Shown: in pieces, positions 1 through 64,000 of the stretch
How positions within the stretch are numbered: the first letter of the stretch is position 1
Layout of the letters: each line of letters begins with the position of its first letter
Origin: Mustelus asterias
Lineage: Eukaryota
DNA: 64,000 nucleotides
Direction of reading: 5' to 3'
Assembly: GCF_964213995.1 (NCBI RefSeq)
Contig: NW_027590162.1
Coordinates: 186,001 to 250,000, forward strand
Position numbers and translations under genes: made by a program
The notes under the pieces: generated by a model
What the model saw: only the letters and a program-made list of their open reading frames with translations
The model's database searches: none
What the model was told of the DNA's origin: nothing

Positions 1-335
<335 letters not shown>

Positions 336-1009
336 CAGCTCACTGGAATCAGAAGAGGACGGGATTTCCCCACAACAACCGGCAGAAGCAGAGAATTTGT
401 CCATTTCCAAAAGCCGCCAATTTCATTGTGGGAAAGGAGCGAATTCAAATCAATGTCGCCCTCAGTCAGAGATTTCAAATCCCTTCTATTGATTTGCTTT
501 TATTCAGCTCTTCCCGTCACCAATCGGAGGCGCGGCTTTAACATTTTCTTTCAATGTGCTTCATTCTCCTATCGCTTTCTAACTGTCCCGGGCGGGAATC
601 AATCCCTGTTCACAGCATTCCCAGAAGGAAAACACTCCGTTTAGTCTTCAATCAGAACCCAGTGTCCTTCACTGAAAACAGGGAGCCGGATCGAGTCCTC
701 ACACTGTCCTTATTCCGCTCTGTAATAATCCCACTCCGGACTGTTACCCTGCGGAGAATTACTGTGAATAAAATGATGAATCAATGGACATTTCAGGAAT
801 TTAGAGAAGGGACCGTTACCGCGAAAAACAGTCCCTAATGAGGTCATTTAGGAGCTGTGAAAATAACAGAATAATAACAGCTTTCAGCACAAAGCGAAGG
901 CAGTGAGTGAATTCTGGGTCAGTGTTTGGATTACAGGACAGGAGACACAAACACCAGTGGAAGTTATTCTATTTTCCATTCTTATCATCGAACAGGAAGG
1001 AGCCAGGTC

Positions 1010-1050
1010 CAGCTTTTTCACAGAGATTGTGGGTGGCTCTTAAAAGAGCC
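1010..1050 (-). terminator. Histone 3' stem-loop and histone downstream element (HDE) of H2B
   Basis: Minus strand GGCTCT-TTTA-AGAGCC (1050-1035), then ACCCA, then GAAAAAGCTG (1019-1010). Confidence 0.95.
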
Positions 1051-1087
1051 GTTGTGTTTGGGATGTTTTTTCAGTCCATGGGGAGTT

Positions 1088-1474
1088 TTACTTGGAGCTG
1101 GTGTACTTGGTCACTGCCTTTGTCCCTTCCGACATGGCGTGCTTGGCCAGTTCCCCGGGCAGCAGCAGGCGCACGGCGGTCTGGATCTCCCGGGAGCTGA
1201 TGGTGCTGCGCTTGTTGTAATGGGCCAGGCGGGAAGCCTCACCCGCGATGCGCTCGAAAATATCGTTCACGAACGAGTTCATGATGCTCATGGCCTTGGA
1301 GGAGATGCCGGTGTCGGGGTGAACCTGCTTCATCACTTTGTAGATGTAGATGGAGTAACTCTCCTTCCTCGACTTTCGCCGCTTCTTGCCGCCCTTTGTT
1401 CCCAGTTTCTTAATCACTTTCTTCGCCCCCTTCTTCGGAGCTGCTTTCGATGTTGGTTTCTTCTCATCAGCCAT
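1088..1474 (-). CDS. H2B: Histone H2B, 128 aa (intact frame, promoter interrupted)
   Basis: MADEKKP...[92 protein letters not shown]; ATG at 1474; stem-loop downstream. Confidence 0.95.
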
Positions 1475-1526
1475 CTTCAATTTCACACAGAAATAAAGCA
1501 AACCCCTTCCGAGCGCTGATTAAATA

Positions 1527-2104
1527 GACTGTTCTCTTCCTGTTGGGGAGCACTTCAGCGGTCACGGGCATTCGGCCTCTGATATTCGGGTAAGCGTTCT
1601 CCAAGGCGGCCTTCGCGACACACGACAGCGCAGAGTCGCTGAGCAGAAACTGATAGCCAGGTTCCGCACACACAAGGACGGCCTCAACCGGGATATTGGG
1701 TTTATGTCACACTATTTCACATAAATATTTCTGCTTTTTTCCTCCTGAGTCTTTATCATGCGATCCTAGAATCAGAATTTATGTCACACTATTTGTAACT
1801 CCCACAGTTGCGTGGACCTGCAGAGTTTCACTGGCTGTCTTGTCTGGAGACAATACACATCTTTTTAGCCTGTCTTGATGCTCTCTCCACTCCCATTGTT
1901 TTGTTTCTTAAAGACTGGATTAGTTGTAAGTATTCGCATTCCAACCATTATTCATGTAAATTGAGTCTGTGTCTTATAAGTTCTGTTTGTGAACAGAATT
2001 CCCACTCACCTGAAGAAGGGGCTCAGAGCCTCGAAAGCTTGTGTGGCTTTTGCTACCAAATAAACCTGTTGGACTTTAACCTGGTGTTGTTAAACTTCTT
2101 ACTG
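1527..2104 (+). mobile_element. 5'-truncated Penelope-like element (end of GIY-YIG ORF plus 3' terminal repeat)
   Basis: Near-identical to about 40119-40623 of the long Penelope copy; flanked by duplicated TAAATAGAC (1521-1529, 2105-2113). Confidence 0.93.
2002..2046 (+). ncRNA. Minimal hammerhead ribozyme motif in Penelope terminus
   Basis: CAC-CTGAAGA-A-GGGGCT-cag-AGCCTC-GAAA-GC-TT-GTG: CUGANGA/GAAA core, paired stem II, palindromic AAGCTT at stem III. Confidence 0.75.
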
Positions 2105-2260
2105 TAAATAGACAGTCCCACAGATCTATGCTAATGAGGAATTGGGAAAGCAATGATTGTGATTGGACATTTTGAAAGTTATTAAACTCACTTATCAGGG
2201 GTTCATTTGAGTGAATATGTCAATAGACCAATCAGATTGAAGCCTTTCCGCCAATCACAA
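2105..2260 (-). promoter_or_regulatory. Displaced upstream half of the H2B promoter
   Basis: Minus strand CCTCATTAGCATAG (2139-2126, H2B octamer box with one mismatch); CCAAT on minus at 2162-2166 and on plus near 2228 and 2251; duplicated TATA sequence at 2105-2113. Confidence 0.75.
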
Positions 2261-2425
2261 GCCTCCTTACTACAATCAGGAAATACATTTGACAAAGAAT
2301 CTCTCCAGGACCAGTATTTCAGATGCACCGGGAAATGTCGCCTGGCTGTCGGTGTGAGGGACCCTTCTCCTCAGAGGGACTGTGCGGGAGTGTGGGTTCC
2401 TTCCGGAACAGTGAATCTCTGGGAA

Positions 2426-4810
2426 TGTGTGTGAGTGTGGGATTTACTCACTCGATGATGCAGTGTGTGAGTGTAGGATTTACTCACTCTCTGATACAGT
2501 GTGAGTGTGGGATTTACTCACTCTCTGATACAGTGTGAGAGTGTGGGATTTACTCACTCTCTGATTCGGTGTAAGAGTATGGGATTTACTCACTCTCTGA
2601 TACAGTGTGTGTGTGTGGGATTTACTCACTCTCTGATACAGTGTGTGAGTGTGGGATTTACTCACTCTCTGATACAGTGTGTGAGTGTGGGATTTACTCA
2701 CTCTCTGATACAGTGTGTGTGGGATTTACTCAGTCTCTGATACAGTGTCAGTGTGGGATTTACTCACTCTCTGATACAGTGTGTGAGCGTGGGATTTACT
2801 CACTCTCTGATACCGTGTGTGAGTGTGGGATTTACTCACTCTGATACAGTGTGTGTGTGTGTGGGATTTACTCACTCTCTGATACAGTGTGTGTGTGTGG
2901 GATTTACTCACTCTCTGATACAGTGTGTGTGTGTGGGATTTACTCACTCTGATACAGTGTGTGTGTGTGTGGCATTTACTCACTCTCTGATACAGTGTGT
3001 GTGTGTGGGATTTACTCACTCTCTGATACAGTGTGTGTGTGGGATTTACTCACTCTCTGATACAGTGTGTGTGTGTGGGATTTACTCACTCTCTGATACA
3101 GTGTGTGAGTGTGGGATTTACTCACTCTGATACAGTGCGTGTGTGTGTGGGATTTACACACTCTCTGATACAGTGTGTGAGTGTGGGATTTACTCACTCT
3201 CTGATACAGTGTGTGTGTGTGGGATTTACTCACTCTCTCATACAGTGTGAGAGTGTGGGATTTACTCACTCTCTGATACAGTGTGTGAGTGTGGGATTTA
3301 CTCACTCTCTGATACGGTGTGAGAGTGTGGGATTTACTCACTCTCTGATACAGTGTGTGTGTGTGGGATTTACTCACTCTCTGATACAGTGTGTGAGCGT
3401 GGGATTTACTCACTCTCTGATACCGTGTGTGAGTGTGGGATTTACTCACTCTGATACAGTGTGAGAGTATGGGATTTACTCACTCTGATACAGTGTGTGT
3501 GTGTGTGGGATTTACTCACTCTCTGATACAGTGTGTGTGTGTGTGTGTGGGATTTACTCACTCTCTGATACAGTGTGTGTGTGTGGGATTTACTCACTCT
3601 CTGATACAGTGTGTGAGTGTGGGATTTACTCACTCTCTGATACAGTGTGTGAGTGTGGGATTTACTCACTCTCTGATACAGTGTGTGTGTGTGGGATTTA
3701 CTCACTCTCTGATACAGTGTGTGAGTGTGGGATTTACTCACTGATACAGTGTGTGTGTGTGTGGGATTTACTCACTCTCTGATACAGTGTGTGAGTGTGG
3801 GATTTACTCACTCTCTGATACAGTGTGTGAGTGTGGGATTTACTCACTCTCTGATACAGTGTGTGTGTGTGGGATTTACTCACTCTCTGATACAGTGTGA
3901 GTGTGTGATTTACTCACTCTCTGATACAGTGTGTGAGTGTGGGATTTACTCACTCTCTGATACAGTGTGTGAGTGTGGGATTTACTCACTCTCTGATACA
4001 GTGTGTGTGTGTGGGATTTACTCACTCTCTAATACAGTGTGTGTGGGATTTACTCACTCTCTGATACAGTGTGAGAGTGTGGGATTTACTCACTCTCTGA
4101 TACAGTGTGTGTGGGATTTACTCACTCTCTGATACAGTGTGTGTGTGTGTGGGATTTACTCACTCTCTGTTACAGTGTGTGAGTGTGGGATTTACTCACT
4201 CTCTGATACAGTGTGTGTGGGATTTACTCACTCTCTGATACAGTGTGAGAGTGTGGGATTTACTCACTCTCTGATACAGTGTGTGTGGGATTTACTCACT
4301 CTCTGATACAGTGTGTGAGTGTGGGATTTACTCACTCTCTGATACAGTGTGAGTGTGGGATTTACTCACTCTCTGATACAGTGTGAAAGTGTGGGATTTA
4401 CTCACTCTCTGATACAGTGTGTGTGGGATTTACTCACTCTCTGATACAGTGTGTGAGTGTGGGATTTACTCACTCTCTGATACAGTGTGAGTGTGGGATT
4501 TACTCACTCTCTGATACAGTGTGAGTGTGGGATTTACTCACTCTCTGATACAGTGTGTGTGTGTGGGATTTAGTCACTCTCTGACAGTGTGTGAGTGTGG
4601 GATTTACTCACTCTCTGATGCAGTGTGTTTGTGTGGGATTTACTCACTCTCTGATACAGTGTGTGTGTGGCATTTACTCACTCTGATACAGCATGTGTGT
4701 GTGGGATCTAGTCACTCTCTGACACAATGTGAGAGTGTGAGATTTACTCACTCTGATTCAGTGTGTTTGTGTGGGATTTACTCACTCTCTGATGGTGTCT
4801 GTGCGATTTA
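2426..4810. repeat. Minisatellite, ~36-bp unit GTGGGATTTACTCACTCTCTGATACAGTGTGTGAGT
   Basis: About 65 tandem copies, unit length varying through GT dinucleotide number; produces the spurious CVSVGFTHSLIQ ORFs. Confidence 0.98.
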
Positions 4811-4859
4811 TTTTATCATTCTCAGTACCTTGGAATCTTTCAAACCAATTCTGCATCTG

Positions 4860-5170
4860 ATTATCCTCTGTGCTGTCTGGGAGAGTGGGATTCAATCTGT
4901 CAGTCGGTGGTACTCTTTCTGAGAGTGGGATTAATTCTGTCAATTGGTGATACTCTATGTGAGAGTGGGATTCATAATTTCACATGGTGGTGCTGTATGT
5001 GACATTGGGATTAATTCTGTCAGTCGGTGGTGCTGTGTGTGAGAGTGGGATTAATTCTGTAAATCGGTGGTGCTGTGTGCGAGAGTGGGATTAATTCTGT
5101 CAGTCGGTGGTGCTGTCTGTGAGAGCGGGATTAATTCTGTTAGTTAATGGTGGTGTCTGTGAGAGTGTAA
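4860..5170. repeat. Related 40-bp tandem repeat (GAGAGTGGGATTAATTCTGTCAGTCGGTGGTGCTGTGTGT)
   Basis: Unit starts recur at 4921, 4961, 5001, 5041, 5081, 5121, 5161. Confidence 0.85.
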
Positions 5171-6234
5171 TTAGAACTGGGCCCTATTCCTGTGAATTAA
5201 TAAAAAAACTCATCTCCTGCAGCCACCAGTGATCACTGACCCTCTGGATGTTTGTCCAGGATTTACATCCTGAATTTGGAAAATGATGTTTGAATCCAAG
5301 CAAACCACAGCAGCTCCTCAGAATTAAAAGAAGGAAGCTGAAACCAAACTAGTTAATTGCTCATTTCAGAAGTTGAATCAAATGAAAACACTTATATTTC
5401 AATAGGAGAATTGGATTGGGGACCAGACAGCTCAGGACAACTAAATCTGAGAATGGAAAGGGTAATGAAGAAGAGAATTGGAGCTGACTACAGTGGGATA
5501 GATCCTAAGATACAACTGAGGATTGATTAAAGCTGCTTTGTAACAGTGTTGCTGAATGAAGCTGATGTCGAGTTATCAATATTGTTCTTGAAACAAGCTG
5601 TCAGCAGCACTGCCTCAGACATTGAACCCTGCGAAGCATTGATTTTGAGGGGATATGATTGGTGTTTATGAAGGGAATACATTCTTTCCGTGTGGATCGA
5701 TTATTTTAGTTCGATGGGCACGAGAGACACAGAAAAAGGAGAAATTAACAGAAAAGAGAAATAAAAACAAGGCTCTAAGGACGTGATGGGTGAGTGGGAG
5801 TAGCTGAGTTGCTTTTGAATAGAGTAGGTACAGATCAATGGGCAGACTGGTCTCTTTGTGTGCTTTACCCATTCTATAACTGCCAAACAAAAAAGAGACA
5901 GCCTGTTGAAGCTTCTGATTTTGCACTCATAAGAACAAATGCAAGAATGCCAAATGTCAAAGGGAGGAACAAGTGCTGGAAAAAAAGGATGCTGAGCGTT
6001 GACAAGTGAACTCTAATTGGTCAAGACGTTGTCATGGGGAGGGCACAAAGAAAACTTAGCCCTGTATATTTCTGTTCAATTCAACATAGGCACAATGCCT
6101 GGACACGTTCCTTTTGCCTGTGGAGAACAGGGCCCTCCATATGAATGTGTGTAGCCTCGAGCATGTGTAAATGAGACACATTGTGAAGGATGAAGAACTT
6201 CAGTTCCTGAGATCAACTAGTAAAGTTGGAACCA

Positions 6235-6620
6235 CTTTCCTTGGAGCTGAGAAGGTTGAAAAGAGATTTAATAACAATATTCAGAATAAGGTGGAATCTG
6301 GACAGAGTAGGTCGAGAAGAAACTGTTCCCATTGTGGGAAGGATCGAGAAGCAGAGGGAACAGATTTAAGGAAATTGGGAAAAGAAGGAATAGATTAATG
6401 AGGAGAAACTTTTTCATGCAGCGAGTGGTTATGATCTGGGATGTGGGGCCTGACAGTGCGCTAGAGGCAGCTTCAATCAAGGCATTCAAGAAAGAATTGG
6501 ATTATTTCCTGAAAAGGAAGAATGTGCAGAAATGTGGGGAGAAGGTGGATGGATGGAACAAGGTGCATTACTCACTTGGAGAGTCAGTACAGATTTGACA
6601 GGCCAAGTGGCTTCTTTCAG
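6235..6620 (+). mobile_element. Degenerate CR1 LINE 3' fragment
   Basis: Encodes RRNFFMQRVVMIW...AFKKELDYFL, typical of the CR1 ORF2 C-terminus. Confidence 0.75.
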
Positions 6621-7921
6621 TTGTGCAAATAGTGTGTGTGTGTGGGGTGTGTGGGGGGGTTGGTGGGTGAAGAGGGCTGTTTGACTGCGTTGACTACCTA
6701 TGTCAGATACTGGTGCTGGATGCGAATATGGAACTCATTCTGTGTTTGCCAGGACCTCATGCTGGATATGAGTGTAGGATTATTTTAGTAAAATTCAGTG
6801 ATTCTCTATGGGAATGTGGAAAATCTGTAAGAAAATGTGGGTCTGTAACTCCCTTTGTTTAATATGGGGTGTGTCGTCTGGGCACATTCATCAGTCTATG
6901 TGGGTTTGTGATGATTTCTGGACTCTATCAGTAGTACCATATCTGTGTGTCAGACTGATTCGTGTCATTCAGGATCAGGCTCAGGTGCTGTCAGTGAGTT
7001 CAGTAACAGTCTGTATCTGTCAGTGTCTGGTAATGGACATGTGCTGGAGACTGATTCTGAATCTGTCAGTCACTGTTACTCTGAGTGTGGGATTCATTAC
7101 ATAACCGCAGGCTCTGGGACAGTTTAACAGTCTGGATTCATTCCACATTGAAATTTCAGCACAGAAACAGGCCATTGATGCTGCAGGTTTTTTTTTTAAT
7201 TCTAATTTTTGCCTTGTATTAAATCACTTTCTGTGTCAGCATAATTGTGGAGGATCATGCATCTTTTCATCTAACACGCCATTGTTAAGTAAAGGTAAGT
7301 GTAATTCACATTTTAATCATCAAATTGATGCCTTCATCATTCACTCTGTTTGGGAGAACTTTATACTTGAATGTTGAACTCAGTTTGACTGAGAGAATTA
7401 TTACAATTTCTACCCTCCGCGTATAAGTCAGGTATGTGATCTGTATCTCAGTTTGCACCAATTTATATGTATCCTTATTACAATAATCAGTGTGTGTCTC
7501 AGATTATACTATCATTCAGTTCTATCTGGTATTCAATTGAATTGCAACTAATGCTACAATATTGTAGGACTGACACACTGACAATCTGATAGCGGGTGAG
7601 AATTTGGACTGGGATTTATGTATCTACCTGTCAGTGGTACTGACTTGGGATGACATGGAAACAATGTCTGTCTCTCCTGCTCTGATTGATTGTTGGATTG
7701 AAAATGTGTCTCTGCAACCGGTTCTGCTGCCTGAGACTGTGGAATTGATGCACTCTGAGAGAACAGACATAGTGTGTGTGAGGAGCTCACTGCACTGTTC
7801 ATTGCGACTCAGGTGAGGAAACTTCAAACTAACCTTGATTGATTCAATGATTTGCCTGTCAGGAATAATTTACTCATTGTAACCCAATTACAGGTGAGGG
7901 AATAATACACAGCCCTTTTTC

Positions 7922-10900
7922 AATTTGATTTACTGTTGTCACATGTATTGGCATACTGTGAAAAGTATTTTTTCTTGTGCGCTATACAAGCAAAGCATAC
8001 CATTCATAGAGTACATGGGGAGAAAGAAATGACAGAGTGCAGAATGTAGTGTTACATTCATAACTAGTCTGCAGCGAAAGATCAATATAAGGCAGGTCCA
8101 TTCAAAAGTCTGATGGCAGCAGGGAAGATGCGGTTCTTGAGTTGGTTGGTACATGATCTCAGACGTTTGTATCTTTTTCCTGTTGGAAGAAGGTGGAAGA
8201 GAGTATGTCCGGGGTGCGTGGGGGTCTTTGATGATGCTGACTGCTTTTCTGATGTGATGGGAAGTGCAGACGGAGTCAATGGATGGGAGGGTGGTTTGTG
8301 TGATGGACTGCGCTACTATAAGAACTGTTCATAGTTTAACGCGGTCTTGGTAAGAGCAGGAGCCATACCAAGCTGTGATACATCTGGAAAGGGTATTTTC
8401 TATGGTGCATCTGTAAAACTTGGTGAGAGTCATAGCGGAAATGCTGAATTTCCTTAGCCTCCTGAGAAATTAGAGGTCTTACTTAACTATAGTGTCAGGG
8501 TGGAAGGACCAGGACAAGTTATTGGTGATCTCGACACCCAGAAACCTGAAGCTCTCAACAATTTCCATTTCATCCCCATTGATGTAGACAGGGGCATGTC
8601 CTCCACTCTGCTTCCTGAAGTTAATGACAATCCCCTTTGTCTGTTGACATTGAGGGAGAGATTATTGCCGTCACACTAATTTACCAGATTCTCTGTCTCA
8701 TTCCTGTAGTCCGTCTCATCATTGTCTGAGCTCCGATCCACTATGGTGGTATCAGCAAACTTGAAAATAGATTTGAAGCGGAATTTGGCCACACAGTCAT
8801 AAGGGGAGAAGGAGCATCGTAAGGGGTTGAGGATACAGCCTTGTGGGGCACTGGTGTTGAGGATAATCGTGGAGGAGGTGTCGTTGCTTATCTTTACTAA
8901 TTGCGGTCTGTGGGTTAGGAAGTCTAGGATCCAGTCACAGAGGGAGGAGCCAAACCCGAGCCATGGAGTTTGAAGATGGGTTTTGTGGGAATAATGGTGT
9001 TGAAGGCTGAGCTGTAGTCAATAAATGGGAATCTGACATGAGTCTTTATTATCCAGGTGTTCCAGGGTTGAGTGTACGGTCAGGAAGATGGCATCGACAG
9101 TGGACCTGTTGCGGCAGTAGGTGAACTGTAGTGGATTCAGGCAATCTGGGAGGCTGGAGTTGATCCGTGCCATGACTAATCTTTCGAAGCACTTCATAAT
9201 GATGGATGTCAGAGCTACCAGGCAATAGTCATGAAGGCACGATGCCTGGCTTTTCTTTGGTACAGGGATGATGTCATCTTCTTGAAGCAGAGAGGGACCT
9301 CAGATTGGTGGAAGGAGAGGTTAAAGATGTCTGCGAATACCCCTGCCAGCTGGTCCACGCAGGATCCGAGTGCCTGTCCCCGTACCCCATCCAGGCCAGT
9401 CGCTTTCCGTGGGTTGACTTTCAAGAAGGCTGATCTGAAGTCTGTGATGGTGACCTCGGATACAGGTTCGGCCAAGGCTTTCAGAGTGGAGGGCATCCTC
9501 GCTCTTCCTCAAAACAGACATAGAATGCATTGAGCTCATCAGGGAGAGGGGCATTGTCGCTGGCAATTCTCCATCCTTCATCTGGTAGCCTGTTATGTCT
9601 TTCAGACCTTACTATAAACGGTGGGAGTCCATGTGGCGAGCCGAGGACTCTAGCTTGGTCCGGTACTGGCACTTGGCATCTTTGATGGTTCTCTGTAGAT
9701 CACATCTGGATTTCTTTACAGTTCAGGGTCCCCTGACTGGAACCCCTCGGACCTGGACTTCAGGAAGCAGTGGATATCCCTGTTCATCCATGCTTTCCGG
9801 TTGGGAAAAACATGGATTTGCTTCATTGGCTCAGTCTTCTCTGCAATTACTAATGAAGTCAGTTACTGTAGTGACGTACTCATTCAGGGTGCTTGCAGAG
9901 TTTTTAAATATTGACCAGTGCATTGACTCGAAGCAGTCACGTAGGAGATCACCGATTCCTCAGACCAACAATGCGTGACTTTCTTTAATCGGATTCTCCT
10001 GCTTCAGTTTTTTGCTTGTAAGCTGGGAGCAGGAGCACAGCCTTGTGATCTGATTTGCCAAAGTTTGGGCGGGTGATAGAACGATAGGCATGTTTGATTT
10101 TTGTGTAACAGTGGTCGAGGATGTTTGGGCCTCTGGTGGGACAGGTGACATGTTGGTAGTACCTTGGTAGGACACTCTTGAGATTGGCCTGGTTGAAGTC
10201 CCCGGCCTCGATGAACAAGGCCTCGGGATATTTTGTCTCAAGGCTGTTTGTGGTGGTAGATATTTCATCCAGCGCGACCTTCATGTCTGCCTGGGGTGGA
10301 ATGTAAACTGCTGTCAGGATAACAGAGGTGAACTCCCGTGGAAGGTTGTCGGGGCAGCATTTCAGCGTCAGGTATTCTAGGTCCGAGGAGCAGAAACTCG
10401 CCAGTGTTGTGACACCGGAGCACCAAGAGTTGTTGATTAGAAGGCAGACGCCACCTGCGCAAGCCTTATCTGAGGCCGCTGTACGGTCCATTCGGTGGAT
10501 GGAGAAGCCCTGAGGTTGTAGGGCACTGTCCGGTGAAGCAGGTGTGGTCTGTGTCTCCGTGAAACAGAGCACACAGCAGTCTCTCAGTTCCCTTTGAAAA
10601 GTGAGTCTGGTTTTAAGTTCATCTAGATTGTGTTCCAGAGATTGAACATTTGCCAGGAGTAAGCTGGGGAGAGGGGCCTTGGAACCACATTGTTTCAGTC
10701 TCACCTGCAAGCCTGCGCGTTTCCCACGCTTCCTGGGGTGGCTGCTTCCTGTCGAGCCTGTGAGACGGTGTTTAGTTTGTGGGATCAAGGGTGTAGCTGT
10801 ACCCTGTTTCTGCTTTGGTTGGTGTGTGGGTGGAGGATTTGTTGCCATGGTCACGGTTCCTGCGTCGGCAGTCGGGTCTGAGCGGTTGGGAGTTCTGGGT

Positions 10901-11060
10901 CGCTGTCGGGCTGCGGTTTGAGTTTGGAGGGTGTTCACACCACACTCCGGGCGTGGACGGGTTGAAGGCCGGTTAGTGGATGGGGTCTTTGGGGTCACGG
11001 CTGGGTCCACGTGTTCGGATTCTCCGGGTCACTGCCAGGTCGGGGTCTTCCTTCCGAGGT
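7922..11060 (-). mobile_element. Rex1/Babar-type LINE, near full length (APE endonuclease + RT), disrupted
   Basis: ORF 9985-11010 has LLANVQSL...CFTET...GGVCLLIN...GDFN...LDHCYT...SDH; RT remnants at 8300-9600; 3' tail ends in atcaa-like repeats. Confidence 0.85.
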
Positions 11061-11529
11061 CAGAGGATCTCTGGTCTTGCAAATAAATTTAAAAGAGCAG
11101 TTTTAGTAATTTATAAATCTCACTACATAATCATAATGAACAGCCACAAAGGAACCCCAGTGATACAAACATTGTCAATGTGTGACTGCAGTCCTCAGTG
11201 TCTGTGTACGAGATGCATGATCAGTGGCGGTAGGCGCTACAGCAATTCAATGACATTCAGATAGAACTGAAACCCTGCACTGCTCCATGAATGGGATAAC
11301 CGGATGGAGCAGGGACATTTGTAATGTTCATGTTTCCATTCATTGCTCCCGTGTGATTAACCAGATCGTAATCAAAACCAAACAGTCTCTGTTTAAAATG
11401 TGTCCATCCTCCTTCTCACCTGGTGCCTGCAAGAGCTGCTCTTTGTCTAACTCCCCACATCCTGACTGTCTGCCTCTGCTTCCAATCTTCACTGTCCAAT
11501 CACAGCAAACCAGGGGAGACTGGAACTAG

Positions 11530-12110
11530 AGTCATTACCGTATGGAAGGAGGCCATTCGCCACATCCAGTCCATGCTGGTTCTCCGTGGAGCAATCCAGT
11601 CAGTCCCATTCTCCTGCTCTATCCCCATAGCCGACAAGTTTATTTCCCTCAAATGTCCATCCAAATTCCTCTGTGAAATAATTCATCATCTCGGCTTCCA
11701 ACCTCAGAGACAGCAACTTCCAGGTTGTCACTCGCTGCATGAGAAGTTCTCCTTTCTGTCTCTTCCAAAACCTTCAACTTGTGCCCCCTGCTCCTTATAC
11801 TATCAGTGAATGGAATCAGCTTTTCTTTGTCTACCTGAACCACACCAGCCATAATCCTGTCCACCTCGATCAGATCTCTCTCTCAATCTGCTTTGCTCCA
11901 AAAAGATCAACCCCAGCTTCTGCAACCTAACTTTGTGGCTAAAACCCCTCATTGCTGAAACCATTCTGGTCAATCTCCTCTGCACCCGCTGAACCACCGT
12001 CACATGTTTCCTCAAGTGTGCTGAGCAGAACTGGACTCAATGCTTCAGCTGTGATCCAATCAGAGTTTTCTAAAGGCTCAGCATAACTTGCATGGTTCTG
12101 TACTCAATGC
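11530..12110 (-). mobile_element. Degenerate CR1 LINE 3' fragment
   Basis: VQRVQRRLTRMV...LGLIFLEQSRL...RGHKLKV motifs. Confidence 0.75.
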
Positions 12111-12224
12111 CTGTGTCCTCATGGAGAGGGTCACTCATGTGGACGAGGAGGGTTTGAACTAAACTGGCAGGAGGATGGGCACCATTATATAGAAGTGGAA
12201 AAGAGGAATATCTGGAGAAAGAAA

Positions 12225-14652
12225 AAGAAAATCACCGGCTCCAACGCACGCCTCCCTGATGAGCTCAATGCATTCTGTGCCCGCTCTGAGCAAGAGGTCA
12301 GCGAGAGCACGCCCTCCACCCTGGAAGCCTGAGATGAATCTGTATCTGAGGTCACCATTGCAAATGTCAGAGCAGCTTTCTCAGAGGTCAACCCAAGGAA
12401 AGTGACTGCCTCGGATGGGGTACCCGGACGAGCACTCAGATCCTGCATGGATCAGCTGGCAGGGGCATTCGCAGACATCTTCAACCTCTTTTTACAACAA
12501 TCTCAGGTCCCTATCTGCTTCAAGACGACGAGGATCATCCCAGTACCAAAGAAAAGCTCAGCAGCGTGCCTCAATGACCATTATCCAGTGGCTCAGACAT
12601 CCATCATTAGGAAGCGCATCGAAAGATTAGACATGGCACAAATCAATTCCAGCCTCCCAGACTATCTGGATCCACTACAGTTCGCCTACCAGCGCAACAG
12701 TACACAGCAGACGCCATCTCCCTGCCCCTGCACTCAGCCCTGGAACACCTAGATAACAAAGACACTTACAGCAGACTTCTATTTATTGACTACAGCTCAG
12801 CCTTCAACACCATTATTCCTACAAAACTCATCTCCAAGCCCCGTGGCCTGGACCTCGGCTCCTCTCTCTGCGACTGGATACTGAACTTCCTAACCCACAG
12901 ACCACAATCAGAAAGAATAAGCAACAACACCTCCTCCACGATCATCCCCAACACTGGTGCCCCACAAGGCTGCGTTCTCAGCCCCCTACTATACTCCTGA
13001 GACACCTGTGACTGTGTGGCCAAATTTCCCTCCAATTCGATTTTCAAGTTAGCTGACGACACCATCGCAGTGGGCCGGATCGCAAACAATGATGAGAGAG
13101 TTCAGGAACGAGATAGAGAATCTGGTGAACTGGTGCGGTGACAATAATCTGTCCCCCAATGTCAACAAAATGAAGGAGATTGTCATCTACTTCAGGAACC
13201 ATAAGAGAGAACATGCCCCTGTCTACATTAACGGGGACGAAGTGGAAATGGTCAAGAGCTTCATGTTTTTAGGTGTCCAGATCACCAACAACCTGTCCTG
13301 GTCCCCCCCATGCCGACACTATAGTTAAGAAAGCCCCACCAACGCCTCTACTTTCTCAGAAGACTAAAGAAATTTAGCACATCAGCTACGACTCTCACCA
13401 ACTGTTACAGATGCACCACAGAAAGCATTATTTCTGGTTGTATCGCAACTTGGTTTGGCTCCTGCTCTGCCCAAGACTGCAAGAAACTACAAAATGTCGT
13501 GAATGTAGCCCAATCCATCACGCAAACCAGCCTCCCATCCATTGACTCTGTATAGAACATAGAACAGTACAGCACAGAACAGGCCCTTCGGCCCACGATG
13601 TTGTGCTGAGCTTTATCTGAAACCAAGATCAAGCTATCCCACTCCCTATCATCCTGGTGTGCTCCATGTGCCTATCCAATAACCGCTTAAATGTTCCCAA
13701 AGTGTCTGACTCCACTATCACTGCAGGCAGTCCATTCCACACCCCAACCACTCTCTGCGTAAAGAACCTACCTCTGATATCCTTCCTGTATCTCCCACCA
13801 CGAACCCTATAGATATGCCCCTTTGTAATAGCTCCATCCACCCGAGGAAATAGTCTTTGAACGTTCACTCTATCTATCCCCTTCATCATTTTATAAACCT
13901 CTATTAAGTCTCCCCTCAGCCTCCTCCGCTCCAGAGAGAACAGCCCTAGCTCCCTCAACCTTTCCTCATAAGACCTACCCTCCAAACCAGGCAGAATCCT
14001 GGTAAATCTCCTCTGCACTCTTTCCAGCGCTTCCACATCCTTCTTATAGTGAGGTGACCAGAACTGCACACAATATTCCAAATGTGGTCTCACCAAGGTC
14101 CTGTACAGTTGCAGCATAACCCCACGGCTCTTAAACTCCAACCCCCTGTTAATAAAAGCTAACACACTATAGGCCTTCTTCACTGCTCTATCCACTTGAG
14201 TGGCAACCTTTAGAGATCTGGGATATGGACCCCAAGATCTCTCTGTTCCTCCACAGTCTTCAGAACCCTACCTTTGACCCTGTAATCCACATTTAAATTA
14301 GTCCTATCAAAATGAATCACCTCACATTTATACACTTCCTGCTGCCAGCCAGCAGATTTCAGGACCCCACTCACCCCGGACATTATCTCTTCCACCTTCT
14401 TCCATTGGGAAAAAGATAGAAAAGTCTGAGGTCACGGACCAACTGACTCAAGAACAGTTTCTTCCCTGCTGCTGCCAGACTTTTGAATGGACCTACCTTG
14501 CATTAAGTTGATCTTTCTCTACACCCTAGCTATGACTACATTCTGCACTCTCTCCTTTCCTTCTCTATGAAAGGTATGCTTTGTCTATATAGTGCGCAAG
14601 AAACAGTCATTTTCACTGTATACTCATACACGTGAAAATAATAAATCAAATC
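12225..14652 (+). mobile_element. Rex1/Babar-type LINE, RT and 3' end, split by a CR1 insertion
   Basis: DGVPGRALRSC...[30 protein letters not shown] motifs; sequence resumes after the CR1 at about 14330. Confidence 0.85.
13554..14330 (-). mobile_element. CR1 LINE 3' fragment nested in Rex1
   Basis: ORF 13629-14195: LYRTLVRPHLEYCVQFWSP...LERVQRRFTR...FFTQRVV; (ttctatg) tail. Confidence 0.92.
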
Positions 14653-14737
14653 ATATAAGGTAGGAGTAGATGAAGAAGGAATCTCAGTGGAATACAAGGA
14701 TAGGTTTGGAAAGCATGTGTGTAATCACACAAAGTGT

Positions 14738-15645
14738 CATCGAGTCAGAGGTTTACAGCATGGAAACAGGCCCTTTGGCCCAACTGGCCCATGCCACCCC
14801 GTTTTTTAACCCCTAATCTAGTCCCAATTGCCTGCATTTGGCCCATATCCCTCTATACCCATCTTACCCATGTAACTGTCTAAACACTTCTTAACAGACA
14901 AAATTGAACCCACCTCTACTACTACTTCTGGCAGCTTGTTCCAGACACTTACCACCCTCTGGGTGAAAAAATTGCCCCTCTGTACCCTTTTATATCTCTC
15001 CCCTCTCACCTTAAACCTCTGCCCTCTCGTTTTAGACTCCCCTACATTTGGGAAAAGATATCGACTATCTAGCTGCTCTTTGCCCCGCATTATTTTATAA
15101 CACTCTATAACATCACCCCTCCGCCTCGTACGCTTCAGAGAAAAAAGTCCCAGTCTATCCAGCCTCTCCTTATAACTCAAACCATCAAGTCCCGGTAGCA
15201 TCCTGTAAATCTTTTCTGCACTCTTTCTTATTTAATAATATCCTTTCTATAATGTGACCAGAACTGTACACAGTATTCCAAGTGTGGCCTGATCAATGTC
15301 TTGTACAACTTCAACAAGACGTCCCAACTCCTGTATTCAATATTCTGACCAATGAAACGAAGCATGCTGAATGTCTTCTTCACCATTCTGTCCACCTGTG
15401 TCTTCACTTTCAAGGAGCTATGAACCTGTACCCCGAGATCTCTTTGTTCTATAACTCTCCCCAACGACCTACTATTAACAGAGTAAATCCTGCCCTGGTT
15501 CGATCGACCAAAATGCATCACCTTGCATTTGTCTAAATTAAACTCCATCTGCCATTCGTCAGCCCACTGGCCCAATTGATCACAATCCTGTTGCAATCCT
15601 AGATAACCTTCTTCACTGTCCACTATGCCAGCAATCTTGGTAACA
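14738..15645 (-). mobile_element. CR1 LINE 3' fragment
   Basis: ORFs 15228-15623 and 14818-15201: WQMEFNLDKC...RPHLEYCVQFWS...FFTQRVV. Confidence 0.92.
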
Positions 15646-16234
15646 TAGTGGACAGTGTGGTGAATAAGGTTGGTGAGTTAGAAGCACAAATAGCCACACA
15701 GGAACACAAGAGAGTGTCAATGTTGAAAATGCGGTCTGGGAATGGAGAGAACCGGGCGATTACTATTCAATACAATGTGAACAGAATAGAGAGAAGGGTA
15801 AAAGGTAGGTGTGGTGAGAAGGAAATAGAGCAGCAAATCTATCGGCAGATCATTCATTGTAGATACAGAATTAATTCCATTCTCACACAGACTGACAGGA
15901 AGGTTGACCACATGATCCAAGTGTCTGGAGGTGGTCACTTGAGTAACAGTGATCATTATGTCACAAGCTTGATATTAGCAAGGAACAATCTAAAGGAGCA
16001 CTTCTGAATGGGAAGAGGACTAACCTCAATGGGAGGAGCTGGAATTGAGCCAGAGTAAACTGGAGCCAAAATCTGACAGGAAAAACTGTAACAGAACAAT
16101 GGGTGATCTTTCAGGAGATGTTTCAGGTACAGACTCGGTACATTCCAATCAGGGTGAAAGGGAGGGGAACCAAAGCCAGGGCTCCTTGGAGGATGAGGAA
16201 GATAGAAAGTATAATGAAACAATGAAGAGGCCAT

Positions 16235-17478
16235 TTGATTGAGTTTTTTGAAGGGGTAACCACGAAGGTAGATGAGGGCAGTGCAGTTGATGTTGTCTAC
16301 ATGGACTTTCGCAAGGCCTTTGACAAGGTACCGCATGGTAGGTTGTTGCATAAGGTTAAATCTCACAGGATCCAGGGTGAGGTATCTAATTGGATACAAA
16401 ATTGACTTCTTGACAGAAGCCAGACAGTGGTTGTAGAGAGTTGTTTTTCAAACTGGAGGCCTGTGACCAGGGATGTGCCTCAGGGATCTGTGCTGGGTCC
16501 ACTGTTATTTGTCATTTATATTAATGATTTGATGAGAATATATGAGGAATGGTTAGTAAGTTTGCAGATGACACTACGATTGGTGGCAGAGTGGACAGTG
16601 AAGAAAGTTATCTCCAGTTGCAAGGGGATCTTGATCAATTGGGCCAGTGGGCTGATGAATGGCAGATGGAGTTTAATTTACACAAATGTGAGGTGATGCA
16701 TTTTGGTAGATTGAACCAGGGCAGGACTGACTCAGTTAATAGTAGGGCATTGGGGAAAGTTACAGAACAAAGAGATTTAGGGGTACATGTTCATAGCTCC
16801 TTGAAAGTGGAGTCACAGGTGGACAGAGTGGTGAAGAAGGCATTCGGCATGCTTGGTTTCATTGGTCAGAACACTGAATACAGGACTTGGAATGTCTTGT
16901 TGAAGTTGTACAAAACATTGGTAAGGCCACACTTGGAATACTGTGTGCAATTCTGGTCACCCTATTATAGGAAGGATATTATTAAACTCGAAAGAGAGCA
17001 AAAAATATTTACTAGGATGCTACCAGGACTTGATGGATTGAGTTATAAGGAGAGGCTGGATAGACTGGGACTTTTTCCTCTGGAGCGTAGGAGGTGATCT
17101 TATAGAGGTCTATAAAATAATGAGGGGCCCGGATCAGCTAGATAGTCTATATCTTTTCCCAAAGGTAGGGGAGTCTAAAACTAGAGGGCATATATTTAAG
17201 GTGAGAGTGGAGAGATACAAAAGTGTCCAGAGGGGCAATTTTTTCACACAGAGGGTGGTGAGTGTCTGGAACAAGCTGCCAGAGGTAGTAGTAGAGGCGG
17301 GTACAATTTTGTCTTTTAAAAAGCATTTAGATAGTTACATGGGTACAATGGGTATAGAGGGATATGGGCCAAATGCGAGCAATTGGGATTACCTTGAGTT
17401 TTTTTTAAAAAATGGGCGGCATGGACAAGTTTGGCCGAAGGGCCTGTTTCCATGTTGTAAACCTCTATGACTCTATGC
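16235..17478 (+). mobile_element. CR1 LINE, RT and 3' end (preceded by deleted endonuclease remnants at 15645-16235)
   Basis: [40 protein letters not shown]; (ctatgact) tail. Confidence 0.92.
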
Positions 17479-17704
17479 ATGTCAGAAGAATTCTTCAAGT
17501 GAGAACCATTAGAGTGTGGAATTCACACTCTATCTGTCCATCTCTGTTACTGTATGAGAATGTGGAGTTAACTCATTCCCGCTATCTGTCAATCTGTACA
17601 TGAGAGCACGATTCACTCTGTCAGTCTCTGTTACTGTATTTCAGGGAAGAACTACAGTGAGTTTCTTCCTGTCAGTTTATTTGAGGATGGATTAATTCTC
17701 TGAT

Positions 17705-18626
17705 TGTTAATGCCCCATTCACATATAGTAATAGAGAATAACAGATAGAGAATTAATTCTATATTCACAGACGCTAACAAGGATGGACAGAAAGGTAATG
17801 GCTAAATTCAACACAGTCCCAGATGATCATAGGCTGCTCTCTCCTTTCATGAATATCCTCAGCTGGTACCGGAATATGAACCCACGCGGTTGGGGTTGCT
17901 CTGCATCACGGTCCCGCTGTCCAGCCAACTGAGCAAATCAACCCCCAGGGTAGGACAGAGAACAAAGAACAAAGAAAATTACAGCACAGAAACAGGCACT
18001 TCGGCCCTCCAAGTCTGCACCGACCATGCTGCCCGATTTAACTAAAACCCCCTACGCTTCTGGGTACCATATCCCTCTATTCCCATCTCATAAATTATTA
18101 ATATTATTATTAATAATTATTAATAATATGATTAATAATAAGCCTGTATTAGTGCAAGTGAGTGTGGCATTAAATTGATTCGCCAGTCTCTGTTCCTGTG
18201 TTTCAGTTTGCAATTACCTCTCATGGGGCATCTTGACAAGTACATGAATGAGATGGGAATAGAGGGATATGGTCCCCGGAAGCGTAGGGGGTTTTAGTTA
18301 AATTGGGCAGCATGGTCGGTGCAGGCTTGGAGGGCGAAGGGCCTGTTCCTGTGCTGTAATTTTCTTTGTTCTCTGTCCTACCCTGGGGGTTGATTTGCTC
18401 AGTTGGCTGGACAGCGGGACCGTGATGCAGAGCAACCCCAACAGCGTGGGTTCATATTCCTGTACCAGCTGAGGATATTCATGAAAGGAGAGAGCAGCCG
18501 ATGATCATCTGGGACTGTGCTGAATTTAGCCATTACCTTTCTGTCCATCTTTGTTAGCGTATGTGAATATAGAATTAATTCTCTATCTGTTATTCTCTAT
18601 TACTGTATGTGAATGGGGCATTAACA
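17705..18626. repeat. Inverted duplication, arms 17705-18091 and 18248-18626
   Basis: Arms are near-exact reverse complements; each contains a CR1 tail, a tRNA-derived SINE piece and satellite-like flank. Confidence 0.95.
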
Positions 18627-18829
18627 CTGTTCATCTCTGATTTGGACATGAAGCTGGAATTAACTCTTCTCCATTCTTTATCCTTTACTGCAGTGTGGCA
18701 TTAACACTCTGTCACACTATTACTGTGTGTAGATGTGGAATTGACTCAATCAATTGATAATAATGTCTGTGTCAGTGTCTGTTAGTGTATGGAAGTGGGT
18801 CACTGTCAGCTTAGCAAACTGTAGCGAGT

Positions 18830-19270
18830 GGAGGCTGATTCCTGAGATGAAGGAGTTCCCTTATGAGGAAAAGTTAAACAAGTCTGGCCAATTTTCAGTG
18901 GAGAAGAATGAGCAAGGATCGTACTAAAACATATAAGATTCTCAAGGGCTTGACAGTGTAGATGCTGACTGGGATGTTGCAATGTGTAGGGGGAAACTGG
19001 AACTAGAGGCACCGTTTAAAGATCAAGCATCTCCAATTTAAGATGGAGATTAGGAGGAATTACTTATTTTAAGGGAACCTTAATTTTTGTTATTGAATAG
19101 ATTCAATCTTGAGTTAGACAGATTTTTGAGCTACAAGAGAATCAAGGGTTATGGGGACAGGTACTGAAGTGGAGTTGAGGCCACAATCAGATCAGCCATG
19201 ATCTTACTGAATGGCAGAACAGGCCTGATGGGCTGAATGGCCTTCTCCTGCTCCTTTTTCTTATGTTCTG
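18830..19270 (+). mobile_element. Degenerate CR1 LINE 3' fragment
   Basis: CR1-type tail ending gggctgaatggccttctcctgctcct...cttatgttct. Confidence 0.65.
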
Positions 19271-19834
19271 GTAGTGTGTGTGTGGGACTAACTCCTTTTC
19301 TCAGTCTCTGTTACAGTTTTCAGTGTGGAATTAACTCAGTCTGATCCTGCATTTCAATGTGGAATTGATTCTCTGTCCAACACTTATTGTATGTGAGTGT
19401 GCAATGTTTCTTTAACTGTACAAGACACAGTTAATGATCTTTGATCAGAAGTGTTTTGACCCTACTGCTCTCAAATTTACTCAGAATTAAACCCATCACT
19501 TTCTCCTGCTTCTACAGACCAAAGTCACCCAAACAAAAACATACCTTCACAGAAACTGAGGGGCCGAATTCCAAAACCAACATCCAGCTTGATTCAAAAT
19601 CGCTCTTAATTTGTCTATTTCAGGCCTCAGTTTTCTGAGCAACAGCTGCAATAATTCACAGGTGAAATCATGTGGACGCTGGACATCTGAAACAAGGTGA
19701 AAATTCTGGAATACACAACAGGTCAGGCAGCATCTGTGAAGAGAGAAACAGAGTTCATGTTTCAGCTCACTGACAATCAGCCTACAATAAACTACTTGCT
19801 GATATCTGCTCGTGGCGGTCACAGTTCCCACATG

Positions 19835-20188
19835 AGGAGGTAATGGTGTAGTGGTATTGTCACTGGATGAGTGACCCAGAGGTCCAGTGCAATTCAATGG
19901 GAACTGATTATCACCTCAGCACAGTGTGCAATTTGAGCTCAATTAAAATCTGGAATTAAAGGTCTAATGATGGCCATGTTGTAAAAACCCATTTGGTTCA
20001 CTGATACCCCTTTAGGAAAGGAAATCCACCCACATGACCTGTTCTGGCCGACCTGTGACTCCAGACCCACAGTATGTTTTTGACTCTTTAATGCCCTCTG
20101 AAATGGCCTAACAAACCACTCAGTTCAAGGGAAATTAGTGCAATAAATGCTGGCCAAGCCAGTGATGAACACATCACATGAATGAAAA
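19835..20188 (+). mobile_element. tRNA-derived SINE, DeuSINE/SacSINE1-like, with L2-type tail
   Basis: A-box-like tggtgtagtgg; central gtaaaaacccatttggttcactga...ggaaggaaatc...tgactccagacccacag; tail ending catgaatgaa; related minus-strand relics near 27885-28165 and 42600-42785. Confidence 0.6.
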
Positions 20189-20319
20189 CAATTCTCTGCA
20201 CCCAGAAAGCGCTCTATCCAACACACTGACTTGCCCAGGCACTGAGAGTGGGCACGCTCCCCAGGGGCAGCCGCGGGGCAATCGGTGCTGGAACTTTCCC
20301 CACTGCCACTTGTCTCCCA

Positions 20320-20555
20320 TTCCACCAAGCTGCCTGTGTCCTTTTGAAGTTTCCCACTTTCCTCCTCACAGTTGCCAATGCCTCCAAGTTTGGTGGCGTG
20401 TGGAAATGTTGAGCTTGTGTCCTGTACACCAAGGTGTGTGTCATTAATATATATCAGGAAGAGCAGGGCTCCTAACACCGAGCCCTGGGGAACTCCACTG
20501 GAAACCTTCCTCCAGTCTGAGAAACAACCATTAACCACTGCTCTCGGTTTCCTCT
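20320..20555 (-). mobile_element. CR1 RT fragment
   Basis: [28 protein letters not shown] within ORF 20125-20802. Confidence 0.75.
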
Positions 20556-20574
20556 CACTCACACTGTTCCATAT

Positions 20575-20845
20575 GGGGCGGTGAGGATGGCCTCGCTGCA
20601 CCATCCGCTTCATGGTGCCGCTCCCCCGGGTCCCTCGCCGCACGTCCGCCGGACCCGGGCGCCTCTGCTCCGACCTCTGACTCGGAATTACTGCGTCCAC
20701 GCGCGACCCCGCTGAACTTCCGGGAACCGCACCGCGCATGCTCCGCGCAGACAGACGGTTTCCGTGGACGCGGCCGAACGGCAGCTGCGCCGTGCGGACC
20801 ATTCTGAATGAGATAGACCGTATTCACCCGCGCGCTGCATCCTGG
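20575..20845. promoter_or_regulatory. CpG island, promoter-like
   Basis: Dense undepleted CpG; ETS-like ACTTCCGG near 20716; NRF1-like GCGCATGC near 20734. Confidence 0.6.
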
Positions 20846-20854
20846 GTTAATTAT

Positions 20855-21032
20855 GATGTGGAATGCCGGCGTTGGACTGGGGTAAATACAGTAAGAGTTT
20901 TAACAACACCAGGTTAAAGTCCAACAGGTTTATTTGGTCACAAATGCCATTAGCTTTCGGAGCGCTGAAAGCTAATGGTATTTGCTGCCAAATAAACCTG
21001 TTGGACTCTAACCTGGTGTTATTAAAACTCTT
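20855..21032. mobile_element. Two Penelope 3' termini fused in inverted orientation
   Basis: 66-bp arms 20893-20958 and 20967-21032 match the Penelope terminus; flanked by duplicated CCTGGGTTA(A/G)TTA. Confidence 0.85.
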
Positions 21033-21047
21033 CCTGGGTTAGTTACA

Positions 21048-21420
21048 CTGATAGCCAAGTTCCGCACACATGAGAACGGCCTAAACCGGGATGTTGGATT
21101 TATGTCATATCATCAGTAACCCCCACAGCTTGCCCCTGGTCTTGCATAATCTCACCAGCTGTTCTGTCTGGAGACAATACACATCTCATTAACCTGTGTT
21201 TAATGTTCCCTCCAACCACATTATCTGTACCTTTTAAGACCTGGCTGGCTGTAGAGATTTGCATTCTAATTAGTATTCTGTAACTTGATTTCTGTGTCTG
21301 TGCACTGTTGGAGAACAGAGACCACTCCATCTGACGAAGGAGCAGCAAGCTCTGAAAGCTTATGGTATTTGCTACCAAATAAACCTGTTGGACTTTAACC
21401 TGGTGTTGTGAGACTTCTTA
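21048..21420 (+). mobile_element. 5'-truncated Penelope-like element, second subfamily
   Basis: Starts in LIAKFRTHENGLNRDVGFMS; ends ctggtgttgtgagacttctta; TTAGTTACAC duplicated at 21039 and 21422. Confidence 0.88.
21327..21365 (+). ncRNA. Minimal hammerhead ribozyme motif
   Basis: CCAT-CTGACGA-A-GGAGC-agcaa-GCTCT-GAAA-GC-TT-ATGG. Confidence 0.78.
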
Positions 21421-23149
21421 ATTAGTTACACAGGCCACCATTACATTGAATAAAACAGCACAAGGAATTAAATTTAAACCCATCAGCATTCCGAAAGAGA
21501 TTTCCTCGCCCTTTCGTGCAATACTTCCTCTTATCTAAAATACAGCCTCAAAATGTATTCCTATCCTTATTTGTCCAATGACATTTTGAATTTACTTTTC
21601 ATTCTAATTGGCTTCTATTACAGGCATCATATTCAAGATCACAGCAATTTGCTGCCCAATGTAACGACAAATGTGTTCCCTGACGGTTTTCTTTGTTCTT
21701 TTATATCATTCACAATGAACCCGTGCCAGTGGTTCACAGAAACATTTTCTTTCAATTTACTCCATTGAAACTGATCACGACTTTACTCACCTCTCTGAAA
21801 ACTCCTCTCAACCTTCGTACTGACTTCAAACGGTATGAATGCAGGAAGTATGAATTTAGTTTCGAAGTTCTGTAATTACATAACAAGTGAGCTGCTGCAG
21901 AGACAAACAGTTAATAGCAAATATTTCAGATCAACATCTGCCCATCAGAACTGTCTGAAGTTAGAAATGTAATACATTACAGGCAAATGGAGAGGAGAGG
22001 GGCTCATGTGAAAAAGAATGAAATGGAATATCTGTGACGTGCACAGATGCATTAAATAATAAGAATTAGTTACACAGTGAAAGGGATAATCACCAGATAC
22101 ATAAAGTAAGAAAAATCTGAATGGAGGAGAGGTGCTCTGAACACCAGGAAAGACCCAGGACAGAATGATCCATGTGAGAGTGAGATGCAGAATGAAAATG
22201 GCAGGTGACTAGAAACTTTTATCAGAAATTCATCATCATTGTGAACTGATTGGAAATGCTCCACGTGTGGGACATGGGAGCGACACACTTGAGAACCCTG
22301 CCAACCACAGAGCGGTGAGAGGATTGGTTGAGGAAAGGGAAGAACTATCAGAAGTTCCTGAATGGAAGGCCGCATTATCTTTCCTCACAGTTCAGTGTCT
22401 ATATGCAGGAGAATTAGCTTTTGCAACATTATATTTTTTCTAAAATTTCACTGCTAATGATGTGCTCTGCATTGGTAGATTGAATGACTGCTTTGTGGAA
22501 CATCTCCCATCAGTCCAGAAGCATGACTCAGATCCAATCCTGAACGAGAATCCCAAACCTAAATAAAGTAAACTAGGAAGTTATGAGAGGTGAGTTTGCT
22601 AAAATAGATTACGGATCAATAGATTCATAAAATGGCATAACGGTCGATAGGCAATGGCTAATATTTAATGTTTCATATTTAAGGCATAGTTGTATGTAAT
22701 GAAAGAGTTATACATTCCTTTCTGGCACGTAAACATAACTGGAAAGTGGCCCAATCATGTCTTACAAAATAATTAAATAGTATTGGATCCAAAGAAGAAT
22801 ATGAGATTATAAAAGTGTGGAGCATCAGTCGGCCATTTGTCACCTCGAGCCTGCACCGCCATTCAATAAGATCATGGCTGATCTTTTCATGAACACTTTA
22901 CACAAATGATCAGTGGGTCCATTCTCCTTTGTCTGTGCCTCCTGACAGTCCTGTTCTTAACACCCGTTAGAAAGAACGCATTTCTCCCGCAGGATAATGT
23001 TGTGTTTCTGCCCTCTCGTTAATCTCGGTTCGCTTCCATTCGATTCAAATCCACAGAAAGTAAAGAGAGAGAGAGTTATCCTCTCTGATACCTGTTTGAT
23101 TGTCAATTCACAGAAAATGAGCCAGATGTCGAAAAAAAGCCGTTAGCGC

Positions 23150-23221
23150 GAGCTTGTGGCACAACGGTAGCTCGGCTGACCCCAGATCCGATGGTTGCGT
23201 GTTCAAATCACATCAGGCTCA
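23150..23221 (+). pseudogene. tRNA-Trp(CCA) pseudogene
   Basis: Colinear with vertebrate tRNA-Trp (TGGCACAACGGTAGC...CCAGA...GGTTGCGTGTTCAAATCAC); D and anticodon stems mismatched. Confidence 0.85.
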
Positions 23222-23706
23222 CGGCGCTTTACTACAGTTGGTCTTTGGATTTTGTCTCTGGGAAATTGATTGTTTACAATTGTGTCCGAAATTATAAATT
23301 TCAAATTATGATAAAATGATTTTTTAGGTATACTTCCGGTTTCCACGCACAGATCATATTTTAGCATTTTGCAACCTTAAAGCAAGCCCATGGTCCGAGA
23401 TGATTCTCGGTGTCAACAAAGTGGACAGCGAAATGGTGATGATTTAACCTGAGGATTCACAGCTCAGGCGGGGAGCAAGGCTGAGAAGGCGGGGCCTGTA
23501 TCAATAATCTCAACCGATACGGGAATTGATCCAGAGCTGTTGGTTGAATCTGCTATCCAGCCAACTGAGCTGAACCTGTGACAAATGCGCTGTATCACCC
23601 ACGGTAAGACAAATCAAGATGACGAAGCAAATTTACTGTCAAGAAAACCCTGATATGCAATTGGACAGCAGCGGAATACGTCTTTTTGATACGAGTGAGA
23701 ATACAA

Positions 23707-23778
23707 TAGCAAAGGATGGTTTCGATCCAGCAACTTCTCAGTTATTAGCACAGCACGCTCCCGCTGTGCCACTCTGCT
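23707..23778 (-). pseudogene. Initiator tRNA-Met pseudogene
   Basis: AGCAGAGTGGCACAGCGGGAGCGTGCTG...TGGATCGAAACCATCCTTTGCTA; anticodon loop mutated. Confidence 0.88.
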
Positions 23779-24782
23779 CCGAAGCGCGGTCGCTTCCTGC
23801 CTATTACTATTGCGCGGGAGCCAGACAACTATTGGTTGAAATTAAGAAGCTCACCCTGGCGGGCGAATAACACGTAACATCACCTCGAATGTAACAGATA
23901 GAGAAAGACACACAGAAAAGCAGTAAGAGGCTCTCAGGGCACACACACAATAACAGACAGAAAAGGAGCCGAGAAAAGCAGCAAGATACTAATTATTTAT
24001 GAAAATGTGTTTTCTTTTATACAAAGATAGGCCCTGGTTTGAAATGCATTTCCTGTGACTGTTCTCTCCGCTGCGGAACTGGGACTCTGCCGTTGACAGA
24101 TCTTCACTGTGGTTCTTGTCAAATTCTTCCCTGTTGTGTAAATGTGTTCTCGGTTGTGTAAATATGATCAGTCTTAAGCAGAAGTTTCCTCTGTTCTGTA
24201 AAGGTGTTGCCTGTGGTGTGAAATGTTCTCTGTTGTTCTGTGAAGATGTTTTCTGTGGGAAAGCAATCGACGGGAATTTCAAGGCCGCCATTACTGAAAC
24301 TTGCTTTCAATTCCAGGTTTATTTAGACTGAATGGTCTACTCCTGTTTCTGTTTTCTATCCATATTTCTATGTCTTAAATCAGTGAATTTAATTTCACCA
24401 GCTGCCGTGGTGGGATTTACTCCCTATCCCCAAATATTAGTGCCCAGTGACCAAACCTTTCACCCCTGTAAACAAAAGCAGTTCATTCAGTTCATTATTA
24501 AACCTCTTCCTGAGGAGATTTGAATTCCCGCCACAGAATTTCAATTAGCCGATTGATACAAAGCATTTTGTTCTCGTTGGGAACATCAATAATTTATCCA
24601 GATCAAACAGATATTGTGGAACAGTTCGAATTTAAAAATACTAAGATGAGTGAGAATTAAATGAACAAAGTTACAAGGAAAGGAATCTGAGAAAGCTCCT
24701 TGCAATGTTTGGAAGGAACAGTGGATTGCAGTTAACGGGCGAGAGCTCGGTTTCCAGGAGATTCCACCAGATTTCTGTATAA

Positions 24783-24868
24783 AGCGACCGGGCTTGAACC
24801 CGTAATTTTCAGGTAGCAGCACTGAAAGCACTGGAAATTAGACACCTCATCCGTTAGGCCACAGTCAC
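24783..24868 (-). pseudogene. Degenerate intron-containing tRNA (Arg-like)
   Basis: Acceptor stem GTGACTG/CGGTCGC pairs; TGGCCTAACGGATGAGG A box; GGTTCAAG B box; ~17-nt insert after the anticodon; T-arm deletion. Confidence 0.55.
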
Positions 24869-24869
24869 T

Positions 24870-26250
24870 TTGATGGAGCATGTGGAATATCCCTTGTTCC
24901 AGTCCTGTTCAGGCCCCTCTCCCGCACCTCTTTTTCTGTTACATCTTCGACTGTATCGGTGCCGCTTCCTGCTCTCGTCTACAGCTGGAACTTTTGCTTC
25001 CAATTTCCACCCTCGCTCCTTCACATGGTCCATCTCCGACACTTCTCTAACCTTCCTTGACCTCTCTGTCTCCAATTCTAGATAGACTGACCGCCAGTAA
25101 TTAAAACCCCACCGACTCACACGTCGAGTAACGTCAGAAGGATATAGATAGGCTGGAAATTTGGGCAAAGAAATGGCAGATGGAGTTCGATCCAGATGAA
25201 TGCGAAGTGATGCATTTTGGTAGAACTAACGTACGGGGGAGCTATACGATAAATGGCAGAACCATAAAGGGTGTAGATACGCAGAGGGACCTGGGTGTGC
25301 AAGTCCACAGATCCTTGAAGGTGACGTCACAGGTGGAGAAGGTAGTGAATAAGGCATATGGCATGCTTGCCTTTATAGGACGGGGCATAGAGTATAAAAG
25401 TTGGGGTCTGATGTTGCGATTGTATAGAACGTTGCTTCGGCCGCATTTGCAACATTGCGCCCAGTCCTGTTCGCCACACTACCAGAAGGACGTGGAGGCT
25501 TTAGAGAGAGTGCAGAGGAGGTTTACCAGGATGTTGCCTGGTATGGAGGGTCTTAGCTATGAGGAGAGATTGGGTAAACTGGGGTTGTTCTCCCTGGAAA
25601 GACGGAGGATGAGGGGAGGCTTAATAGAGGTGTATAAAATTATGAAAGGCATAGATAGAGTGAACGGTGGGAAGCTTCTTCCCAGATCGGTGGTGACTTT
25701 CACGAGGTGTCATAGGTTCAAAGTGAGGGGCGGGGGGCGTGTGGGGGGAGGGGGGGCGTGAGGGGGCAGGGAGGTTTAACACGGATATCAGAAGGACGTA
25801 TTTTACACAGAGGGTGGTGGGGGCCTGGAATGTGCTGCCGGGCAAGGTGGTGGAGGTGGACACACTGGGAACGTTTAAGACTTATCTAGATAGCCACATG
25901 AACGGAGTGGGAATGGAGGGATAGAAAAGAATGGTCTAGTTTGGACCAGGGAGCGGCGCGGGCTTGGAGGGCCGAAGGGCCTGTTCCTGTGCTGTATTGT
26001 TCTTTGTTCTTTGTTGAGTGCAGATCCTGATACCCCGCTCCCTGTAAGGACCCCATCCCCATTCTCCTAGTTTCTTCACCTCAGTCACAACTGTTTCCCT
26101 GATTCCTCTTTCCAAAACGGCACTCCTGACATGGACTCCAACTTCCTGAATCCAGGATGCCTCCACCCGCTCCCTCGGCGTTTAACTGGGCGGTGAATCG
26201 TGTCCTATTCATGTCCTCACACCCTACACCTCCCAGAGCCACGATCCGCT
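24870..26250 (+). mobile_element. Old Penelope-like RT relic split by a CR1 insertion
   Basis: FASNFHP..FTWSISDTSLTFLDLSVS motif at about 24990-25075; similar relic sequence continues at 26016-26250. Confidence 0.55.
25130..26014 (+). mobile_element. CR1 LINE 3' fragment
   Basis: ORF 25180-25761 CR1 C-terminal region; (ttctttg) tail. Confidence 0.92.
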
Positions 26251-26399
26251 CCCAAAATACAAAAATAAAACTGCTATTCTTATTGTTTTCTTTTCCATCA
26301 CTTCACTCAATATTTTGTCGATGCCTTCACGAAATCCAATAGGAATGGCAACCAGTTTTCAAGAAATGGCTGAAGAGAAGAAACAGCTTTTAACACACT

Positions 26400-26481
26400 C
26401 GCTGCGAGCAGGGTTCGAACCTCCGCAGGGAAACCCCATTGGATTTCAAGTCCAACGCCATAACCACTCGGCCATCGCAGC
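26400..26481 (-). tRNA. tRNA-Ser(TGA), nearly intact
   Basis: GCTGCGATGGCCGAGTGGTTATGGCGTTGGACTTGAAATCCAATGGGGTTTCCCTGCGGAGGTTCGAACCCTGCTCGCAGCG; one G-G mismatch in the T stem; function uncertain. Confidence 0.85.
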
Positions 26482-27194
26482 TGTAGCCACCAGCTCACTT
26501 ACCAGCTTATTAATAGCTGATTCCCTCAAGCTTTACCGTTGAATGTTTTACCAAACAATGAGACGCTCTCCGTTGCGTCACAGAGCCACACCTACATCAG
26601 TTACTTCCCATCCCCATATGGGAATTTCTGACGTTGTCGAACAGACACATCAAAAGTTCAGCATTGGGACATTGACTATATTTCAAAAATACTTTGTTGT
26701 CAGTGAAATATTTTGGGGCGTCCTGTGGGTGTGAAAAGAGTTACAGAAAAAAACTCGAAAAGGACACAGACAGCTTGGTGGAATGGGATGACATGTGGCA
26801 GATGGAGAATGAGGTGACGCGTTTTGGTGGGAAGACCGTAGTGTCAATATAAAATGAAGCGTATAATGCCAAAAGTGGGTGCAGGAACAGCGGGAAATGT
26901 GTGAACATGTGTTGAAATAATTGAAGGTGACAGGATAGCCTGTGAGAACCGCACAGTATCCTCGGATTTAAAACGAAATCAAGACGTTGATGCAAATTTA
27001 TTGCAAAGAAAATGCAGATGTGCTATTAGATAGCACATTGGAAATTCTCAACCTTGCCCCTCGCCTGAGGTGTGGTAATCCTTAGGCTAAATCACCACCA
27101 GTAAGCTCTCCCCTTTGAGAGGAGGAGCAGCCTCTGGTCATTTGCGACTACAGCGACTTTACCTTTATATCTGTGTCATACTCTTTGATTTTAT

Positions 27195-27670
27195 TTGATT
27201 TGATTTATTATTGTCACATGCATTAGTACACAGTGAAAAGTATTGTTTCTTGCATGCTATGCAGACGAAGCATACCATACATAGAGAAGGAAAGGAGAGA
27301 GTGCACAATGTAGTGTTACAGTCATAGCAACTTGTAGAGAAAGATCAAATTAATACGAGATAGGTCCAATCAAAATTCTGATGGCAGCAGGGAAGAAACT
27401 GTTCTTTAGTTGGTTAGTGCCTGTCCTCAGACTTTTGTACCTTTTTCTCGACGGAAGCCGGTGGAAGACAATATGTCCAGGATGTGTCGCTGCTTGATTA
27501 AACTGGCTGCTTTTCCAAGGCAGTGGGAAGTGTCAATGGATGGGGGGCTGGCTTGCGTGATGAACTGGCTTTGTTTATGACACTTTGTAGATTTTTTGCG
27601 GTCTTGGACAGAGCAGGAGCCAGACCAAGCTGTGAGGCAACCAGAAGGAATGCTTTCTCAGGTGCATCTG
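27195..27670 (-). mobile_element. Rex1-type LINE 3' fragment
   Basis: Homologous to 7925-8415; (atttg)n tail. Confidence 0.8.
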
Positions 27671-28174
27671 TCTGTATTCAGACTGTGTTTTGCATTATCT
27701 GCTGCTCAATGAGGATTGGGATCTTTCTGATTTGATCAGTTGAACTGTGCCTGGAGAAGTGACTTGTTCCGACTGTCAGCTTCCGGAACTGAAACATAGT
27801 TTGTAAATTAATTCTGCATCTGTCAATCTTTGATACTGCAACTGACTTTCTGTATCCCCTCATTGTGAATCACCGATTTATTTTGTTTATTCATTCCTGG
27901 GATGTGGGTGTCGCTGGCTGGGCCGTAATTATTGCCCATCTAAATTGCCCTTGAACTGAGCGGCTTGATAGGTCACCGCAGAGGGCAGCTTAGAGTCACC
28001 AAAGTTGCTGAGGGTCGGGGGACACATTCAGGTCCAAACCAGGTAAAAATTCATTCCTGAAGGGACATTACTGAAGCAGTTGTGTGCTTTTAAGACAATT
28101 GATTCATGGTAATCAGACTTTTAATTCCAGATGTTTTTATTGAATTTTATTTTTATTAAATTTCACCACTTGCC

Positions 28175-28222
28175 GTGGTGGTGGTGGTGTGTGTGTGTGT
28201 GAGGGAGAGAGAGAGAGAGGGA
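28175..28222. repeat. Compound microsatellite (GGT)n(GT)n(GA)n
   Basis: Seen directly. Confidence 0.85.
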
Positions 28223-28883
28223 GGTTCTCACATAATCAGTCTGTTTGTGAGTGTGGATTAACCCTTTATATTCCCTCAGAAACACTGTGATCCCCTTGTT
28301 TTTGTGAATTCCTGAGAAGCACTTGTACCTCTGAGACCCTGGTGGTCGGGTGGAGGGTGGGGTGAGGGTTGAAGGCAATGCCGCAGGGTGCTGAGTGTGG
28401 AAACAGCCGATTTTAAAGCATGTGTGTTGGAAAGTGAAGAGTGAACTTGTCTGTGTGAAGATCACAGAAAACCTGTGTTATGCGTTGCGTCCAAGAGACA
28501 AGTTTTGTGTTGTCAGTAAATGAACTCCTGTAATAAATGCACAAAATCAGAAAGAGGAAATGCTGGAAATATTCAGCGGCTCCGAAAGCTGCTGCGGAGA
28601 GATATTCCTGTCGCCAGGATGTAACTCTCCTATTGGATACTCCACGTTGCTCAGATGTTACAATCTCAACACCTTTGTGTAAGGAACAGGTGGGGCGGGG
28701 ATTGGGTCTTTGTTAATTTGAGCAAACAGAGCAATGCAGCAATGAGAAGCTCCTCAGTTTGGGGAAGGATGGAACTCAGATCCAGGCTGGGGTTTAAAAA
28801 TGGAAAAAAACACATCGAGTTTTAAATGTAATGGCAATGAAGATGGAATTCAAATCAGTTTGTGCAGAGGTTTTGTCAATGTA

Positions 28884-28966
28884 GTCAGGATGGCCGGGCG
28901 GTCTAAGGTACTGCGTACAGGTTGCAGTCTTCCCTGGTGTTGTGAGTTCCCATCCCACTTCTGACG
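28884..28966 (+). pseudogene. tRNA-Leu(CAG) pseudogene
   Basis: GTCAGGATGGCCGGGCGGTCTAAGG...CAGGT...ATCCCACTTCTGACG; B box broken (GTTCCCA). Confidence 0.88.
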
Positions 28967-29901
28967 GTGATTGTTTTCCTTCGGGAGGCACCATCCAAAC
29001 CCAAGAAATCTCTCACCGAGCAGCACAAGAGCAGCAGATGCTGAGGAACAACGACCACCTGGAAGTTCCACTCCGAGACGCACACCATCCTGACTTCATA
29101 GAAATCATAGAAACCCTACAGTGCAGAAGGAGGCCATTCGGCCCATCGAGTCTGCACCGACCACAATCCCACCCAGGCCCTACCCCCACATGGAACTTGG
29201 AAACATATCGCCGTTCCCATGGCTGGCTCACAATCCTGGAACTCCCTCCCTCACAGGAGTATATGTGCACATACAACACATGGATTGCAGTGGCTCAAGT
29301 CTGAATTCATCGCCAATTACTCAAAGATAAGTAATTTGGAGAATAAATGCTTCTCGGGCCAGCGGCACACATATCCCGTATGAATGAAGTATTTTTTAAA
29401 AAATCACCTCGTGCCACAGAAGGAGCACATCTGCCTTCAGAGCAGAAAACTGTGTGTATGAATCACATCCTGAACACGGCTAATTTTATACCAGATGCGT
29501 GCCTGAAAACAGTAAGTGGAACCAGCTCACGATAAACCACTCAATGTTGAGTGGAAGAGTGATGTGTGTGATTCCGTCTGATGTGCTTTCTTTTGTGAAT
29601 TCCTGAGGAACACTTCCCCTGAGACCCTGGTGGGCGGGTGTCGGGGAAAGGCGGATTTGAAAGGTTTCCAGGGAAATCGGTGCAGTCTTGATGGGCCACT
29701 GTGGGATTCAGTTATTTTTCTTTCATGAATCGATCTGTGGAGAGAGAACCGGTCATTCCCGTGAAAGGTCTGCATCTGAAATGTGAACTATCTCTATTTT
29801 CACAGATACGTTCCAGATCTGGTGGTATCGCTTTTTTCACAAATATGACCAGGTCTGGCACGTATTTGCAGTATTCCGCTCTGGCAGGAGTAGCAGTATC
29901 A

Positions 29902-29978
29902 GGCTCTGTGGCTTAGTTGGTTAAAAGTGCCTGCCTCCTAAAAAGACTCGATCCTTGGTTCAAATCCCAGCAGGGCCT
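29902..29978 (+). pseudogene. tRNA-Thr pseudogene (probably CGT-derived)
   Basis: GGCTCTGTGGCTTAGTTGGTTAAAAG...GATCCTTGGTTCAAATCCCAGCAGGGCCT; anticodon arm mutated. Confidence 0.8.
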
Positions 29979-30935
29979 TATATTCCTTTCTAGTGATATT
30001 TGCAACAGCGCAAGTTACAATACCTAAGTATTTTTATCATCTTGCAGCAAAAAACATTTAATCTGCAATAAACCCAATGCTGTAAATTCTAGTTTTCCAT
30101 TTTTTTCTCAGGAAATTTCTAACACAGTCAAATGGCCTTAGAATCACACAATCCCGACAGTGCTGAAGGAGACCATTCTGCCCATCGAGTCTGTCCTGAC
30201 TCTCCGACAGAGAATCGCACACAGGACCTATCCCTGCTGCACCACACACCCACTCTGCTAATACGAACACCTTGGGGACCAAGGGGCAATCTAGCATGAC
30301 CTGCTCACCTTTGCACTATGAGAGGAAACCGGAGCATCTGGTTTCCTGAGATAACTTGCCTGGGTGAATGCAGCTTGAACAGCACTACAGGCGTTTGGCA
30401 CCATCCAGGACAAAGCATCCCAATTCATTCGCTTCCCATGCATAAAAAATCACTCCCTCCACAACCGACGCACAATGGCAGCAGTGTGCACCATAGACAA
30501 GATGCACTGCAGCAACTCAGCAAGACTCCTTTGCCAGCACCTTCCAAACCCACGACCACTACAGCCCAGAAGTACAAGCGCAGCAGACACATCAGACTAA
30601 CACCACCAGGTTGCAGGGCACTGATATTTATTTATAGATTGTAGTTATTTATAAGTTGTTGTTGTGTCTGTGTGTACTTTAAAATCTTTATCTTCCAAAA
30701 GAAGCGAAATATCTAATTGAAAAACATGTTACTATTTCTAACCCAACCAGCGAATGTTGTGTCGAACTTTAAGAAAGGCCCTGGGACTTGCGCTTTATTT
30801 TCGAGTCAGTGGTTTCCCTGGGAGCCGAGTAAACAGAAGCAGCATGGAGAGATGGCAGAGCAGGAAATGTCGGTGCCGAAGCTGAATCACATCAATGAAG
30901 CAGCAAACTGTTTGCGACTAACCTGATCCAAAATC

Positions 30936-31026
30936 CGACTCTGTTGGCTCTCAATCCCACAACCTTTGAATGGCTGACTTGCCATTATTTCGAGGTCCAA
31001 CGTGCTATCCATTGAGTCACAGAGCC
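30936..31026 (-). pseudogene. Intron-containing tRNA-Arg pseudogene (Arg-TCT-type body)
   Basis: GGCTCTGTGACTCAATGGATAGCACGTTGGACCTCGA-[18-nt intron]-ATTCAAAGGTTGTGGG...CAGAGTCG; T loop destroyed. Confidence 0.85.
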
Positions 31027-31968
31027 GTGTGCTGGAAGTTCACTTTACTTGTCCATATATGGATTTTTGACAATGTGGAAACTATTGGTCAGTTCAACAA
31101 TCTCATAGTTCAAATGTCAAGGACTGTTAAGAGCGACTTTATTGATTGCAAGTCATGTTGAGACATGTTGTGTCTGTTGAAGCAGCTGTTTTTGTCCTCT
31201 ATACAGGAAATCTGTCCATCACAGAATGATCCTCCCTCTCTCTCTTTCTTATTCTCCTGTACAGCTTGGAGTCAAATCTCGCAGGTTTGATAGTCGGGAG
31301 ACACATTCTACTCTACCTGTCACAGGGCTGATCAGAACCCGTTCCCTGCTCCAGTTAAACACCTGCACAGAACACAACACAAAGCTGGAATCTGGAAATC
31401 TGAAACACAAACAGAAAATGCTGGAAATGCTCAGTAGCTGAGGCACAACTTTTGATTAATGGAGATTTCTGTAAAACAAGATTCTGAAGCACAGCACAGC
31501 TGCACAGTTTAAAGTTTCCCTTCATCCACAATGGATGCTCCATTCTATGATTTTGAACAATTCAGATTGATCATCTGCATTGTTATTCTCGTCGCCACAG
31601 CCTGAAAACCACTTCAGGCATTGATGTCACCCTTGGATTTTAAATTTGTAAATCCATTCTCTATCTTTTAAAGCGACTATTGAAACTGTATCCATCACCC
31701 GCTCAGTTCTTTGTGAATGAGAAGGGGAATTGAGGATACATTTGGATAACTTTCCTTTGACTAAATTTGTACCGGAGCATGAAGGCGGAAATCACACACA
31801 GCACGTCATGAAACTCACCCGCTAAACATTGAAAGGTGACAGTGTTTAATCAAGGGATGGTTCTGTTTATTCATGTATTATTAATGGAGAATAGAAAAGT
31901 TGGAACATTATGCAATCTGGGCAATACAACTGAACAAAGTGAAACACATTGGGGACTGGGCAGGATAA

Positions 31969-32122
31969 CCCTGTTTGTGAACAGAACTCCCACTTAACTG
32001 ATGAAGGGGCAGCGCTCCGAAAGCTAGTGGCTTGTGCTACCAAATAAACCTGTTGGACTTTAACCTGGTGTTGTGAGACTTCTTACTGTGTTTACCCTAG
32101 TCCAACGCCGGCATCTCGACAT
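31969..32122 (+). mobile_element. Short Penelope terminal fragment with hammerhead motif
   Basis: CTGATGA-A-GGGGC-agc-GCTCC-GAAA-GC-TA at 31998-32026; CAGGATAA duplicated at 31961 and 32123. Confidence 0.85.
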
Positions 32123-34053
32123 CAGGATAAGCCTACCATGGGCAATGGACAAAGTGGAGGTGAGAAGTTGACTGGCTTGTGAGACGGAGCAGGGAGACAT
32201 TGCAAGGTGAAGGTACATAAGAAAGTGGGAGTGCTAAATGTTTAATGATCACTGTACAAGTCGAAGGTGCAATGCAGACTGCAGGCTGGATATTGAATGG
32301 GTTCTGAAATGGGTAAATAGACTGTGGAATCTTCGCACGGTAAAGGTGCAATAGGGATTAGGAAGGGTAAAGGTGAACCCTTTATTTTATTTCACCTCTC
32401 CTCGATCTTCGGACCAAACTGTATCACTTCACACTTCCTTACATTAATTAAAATGCATCTGTCACGTGTCTACTCATTCCACCAGCTTGTCTATATATTC
32501 TTGAAGATTATCAATATCCTCCTCACTAAAGTTCATAATATTTTCAAGTTTTGCACCACTGGCAAATTTTGAGATTGAAACCTGTGCACCCAGATATAGG
32601 TCAGTAATATATAGCAAGGAAAGCAAGTTTCTCTCTATATACCGTCCCCAATCATAAATAGGGTAAAACTTTGTGTAATATATGCTTTAATAGATTTGTA
32701 CTAATAGTTAAACTGTTGCTTCATGAAATTCTAACGATGCTAAACAACAATGATTCAAAATGCCACTTGGTTCAAAATAAAATGCCTCCCGGCACTGATA
32801 CTTTCACTTAAAAAGCCTCGCCTTGCTGATGTATCAGGATTTAAATGATGAATACAGAGGGAAGCAGCGTACTGGTAGATTTCAAAATGATATGGTCAAC
32901 AGATTTAGTATTTCTAAATTCCTCCGTCCAGGTTCAATATAATGTGAAAAATTCTTGTCTGTTGTATCTAAACTTCAGTCTACCAGAGTGTGCTGACATC
33001 TACTGGTCGCAATACAGAATCGCAGTACAGCGGAAAAACGCACATTAACTGTCGCTGTTGCAGAGACAGATCAAACAGGAATTAATGATTGGATGTCAGT
33101 ATTAAATCCCAGAGAGAAATCAATATTAATGTACTTTCCCATGTAGTCAGTATAACTTGGAGTTTTCTATTACCTGGAGCAGTTGAGTCGACTAGCATCG
33201 ATGAACTAAAGGGAAATCTCGGAAATGAGACGATGGAGAATGAATTTCAGAGATAAGCAGATGATGTTACATTGAAGATTTTGAGTAGAGGATCGTGTGA
33301 AATCATGTACTAATTACTACAAATGGCCCGGTTTCAATTAGGTATCTTCCATGTAGAATGTGTACAGATTTTCGAAGTCTCTCAGATAGATTTATAATGA
33401 ATATCACACACATTTGTCACACCAGATACAGAGCAATACAGAAAGAGTCCAACACTCCTACCCATAGAATCTTAGAATGGATACAACAGAGAGAGGGAGA
33501 CCATTCGGCCCTTTGTCTGTGTGCTGGTCTGTGCAAGAACAACTCAGTTCATGCCTTTCCCAGTCCTTGTCTCAGAACCCTGCAAATCCTTTCACTTCAG
33601 GTGCTGATCCCATTCCCCTTTGACAGCCCTGATTTGATGCTGCCTCTGCCACCCTCTCAGGCAGCGCATTCCAGGTCCTAAACACTCAGCGCATTAAAAA
33701 CCATCCTTATTTCCTCTGGCAATGGGAGCAATATTTCTTCATCTACTCTTCTTAGGCTGCACCCACAAAGCCACCAGCTCTACCGTCTCGAAGGACAGCG
33801 GCAGCAGATACATGGGAGCACCAGCATTGCAAACACCCCCCTTCCCTCCCACCCCGCTCCAAGCCACTCAACGTCCTGACTTGGAAATACATCATAGCTT
33901 CTTCACTGTCGCAGTGGCAAAATCCTGAAAGACTGTTAGGCTAACAGCACTGTGGCTGTACCGACACCAAGGGACTGCTGCAGTTGATGAAAGCAGCGAA
34001 CCACCATCTTCTTAAGTTCAGTTAGGGATTGGCAATGAGTGCTGGCTTTCTGT

Positions 34054-34125
34054 AGCAGAGTAGCGCAGGGGAAGGGTGCTGGGCCCATAGCTCAGAGGTC
34101 GATGGGTTGAAACCATTCTCTGCTA
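34054..34125 (+). pseudogene. Initiator tRNA-Met(CAT), degenerate copy
   Basis: AGCAGAGTAGCGCAGGGGAAGGGTGCTGGGCCCATAGCTCAGAGGTCGATGGGTTGAAACCATTCTCTGCTA; several substitutions in the A and B boxes. Confidence 0.88.
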
Positions 34126-36499
34126 CTTCCTATCAACAATGATAACAAACTCACTTAACGACAATTCTGCAACATTTACGTGGAATATGCAGGCAGGTAT
34201 TTGCATCGGCTCGTCTTCCCTGTTATAAGCCTCAAACCAGTTTGCTATGCACACAAGCTGTAGATACTGTGAACATGCGCCAGGATATATTACTGACCGA
34301 GGTAATGGTGCACAGGGCACAATTTCAGAATTTGTGGACCATGTGAAACTTGGAAGCATTGTGAACTGTGAGGAGGGGAGTGTAAAACTTCAGAAAAGGA
34401 TCTAGACAAGTTGACGGAATGAGTGGACAAGTTACAGATGAAATTCAAAGCTGAGAATTGTGAAGTGATTCATTCTGGTAGGAAGATTATAGAGAGACAA
34501 TGAAAAGTAAAAGGGAAACAGTTCCAAAGTATCTAATCCATTTCATTAGTGAGGTTTCTCAGTCCTACAACTCTAAATGAGGTGCAACAGTACAACTCTA
34601 AAATAACACCAAATTACTGCGGATGCTGTCATCTGAAACCAAAAGAGAAAATGTTGGAAAATCTCTGCCGGTCTGGCAGCATCTGTAAGGAGTGAAATGA
34701 GCTCATGTTTCGAGTCCAGATGACCCTTTGACAAAGTGTCATCTGGGCTGGTTTACTGCCAACTGGTAACTTCCTCAAAGTCAATAATAATCCATTCAAA
34801 ATATCAGCATATGTGTTTTACAATCATAATTACTCATTTGAATCAATTACTGCATCTCACATTGCTTCTTGTTCATAAACGTATTTAAAAGTCATTTAAG
34901 TGAATGCGAGTTTTATCAGTGCCTTAATGTCCACTGGTTTAACAATCTTACCACCCCATCAGGGGTTCCACTTATAGGTATTAAATGTCATGAGACGTCT
35001 GGACAGCGTGAACAGGGACAAACTGTTCCCACTCATGGAATGATGAAGAATGAGAGAGAACAGTTTGAACATCATGAACAAGGGAAGGAATAGGAACACG
35101 AGGAAAACATTTTTCACACAGTGAGTGCTTAATGTGTGGAATTCATTGCCGGAGAATGTGGCGGAGGCAGATTCAATTGAAACGTTCCAAAGGAATTAGA
35201 CTGTTATCTGAAAAGGAAGAATGTGCAGGGTTACAGGGAGAAGGCGGAGATGTTCATTTTCTGTCACAACTTCTCATTCATCACTCATCACTGAATCGAG
35301 TGGGAACTGTTCTCTTGTCATTTCTAAACAAGGAGAAGTGCAGCAATGATTAAATGGCAAGAGAGTTGGTGGGGAATCAGAAGTCTAACGAGCGAGTTAA
35401 AAAAAAAACAAATATGTGTCGAAAAGGATGTGAGGATGGCAGAGGGACGAAATCTGAAATAAAAACAGAAAATGCTAGAAACTTCAGCAGGTCTGGCGAC
35501 ATCTATCGAGAGAGAAACAGAGTTAATAATTCGAGTCTGCAGGACTCTTCTTCAGAGCTGAAGAGAGGTTGAAATGTGACGGATTTTAAAATGCTGAAGA
35601 GAATTCGGAGCACAATCGGGATTATCCATTAAAGCAATTAGAAAAGCAAATGGCATGTTTGTTTTTATTGCAAGTGGATTGGAGTAGATGAAGAAAGATG
35701 TCTTGCTGCAATTGTACAGGATTTTATGGAGACCACATCTGCAATACTGTGTACAGCTATTGTCTCCACATTTGAGAAAGAATAGAACTTGAGTTGGAGG
35801 CAGTACAGACCAGGTTCACTAGATTGCCCCCCAGAATGAGGAAGTTGTTCTATGATGAGAGGCTGAGTGAATTAGGCTGAGAGACCCTGGAGTTCAGAAG
35901 AATGTATAGACGCTGAGTGAATGATTCCATTGCTGTCCTCTGGGCAGACGAGTGTAAAAGTAAAGTAAAGTTAAAGTAAAGTTTATTAGTCACAAGTAAG
36001 GCTTACATTAACACTGCAATGAAGTTACTGTGAAATTCCCCTAGTCGCCACACTCCGGCGCCTGTTCGGATCAATGCACCTAACTAGATGAAGTTCAATG
36101 CAGAGAAGTGTGAGTTGATTCATTTTGAGAGTGTGGAGAAATAAAGGGAGAAACTCTTAAGGAAAGTCAGGAACAGAGGGATCTCAGTTTCTAAGTACAA
36201 AGGTCATTGAAGGTGGTTGGGCATGTTGAGAAAGCAAGTAATAAAGCAAATGGCATCCTATGTTTTATTGGAGGATTGAATACATGAGTAAGAAGGTCAT
36301 GTTGAGCTTTTAAATACACGAGATAGGCCTCACCTGGAGCACTGCATCCAGTTCTGGACACCATACTTGAAGAAGGTTGCAAAGGCATTGGAGACAGTGC
36401 AAAGGATATTCACATGAATGATTCTATTGATAAAGATTTGTAGCTATGAAGATAGAATTGAGAGCTTGGGTATTTTTCTTTTGGGAAAGGAGTCTGAGC

Positions 36500-37745
36500 G
36501 GAACTGAAGAGGGACAGGTAGCATTGAGGAAGCAGGTGTTCTGCAGAAGGGCTTAGACAGGTCTGGAGAGTGGGCAGAGAAGTGGCAGATGGAATACAAT
36601 GTGGAAAACTGCGAAGTTATGCACTTTGGAAGGAGGAATGGAGATATAGACTACTTTCTAAATTGTGAAATGCTTAGAAAATCAGAAGAACAAAGGGACT
36701 TGGGAGTCATTGTTCAAGAGTCTCTTAAGGTTAACGTACAAGTTCAGTCGGCAGTTAGGAAGCTAAATGCAATGTCGAGAGGGCTAGAATACAAGAGCAC
36801 AGATGTACTTCTGAGGCTGGCAAAGGCTCTGATCAGATCTCGTTTGGAGTATTGCGAGCAGTTTGGGCCCCATATCTAAGGAAAGATGTGCTGGCCATGG
36901 AAAGGGTCCAGAGGAGGTTCACAAGAATGATCCATGGAATGAAGAGCATGTTGTATGAAGAATGGTTGAGGACTCTGGGAGTGTTCACGTTGGAGTTTAG
37001 AAGGATGATCTTATTGAAACTTACAGGATACTGCGAAGCCTGGCTAGAATGGACGTGGACATGGCGGCACGGTAGCGCAGTGGTTAGCACTGCTGCTTCA
37101 CAGCTCCAGGGTCCCGGGTTCGATTCCCAGCTTGGGTCACTGTCTGTGTGGAGTTTGCACGTTCTCCTCGTGTCTGCGTGGGTTTCCTCCGGGTGCTCCG
37201 GTTTCCTCCCACAGTCCAAAGATGTGCGGGTTAGGTTGATTGGCCAGGTTAAAAAAAAAAATTGCCCCTTGAAATCCTAAAAAAATGCGTAGGTTAGAGG
37301 GATTAGCGGGTAAATATGTGGGGGTAGGGCCTGGGTGGGATTGTGGTCGGTGCAGACTCGATGGGCCGAATGGCCTCCTTCTGCACTGTAGGGTTTCTAT
37401 GATTCTTCTATGAGGATGTTTCCACCAATAGGAAGCTGGTGACAAAATATATACTAGTAGGAATAACTAGTACCAGAGGGCACAACCTCAGACTAAAGGG
37501 ACGATCCTTTAAAACAGAGATGAGGAGAAATTTCTTCAGCCAGAGAGCGGTGAATCTATGCCGCAGAAGGCTGTGGAGGCTAGGCCATTGAATGTTTTTA
37601 ATACAGAGATAGATTCTTGATTAATAAGGGGATCAGGTGTTATGGGGAAAAGACAGGAGAATGGGATGAGAAAAATATATGTTTGAATGGTGGAGCAGAT
37701 GGGCCAAGTGGCCTAATACTGCTCCTGTGTCTTATGGTCTTATGG
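36500..37745 (+). mobile_element. CR1 LINE 3' fragment interrupted by a SINE (older CR1 relics precede it from about 35630)
   Basis: WQMEYNVENCEVMHFG...ERVQRRFTRMI; (cttatggt) tail. Confidence 0.8.
37063..37412 (+). mobile_element. HE1/V-SINE-type tRNA-derived SINE
   Basis: GGCGGCACGGTAGCGCAGTGGTTAGC...GGGTTCGATTCCC head; central GTGGGTTTCCTCCGGGTGCTCCGGTTTCCTCCCACA; CR1-like tail. Confidence 0.9.
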
Positions 37746-37757
37746 AAGAGAAAGAAG

Positions 37758-38070
37758 GGTGGCACAATGGTTCGCACTGCTGCTGCGGAATGACAGGGAC
37801 CCAGGTTCAATTCAGGCCTTGGGTGACTGTACGTATTTTCCACATTTTCTCTGTGTCCACATGGCTTTCCTCTGAGTGTTCTGGTTTCCCCCCACATTCC
37901 ATTGATAGTGTAAGTGGATTTACCATGCTAAATTTCCCCTTATATGTCCCAGTATGTTTAGATTAGGAGGATTAACAGGGTAAATATGTGAGGTTGTGTG
38001 GATAGGTCAGAGAATCAGTGCAGACTCAATGGGCCGAATGGCCACCTTCTGCACTGTAGGGATTCTATAA
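37758..38070 (+). mobile_element. Older degenerate V-SINE-type copy
   Basis: Colinear with 37063-37412 but more diverged. Confidence 0.7.
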
Positions 38071-38762
38071 TAGAGTTTTTCATGTTCGATTCAAGAGTTC
38101 ATCAAGAAGCAGGGGAAAAAATTCAAAATAAGTGTTAAAACAGCACCGATTCAGTGCCTAATGTACACATCTTTGGAAACTAAAGGAACATTTAACATGG
38201 TCAATCCACCTAACCTGCACATCTTTGAACCAGAGCACCCAGAGGAAACCCACGGGGAGAATGTACAAAATTTGTACAGTCACCAAAGGGCAGAAGCAAG
38301 CCCAGGTCTCTGGGGCTGTGAGGCGAGGGAGTGGAATTAGATGGAACACTGTTTCAATAACGCAGTGTAGACTTGATGTGCCAAATGGGCTGTAGTGCAT
38401 TGTAAAGATTCTGTGCGTTGGGAATCTAAAACATGATCCTATTGAATGGAGCAGCAGGCTTGAGGGGCCATGTGGTCCACTTCTGATCCGATTTATTGTG
38501 CTGCTGGGTCCAGAAAGCTGCTAATTGATTTCTCATATCAGAATTTACTCCAAATACCATTAATGCATCAACCCTGTGCTCAGTGACAAACACTGACTCT
38601 TGATTAAGCAATGTCTCAATTTTAATTTTCTTATCCGTGTTTCCAAATCCCTCCATGTCCTGAGCTCTTCCTCCCTTTTATCACCTTCAGCCCAACAATC
38701 CTCTGAGATATCTGAGCTCCTCTGAGTCTGCCCTCGTGAGCATCCCTGATTTGATTCACTCC

Positions 38763-40656
38763 CGAAGATACACAAGGCAAACACACCCGGCCGTCCCATC
38801 GTATCGGGCAATGGGGCCCTGTGCGAGAACCTCTCCGGCTATGTCGAGGGCATCCTGAAACCTATTGTACAAAGAACCCCCAGCTTTTGTCGCGACACGA
38901 CGGACTTCCTACAGAAACTCGGCACACATGGAGCAGTTGAACCAGGAGCGCTCCTCGTCACAATGGATGTCTCGGCACTCTACACCAGCATCCCCCATGA
39001 CGATGGCATTGCTGCAACGGCCTCAGTGCTCAGCGCCAACAACTGCCAGTTTCCAGATGCAATTTTACATCTCATCCGCTTCATCCTGGATCACAATATC
39101 TTCACCTTCAACAACCAGTTCTTCATCCAGACACACGGAACAGCCATGGGGACCAAATTCGCACCTCAATATGCCAACATCTTCATGCACAGGTTCGAAC
39201 AAGACTTCTTCACCGCACGGGACCCTCAACCGATGCTATACACTAGATACATCGATGACATTTTCTTCCTTTGGACTCATGGTGAACAATCACTGAAACA
39301 ACTCAGTTCCATCCCACCATCAGGCTCACCATAGACTACTCTCCGGAATCGGTTGCATTCTTGGACACACGCATCTCCATTAAGGACGGTCACCTCAGCA
39401 CCTCACTGTACCGCAAGCCCACGGATAACCTCACGATGCTCCACTTCTCCAGCTTCCACCCTAAACACGTTAAAGAAGCCATCCCCTACGGACAAGCCCT
39501 CCGTATACACAGGATCTGCTCGGATGAGGAGGATCGCAACAGACACCTCCAGACGCTGAAAGATGCCCTCATAAGAACAGGATATGGCGCTCGACTCATT
39601 GATCAACAGTTCTAACGCGCCACAGCGAAAAACCGCACCGACCTCCTCAGAAGACAAACACGGGACACAGTGGACAGAGTACCCTTCATTGTCCAGTACT
39701 TCCCCGGAGCGGAGAAGCTACGGCATCTCCTCCGGAGCCTTCAACATGTCATTGATGAAGACGAACATCTCGCCAAGGCCATCCCCACACCCCCATTTCT
39801 TGCCTTCAAACAACCGCACAACCTCAAACAGACCATTGTCCGCAGCAAACTACCCAGCCTTCAGGAGAACAGTGAGCATGACACCACACAACCCTGCCAC
39901 AGCAACCTCTGCAAGACGTGCCGGATCATCGACACAGATGCCATCATCTCACGTGAGAACACCATCCACCAGGTACACGGTACATACTCTTGCAATTCGG
40001 CCAACGTTGTCTACCTGATACGCTGCAAGAAAGGATGTCCCGAGGCATGGTACATTGGGGAAACTATGCAGACGCTGCGACAACGGATGAATGAACACCG
40101 CTCGACAATCACCAGGCAAGACTGTTCTCTTCCTGTTGGGGAGCACTTCAGCGGTCACGGGCATTCGGCCTCTGATATTCGGGTAAGCGTTCTCCAAGGC
40201 GGCCTTCGCGACACACGACAGCGCAGAGTCGCTGAGCAGAAACTGATAGCCAAGTTCCGCACACACGAGGACGGCCTCAACCGGGATATTGGGTTCATGT
40301 CACACTATTTGTAACCCCCACAGTTGCCTAGACCTGCAGAGTTTCACTGGCTGTCTTGTCTGGAGACAATACACATCTTTTTAGCCTGTCTTGATGCTCT
40401 CTCCACTCACATTGTTTTGTTTCTTAAAGACTTGATTAGTTGTAAGTATTCGCATTCCAACCATTATACATGTAAATTGAGTTTGTGTCTTTATAAGCTG
40501 TGTTTGTGAACAGAATTCCCACTCACCTGAGGAAGGGGCTTAGAGCTCCGAAAGCTTGTGTGGCTTTTGCTACCAAATAAACCTGCTGGACTTTAACCTG
40601 GTGTTGTTAAACTTCTTACTGTATTTACCCCAGTCCAACGCCGGCATCTCCACATC
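38763..40656 (+). mobile_element. Penelope-like retroelement (RT + GIY-YIG endonuclease + 3' terminal repeat), 5'-truncated and disrupted
   Basis: PKIHK..GRPIVS, DVSALYTSI, GTAMG, RYIDDIF; VVYLIRC...YIGET...RMNEH; frameshift near 39305 and stop near 39613; 12-bp duplication TTGATTCACTCC at 38751 and 40657. Confidence 0.96.
40519..40563 (+). ncRNA. Minimal hammerhead ribozyme motif
   Basis: CAC-CTGAGGA-A-GGGGCT-tag-AGCTCC-GAAA-GC-TT-GTG. Confidence 0.75.
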
Positions 40657-40949
40657 TTGATTCACTCCACCAGTGATGATCGTACTTTCAGCTCTCGATG
40701 TCTCAGCTCTGGAATTCCCTCTCTAAATGCACCTGCTTCTTGCTTGCTTTCCTCCCCGTTCATTTTTGTCGACTGTTCTCTTCATTTATTTCCTCCTATC
40801 TTTCCCGCGGGTTTCACTTTTTGCACCCTCTGACTTTCCGCAGTCCTTTTGCCGCTTTAACTGCCATCAACGAATTATAATTGTACAACTATAATTATCT
40901 GAACAGTTCAACTTTAAGGATTCTTTCCGCCTCCACCTCTCTCATCACT

Positions 40950-41450
40950 CATTGGTTTCATCAAATTAAATGACGCAATGACGCTGGGCTCTGAGTGACG
41001 CTGCGCGAAAGGCGCAGGAGCGGCACATTCCATTTGTTCAATGCATTGCGATTGGCTAAAGAAGATGTCAATCACATTGAGGGGCGTGTGTTTCCATCAG
41101 CACGGACTGTGATTGGTTACAATTGTCAGCGTCATTTTCAGTGTTCCCTCTGTTCAGCTGGATGGAGCTCACGGATTGGATAAAGTAGCTGTCACTCAGT
41201 GGGCGCAGAGCGGCCATTGGATAACCGCGATGCGTCAATTTCCGATTGGTTTTCCCAGCTGCCGGTCACAGGCCCATCAGACACCGCGCGGAGCGGCAGC
41301 AAATGTTCCGCCAGTGGCTTCAGTCCCCGGGTCCGGATCCTGAGCCCGCGGCGGGGCTCCGGATGGGGGAAGGGTTTCGGCAGCGGGAATCCCGTCCCGC
41401 CCGGCTGTGAATCCTGAGCTCAGGGTTTCCAATGGCGGCTTCCTGTGTAA
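40950..41450. promoter_or_regulatory. Multi-CCAAT/CRE promoter-like region with CpG island
   Basis: ATTGG at 40951, 41051, 41112, 41175, 41216, 41245; TGACG at 40971, 40979, 40996; TGCGTCA at 41231; CpG-rich 41280-41430. Confidence 0.65.
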
Positions 41451-42059
41451 ACATGTCACGCTGCAGATCCCCGGGCTCAGCAGTGGCAGCGCTGCAAACC
41501 CCCTGGAGTCAGACCAATCAGCACAGAGACTGGGATCTTCCTCTCCCCTGTGTGTGGGGCTCAGTGCCACACCGGGTTCGAGGACCTCACACTGCATAGG
41601 CCAGGGAGAGATACTGGGATCTTCCTGTGCTCTGTATTGGGGGTGGCGCTTGGTTACTCTGATTGAATTTCCCACATTGTTTGGTTCTAATTTCAGCCTC
41701 TCTCTCTTACAGTCAGCCTGGGTGTTCCTGACTGAGCAGAATGGCCTGATCTCACCACACACATTGAGATGGAGGAGTTGCCACCTGGGACGAAGATGAT
41801 TGAGAACTCCAGCCTTCTCTACACTCGTTTACTGAGGCCCAGCCCTTCATTCATCATTAGTTTCCCCAGGATGTCAGGTACATTAACATCTTCATCTGCT
41901 GTGAACACTGATCTGACAGTGGGAAGGTATTGGAGCATAATGGGGCAGTCAACCATGTCAAAGGTGTGGATAGGTTGAGAAGGATGAGCAGGGATTGTTC
42001 AGCTGGGTAAGACTGCACTTCCGATCTTATCTTTCTGGCCATATGCAGAATATCACCTG

Positions 42060-42595
42060 CAATGGTTTATCTTCCCACTTCTATTCTGTTACCACCCAAA
42101 TCCCCCAAGGATCTTTCCTTGACTCTCTCCTATTTTTCATCTACACCTGACCCCTCAGTGACATTATCTAAAAACACAGCTTTCACATGTATGCTGATAA
42201 CACCCAGCTCTACCTCACCGTCACCTCTCACAACCAATCCTCTGTTATTAAATTATGAGACACCTTCTCCGACCTCTGCTACTGACTAAGCAGAGAATTC
42301 CCCCAATTAAATATTTGGAAGACCAATATTCCCACCACAAATTCTGTTCCCAATCACTGACTCCATCTCTCCTACTGGTCAGTGTTCGAGGTTGAAACAA
42401 ACCCTCATAATCGTGGCACCTCATTAGACTCGGAAATGAGATTCTGACCACATATCTGTTCCTTCACCAAGATCACCTCTGACCAGCTGTGTAACGTCAC
42501 ACATTGTTGATAATACCTCAACTCACCCGTACCTGAAACCCTCATCCATGCTTTTGTTACCTCAAGACTTGACAATTCAAACACACTCCTGCCCA
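42060..42595 (+). mobile_element. Old L2-type LINE relic
   Basis: Decayed PQGS..., YADNTQLY and LIHAFVTSRLD motifs. Confidence 0.6.
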
Positions 42596-42791
42596 GCAGA
42601 TTTCCTTCCCTAAAGGACATTAGTAAACCAAATAGGGTTTTATGACGAGCGATCATTAGGTTTTTAATTGCAGATTCATATTGAGTTCAAATTTCACCAC
42701 CTGCTGTGTTGGATTTTGAACGTGGGTCCCGAGGGCATTACCCAGAGTCTGTGGATCACTGGCCCATGACTCCACTGCCTCCCCTAAACAA

Positions 42792-42874
42792 TGTCAGGAC
42801 TGGAATTTGAATTCATGCCTCTCGAGGAGACTGTGACCTGAATGAAGCACCTTAGACGACTCGGCCATCCTGAC
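42792..42874 (-). pseudogene. tRNA-Leu(CAG) pseudogene
   Basis: GTCAGGATGGCCGAGTCGTCTAAGG...TTCAGGTC...CCTGACA; anticodon and T arms decayed. Confidence 0.85.
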
Positions 42875-42999
42875 ACAGATTATGTATTTCACTCCTCTGC
42901 CATTTCCTTTTATTTCCCAGTCTCAATCTCTCAGTAGCTTATGTTCACTTTAGCCTCTCTCTTTGTTTTTATATATTTATAGAAGCTCTTCCTGTCTCT

Positions 43000-44170
43000 T
43001 TTTAAATGACTTGTTAATTTACGTTTGTAGTTCATCTTCTCCCACGTTAGTATTTTTTTGGTCATCATTCGTTAGTTTTTGAAACTTCCCCAATGCTCTG
43101 TCTTACCACTAATATATGAAACATCCTATGTTCTTCTTTCAGTTTGATGCAATCTTTAACTTCCTCGGTTAACCATGGTTGATTTATTCCCTTCCAGAAT
43201 CCTTGTTTGTCACTGGTATGTATCTTTGTTGTGAGTCATAAACTATTTTCATAACGTATGTCATTGCTGAGCGATCGTCTTTTCTGCTAAACATCTTTTG
43301 CAGTCCAGTCTAGCCAACTCTGCTCTCATTCTTTTCCAATTACCCTTATTTAAGTTGAGCACAGTTGCCTCTGACTCAAGTTTGCACTCAAAACTGAATG
43401 CTAAATTCTACCATGTTACGGTCACTGTTTCCGAGCGGAGCTTTTACTCTGATTGTTTATGAAAGCTGTATCATTAACATTACAATATCCAAACTGGCCT
43501 GGTTTCTGCTTGGATCCATAAAGTATTCTTCTTGGAAACAGTGTCTAATACACTCTGAATTCTTCCTCATGGCTACCTCTGCCAAGTTGATTGTCCGAAT
43601 CCACATGACGATTAAAGTCAGCCATGATTAATGTACTGCCTTTTTTCATATCCTCATTATCTCCTGATTCATTCCCCACCCTACAGTATAGCTACTGTCA
43701 GGGGGCTGATAGACTACTCCCACCAGTGTCTTCCTCTCCTTGTTATTTTTTCCCTTCACTCATTTGGATTCTACATTTTCTGATCCAAGATCATTTCTTG
43801 TTGTTGTCTTTATTCCATCTCATATTAACAAAGCTATTAGATATCCCCTCCCCAGAACTACCACCCTATTCCCCTTGCCCCTTTTAGATTAGTGACTGCC
43901 TCAGCTGCAGTCACTCCCTCCTGTCCCTGACCACTTTGCAAACCTGAAGATTCTATCAGTACCTGTCAGGATCCCATCCCCTTGCCAATTTAGTTTAAAT
44001 CCATCCCAACAGCACTTCGCAAAGCTCCCCGTGAGGATGTTGGTGCCATTCCTGTTCAGATGTAATCTGTCCAACTTGTACAGGTCCCAGCTCAACCAGA
44101 AATGGTCCCAATGCCCCAGGAATCTAAAGCCCTCCCTCCTGTACCATCTCTCCAGCCATGCTGTCATCTG
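43000..44170 (-). mobile_element. Degenerate CR1 with ORF1 esterase remnant and endonuclease region
   Basis: WLERWYRREGFRFLGHWDHFW...LYKLDRLHLNRNGTNIL (ORF 43901-44167), typical of the CR1 ORF1 SGNH esterase. Confidence 0.7.
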
Positions 44171-44524
44171 CTGTACCGATACTCATGAATGCATCTCCCC
44201 TGAAGGTGCTGACTCTGTCTGAGATCATTTCTACACCCACTGCTTCTTCTCACTCTTCCCCTGAAAGTGGTGTCTCTGGGTGCATTCAGTTCTGCACATT
44301 CGGGTTCCTTTATCTCATACATAGAAAGATGTTCCCTGGTCTTGAGTGTGTTGACTATGAGGAGAGGTTTGATAAATGAGGCTTATTTTCACTGAAAAGA
44401 CAGAGGCTGAGGGGAGACCTGATAGAGGGTCTACAAAATTGTGAGAGGCATAGACAGGGTGGATAGTCAGAGACTTTCTCCCAGGGTGGAAGTGTCAACT
44501 GCAATGGGCCACATGTTCAAGGTG

Positions 44525-47017
44525 CAAGAAATTGCAAGAAACACAAAGTTGTGATAGTAGGGGATTTTAATTTTCCACACATAGATTGGGACTCGCATAC
44601 TGTTAAATGTTTTGACGGGGTAGAGTTTGTAAAATGTGTTCAGGAGAATTTTCTACATCAGTATATAGAGGTGGCAACTAGAGAGGATGCGATATTGGAT
44701 CTCCTATTTGGAAATGAGTTGGGGCAGGTGATGGATGTGAGTGTGAGGGAACACTTTGGATCCAGTGATCATAATGCCATTAGTTTCAACCTGATCATGG
44801 ATAAGGATAGATCTGGTCCTCGGGTTGAAGTTCCGAACTGGAAAAAGGCCAAATTTGATGAAATGAGAAGGGATCTGGGAAATGTGGATTGGCACAGGCT
44901 GTTCTCTGGTAAGGATGTAAATGGAAAGTGGGAGGCCTTCAAAGGAGAAATTTTGAGAGTGCAGAGTTTGTATGTTCCTGTCAGGATTAAAGGCAAAGTA
45001 AATAGGAATAAGGAACCTTGGTTCTTGAGGGAGATTGTAACACTGATTAAGAGGAAGAGAGAGTTGTATGAAATGTACAGGCAGCAAGGAACAGATCAGA
45101 TGCTCGAGGAGTATAAAAAGTGCAAGAAGCAACTTAAGAGGGAAATCAGGAGGGCTAAAAGTAGACATGAGGTTGCTTTGGCAGACAGAGTGAAGGAAAA
45201 TCCAAAGAGCTTTTGTAGGTATGTTAGGAGCAAAAGGATAGTGAGGGATAAAATTGGTCCTCTTGAAGACCAGAGTGGTAGACTGTGTATGGAACCAAAA
45301 GAGATAGGGGAGATACTAAATGTTTTTTTTGCATCCGTATTTACTGAGGAAACGGGCATGGAGTCTACGGAAATGGGGCAAACAGGTAGGGAGGTCATGG
45401 AACCTTTACAGATTAAAGGGGAGGAGGTGCTCGCTGTCTTGAGGCAAATCAGAGTGGATAAATCCCCAGGACCGGACAGGGTATTCCCACGGACCTTGAG
45501 GGAAGCTAGTGTTGAACTTGCAGGGGTCCTGGCAGACATATTTAAAATGTCAGTATTCACGGGGGAGGTGCCGGATGATTGGAGGGTGGCTCATGTTGTT
45601 CTGTTGTTTAAAAAAGCTTCCAAAAGAAATCCGGGAAATTATAGGCCAGTAAGTTTGACGTCGGTGGTGGGCAAGTTATTGGAAGGTGTGATAAGGGATA
45701 GGATCTACAAATATTTGGATAGACAGGGACTTATTAGGGAGAGTCAACATGGCTTTGTGCGTGGTAGGTCATGTTTGACCAATCTATTAGAATGTTTCGA
45801 GGAGGTTACCAGGAAAGTGGATGAAGGGAAGGCGGTGGATGTTGTCGACCTGGATTTCAGCAAGGCCTTTGACAAGGTCCCTCATGGGAGGTTAGTTAGG
45901 AAGGTTCAGTTGCTAGGTATACATGGGGAGGTAGTAAATTGGATTAGACACTGGCTCAATGGAAGAAGCCAGAGAGTGGTTGTGGAGGATTGCTTCTCTG
46001 AGTGGAGGCCTGTGACTAGTGGTGTGCCGCAGGGATCGGTGTTGGGTCCATTGTTGTTTGTCATCTATATCAATGATCTGGATGATAATGTGGTAAATTG
46101 GATCAGCAAGTTTGCTGATGATACAAAGATTGGAGGTGTAGTGGACAGTGAGGAAGGTTTTCAAAGCTTGCAGAGGGATTTGGACCAACTAGAAAAATGG
46201 GCTGAAAAATGGCGAATGGAATTTAACGCAGACAAGTGTGAGATATTGCACATTGGAAGGACAAACCAAAGTAGAACGTACAGGGTAAATGGTAGGACTC
46301 TGAAGAGTGCAGTTGAACAGAGGGATCTGGGAATACAGGTACAGAATTCCCTAAAAGTGGCGTCACAGGGTCGTAAAGAGTGCGTTTGGTACATTGGCCT
46401 TTATAAATCGGAGTATCGAGTATAAAAGTTGGAGTGTTATGGTAAGGTTATATAAGGCATTGGTGAGGCCGAATTTGGAGTATTGTGTGCAGTTTTGGTC
46501 ACCTAGTTACAGGAAGGATGTAAATAAGGTTGAAAGAGTGCAGAGAAGGTTCACAAGGATGTTGCCGGGACTTGAGAAGCTGAGTTACAGAGAGCGATTG
46601 AATAGGTTGGGACTTTATTCCCTGGAGTGTAGAAGATTGAGGGGAGATTTGATAGAGGTGTATAAGATTTTGATGGGTATAGATAGAGTGAATGCAAGCA
46701 GGCTTTTTCCGCTGAGGCGAGGGGAGAAAAAAACCAGAGGGCATGGGTTAAGGGTGAAAGGAGAAAAGTTTAAAGGGAATATTAGGGGGGGCTTCTTCAC
46801 GCAGAGTGGTGGGAGTGTGGAATGAGCTGCCGGATAAAGTGGTAAATGCGGGGTCACTTTTAACATTTAAGAAAGACTTGGACGGGTTCATGGATGAGAG
46901 GGGTGTGGAGGGATATGGTCCAAGTGCAGGTCAGTGGGACTAGGCAAAAAATGGTTCGGCACAGACAAGAAGGGCCAAAAGGCCTGTTTCTGAGCTGTAA
47001 TTTTCTATGGTTCTATG
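44525..47017 (+). mobile_element. Young 5'-truncated CR1 LINE with 624 uninterrupted ORF2 codons
   Basis: [50 protein letters not shown]; frameshift near 46370; (tctatggt) tail. Confidence 0.96.
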
Positions 47018-47165
47018 GTGAGAGGGGAAAAGTTTAAGGGAGATGTTCGAGGGAGGTTTTTCACAGAGAGTGGTGGGTGCCTGGAACAGGCTGCCACAGG
47101 TGGTGGTGGAAGCAGGCACATTGGCAACATGTAAATGACACCTGGATAGATACATGAATAGGGAG

Positions 47166-47917
47166 GCAACAATAATCTCTCCCTCAATGTCAACAAAACA
47201 AAGGAGGTCGTCATCGACTTAAGGAAGTGTAAAGGAGAACATGCCCCAGTCTACATCAATGGGGACGAAGTAGATAGGGTCGAGATCTTCAAGTTTTTAG
47301 GTGTCCAGATCACCAGCAACCTGTCCTTGTCCCCCATGCCGACACTATAGTTAAGAAAGCCCACCAACGCCTCTACTTGTTCAGAACACTAAGGAAATTT
47401 GGCATGTCAGCTACGACTCTCACCAGCTTTTTCAGATGCACCATAGAAAGTATTCTTTCTGGTTGTATCACAGCTTGGTATGGCTCCTGCTCTGCCCAAG
47501 TCTGCAAGGAACTACAAAAGGTCATGAATGTAGCTCTATCTGTCACGCAAATCAGCCTCCCATCCATTGAGTCTGTCTACACTTCCCACTGCCTTGGCAA
47601 AGCAGTCATTATAATTAAGGACCTCACACACCCTGGACATTCTCTCTTCCACCTTCTTCTTTTGGGAAAAAGATACAAAAGTCTGTGGTCACATACCAAC
47701 TGACTCAAGAACAGCTTCTTCCCTGTTGCTGTCAGACTTTTGAATGGACTTACCTTGCATTAAGTTGATCTTTCTCTACACCCGAGCTATGACTGTAACA
47801 GTACATTCTGCACTCTCTCGTTTCCGTCTCTATGAGCGGTATGTTTTGTCTGTATAGCGCACAAGAAACAATACTTTTCACGGTATGTTAATACATGTGA
47901 CAATAATAAATCAAATC
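47166..47917 (+). mobile_element. Rex1-type LINE 3' fragment
   Basis: LRKFGMS...TIESILSGCITAWYG...DLTHPGHSLF; (aaatc)n tail. Confidence 0.85.
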
Positions 47918-48054
47918 ATATCAAAGGAATAGAGAGATACGGACCGAGTCATGGCAGGAGGTTTTTTTTTTAAGGGCATCATGTTCGGCACAGGCTTGGA
48001 GGGCCGAAGGGCCTGTTCTTGCGCTGCACTTTTCTTTGTTTTCTTTAAACAGCG

Positions 48055-48715
48055 AATAGAAGCAAGAGTAGGCCATTCGGCCCATTGAGCCTGCTCTACC
48101 ATTCACTATGATCATCGCTGATCAAATTCTCTTTCCTGATCCCACCTTCCACCCATATCCACCCATATCCCTTGATCACTTTCGCCCCAAGAGCTACATT
48201 TATTTCCTTCTTGACATCACACATTTTGGCCTCAGCTATTTACTGCATTAGCGATTTCCACAGATTCACCACTCTCTGGTGGAGAAATTTCTCCTCACCT
48301 CAGTCCTAAAAGTTTACCCCTTATCCTTACACGAAGGACATCGGTAACATTCTTCCTGAATCTACCCTTTCTAATCCTGTTAGAATTTTATAAGTTCCTA
48401 TGAGACCCCTCTCAATCTTCTAAACTCCAGTGAACATAATCCAAACTGACTTCCTCTTTCCTCATACGACACACTGGCCATCCCAGGAAACAGCCTGTGA
48501 ACTTTTGCTGCACTCCCCCTGTAGCAAGTACATCCTTCCTCAGATAAAGACACCAAAACTGCACACAATACTCCAGGTGTGGCCTCATTGTTGTCCTATA
48601 CAATTGCAGTAAAACATCCCTATTCCTATACACAAATCCTCTCGCTCTCAAGGCCAACATACCATTTGCTGTCTTGTTGTCTCCTGTACCTATGCGCTTA
48701 CTTTCAGGGACTGAA
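48055..48715 (-). mobile_element. CR1 LINE 3' fragment
   Basis: LLQLYRTTMRPHLEYCVQFW in ORF 48412-48792. Confidence 0.8.
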
Positions 48716-48778
48716 CAAAGAACAGTACAGTGCAGCACAGGAAGTGCCCACCAAGTCTGTGCCGACGCAGATGCCTCT

Positions 48779-49013
48779 TGTAATGACTTCAATCAGACCA
48801 ATGAGCTTGGCCTATAGGAGCATGAACTTCCTGATTAAGGATCCAATTGATGGACCAATCAGGGAGTCTTTGCCTTGTACTTAACCGGGAGTGTCAGTTC
48901 CTCTGACACCCCCGGAGGGACACTGCTAACTGTTAGCACTCGGTGTACTGCCGTTAGAGTTGTAAGAAAAGGGGTTTTGGTGAAGGGACTTCTGCCTCCG
49001 CAGACCAATCACA
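48779..49013 (+). mobile_element. Probable solo LTR (235 bp) inserted in a CR1 tail
   Basis: Starts TGTAAT, ends ACA (ATTACA in the duplicate at 51896-52082); flanks CCTCT/CTTCT; internal CCAAT motifs. Confidence 0.55.
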
Positions 49014-49058
49014 CTTCTCTTATCTAATATTTTCTTGCCTTGACGTGGTCCAAATCCA

Positions 49059-50333
49059 TGGAACAGTACAGCACAGTACAGGCCCTTCAGCCCTTGATGT
49101 TGTGCCGAGCTTTGTCCGAAACCGAGATCAAGCAATCCCACTCCCGATCATTCTGGTGTGCTCCATGTGCCTATCCAATAACCGCTTGAAAGTTCCTAAA
49201 GTGTCCGACTCCACTATCACAGCAGGCAGTCCATTCCAGACCCCAACCACTCTCTGAGTAAAGAACCTACCTCGGACATCCCTCCTATATCTCCCACCAT
49301 GAACCTTATAGTTATGCCCCCTAGTAACAGCTACATTCACCCGAGGAAATAGTCTCTGAACGTCCACTCTATCCCCATCATCATCTTAGAAACCTGTATT
49401 AAGTCGCCTCTCATCCTCCTCTGCTCCAAAGAGAACAGCCCTCGCTCCGTCAACCTTTCCTCATAAGACCTACCCTCCAAACCAGGCAGAATCCTGGTAA
49501 ATCTCCTCTGCACTCTTTCCAGTGTCTCCACATCCTTTTTATAGTGAGGTGACCAGAACCGCACACAATATTGCAAATATGGTCTCACCAAGGTCCTCTA
49601 CAGTTGCAGCATAACCCAACGGCTCTTAAACTCAAACCCCCTGTTAATAAACACGAACACACTATAGGCCTTCTTCATGGCTCTATCCACTTGAGTGGCA
49701 ACCTTCAGAGATCTGTGGATATGAAACCCAAGATCTCTCTGTTCCTCCACATTCCTCAGAACCCTGCCGTTGACCCTGTAATCCGCATTCAAATTTGTTC
49801 TACCAAAATGAATCACCTCACACTTATCAGTGTTAAACTCCATCTGCCATTTTTCAGCCCAGCTCTGCATCCTATCAATGTCTCCGCAGCCTACAACAGT
49901 CCTCCACCTCATCCACTACTCCACCAATCTTGGTGTCATCAGCAAATTTACTGACCCACCCTTCAGTCCCCTCCTCTAAGTCATTGATAAAAGTCACAAA
50001 AAGCAGAGGACCCAGCACTGATGCCTGTGGTACACCGCTGGTAACTGGTCTCCAGTCTGAAAATTTTCCATCCACCACCACCCTCTGTCTTCTATGAGAT
50101 AGCCAGTTACTTATCCAATCGGCCAAATTTCCCTCGATCCCACACCTCCTCACTTTCTTCATGAGCCTACCATGGGGAACCTTATCAAACGCCTTACTAA
50201 AATCCATGTATATGACATCAACTGCTCTACCTTCATCTGCACACTTACTTACCTCCTCAAAGAATTCAATCAAATTTGTGAGGCAAGACTTACCCTTCAT
50301 GAATCCGTGCTGACTGTCACGGATTAAGCTGCA
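49059..50333 (-). mobile_element. CR1 LINE, RT and 3' end
   Basis: [28 protein letters not shown]; same subfamily as 13554-14330. Confidence 0.92.
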
Positions 50334-51003
50334 TCCCTCTGTTCCCTGCCTATTCATGTATCTATCCAGATGCCTCTTGAACGTTGTTATAGAATCTGCT
50401 TCCACCACCTCTTCCGGCAGCTCGTTCCAGGCATTCACTACCCTCTATCTGAAAAACTTGACCCTTACATCTCTTTTAAACTTTGACCCTGGGAAAAAGA
50501 CTCTGACAATCCATTCTATCCAAGCCTGTCATAATCTTGTAAACCTCTCTCGGGTCCCCCCTCATCCTCCGATGCTCCAAAGAAAAACAATCCAAGTTTG
50601 TTCAACCTTTCTTCAGAGCTGTTTTCTCCAAACTAGGCAACATCCTGGAAAATCTCTTCTGCACCCTTTCCAACGCATCAACATCCTTCCGGAAGTGTGG
50701 CGACCAGAATGGTACACAATACTCCAAATGTGGCCTAACCAAAGTCTTATACAGCTTCAACATGATTTTACTGACTGATGCACAAGGACACCGAGGTCTC
50801 GCTGAGTATCCACCTCTCTCAATTTACACCCCTTCAAATAATAATCTGCCTTCCTATTTTTGCTACTGTAGTGGATAATGAAGTGGTCACCGCATATATT
50901 ATCCACATTATACTACATCTGCCATGCAGATACCCACACACTCAGCCTGTCCAAATCACGCTGGAGGATCTCTGCATCCTCCTCACAGCTCACCCTCCCA
51001 CCC

Positions 51004-51893
51004 TTACGGTTCACGGGCTCCCAAGCGTGCCTTTTTGCAATCCTGTGGAGTCCGTGGACCATGTCTATGTTTCATGTTATAGGCTGCACAACCCTTTCAG
51101 TTTCCTCAAAAATCTTTTATTCAAGTTTTGTTTGCACTTCAGTCCCACACTCCTGATCTACGGGCACCTGGTGCAGAGGGGAAGGAGGAGCACCTCCTCG
51201 TGAACCTGCTCCTGGGCTTGGCAAAGCGTGCCATCTACAGATCTATGGGCGGCACGGTAGCACAGTGGTTAGCACTGCTGCTTCACAGCTCCAGGGTCCC
51301 GGGTTCGATTCCCGGCTCGGGTCACTGTCTGTGTGGGGTTTGCACATTCTCCTCGTGTCTGCGTGGGTTTCCTCCGGGTGCTCCGGTTTCCTCCCACAGT
51401 CCAAAGATGTGCGGGTTAGGTTGATTGGCCAGGTTAAAAATTGCCCCTTAGAGTCCTGGGATGTGTAGGTGAGAGGGATTAGCGGGTAAATATGTGGGGG
51501 TAGGACCTGGGTGGGATTGTGGTCGGTGCAGACTCGATGGGCCAAATGGCCTCCTTCTGCACTGTAGGGTTTCTATGATTTCTATGATCTATCCAGCGAG
51601 CGATCGAGGGGATCGCCCAACCTGACTGTCTGCCTCTCTACTGCGGCTACATTTGTGGCTGGGAATCCCTGGAAAGGGAGTGTGCGGTGTCCGAGGGCAG
51701 TGTTGATGCCTTCAATGCCTGCTGGGCACCGCAGGAATGGGGGTGTATTATTGACCCTTTTGATCACATTTTAATTTGATATTTTAAGTTTCCTTTCCGC
51801 TTCTTGGTTCGGGCGGTTCCCCTCCTTTTAAGGAGCTGCCCGTTTTGGGTTGCCCCTAAGTTAATCTGATTTTGTTTATTTGGGGAAAAAAAG
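51004..51893 (+). mobile_element. Tx1/L1-clade LINE 3' fragment
   Basis: C-x-F-C...ESVDHVYVSC zinc-knuckle remnant; LVNLLLGLAKRAIYRS; T-rich 3' UTR; short A tail. Confidence 0.75.
51247..51586 (+). mobile_element. HE1/V-SINE-type SINE nested in Tx1
   Basis: Near-identical to 37063-37412; GATCTAT duplicated at 51240 and 51586. Confidence 0.92.
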
Positions 51894-51895
51894 AG

Positions 51896-52513
51896 TTCCC
51901 TGATTAAGGATCCAATTGATGGGCCAATCAGGGAAACTTTGCCTTGTACTTAACCGGGAGTGTCAGTTCCTCTGACACCCCCGGAGGTAGACTGCTAACT
52001 GTTAGCACTCGGTGTACTGCTGTTACAGTTATAAAGAAAGGGATTTTGGTGAAGGAACTTCTGCCTCCACAGACTTATTACACTTCTCTAATCTAATATT
52101 TCCTTGCCTTGACGTGGTCCATATCCCTCTGTTCCCGGCTGATTCATGTATCTATCCAGATGCCCTTTGAATGTTGTTACAGAATCTGTTTCCACTACTT
52201 CCTCTGGCAGCACGTTCCAGGCATTCACCACTCTCTGTCTGAAAAACGTGCCCCTTACATCTCTTAAACTTTCCCTCTCTCACTCTCACCTTTGTCCTGA
52301 GTAACCTGGGAAAAAGACTCTGACAATCCACTCTATCCAAGCCTGTTATAATCTTGTAAACATCTCTCAGGTCCCCCCTCATCCTCAGATGCTCCAAAGA
52401 AAACAATCCAAGTTTGTTCAACCTTTCTTCAAAAAGGTTCCTCCAAACCAGGCAACATCCTGGAAAATCTCTTCTGCGCCCTTTCTAATGCATCAACATC
52501 CTTCCGGAGGTGT

Positions 52514-52545
<32 letters not shown>

Positions 52546-52817
52546 TGGCCGAACCAAAGTCCTGTACAGCTTCAACATGATTGTACTGACTGATGCACAA
52601 GGACACCGAGGTCTCGCTGAGTATCCACCTCTCTTAATTTACACCCCTTCAAATAATAATCTGCCTTCCTATTTTTGCTACTGAAGTGGATAATGAAGTG
52701 GTCACTGCATATTTATCCACATTATACTACATCTGCCATGCAGATGCCCACACACTCAGCCTGTCCAAATCACACTGGAAGATCTCTGCATGCTGCTCAC
52801 AGCTCACCCTCCCACCC
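51896..52817. repeat. Second copy of a ~920-bp direct duplication (first copy 48828-49058 plus 50334-51003)
   Basis: Same order of LTR part, CR1 tail and second CR1 piece, with shared junctions. Confidence 0.9.
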
Positions 52818-53058
52818 AATATTGTATCATCTACATATTTGGAGATAATACATTTAGTTCCTGTGTCCAAATCATTAATATATAATATGAACAGTTTGGG
52901 TCCCAGCACAGATCCCTGCGGTACCCCACTAATCACTGCCTTCCAATTGGAAAAAGACCCATTTATGCCATCTCTTTGCTTCCTGTCTGTGAACCAGCTT
53001 TCTATCCATCTCAAGACGCAACCCACAATCCAATATACTTTAACTTTACATAGTAGCA

Positions 53059-53345
53059 GGGCGGCACAGTGGTTGGCACTGCTGTCTCACAGCAGCAGGG
53101 AGCCGGGTTCGATTCCTGGCTTGGGTCACTGTGTGGAGTTTGCATGTTCCCTCCATGTCTGCGTGGGTTTCCTCTGGGTGCTCTGGTTTCCTCCCACAGT
53201 CTGAAAGACATGTTGGTTAGTTGCATTGGCCATGCTAAATTCTCTCTCGGTCTACCCGAACAGGTGGCAGAGTATGGCGACTAGGGGATTTTCACAACTT
53301 AATTGCAGTGTTAATGTAAACCGACTTGTGACACGAATAAACAAA
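53059..53345 (+). mobile_element. V-SINE-type SINE with a different 3' tail
   Basis: Same head and central domain; tail gactaggggattttcaca...gcagtgttaatgtaa...aataaac; same tail on minus near 35980-36085. Confidence 0.75.
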
Positions 53346-53784
53346 CTTTAAACTTTATAACTTAAAAACGTTATGTAAGACCTTGTCCAAAGCCTTCTGA
53401 AAGTCTAAATAAATCACATCCACCGGTTCTCCCTGGTCAACTCTACTAGTTACATTCTCAAAGAATTCCAGTAGTTTTGTCAAGCATGATTTCCCTTTTG
53501 TAAATCCATGCTGACTTTATCTGATTAGAACACTGCTTTTCAAACGCTTGATAATGGACTCCAGCAACTGCCCTACGACCGACGTTCGGCTCACTGTTCG
53601 TTGGTTCCCTCTTTCCTGTAACACTACATTCTGCACTCTCTCATTTCCTTCTCTATGAACGGTATGTTTTGTCTGGATAGGGGGCAGAAACAATATGTTC
53701 ATACATGTGACAATAATAAATCAAATCAAATCCTCTCTACCTCTGATTTTGAATACAGGGCTTAAATTAATTACCTCTCTATCC

Positions 53785-53997
53785 CCAGAAGGTGCTGACT
53801 CTGGCTGGGTTCAGTTCTACACTCACTGGTTCCTCTCTCTCTCTATTGAAGGTGCTGACTCTGGCTGGGTTCAGTTCTAACTCACTGGTTCCTCCCTCTC
53901 TCCTGAAGGTGCTGACTCTGGCTGGGTTCAGTTCTACACTCACTGGTTCCTCTCTCTCTCTCTCCTGAAGGTGCTGACTCTGGCTGGGTTCAGTTCA
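53785..53997. repeat. Minisatellite, ~60-bp unit, about 3.5 copies
   Basis: GAAGGTGCTGACTCTGGCTGGGTTCAGTTC at 53788, 53848, 53905, 53967. Confidence 0.93.
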
Positions 53998-54116
53998 GAC
54001 GCTGGAAATCTGAAATGAAACAGAAAAGAAAGCTCAGCAGATTGTGCAGCATCTGTTTACAGAGAGAAACAGAGTTAGTTTTTCAGGTCTGTGACCTTTC
54101 ATCAGAACTTGGAAAC

Positions 54117-54700
54117 ATAGAAACTCGGAACAGGAGTCGGCCATTCAGCCCTTTGAGCCTATTCCATCATTCAATGTGATCATGGCTGATCCTATATCTC
54201 AATTCCATATTCTCAGCTTTTCCCAATACCCCTTGATGCCATTAAAATCTAAAAATTTCTCTCTCTCCTTCTTGAATATATGCAGTGACTTGGTCGCCAC
54301 AGCTTCTGAGGTAGAGAATTCCACAGGTTCACCACCCTCTAAGTGAAGAAATCTCTCCTCATCTCATTTCTAAATGGTGTACTCCATATCCTAAGACTGT
54401 GTCCCCTTGTTCTACATTCCCCAACCAAGGAAAACATCCTTCCTGCAGCTAGTCTGTCCAGCCCTGTTAGAATTGTATATTTTTCAATCAGATCTCCTCT
54501 CATCCTGTCCTTTCTGTTTTTCACTCCAAAGTGTATAACTTCATATTTCGCCGCGTTGTGCTGCATCTACCATGTCTTTGTTCACTCACTCAACTTGTCT
54601 AAATCACCTTGAAGCCTCCTTACATCCTCCTCACAACTCACAATTCCGCCCAGTTTTGTGTTGTCAGCAAACGTGGAAATGTTACGTTTGGTTCCCTCAT
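54117..54700 (-). mobile_element. CR1 LINE fragment with internal deletion
   Basis: YEVIHFG...RGDLIE...RGHSLRI...RRDFFT. Confidence 0.75.
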
Positions 54701-55194
54701 CCAGATCGGGATGGGATTAGAATAGATAGGTGCTGATGGCCGGTGCATACACGAGGGGCCGAATGGCCTCTTTCTGTGCTGTAAAATTCTCTGACTCTAT
54801 GACTTCTTAAAGAAGTCATTCATTGACTGTCCTTTGGGAACTCCAGAGATGATGATTGGTTCGATAGAAATGAAAATCTTTTGTCTTTTCTCTGGTGTCT
54901 TACACTTTGCTCCTTGCTTCCTGACTGGAATCTCCAAACTGGGGGAATTGTGGATCCTGGTGACATCACCCTGTTGGGGATGAAGGTATTGTCACAGAGT
55001 CTTGTGTTGTCAATGTACCGACCCGTTACCATAGTTACCCAGTTTCACTGGATGCTGACAGAATGTTTACCATTGATTTTGTGTTCTACCTGCCAGCTGT
55101 TCAGATGGAATACAGATGCTGTGAGTGAGCATTGTCCCCATCCCACTTACAGCAATGATAGTGACAACCTGCATCATTTCCAGTTAGGGCTAGA

Positions 55195-55798
55195 GTCATA
55201 GTCATACAGTCACAGACATTCACAGCTGGAAACAGGCCCTTCAGCCCAACTAATCCGTGTCGTCCAGTTTTTACCAATAAGCTATTCCCAATTGCCTGCG
55301 TTTGGCCCATATCCCTCTATACCAATCTTACCCATGCAACTATCGAAATGCTTTTTAAAAGACAAAATTGTAACCGCTTCTACTACTACCTCTGGCAGCT
55401 CGTTCCAGACACTCACCACCCTCTGTGTGAAAAAATTGCCCCTCTGGCCCCTTTTGTGTTTCTCCCCTCTCACCTTAAACCTGTGTCCCCCACTTTTAGA
55501 CTCCCCTAACTTTGGGAAAAGATGTTGACTATCTTCCTCATCTGTGGTCCTCATTATTTTATAACCTCTATAAGATCATCCCTAAGACTCCTACGCTCCA
55601 GACAAAAAGTCCCAGACTATTCATCCTCTCCTTATAACTCAAACCATCAAGTCCCGGTAGCATCATAGTAAATCTTTTCTGCAGTCTTTCTCATTTAATA
55701 ATATCCTTTCTATAACTGTGTGACCAGAACTGTACACAGTATTCCTAGTGGGGCCTTACCAATGTCTTGTACAACTTCAACATGACGTCCCAACTCCT
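55195..55798 (-). mobile_element. CR1 LINE 3' fragment
   Basis: Same subfamily as 14738-15645 (FFTQRVVSVWNELPE...GYGPNAGNW). Confidence 0.88.
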
Positions 55799-55997
55799 AT
55801 GTGAGGATAAATGGACCAATACATTCCATTGCCATTCCTGCAGTTGATAATGAAGTGAAAAAGCCGGTGTTTAATGAAATGCCCCAGGGGGAAATCTGCT
55901 CGAATGTAACAACTCTGCAAAATCCTTAATTATTGTTGTTTCTGTTCAACCAGCCCCGAGAAGCTTGGAAGATGGAAGTTCCCGACTGGTCTGAAGT

Positions 55998-56328
55998 TCA
56001 TAGAAACCCTACAGTGCAGAAGGAGGCCATTCGGCCCATCGAGTCTGCACCGACCACAATCCCACCCAGGCCCTACCCCCACATATTTACCCGCTAATCC
56101 CTCTAACGTACGCATCTCAGGACACTAAGGGGCAATTTTTAACCTGGCCAATCAACCTAACCTGCACATCTTTGGACTGTGGGAGGAAAGCGGAGCACCC
56201 GGAGGAAACCCACGCAGACACGTGGAGAATGTGCAAACTCCACACAGACAGTGACCCGAGCCGGGAATCGAACCCGGGACCCTGGAGCTGTGAAGCAGCA
56301 GTGCTAACCACTGTGCTACCGTGCCGTC
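55998..56328 (-). mobile_element. HE1/V-SINE-type SINE
   Basis: Reverse complement of the 37063 and 51247 SINEs. Confidence 0.92.
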
Positions 56329-57269
56329 CTAGTTGGAGATGGAGATGAGGAGGAGCCAAATCTCAACAACTTGCTGGCAGACATCAAAAGTCATCTGCTT
56401 TGGAGCAAGGAGACCCTCAAACAGGCCATTCAGAGCAGCCAAGACCCTGGAACATCACCGCTGCTGGAGAACAGAGAAGGTGTGAGGCAAGGCAGGATGC
56501 TCGAGTGGTCAAAGATGGGACCTCAATCATTGGTGGAGTCTCCGACTCCAGTTCTGACTCCTTCTGACATTGATGGACGGTTTGAAGTGGAGGAAATTAG
56601 TCAGGATGGAAGTGGTGACGAGATTTACAGTCACTCCCTCAGCTTAGAGACCATTTTTAAGACAATCTATGCAGCATTTCCACTCTGGGGTGGATGTCAG
56701 ATCAGCTCACCAGACGGAAGGAAGACTAGAGCTAGATGAGGCCATTCAGCCCCAATACTTTCTCAAATGCTCCGCTATGCAGTTCAAAACCTGGAAGGCC
56801 GGGATTCAAGCCACGTTACACAGGCGACTGGGAAAAGCACCATCGGATTAATCAGACCACTGGCCCAGACTGGAAAGACTAAAAGTTCAGCAGAGAGACG
56901 TCAACATGAATTTTCATTTTTAATGTTTCTTCTTTACTCTCAACAATTTATTGTGTTTGTATAATTATCTTAAATGTTTCACATTAAAACAAATACTCAG
57001 AATATTTAGCATTGCCGGAGAAGTGTAACCGGGAAAGTGCCCTGTCCATTCAGTTTGGGGAACACTTCCTGACAGAGGAAGATTGGGACATGACAGCTTC
57101 TCCCTATCAGCTCCTTCCAATTCCCTCCACATGATCAGAACAGACACACAAACACAGTTGGATTAGTCTGACCCGCCTGCTCCTTTCATACACTCTCTCT
57201 TCCACAATATTCACACCCACACATTCACAGGACAATACTTTTACCAACTGTAAGGTCCCAGCACAGAAT

Positions 57270-57750
57270 TTTTTACTCCTTTCACAATTCTGAACACTTC
57301 TATCAAATCTCCTCTCAACCTTCTCTTCGTCAAAGAGAACAGACCCAAATTCTCAATCTACCGATGTAACTGAACTTCCTCATCCCTGGACCCATGCCCA
57401 GAGATTTATTGCACCCTCTCCAATGCCTTCACATCCTTTCCAACGACTGCTGTCCAGATCAGAGTCAAATACTCCAACTGAGGCCAAACCAGTGTTTTAT
57501 ACAGGTTTCCCATAACCTGCTTGCTCTTGTACTCTATGTCCCTACGTATAAAGCTCACAAAACCAAATACTTTATTAACCATGCTCTCAACCTGCCACTC
57601 AAACAGCAATTATTAGTGTCACATTTAACTGCAGGCCCCTTGTTCCTGCATGCTTTTACAATTGTATCATTACTTTTATATTGTCTCAACCTTTTCTTCC
57701 CAATGAAATAAATCATTTCACACTTCTCTGCTTTTAATTGGTCTTGTTTG
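57270..57750 (-). mobile_element. Degenerate CR1 fragment
   Basis: LYKTLVWPQLEY...KDVKALERVQ. Confidence 0.7.
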
Positions 57751-58214
57751 CCCAATCCACAAGCTGTATAAGGAACTTTGAGCTTCAGCAGTACCCCCTC
57801 ACTGTTCACAATGCTGCCATGTATTGTATAATTACCACAGTTTGAATGTGTGCTCTGTGCAGCATTGCCGATGTCCAAAGCCTTAACCACTCAGTCATTG
57901 CAGCTGCACATGTGTCAGAATGATGGAACCACCCCAATAACGTTCATATTAACTTCATCAGGTACCAGGATTGTGCAGAACATAGTGAGTGAGCTGTAAT
58001 TTTATCTTTGTCTCTGACGGAGAACTCATTTATTAGGTCAGGGATTTGGTTTTCTATTTCAATAATTTTTCATTTGAAACGAATTACGTCCGAAGAAAAA
58101 AAAGAAACTTTTATTATTTTATTTCATTCCTGTCAAATGTTGCGTTCGCACTGTTTTTGTCCCCTCGGTTTAAAACACAAGAGACCGTGGACAAGGTTCT
58201 ACATAAACTATCAA

Positions 58215-58286
58215 TGTGATAGCCGGGAATCGAACTCGGGTCAATTGTTTGGAAGGCAGCTGTGCTCACCACGATACCACCATCAC
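58215..58286 (-). pseudogene. tRNA-Gly(TCC) pseudogene
   Basis: GTGATGGTGGTATCGTGGTGAGCACAGCTGCCTTCCAAACAATTGACCCGAGTTCGATTCCCGGCTATCACA; anticodon stem mismatched. Confidence 0.88.
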
Positions 58287-59738
58287 TCAATCTGCTCAAT
58301 CAGCCCTTCTTTTCAATAGTTATAATTAGGAACTACCTTCGCTGCTGATTTCATCAGACATTTGGTGTATCCATGGCACAGTTTGTAAACTGAACCTGTC
58401 TTGTCTCGTTTTTCTGGACAGTTTCAGCCACCTTTTTACTATTGTTTCTGACTGAGAACTCATTGATTAGTTTTGAGGCCTGTTCTTTCATTTTAACAAA
58501 GTTTCCACAAAGTAAATTGAAGCTGGATTTTCCATTAGAAACACAGTGATGGTGAGAATCTTTAGTGAATTTTATTTTAGGAATGCCCACCTGCTGTTGT
58601 GACCTGCCATAGTTAATTAAATAAGTCACCACTGTGATGGTCAGGAACTGACTCTTGGTCAAATGCTCGCAGTCACCACTCCACCACCATCGCTCACCTG
58701 GCTCTTCCACCCCTTCTGTAACAAAGCTCAGCTTTGACAGTGAATCTGGTTTCCTCAGGCCCAATCGGAGGATGGTCGGAAACTGTCCATCACTATCAGA
58801 AACTTCACTTTCAGCGAGTGGGGGATGATTATTTAACTGGCTGTCACTGGTTGTTGAGGTTGTGGTTTATTGTTACCTGTCAGTGCAGAAGAAACAAATA
58901 AAACAGGAAATGTAGAGACTCCGAGAGCAGATAATTTGTATTTTCCTGGTAAACAAACACAGTGATCTCAGCAATCACTGTAATAACTGGGGGAAAAAAA
59001 CAGATATGATTGGTTCTGGCCACGGAATCTGGTTAACAGATGTGGTCCCACACCACATGGACTGCAGCGGTTCCAGAAGGCAGCTCATCACCACCTTCCC
59101 AAGGTCAATTAGGGATGGGCAATCAATGCTGACCCAGACAGCGACACTCACATTCCATGAATGAATTCAAAGACAATCTGTGGGGAGCGGGCCTCAGAGT
59201 GTTTAACAGTTACTGAGGTGAAAAACTAACTCACCCCCTGGAATCCGGAGCAAAGGCCGGAAGGAGGAGAAATTCCGTCCTGGGACCTTACATTTGGTGA
59301 AAGTTTTGTCCTGTGAATGTGTAGGTGTGAATATTGTGGAAGAGAGAGTGTATGAAAGGAGCGGGCGGTTCAGACTAATCCAACTGTGTTTGTGTGTCTG
59401 TTCTGATCATGAGATCTCCGAGTCTCTCTTGTGTAAAATAAAACGATTTTCAATCAAAGATTCCCCCCAATCCCCCTGCTGAGCCCCAAAGTGAGATTTC
59501 AAGGCAATTGTTTCGCGAAATTGAAGATTTCAATGGAAAAGTAGAGAACATGTCAGCTATCGCGTGTGAGAGCGCGATCAGTGCAGCAGGAAAACGGGTT
59601 TCAGTGGAAAATGGAGTCCTCAGTTCGAGTGAAACCTTTTCAACAGCAAACATTCGTGTGTCAGAGACATGAAGGATGTGAGCTGGATCTCTGGAGAGGC
59701 GGAATTTCATTGCAATGGGAGAGTTTGTGAGGAGAGAG

Positions 59739-59812
59739 AAACACAGAGAGGTTGGAGGAGCCGGGAGCTGACAGCAGCTTGTCTCTGCTCCGTCCGCTCT
59801 CTGCCTTTAAGT
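59739..59812 (+). promoter_or_regulatory. H1 promoter (H1/AC box, weak TATA-like motif)
   Basis: AAACACA at 59739-59745; CTTTAAG near 59805. Confidence 0.5.
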
Positions 59813-59889
59813 TGCTCTGTGCCGCCACCACTGGGTTCATTTCGGATCCAGTTCTGACTCTCACACAGATTTTCCACACACTCTCGGAT

Positions 59890-60555
59890 ATGACTGAAAC
59901 TGCAGCCGCCGAAACGGCTCCTCCAGCCGCTCCCGCTCAAGTGAAGTCTCCCAGGAAGAAGAAGGCGGCTCCCCGACCTGCGGCAGCCGGTCCCAAGTTA
60001 GGCGAGCAGATCCTCAATGTTGTGGCGGGTTGCAGCGATCGCAAGGGGATGTCCCTGGCCGCGATAAAGAAAGCTTTGGCTGGCAGCGGAGTGGATGTGG
60101 GGAAGCGCGTCTCCCAGATCAGGTTAACTATCAAGAGGAAGGTGGAGACAGGGTCTCTGGTGCAGACAAAGGGACAGGGCGCCTCCGGTTCCTTCAAACT
60201 CGCTAAGAAGGAAAGCCCGGGGAAAATGGGAAAGAAGGCGAAGACACCAACAGCCAAGAAATCTTTAGTAAAGAAAACAGCGGCCAAGAAGGTGACAACA
60301 AAGAAAGCAGCAGCCAAGAAACCCGCAGCCAAGAAACCCGCAGCAAAGAAAACTCCAGTGAAGAAATCAACAGTGAAGAAAACAAGCAGCAAGAAGGCGG
60401 CAACTCCAAAAAAGGCGGTGAAGAAAGCAGCCCTGAAGAAAAAGTCTCCTGTGAAGAAGGTGACGGGCGGAAAGTCTGTCAAAAAAGTGACTAAATCGAA
60501 GGCCAAACCCAAAGTGAAAGCAGCAAAAGCGAAGAAAGCGTCAGGAAAGAAGTGA
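59890..60555 (+). CDS. H1: Histone H1, 221 aa
   Basis: MTETAAAETAPPAAP N-terminus; globular domain ending LVQTKGQGASGSFKL; K/A/P-rich tail with S/TPxK motifs; stem-loop downstream. Confidence 0.96.
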   Translation: MTETAAAETAPPAAPAQVKSPRKKKAAPRPAAAGPKLGEQILNVVAGCSDRKGMSLAAIKKALAGSGVDVGKRVSQIRLTIKRKVETGSLVQTKGQGASGSFKLAKKESPGKMGKKAKTPTAKKSLVKKTAAKKVTTKKAAAKKPAAKKPAAKKTPVKKSTVKKTSSKKAATPKKAVKKAALKKKSPVKKVTGGKSVKKVTKSKAKPKVKAAKAKKASGKK

Positions 60556-60591
60556 AACAACCCGAGCAAATTGTAAACCTCTGAACCCAAA

Positions 60592-60632
60592 GGCTCTTCT
60601 CAGAGCCACCCACATCTCTCAGGAAAGAGCTG
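60592..60632 (+). terminator. Histone 3' stem-loop and HDE of H1
   Basis: GGCTCT-TCTC-AGAGCC-ACCCA, then GAAAGAGCTG. Confidence 0.95.
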
Positions 60633-61354
60633 ATCCCGCAAGAAAATGATTCCTGTCCCGCGGCCCGGCTCATTCTCAATAGAGATAATTTCAAATTCAG
60701 ACTAAAGCAAAACACAGCAGAGGCTGAATTTCATTTGAATTTCACATTTGTTCAATCGCCACTTTCTCTCATAATAAAGATGTCTGGTAGATTCAGTATG
60801 AGACAGTAACACTGGCGGCTAAATACCGCTTTCCAACTTCAATTTTAACACAGGAGATTTCCCCAAACAGCTGCAGTAAGGTATTTGTAAACAGCTGGAA
60901 GCGGATGTGGGTGAGAATGTTCCTGAGGGAGATTCTTCCTCGATTCTTGCTGTGTTTAAGTCGGAATATTACTGACTGGGAATCATAACGGGGCCAGGTT
61001 TTAAACACAAAAGCAAAAAGTCACGAACCGACTCGTTAACTCTCCCTCTTCACAAAAGCTGCCGGAGCTGCTGATTATTTGCAGCATTTTCTGTTTTGAT
61101 TCCATATTTCAAAGCTCCAGGTTTGTGGAAACTCTTGTGTGTGAAGGGCGGCTCTGGAAGGGTTTGTGTGGGGAGCTGTGTTTCGCTTCCATTGTTAATA
61201 AACGGGTTGAAATTGGCGGTTGCAGAAACTGGAGGTGGAGCTGAAAGATCAGGGGCCGTTCTGTGTGTGTGTGTCAGTCCGGCTCTCTCCTCCCTCCCGC
61301 TCTGTGTTTAATCTTCACTCTGTCTCCTCCCCTCTCTGCTCTCACTCCGCCTTT

Positions 61355-61385
61355 CTCAGTCAGGTCGGGGCGGGCTGTATAAAAG
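61355..61385 (+). promoter_or_regulatory. H4 promoter
   Basis: TCAGGTC, GC box GGGGCGGG at 61367, TATAAAA at 61378. Confidence 0.8.
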
Positions 61386-61431
61386 GAGCCTGAAAGATTT
61401 CCTCTCTCATATTGTGCAGAGAACTGAGTGA

Positions 61432-61752
<321 letters not shown>

Positions 61753-61783
61753 ACAACTCGATCCTTTCTCCCGAACACACAAA

Positions 61784-61824
61784 GGCTCTTTTAAGAGCCA
61801 CTCACCGCTTCACAGAGAGAGCAG
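61784..61824 (+). terminator. Histone 3' stem-loop and HDE of H4
   Basis: GGCTCT-TTTA-AGAGCC-ACTCA, then purine-rich AGAGAGAGC. Confidence 0.93.
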
Positions 61825-62987
61825 TGACCTGGGAACGGCAGCTGGGACAGCCTGTTCAGTGTTTGAGATGCATGTTTGTTTTGTTTAGGTTACAGTGCGG
61901 GAATCACCGAATTTAACATTTCATTTGGAGCGGCGATGGGAATTGTTTTTGAAATTTTTAAGTGGATTGTCTGAGCATCCCCCAGTTGACATGTGCCCTC
62001 AGTGAAACGCCACATCACTCCTGTTTAATCACTCAGTGTTTGGATAGAGTTTATAAAAGCTTTCTCTGGAATAGCGGAGTTTAGTAGCAGCAGCCGGTGA
62101 ATCGTTCACTGGAACCAGTCCCAGTTGTGATGCTATTTGCCCCCAGACGGTTGTTTCCTGCACTGAAACTGACGCTTTGTGAAACTGATCAGTTTCCGCT
62201 CAGTCATTCACATTCCCGCAGTTTGAGCCGATCCAACCCCAGCCTGCTTCTGATTGGCCATCCTCTCCGCATTCGCAGCTCTGAACCAATCGCAGAGCAT
62301 CGAATGTGAAGATTGAGCCAATCATTGGCTTCATCTGTCAACCGGCAGAAATTTTGAATTGGGGAAAATGCCGCCAATTTCAGCGCGGGAAAGGGAATTG
62401 AGACAAATTCTTAACCTATTAAAAATAGATTCTCAATTAATATTCTGCTGTAAGATTATTTTACAAAGAGGTTTCATTTGTGAACATTTGTCCGCCACGG
62501 GCGGCAAACGACTCCATTCAGTAATGTCAAACGGGACAAATATGAAGTCACTCTCTGTAACAAACAACAGACTCAACCCCTTTCACACCGGCTTCAGGGA
62601 GACACAGAGAAGCGACTGATTTCTGATCCTTGCCCCCGAAAACGGCAGCGAATGTTACAAACGACAGGAGAGGGGAAATCTGAATGGGCTGGAGAGGAAA
62701 GGGACAGGGATCGAGTGGAACAGCGGGAGATTCTGGGAATGAACAGCCCAGAGAGCGGGGAAATGGTCTAAAGCACGAAGTGCAGGGAGATAGACTTCAA
62801 ATCTTCAATATTTCGAGTAATGTTTATTTTAATAAGGACGGGATAAAGTCTTTTATACAGACGGCTATTTCCTGCATCGAAAACGGCCCAATTTCTGAAA
62901 GGCGCGGTTAACAAAACTACTGAATCAATCAGAACCTGAGTTACAGACATTAATTCGCTGGTCACAGTTTGATTGAAACTTCCTGGG

Positions 62988-63504
<517 letters not shown>

Positions 63505-63533
63505 ACCCCGGCCTCAGCACCAAGTACAACAAC

Positions 63534-63574
63534 GGCTCTTTTAAGAGCCACCAAATCGACAAATGAAAGAGCTG
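63534..63574 (+). terminator. Histone 3' stem-loop and HDE of H3
   Basis: GGCTCT-TTTA-AGAGCC-ACCAA, then GAAAGAGCTG. Confidence 0.95.
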
Positions 63575-64000
63575 CGATCTCCTGTTAACGATTCTCGTGT
63601 TTCAATTCCCAGGACAGAATATTCCCAGGACTCCAATACTGAAACCTCTTAATGTTATAATGAACTCTCCGTTGCATTGAGGTCACTCATATCTCCAAAC
63701 CTTTGATGATTAGAGTAAAAACGATGCCGTTAACAATTCTCCTGCAGTTTAATTTTAGTGGTTTTATTAAACCTGCGATAATTTCAGTTTCCGAGGAATA
63801 ATTCCCCAAATCCACTTTGTCCTCATGTTTCGAGTCGCAGCGTGAGTGACGCAATTTTCAACAGTCAGGAAGCATCTCAAACAGTAACCCACTCACACCG
63901 ATATAACCATTGCAGAAACGCTTGCACATTCGCATAGACAATAATTAACACTTTTCCAGATACAATGACTGGCTCTGAAAACCGATGGGCTGCAGATGAA

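What the first reader, a model, noticed from the sequence alone, without database searches (positions are those of the whole stretch)
1515..2260. Penelope element inserted in the H2B TATA box, duplicating it and displacing the octamer/CCAAT elements by ~580 bp
Seen: TAAATAGAC (minus strand GTCTATTTA) flanks the insertion at 1521-1529 and 2105-2113. Removing the insert restores CCAAT - CTCATTAGCAT - CTATTTAA - ATG spacing. Known: H2B S-phase activation depends on the octamer lying just upstream of TATA. Inference: the intact gene is probably silenced or weakened. The displaced promoter, still with a partial TATA, could instead transcribe antisense Penelope RNA running into H2B and ending at a histone stem-loop.
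Basis: partly seen in the sequence, partly recalled or inferred. Interest (0 to 1): 0.7.

Follow-up and report, generated by a model that had tools for sequence, protein, structure and literature searches.

The report
Retrotransposon hits histone TATA box twice
A very young scrap of a Penelope-type jumping gene sits in the TATA box of one of dozens of histone H2B gene copies and likely weakens that spare copy; the same nucleotide was hit a second, separate time in other copies, likely because it spells the element's preferred mirror-symmetric landing code.

Summary
Observation confirmed. A 575-bp, 5'-truncated, tail-less Penelope-like copy (Neptune/Nematis type) lies antisense in the H2B TATA box between 9-bp repeats. 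It pushes the octamer-like and CCAAT elements 584 bp upstream. At least 43 paralogs keep the contiguous promoter. The insert is 99.8% identical to unlinked copies, so it is very young. New here: a different subfamily inserted independently at the same nucleotide (three duplicated copies), and a third copy hit H2B codon 6. The family cuts at a symmetric site, CTG-N2^N12^N2-CAG (15 of 35 unbiased sites against 0.15% background). The H2B TATA box matches it and ranks 1st to 8th of 2,400 local positions. The scan noted this target motif before on other DNA of this genome; the histone hits are new. This gene copy is likely weakened and dispensable: its closest partner carries a nonsense codon, and 8 of 42 copies are broken. 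The antisense-RNA idea is untested (no RNA data) and unlikely to be functional. The distal TATA is damaged, and in the older event the displaced CCAAT has mutated. Verdict: real, mostly ordinary gene decay with a clear targeting explanation.

The parts
1010..1055 (-). Histone 3' stem-loop of H2B
   Evidence: Rfam Histone3, 39.4 bits
1088..1474 (-). H2B ORF, 128 aa, open; differs from the majority protein at P11A, P24L, V114M
1516..1532 (+). Left half of the target site: CTG-AT, then the 12-nt stagger TAAATAGAC(T/A)GT. The first 9 nt are the exact repeat (1521-1529) and hold the complete gene-proximal TATA box (minus strand TATTTAA, 1526-1520). AGAC(T)GT is microhomology with the element's 5' truncation point
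1530..1724 (+). 3' end of the Penelope-like ORF (C-terminal part of the GIY-YIG endonuclease), 5'-truncated
   Evidence: Pfam GIY-YIG on the longer copy at 39616-40311; this fragment alone has no Pfam hit
1701..1794 (+). 17-bp direct repeat around a 60-bp piece. It is an inherited mark of the young subfamily, not a nested insertion at this locus
   Evidence: identical in unlinked L029, L042, L043
1725..2104 (+). Element 3' UTR / pseudo-LTR, ending tail-less at CTTACTG
2010..2036 (+). Minimal hammerhead-like core (CUGAAGA, 16-nt hairpin spacer, GAAA); activity untested, no Rfam hit
   Evidence: descriptor quoted in PMC8557442
2004..2012 (-). Consensus 5' splice-site sequence CAG|GTGAGT on the H2B strand, the antisense of the hammerhead core; use untested
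2105..2121 (+). Right half of the target: duplicated TAAATAGAC, then AGT-CC-CAC. The displaced TATA copy reads TATTTAC on the minus strand
2128..2138 (-). Displaced octamer-like element CTCATTAGCAT
   Evidence: 34 of 34 empty paralogs
2162..2166 (-). Displaced proximal CCAAT box (further CCAAT at 2228 and 2251 on the plus strand)

Best explanation
A very young, 5'-truncated Neptune-type Penelope-like retrotransposon inserted into the TATA box of one H2B copy, likely because that box lies inside the family's symmetric target site, and it likely weakens a gene copy that was already dispensable. Shown: the anatomy, the empty paralogs, the youth of the insert, the family-wide motif CTG-N2^N12^N2-CAG, the match of this site to it, and a second independent insertion at the same base. 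Inferred: a paired GIY-YIG endonuclease nicks both strands 12 nt apart. Reverse transcription starts at the tail-less internal site and stops after 575 nt. The cDNA end anneals to the other overhang through a 7-nt microhomology with one mismatch, leaving 9 exact repeated bases. Inferred effect: the gene keeps its TATA box and start but loses the adjacent octamer/CCAAT activators, and so drifts toward a pseudogene.
For: Insert 99.8% identical over 575 bp to unlinked L029 and L042; subfamily tag in 9,663 places; family 3' end in 46,284 places. Target motif: 15 of 35 unbiased tail-less sites match CTG-N16-CA in register (background 0.15%) and 20 of 35 match TG-N16-CA (0.55%). The spacer scan peaks at 16 (27 of 35, against 2-7 for other spacers of 10-20). 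Duplication length peaks at 12-13. The H2B TATA site ranks 1, 2 or 8 of 2,400 local positions under three matrices trained on sites from another contig. The second event at the same base (3 copies on C85) has other subfamily letters and another 5' end. The codon-6 H2B insertion and an H4 codon-7 insertion also sit in TG-N16-CA. Dispensability: the colinear partner copy (99.3-99.7% identical over 29 kb) is empty but carries K31stop. 8 of 42 distinct H2B sequences are broken, and 10 of 42 encode the majority protein with an intact promoter.
Against: Expression was not measured. The motif raises the expected number of hits at this site only to 0.006-0.06 over 41 copies, so a second hit is still a 1-6% event, and an extra factor such as open chromatin may act. 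An H4 promoter site that scores higher (9.84 against 8.91) was not hit in 30 loci. 14 of 49 unbiased tail-less junctions gave no duplication and were left out of the motif. The ORF, stem-loop and proximal TATA are intact, and the three C85 copies kept open ORFs through two duplications, which residual expression would also explain.
Confidence: 0.75

Rival explanations
1. Histone promoters are targeted beyond sequence: open, highly active germline chromatin draws the element, and the motif only sets the exact base.
For: Leaving out this insertion, 2 further events in 47 H2B copies against 0.31-0.41 expected (P 0.04-0.065), and 3 events over four histone genes against 0.9-1.2 expected. An earlier scan note reports about threefold density near promoters (unchecked).
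Against: Across the four genes P is 0.06-0.12. No promoter hit in 30 H1, 30 H4 or 30 H3 loci; their two events are in coding sequence. Relaxed selection on spare copies would give the same excess.
Confidence: 0.3
2. The displaced promoter works and makes a long RNA: unspliced, an antisense Penelope-H2B chimera ending at the stem-loop; or spliced from 2010 to 1539, a 5'-UTR intron that would restore H2B translation.
For: Octamer-like element and CCAAT boxes are intact and keep their spacing to TATTTA. There is no AATAAA on that strand in the insert. A consensus donor lies at 2010/2009 and an acceptor-like CTCCCCAACAG at 1550-1540. That splice would remove all 8 upstream ATGs.
Against: The distal TATA reads TATTTAC; TATTTAAT is invariant in 34 of 34 empty copies. 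Unspliced RNA has 8 upstream ATGs. The donor is the antisense of the hammerhead core found in the whole family, not an adaptation. In the older event the displaced CCAAT became CGAAT (one mutation, 3 of 3 copies). No RNA evidence either way.
Confidence: 0.1
3. One old insertion at this site was spread or remodelled by gene conversion or internal deletion, so there was no second event.
For: Same nucleotide, same orientation, same tail-less end.
Against: The window insert is 99.8% identical to unlinked young copies but 94.8% to the C85 insert, which shares letters with other subfamilies. The 5' junctions differ. The 99.5% identical partner locus is empty.
Confidence: 0.03
4. The gene is expressed about normally from the proximal TATA with cluster-level activation.
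For: Complete TATA, start region, ORF and stem-loop.
Against: The octamer-like element and CCAAT are invariant in empty copies; in mammals the octamer is called essential for H2B activation (PMC5706932, passages).
Confidence: 0.12

Closest known systems
Neptune/Nematis-type endonuclease-bearing Penelope-like elements (PMC8557442, passages read)
   Same: RT followed by GIY-YIG, a CX2-5CxxC motif ahead of GIY-YIG, two cysteines between GIY and YIG, hammerhead core in the pseudo-LTR, optional 30-40 bp tail, inverted insertions, variable duplication.
   Different: The passages give microsatellites such as (TA)n as preferred targets; this family uses a gapped palindrome CTG-N16-CAG with a 12-nt stagger.
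PAc, Poseidon of Anolis carolinensis (PMC11167929, parts 1-2 of 4 read; supplement not read)
   Same: Two start points of reverse transcription giving tailed and tail-less ends; both strands cut and extended; predicted dimer.
   Different: PAc prefers AT-rich DNA and ATT; no bipartite motif is given in the text read. The shark-type family has the extra zinc-finger-like linker.
Drosophila LTR element 297 in the TATA box of a histone H3 gene (Ikenaga and Saigo 1982; recalled, not held)
   Same: A retroelement lands in a histone TATA box because the box matches its target; 297 has an ATAT target motif (PMC3276498, passages).
   Different: Integrase with a 4-bp duplication, not target-primed reverse transcription; here two independent hits at one base are seen in one assembly.
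Vertebrate replication-dependent H2B promoter (PMC5706932, passages)
   Same: Octamer-type element just upstream of a TATA box; intronless ORF; stem-loop 3' end.
   Different: Element reads ATTAGCAT, TATA reads TATTTAA, and H2B and H2A here lie head to tail; Oct-1 binding is untested.

Membership tests
Endonuclease-bearing Penelope-like element | RT followed by a C-terminal GIY-YIG domain | tested here: met
   RVT_1 E 3e-8 and GIY-YIG E 1e-4, both above cutoff, on the 95-98% identical copy at window 38.8-40.6 kb
Endonuclease-bearing Penelope-like element | Two cysteines between GIY and YIG (CCHH motif) | tested here: met
   VVYLIRCKKGCPEAWYIG in the L003 translation
Endonuclease-bearing Penelope-like element | Optional 30-40 bp tail | tested here: met
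   86 tailed, 52 tail-less and 7 other of 145 junctions; this copy is tail-less
Endonuclease-bearing Penelope-like element | Hammerhead motif in the pseudo-LTR | tested here: inconclusive
   CUGANGA-16-GAAA with a 6-bp hairpin is present, but there is no Rfam hit and the fold z-score is 0.1; cleavage untested
Neptune/Nematis clade | CX2-5CxxC motif between RT and endonuclease | tested here: met
   CHSNLCKTC; feature as given in PMC8557442
Neptune/Nematis clade | Placement in an RT tree | not tested
   No reference set was fetched
Site-specific retrotransposon of a multicopy gene (R2-like) | Copies confined to the host gene | tested here: not met
   46,284 copies, with the 100 listed places spread over the first 5.7 Mb of C1; 4 lie in the H2B TATA box
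Replication-dependent H2B gene | Intronless ORF with 3' stem-loop | tested here: met
Replication-dependent H2B gene | Octamer ATTTGCAT next to TATA | tested here: not met
   Variant ATTAGCAT in 34 of 34 empty copies, canonical form in 0 of 34; 584 bp displaced in this copy
Replication-dependent H2B gene | S-phase expression | not testable with these tools
   No run on record as RNA for this organism

The most novel reading that the evidence does not exclude
The H2B TATA box is a standing trap for this retrotransposon, and the trapped copy is turned into RNA: the displaced S-phase promoter fires through it and either splices 470 nt out (2010 to 1539), creating an intron-containing replication-type H2B gene in one step, or makes an S-phase antisense Penelope RNA with a histone stem-loop end that feeds silencing of the family.
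Probability: 0.07. Interest if true: 0.7.

Novelty: new variant of a known kind. Interest (0 to 1): 0.35.

Why it matters
It shows how a short, protein-read target code makes a dispersed retrotransposon hit the same base of a conserved promoter more than once. Shared insertions in multicopy genes are therefore unsafe markers of common descent. It also gives a concrete route for histone gene loss. The 12-nt symmetric cut is a direct, cheap test of the predicted dimer mechanism of Penelope-like elements. For the host the effect is probably small, since many intact H2B copies remain.

Tried and rejected
Nested insertion inside the element (17-bp repeat, 60-bp piece): rejected, inherited from the young subfamily. 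Histone-specific element: rejected. TAAATA as the target signal: weak; only 36 family ends in the genome are followed by it. Further hits at this TATA with the proximal copy intact: none among 47 matches; three C85 copies are missed by that pattern. Public runs: contigs only; they show the empty site in 3 of 4 runs, but no listed contig bridges a filled junction, so genotype and expression are open. The lay covered 1430-2330 only, so copy-specific coding variants were not examined. Depth at the promoter (about 650-770 against about 16-37 at single joints in run X1) hints that the assembly holds both haplotypes of these clusters; the tool warns depth is no copy number, so I do not count it. The H2A control failed because the loci did not hold the full span. 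Hammerhead fold not above shuffles. Literature: searches listed no paper whose title or abstract start describes a gapped palindromic Penelope target or a Penelope copy in a histone promoter (one search listed 20 of 53 hits); one search found nothing; three older papers were not held. Supplements were not read; Fig. S1B of PMC11167929 may bear on target preference.

Full report
Setting. The window is part of a histone cluster contig (C130) in a 3.68-Gb genome that I take to be a shark from its repeats (inference). H2B lies on the minus strand at 1088-1474 with a histone stem-loop at 1010-1055. An intact H2A follows head to tail.

Observation. TAAATAGAC flanks a 575-bp insert at 1521-1529 and 2105-2113. 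The insert is the end of a GIY-YIG ORF, a 3' UTR and a hammerhead-like core, antisense to H2B. A longer relative in the window carries RT and GIY-YIG, and the relative in L003 shows a CX4CX2C linker. That linker marks the Neptune/Nematis type in PMC8557442 (passages). I first called it Poseidon; earlier scan notes prompted this check. The empty promoter is real: 39 exact matches plus 4 variants. The octamer-like ATTAGCAT, TATTTAAT and the proximal CCAAT are each present in 34 of 34 aligned empty copies. The 584-base skip is seen in 3 of 4 public runs.

Age. The insert differs by 1 base in 575 from unlinked copies L029 and L042 and shares their 77-bp duplication. C130 and C103 are colinear at 99.3% over 11.5 kb and 99.7% over 17.3 kb around the site, and keep a similar offset over at least 135 kb. 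The C103 partner is empty. It is either the other haplotype or a recent segmental duplicate; I could not tell which.

Second hit. A junction search found 4 filled sites: this one and three on C85. The C85 insert is about 150 bp, carries letters of other subfamilies and has another 5' end. Its three copies lie in 97-99.8% identical duplicated blocks, so they are one older event. A third, 1.1-kb copy interrupts H2B codon 6 in L003. With 46,284 family ends in 3.68 Gb, uniform insertion would give 0.0001-0.0002 tail-less hits at this base over 41 copies, so a cause is needed.

Cause. I collected 145 junctions from loci on contig C1: 86 tailed, 52 tail-less, 7 other. Three tail-less rows were tail variants and were dropped. 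A duplication of 7 or more bases was found for 35 of the remaining 49, and for 24 of 30 sites selected for TAAATA; lengths peak at 12-13. Rebuilt sites read CTG-NN^N12^NN-CAG: 11 of 35 match fully (background 0.044%), 15 of 35 match CTG-N16-CA (0.15%) and 20 of 35 TG-N16-CA (0.55%). In the TAAATA-selected set the figures are lower but still enriched (5 and 9 of 24). A spacer of 16 fits 27 of 35 sites; other spacers fit 2-7. Simple tailed copies show the same (4 of 8). The H2B site reads CTG AT ^ TAAATAGACAGT ^ CC CAC and ranks 1, 2 or 8 of 2,400 positions around the gene; the codon-6 site ranks 4-10. The 9-bp repeat fits a 12-nt cut, because the last 7 nt of the overhang match the element's 5' truncation point with one mismatch (inference). 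A symmetric site fits the predicted dimer and two-strand priming reported for PAc (PMC11167929, parts 1-2 of 4 read). I derived the motif before consulting the scan; 7 of the 8 notes listed or their follow-ups concern other aspects or places of this family, and several report the same motif (unchecked AI notes).

Limits of the cause. The motif lifts the expectation to 0.006-0.06, so the second hit is still a 1-6% event. Controls: H1 one coding-region event in 30 loci, H4 one coding-region event from a sister subfamily in 30, H3 none in 30; a higher-scoring H4 promoter site is unhit. Excluding this insertion, the excess over four genes is about threefold (P 0.06-0.12). That is compatible with open chromatin, relaxed selection or chance.

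Effect on the gene. The proximal TATA and start region are complete; the activators are 584 bp away. In mammals the octamer is described as essential for S-phase H2B activation (PMC5706932, passages); that spacing matters is my own knowledge. The copy already shared P11A and P24L with its partner, which has K31stop, and adds V114M. 8 of 42 distinct H2B sequences are broken by stops, indels, insertion or loss of the ATG; 10 of 42 encode the majority protein (identical copies merged, one duplicate row dropped). Loss of this copy is therefore likely tolerated.

Antisense reading. The displaced TATA reads TATTTAC. An RNA from it would carry 8 upstream ATGs and meet no AATAAA. A consensus donor at 2010/2009 and a weak acceptor at 1540 could remove all 8; this is sequence-feasible only. 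In the older event the displaced CCAAT has mutated (3 of 3 copies, one change) while 38 of 38 empty copies keep it, a weak sign that displaced promoters are not maintained. No RNA data were available.

Verdict. A real, young insertion that likely disables a spare histone gene, an ordinary kind of event with a recalled precedent (Drosophila 297 in an H3 TATA box; paper not seen). The worthwhile part is the repeat hit at one base and its explanation by a gapped palindromic target, which my searches did not find in print but which this scan has noted before. Interest 0.35.

Noticed in passing
window 38765-40656: 1.9-kb tailed copy of the same family with a 12-bp duplication (TTGATTCACTCC), broken RT and GIY-YIG frames.
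   Followed up: partly
loci L025-L194 (contig C1): 55 of 63 tailed junctions with a duplication belong to inverted two-armed insertions, often with one tailed and one tail-less arm, as twin priming would give.
   Followed up: partly
L277, L279, L284 (H4 codon 7): Tail-less antisense insertion of a sister subfamily in H4, at a TG-N16-CAG site, in three copies.
   Followed up: partly
L254, L255 (H1, 287 nt after the ATG): Tailed 1.1-kb insertion in the H1 coding region.
   Followed up: partly
L003 2910 onward: The codon-6 insertion is not followed by the rest of H2B; its 5' end joins unrelated sequence (deletion or further insertion).
   Followed up: no
window 2427-4793: Minisatellite of about 36 bp just upstream of the H2B promoter, also present upstream of paralogs on C103.
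   Followed up: no
window 1975-1980: TATAAG about 30 nt before the hammerhead core on the plus strand; if it is the element's promoter it would fire across the displaced H2B promoter.
   Followed up: no
L233 1558-1604: A short piece matching the H2B TATA and 5' UTR sits alone on chromosome-scale contig C9.
   Followed up: no
G000 C130 against C103: Long colinear blocks at two constant offsets (about 104 kb and 941 kb), suggesting uncollapsed haplotypes or large duplications in the histone clusters.
   Followed up: partly
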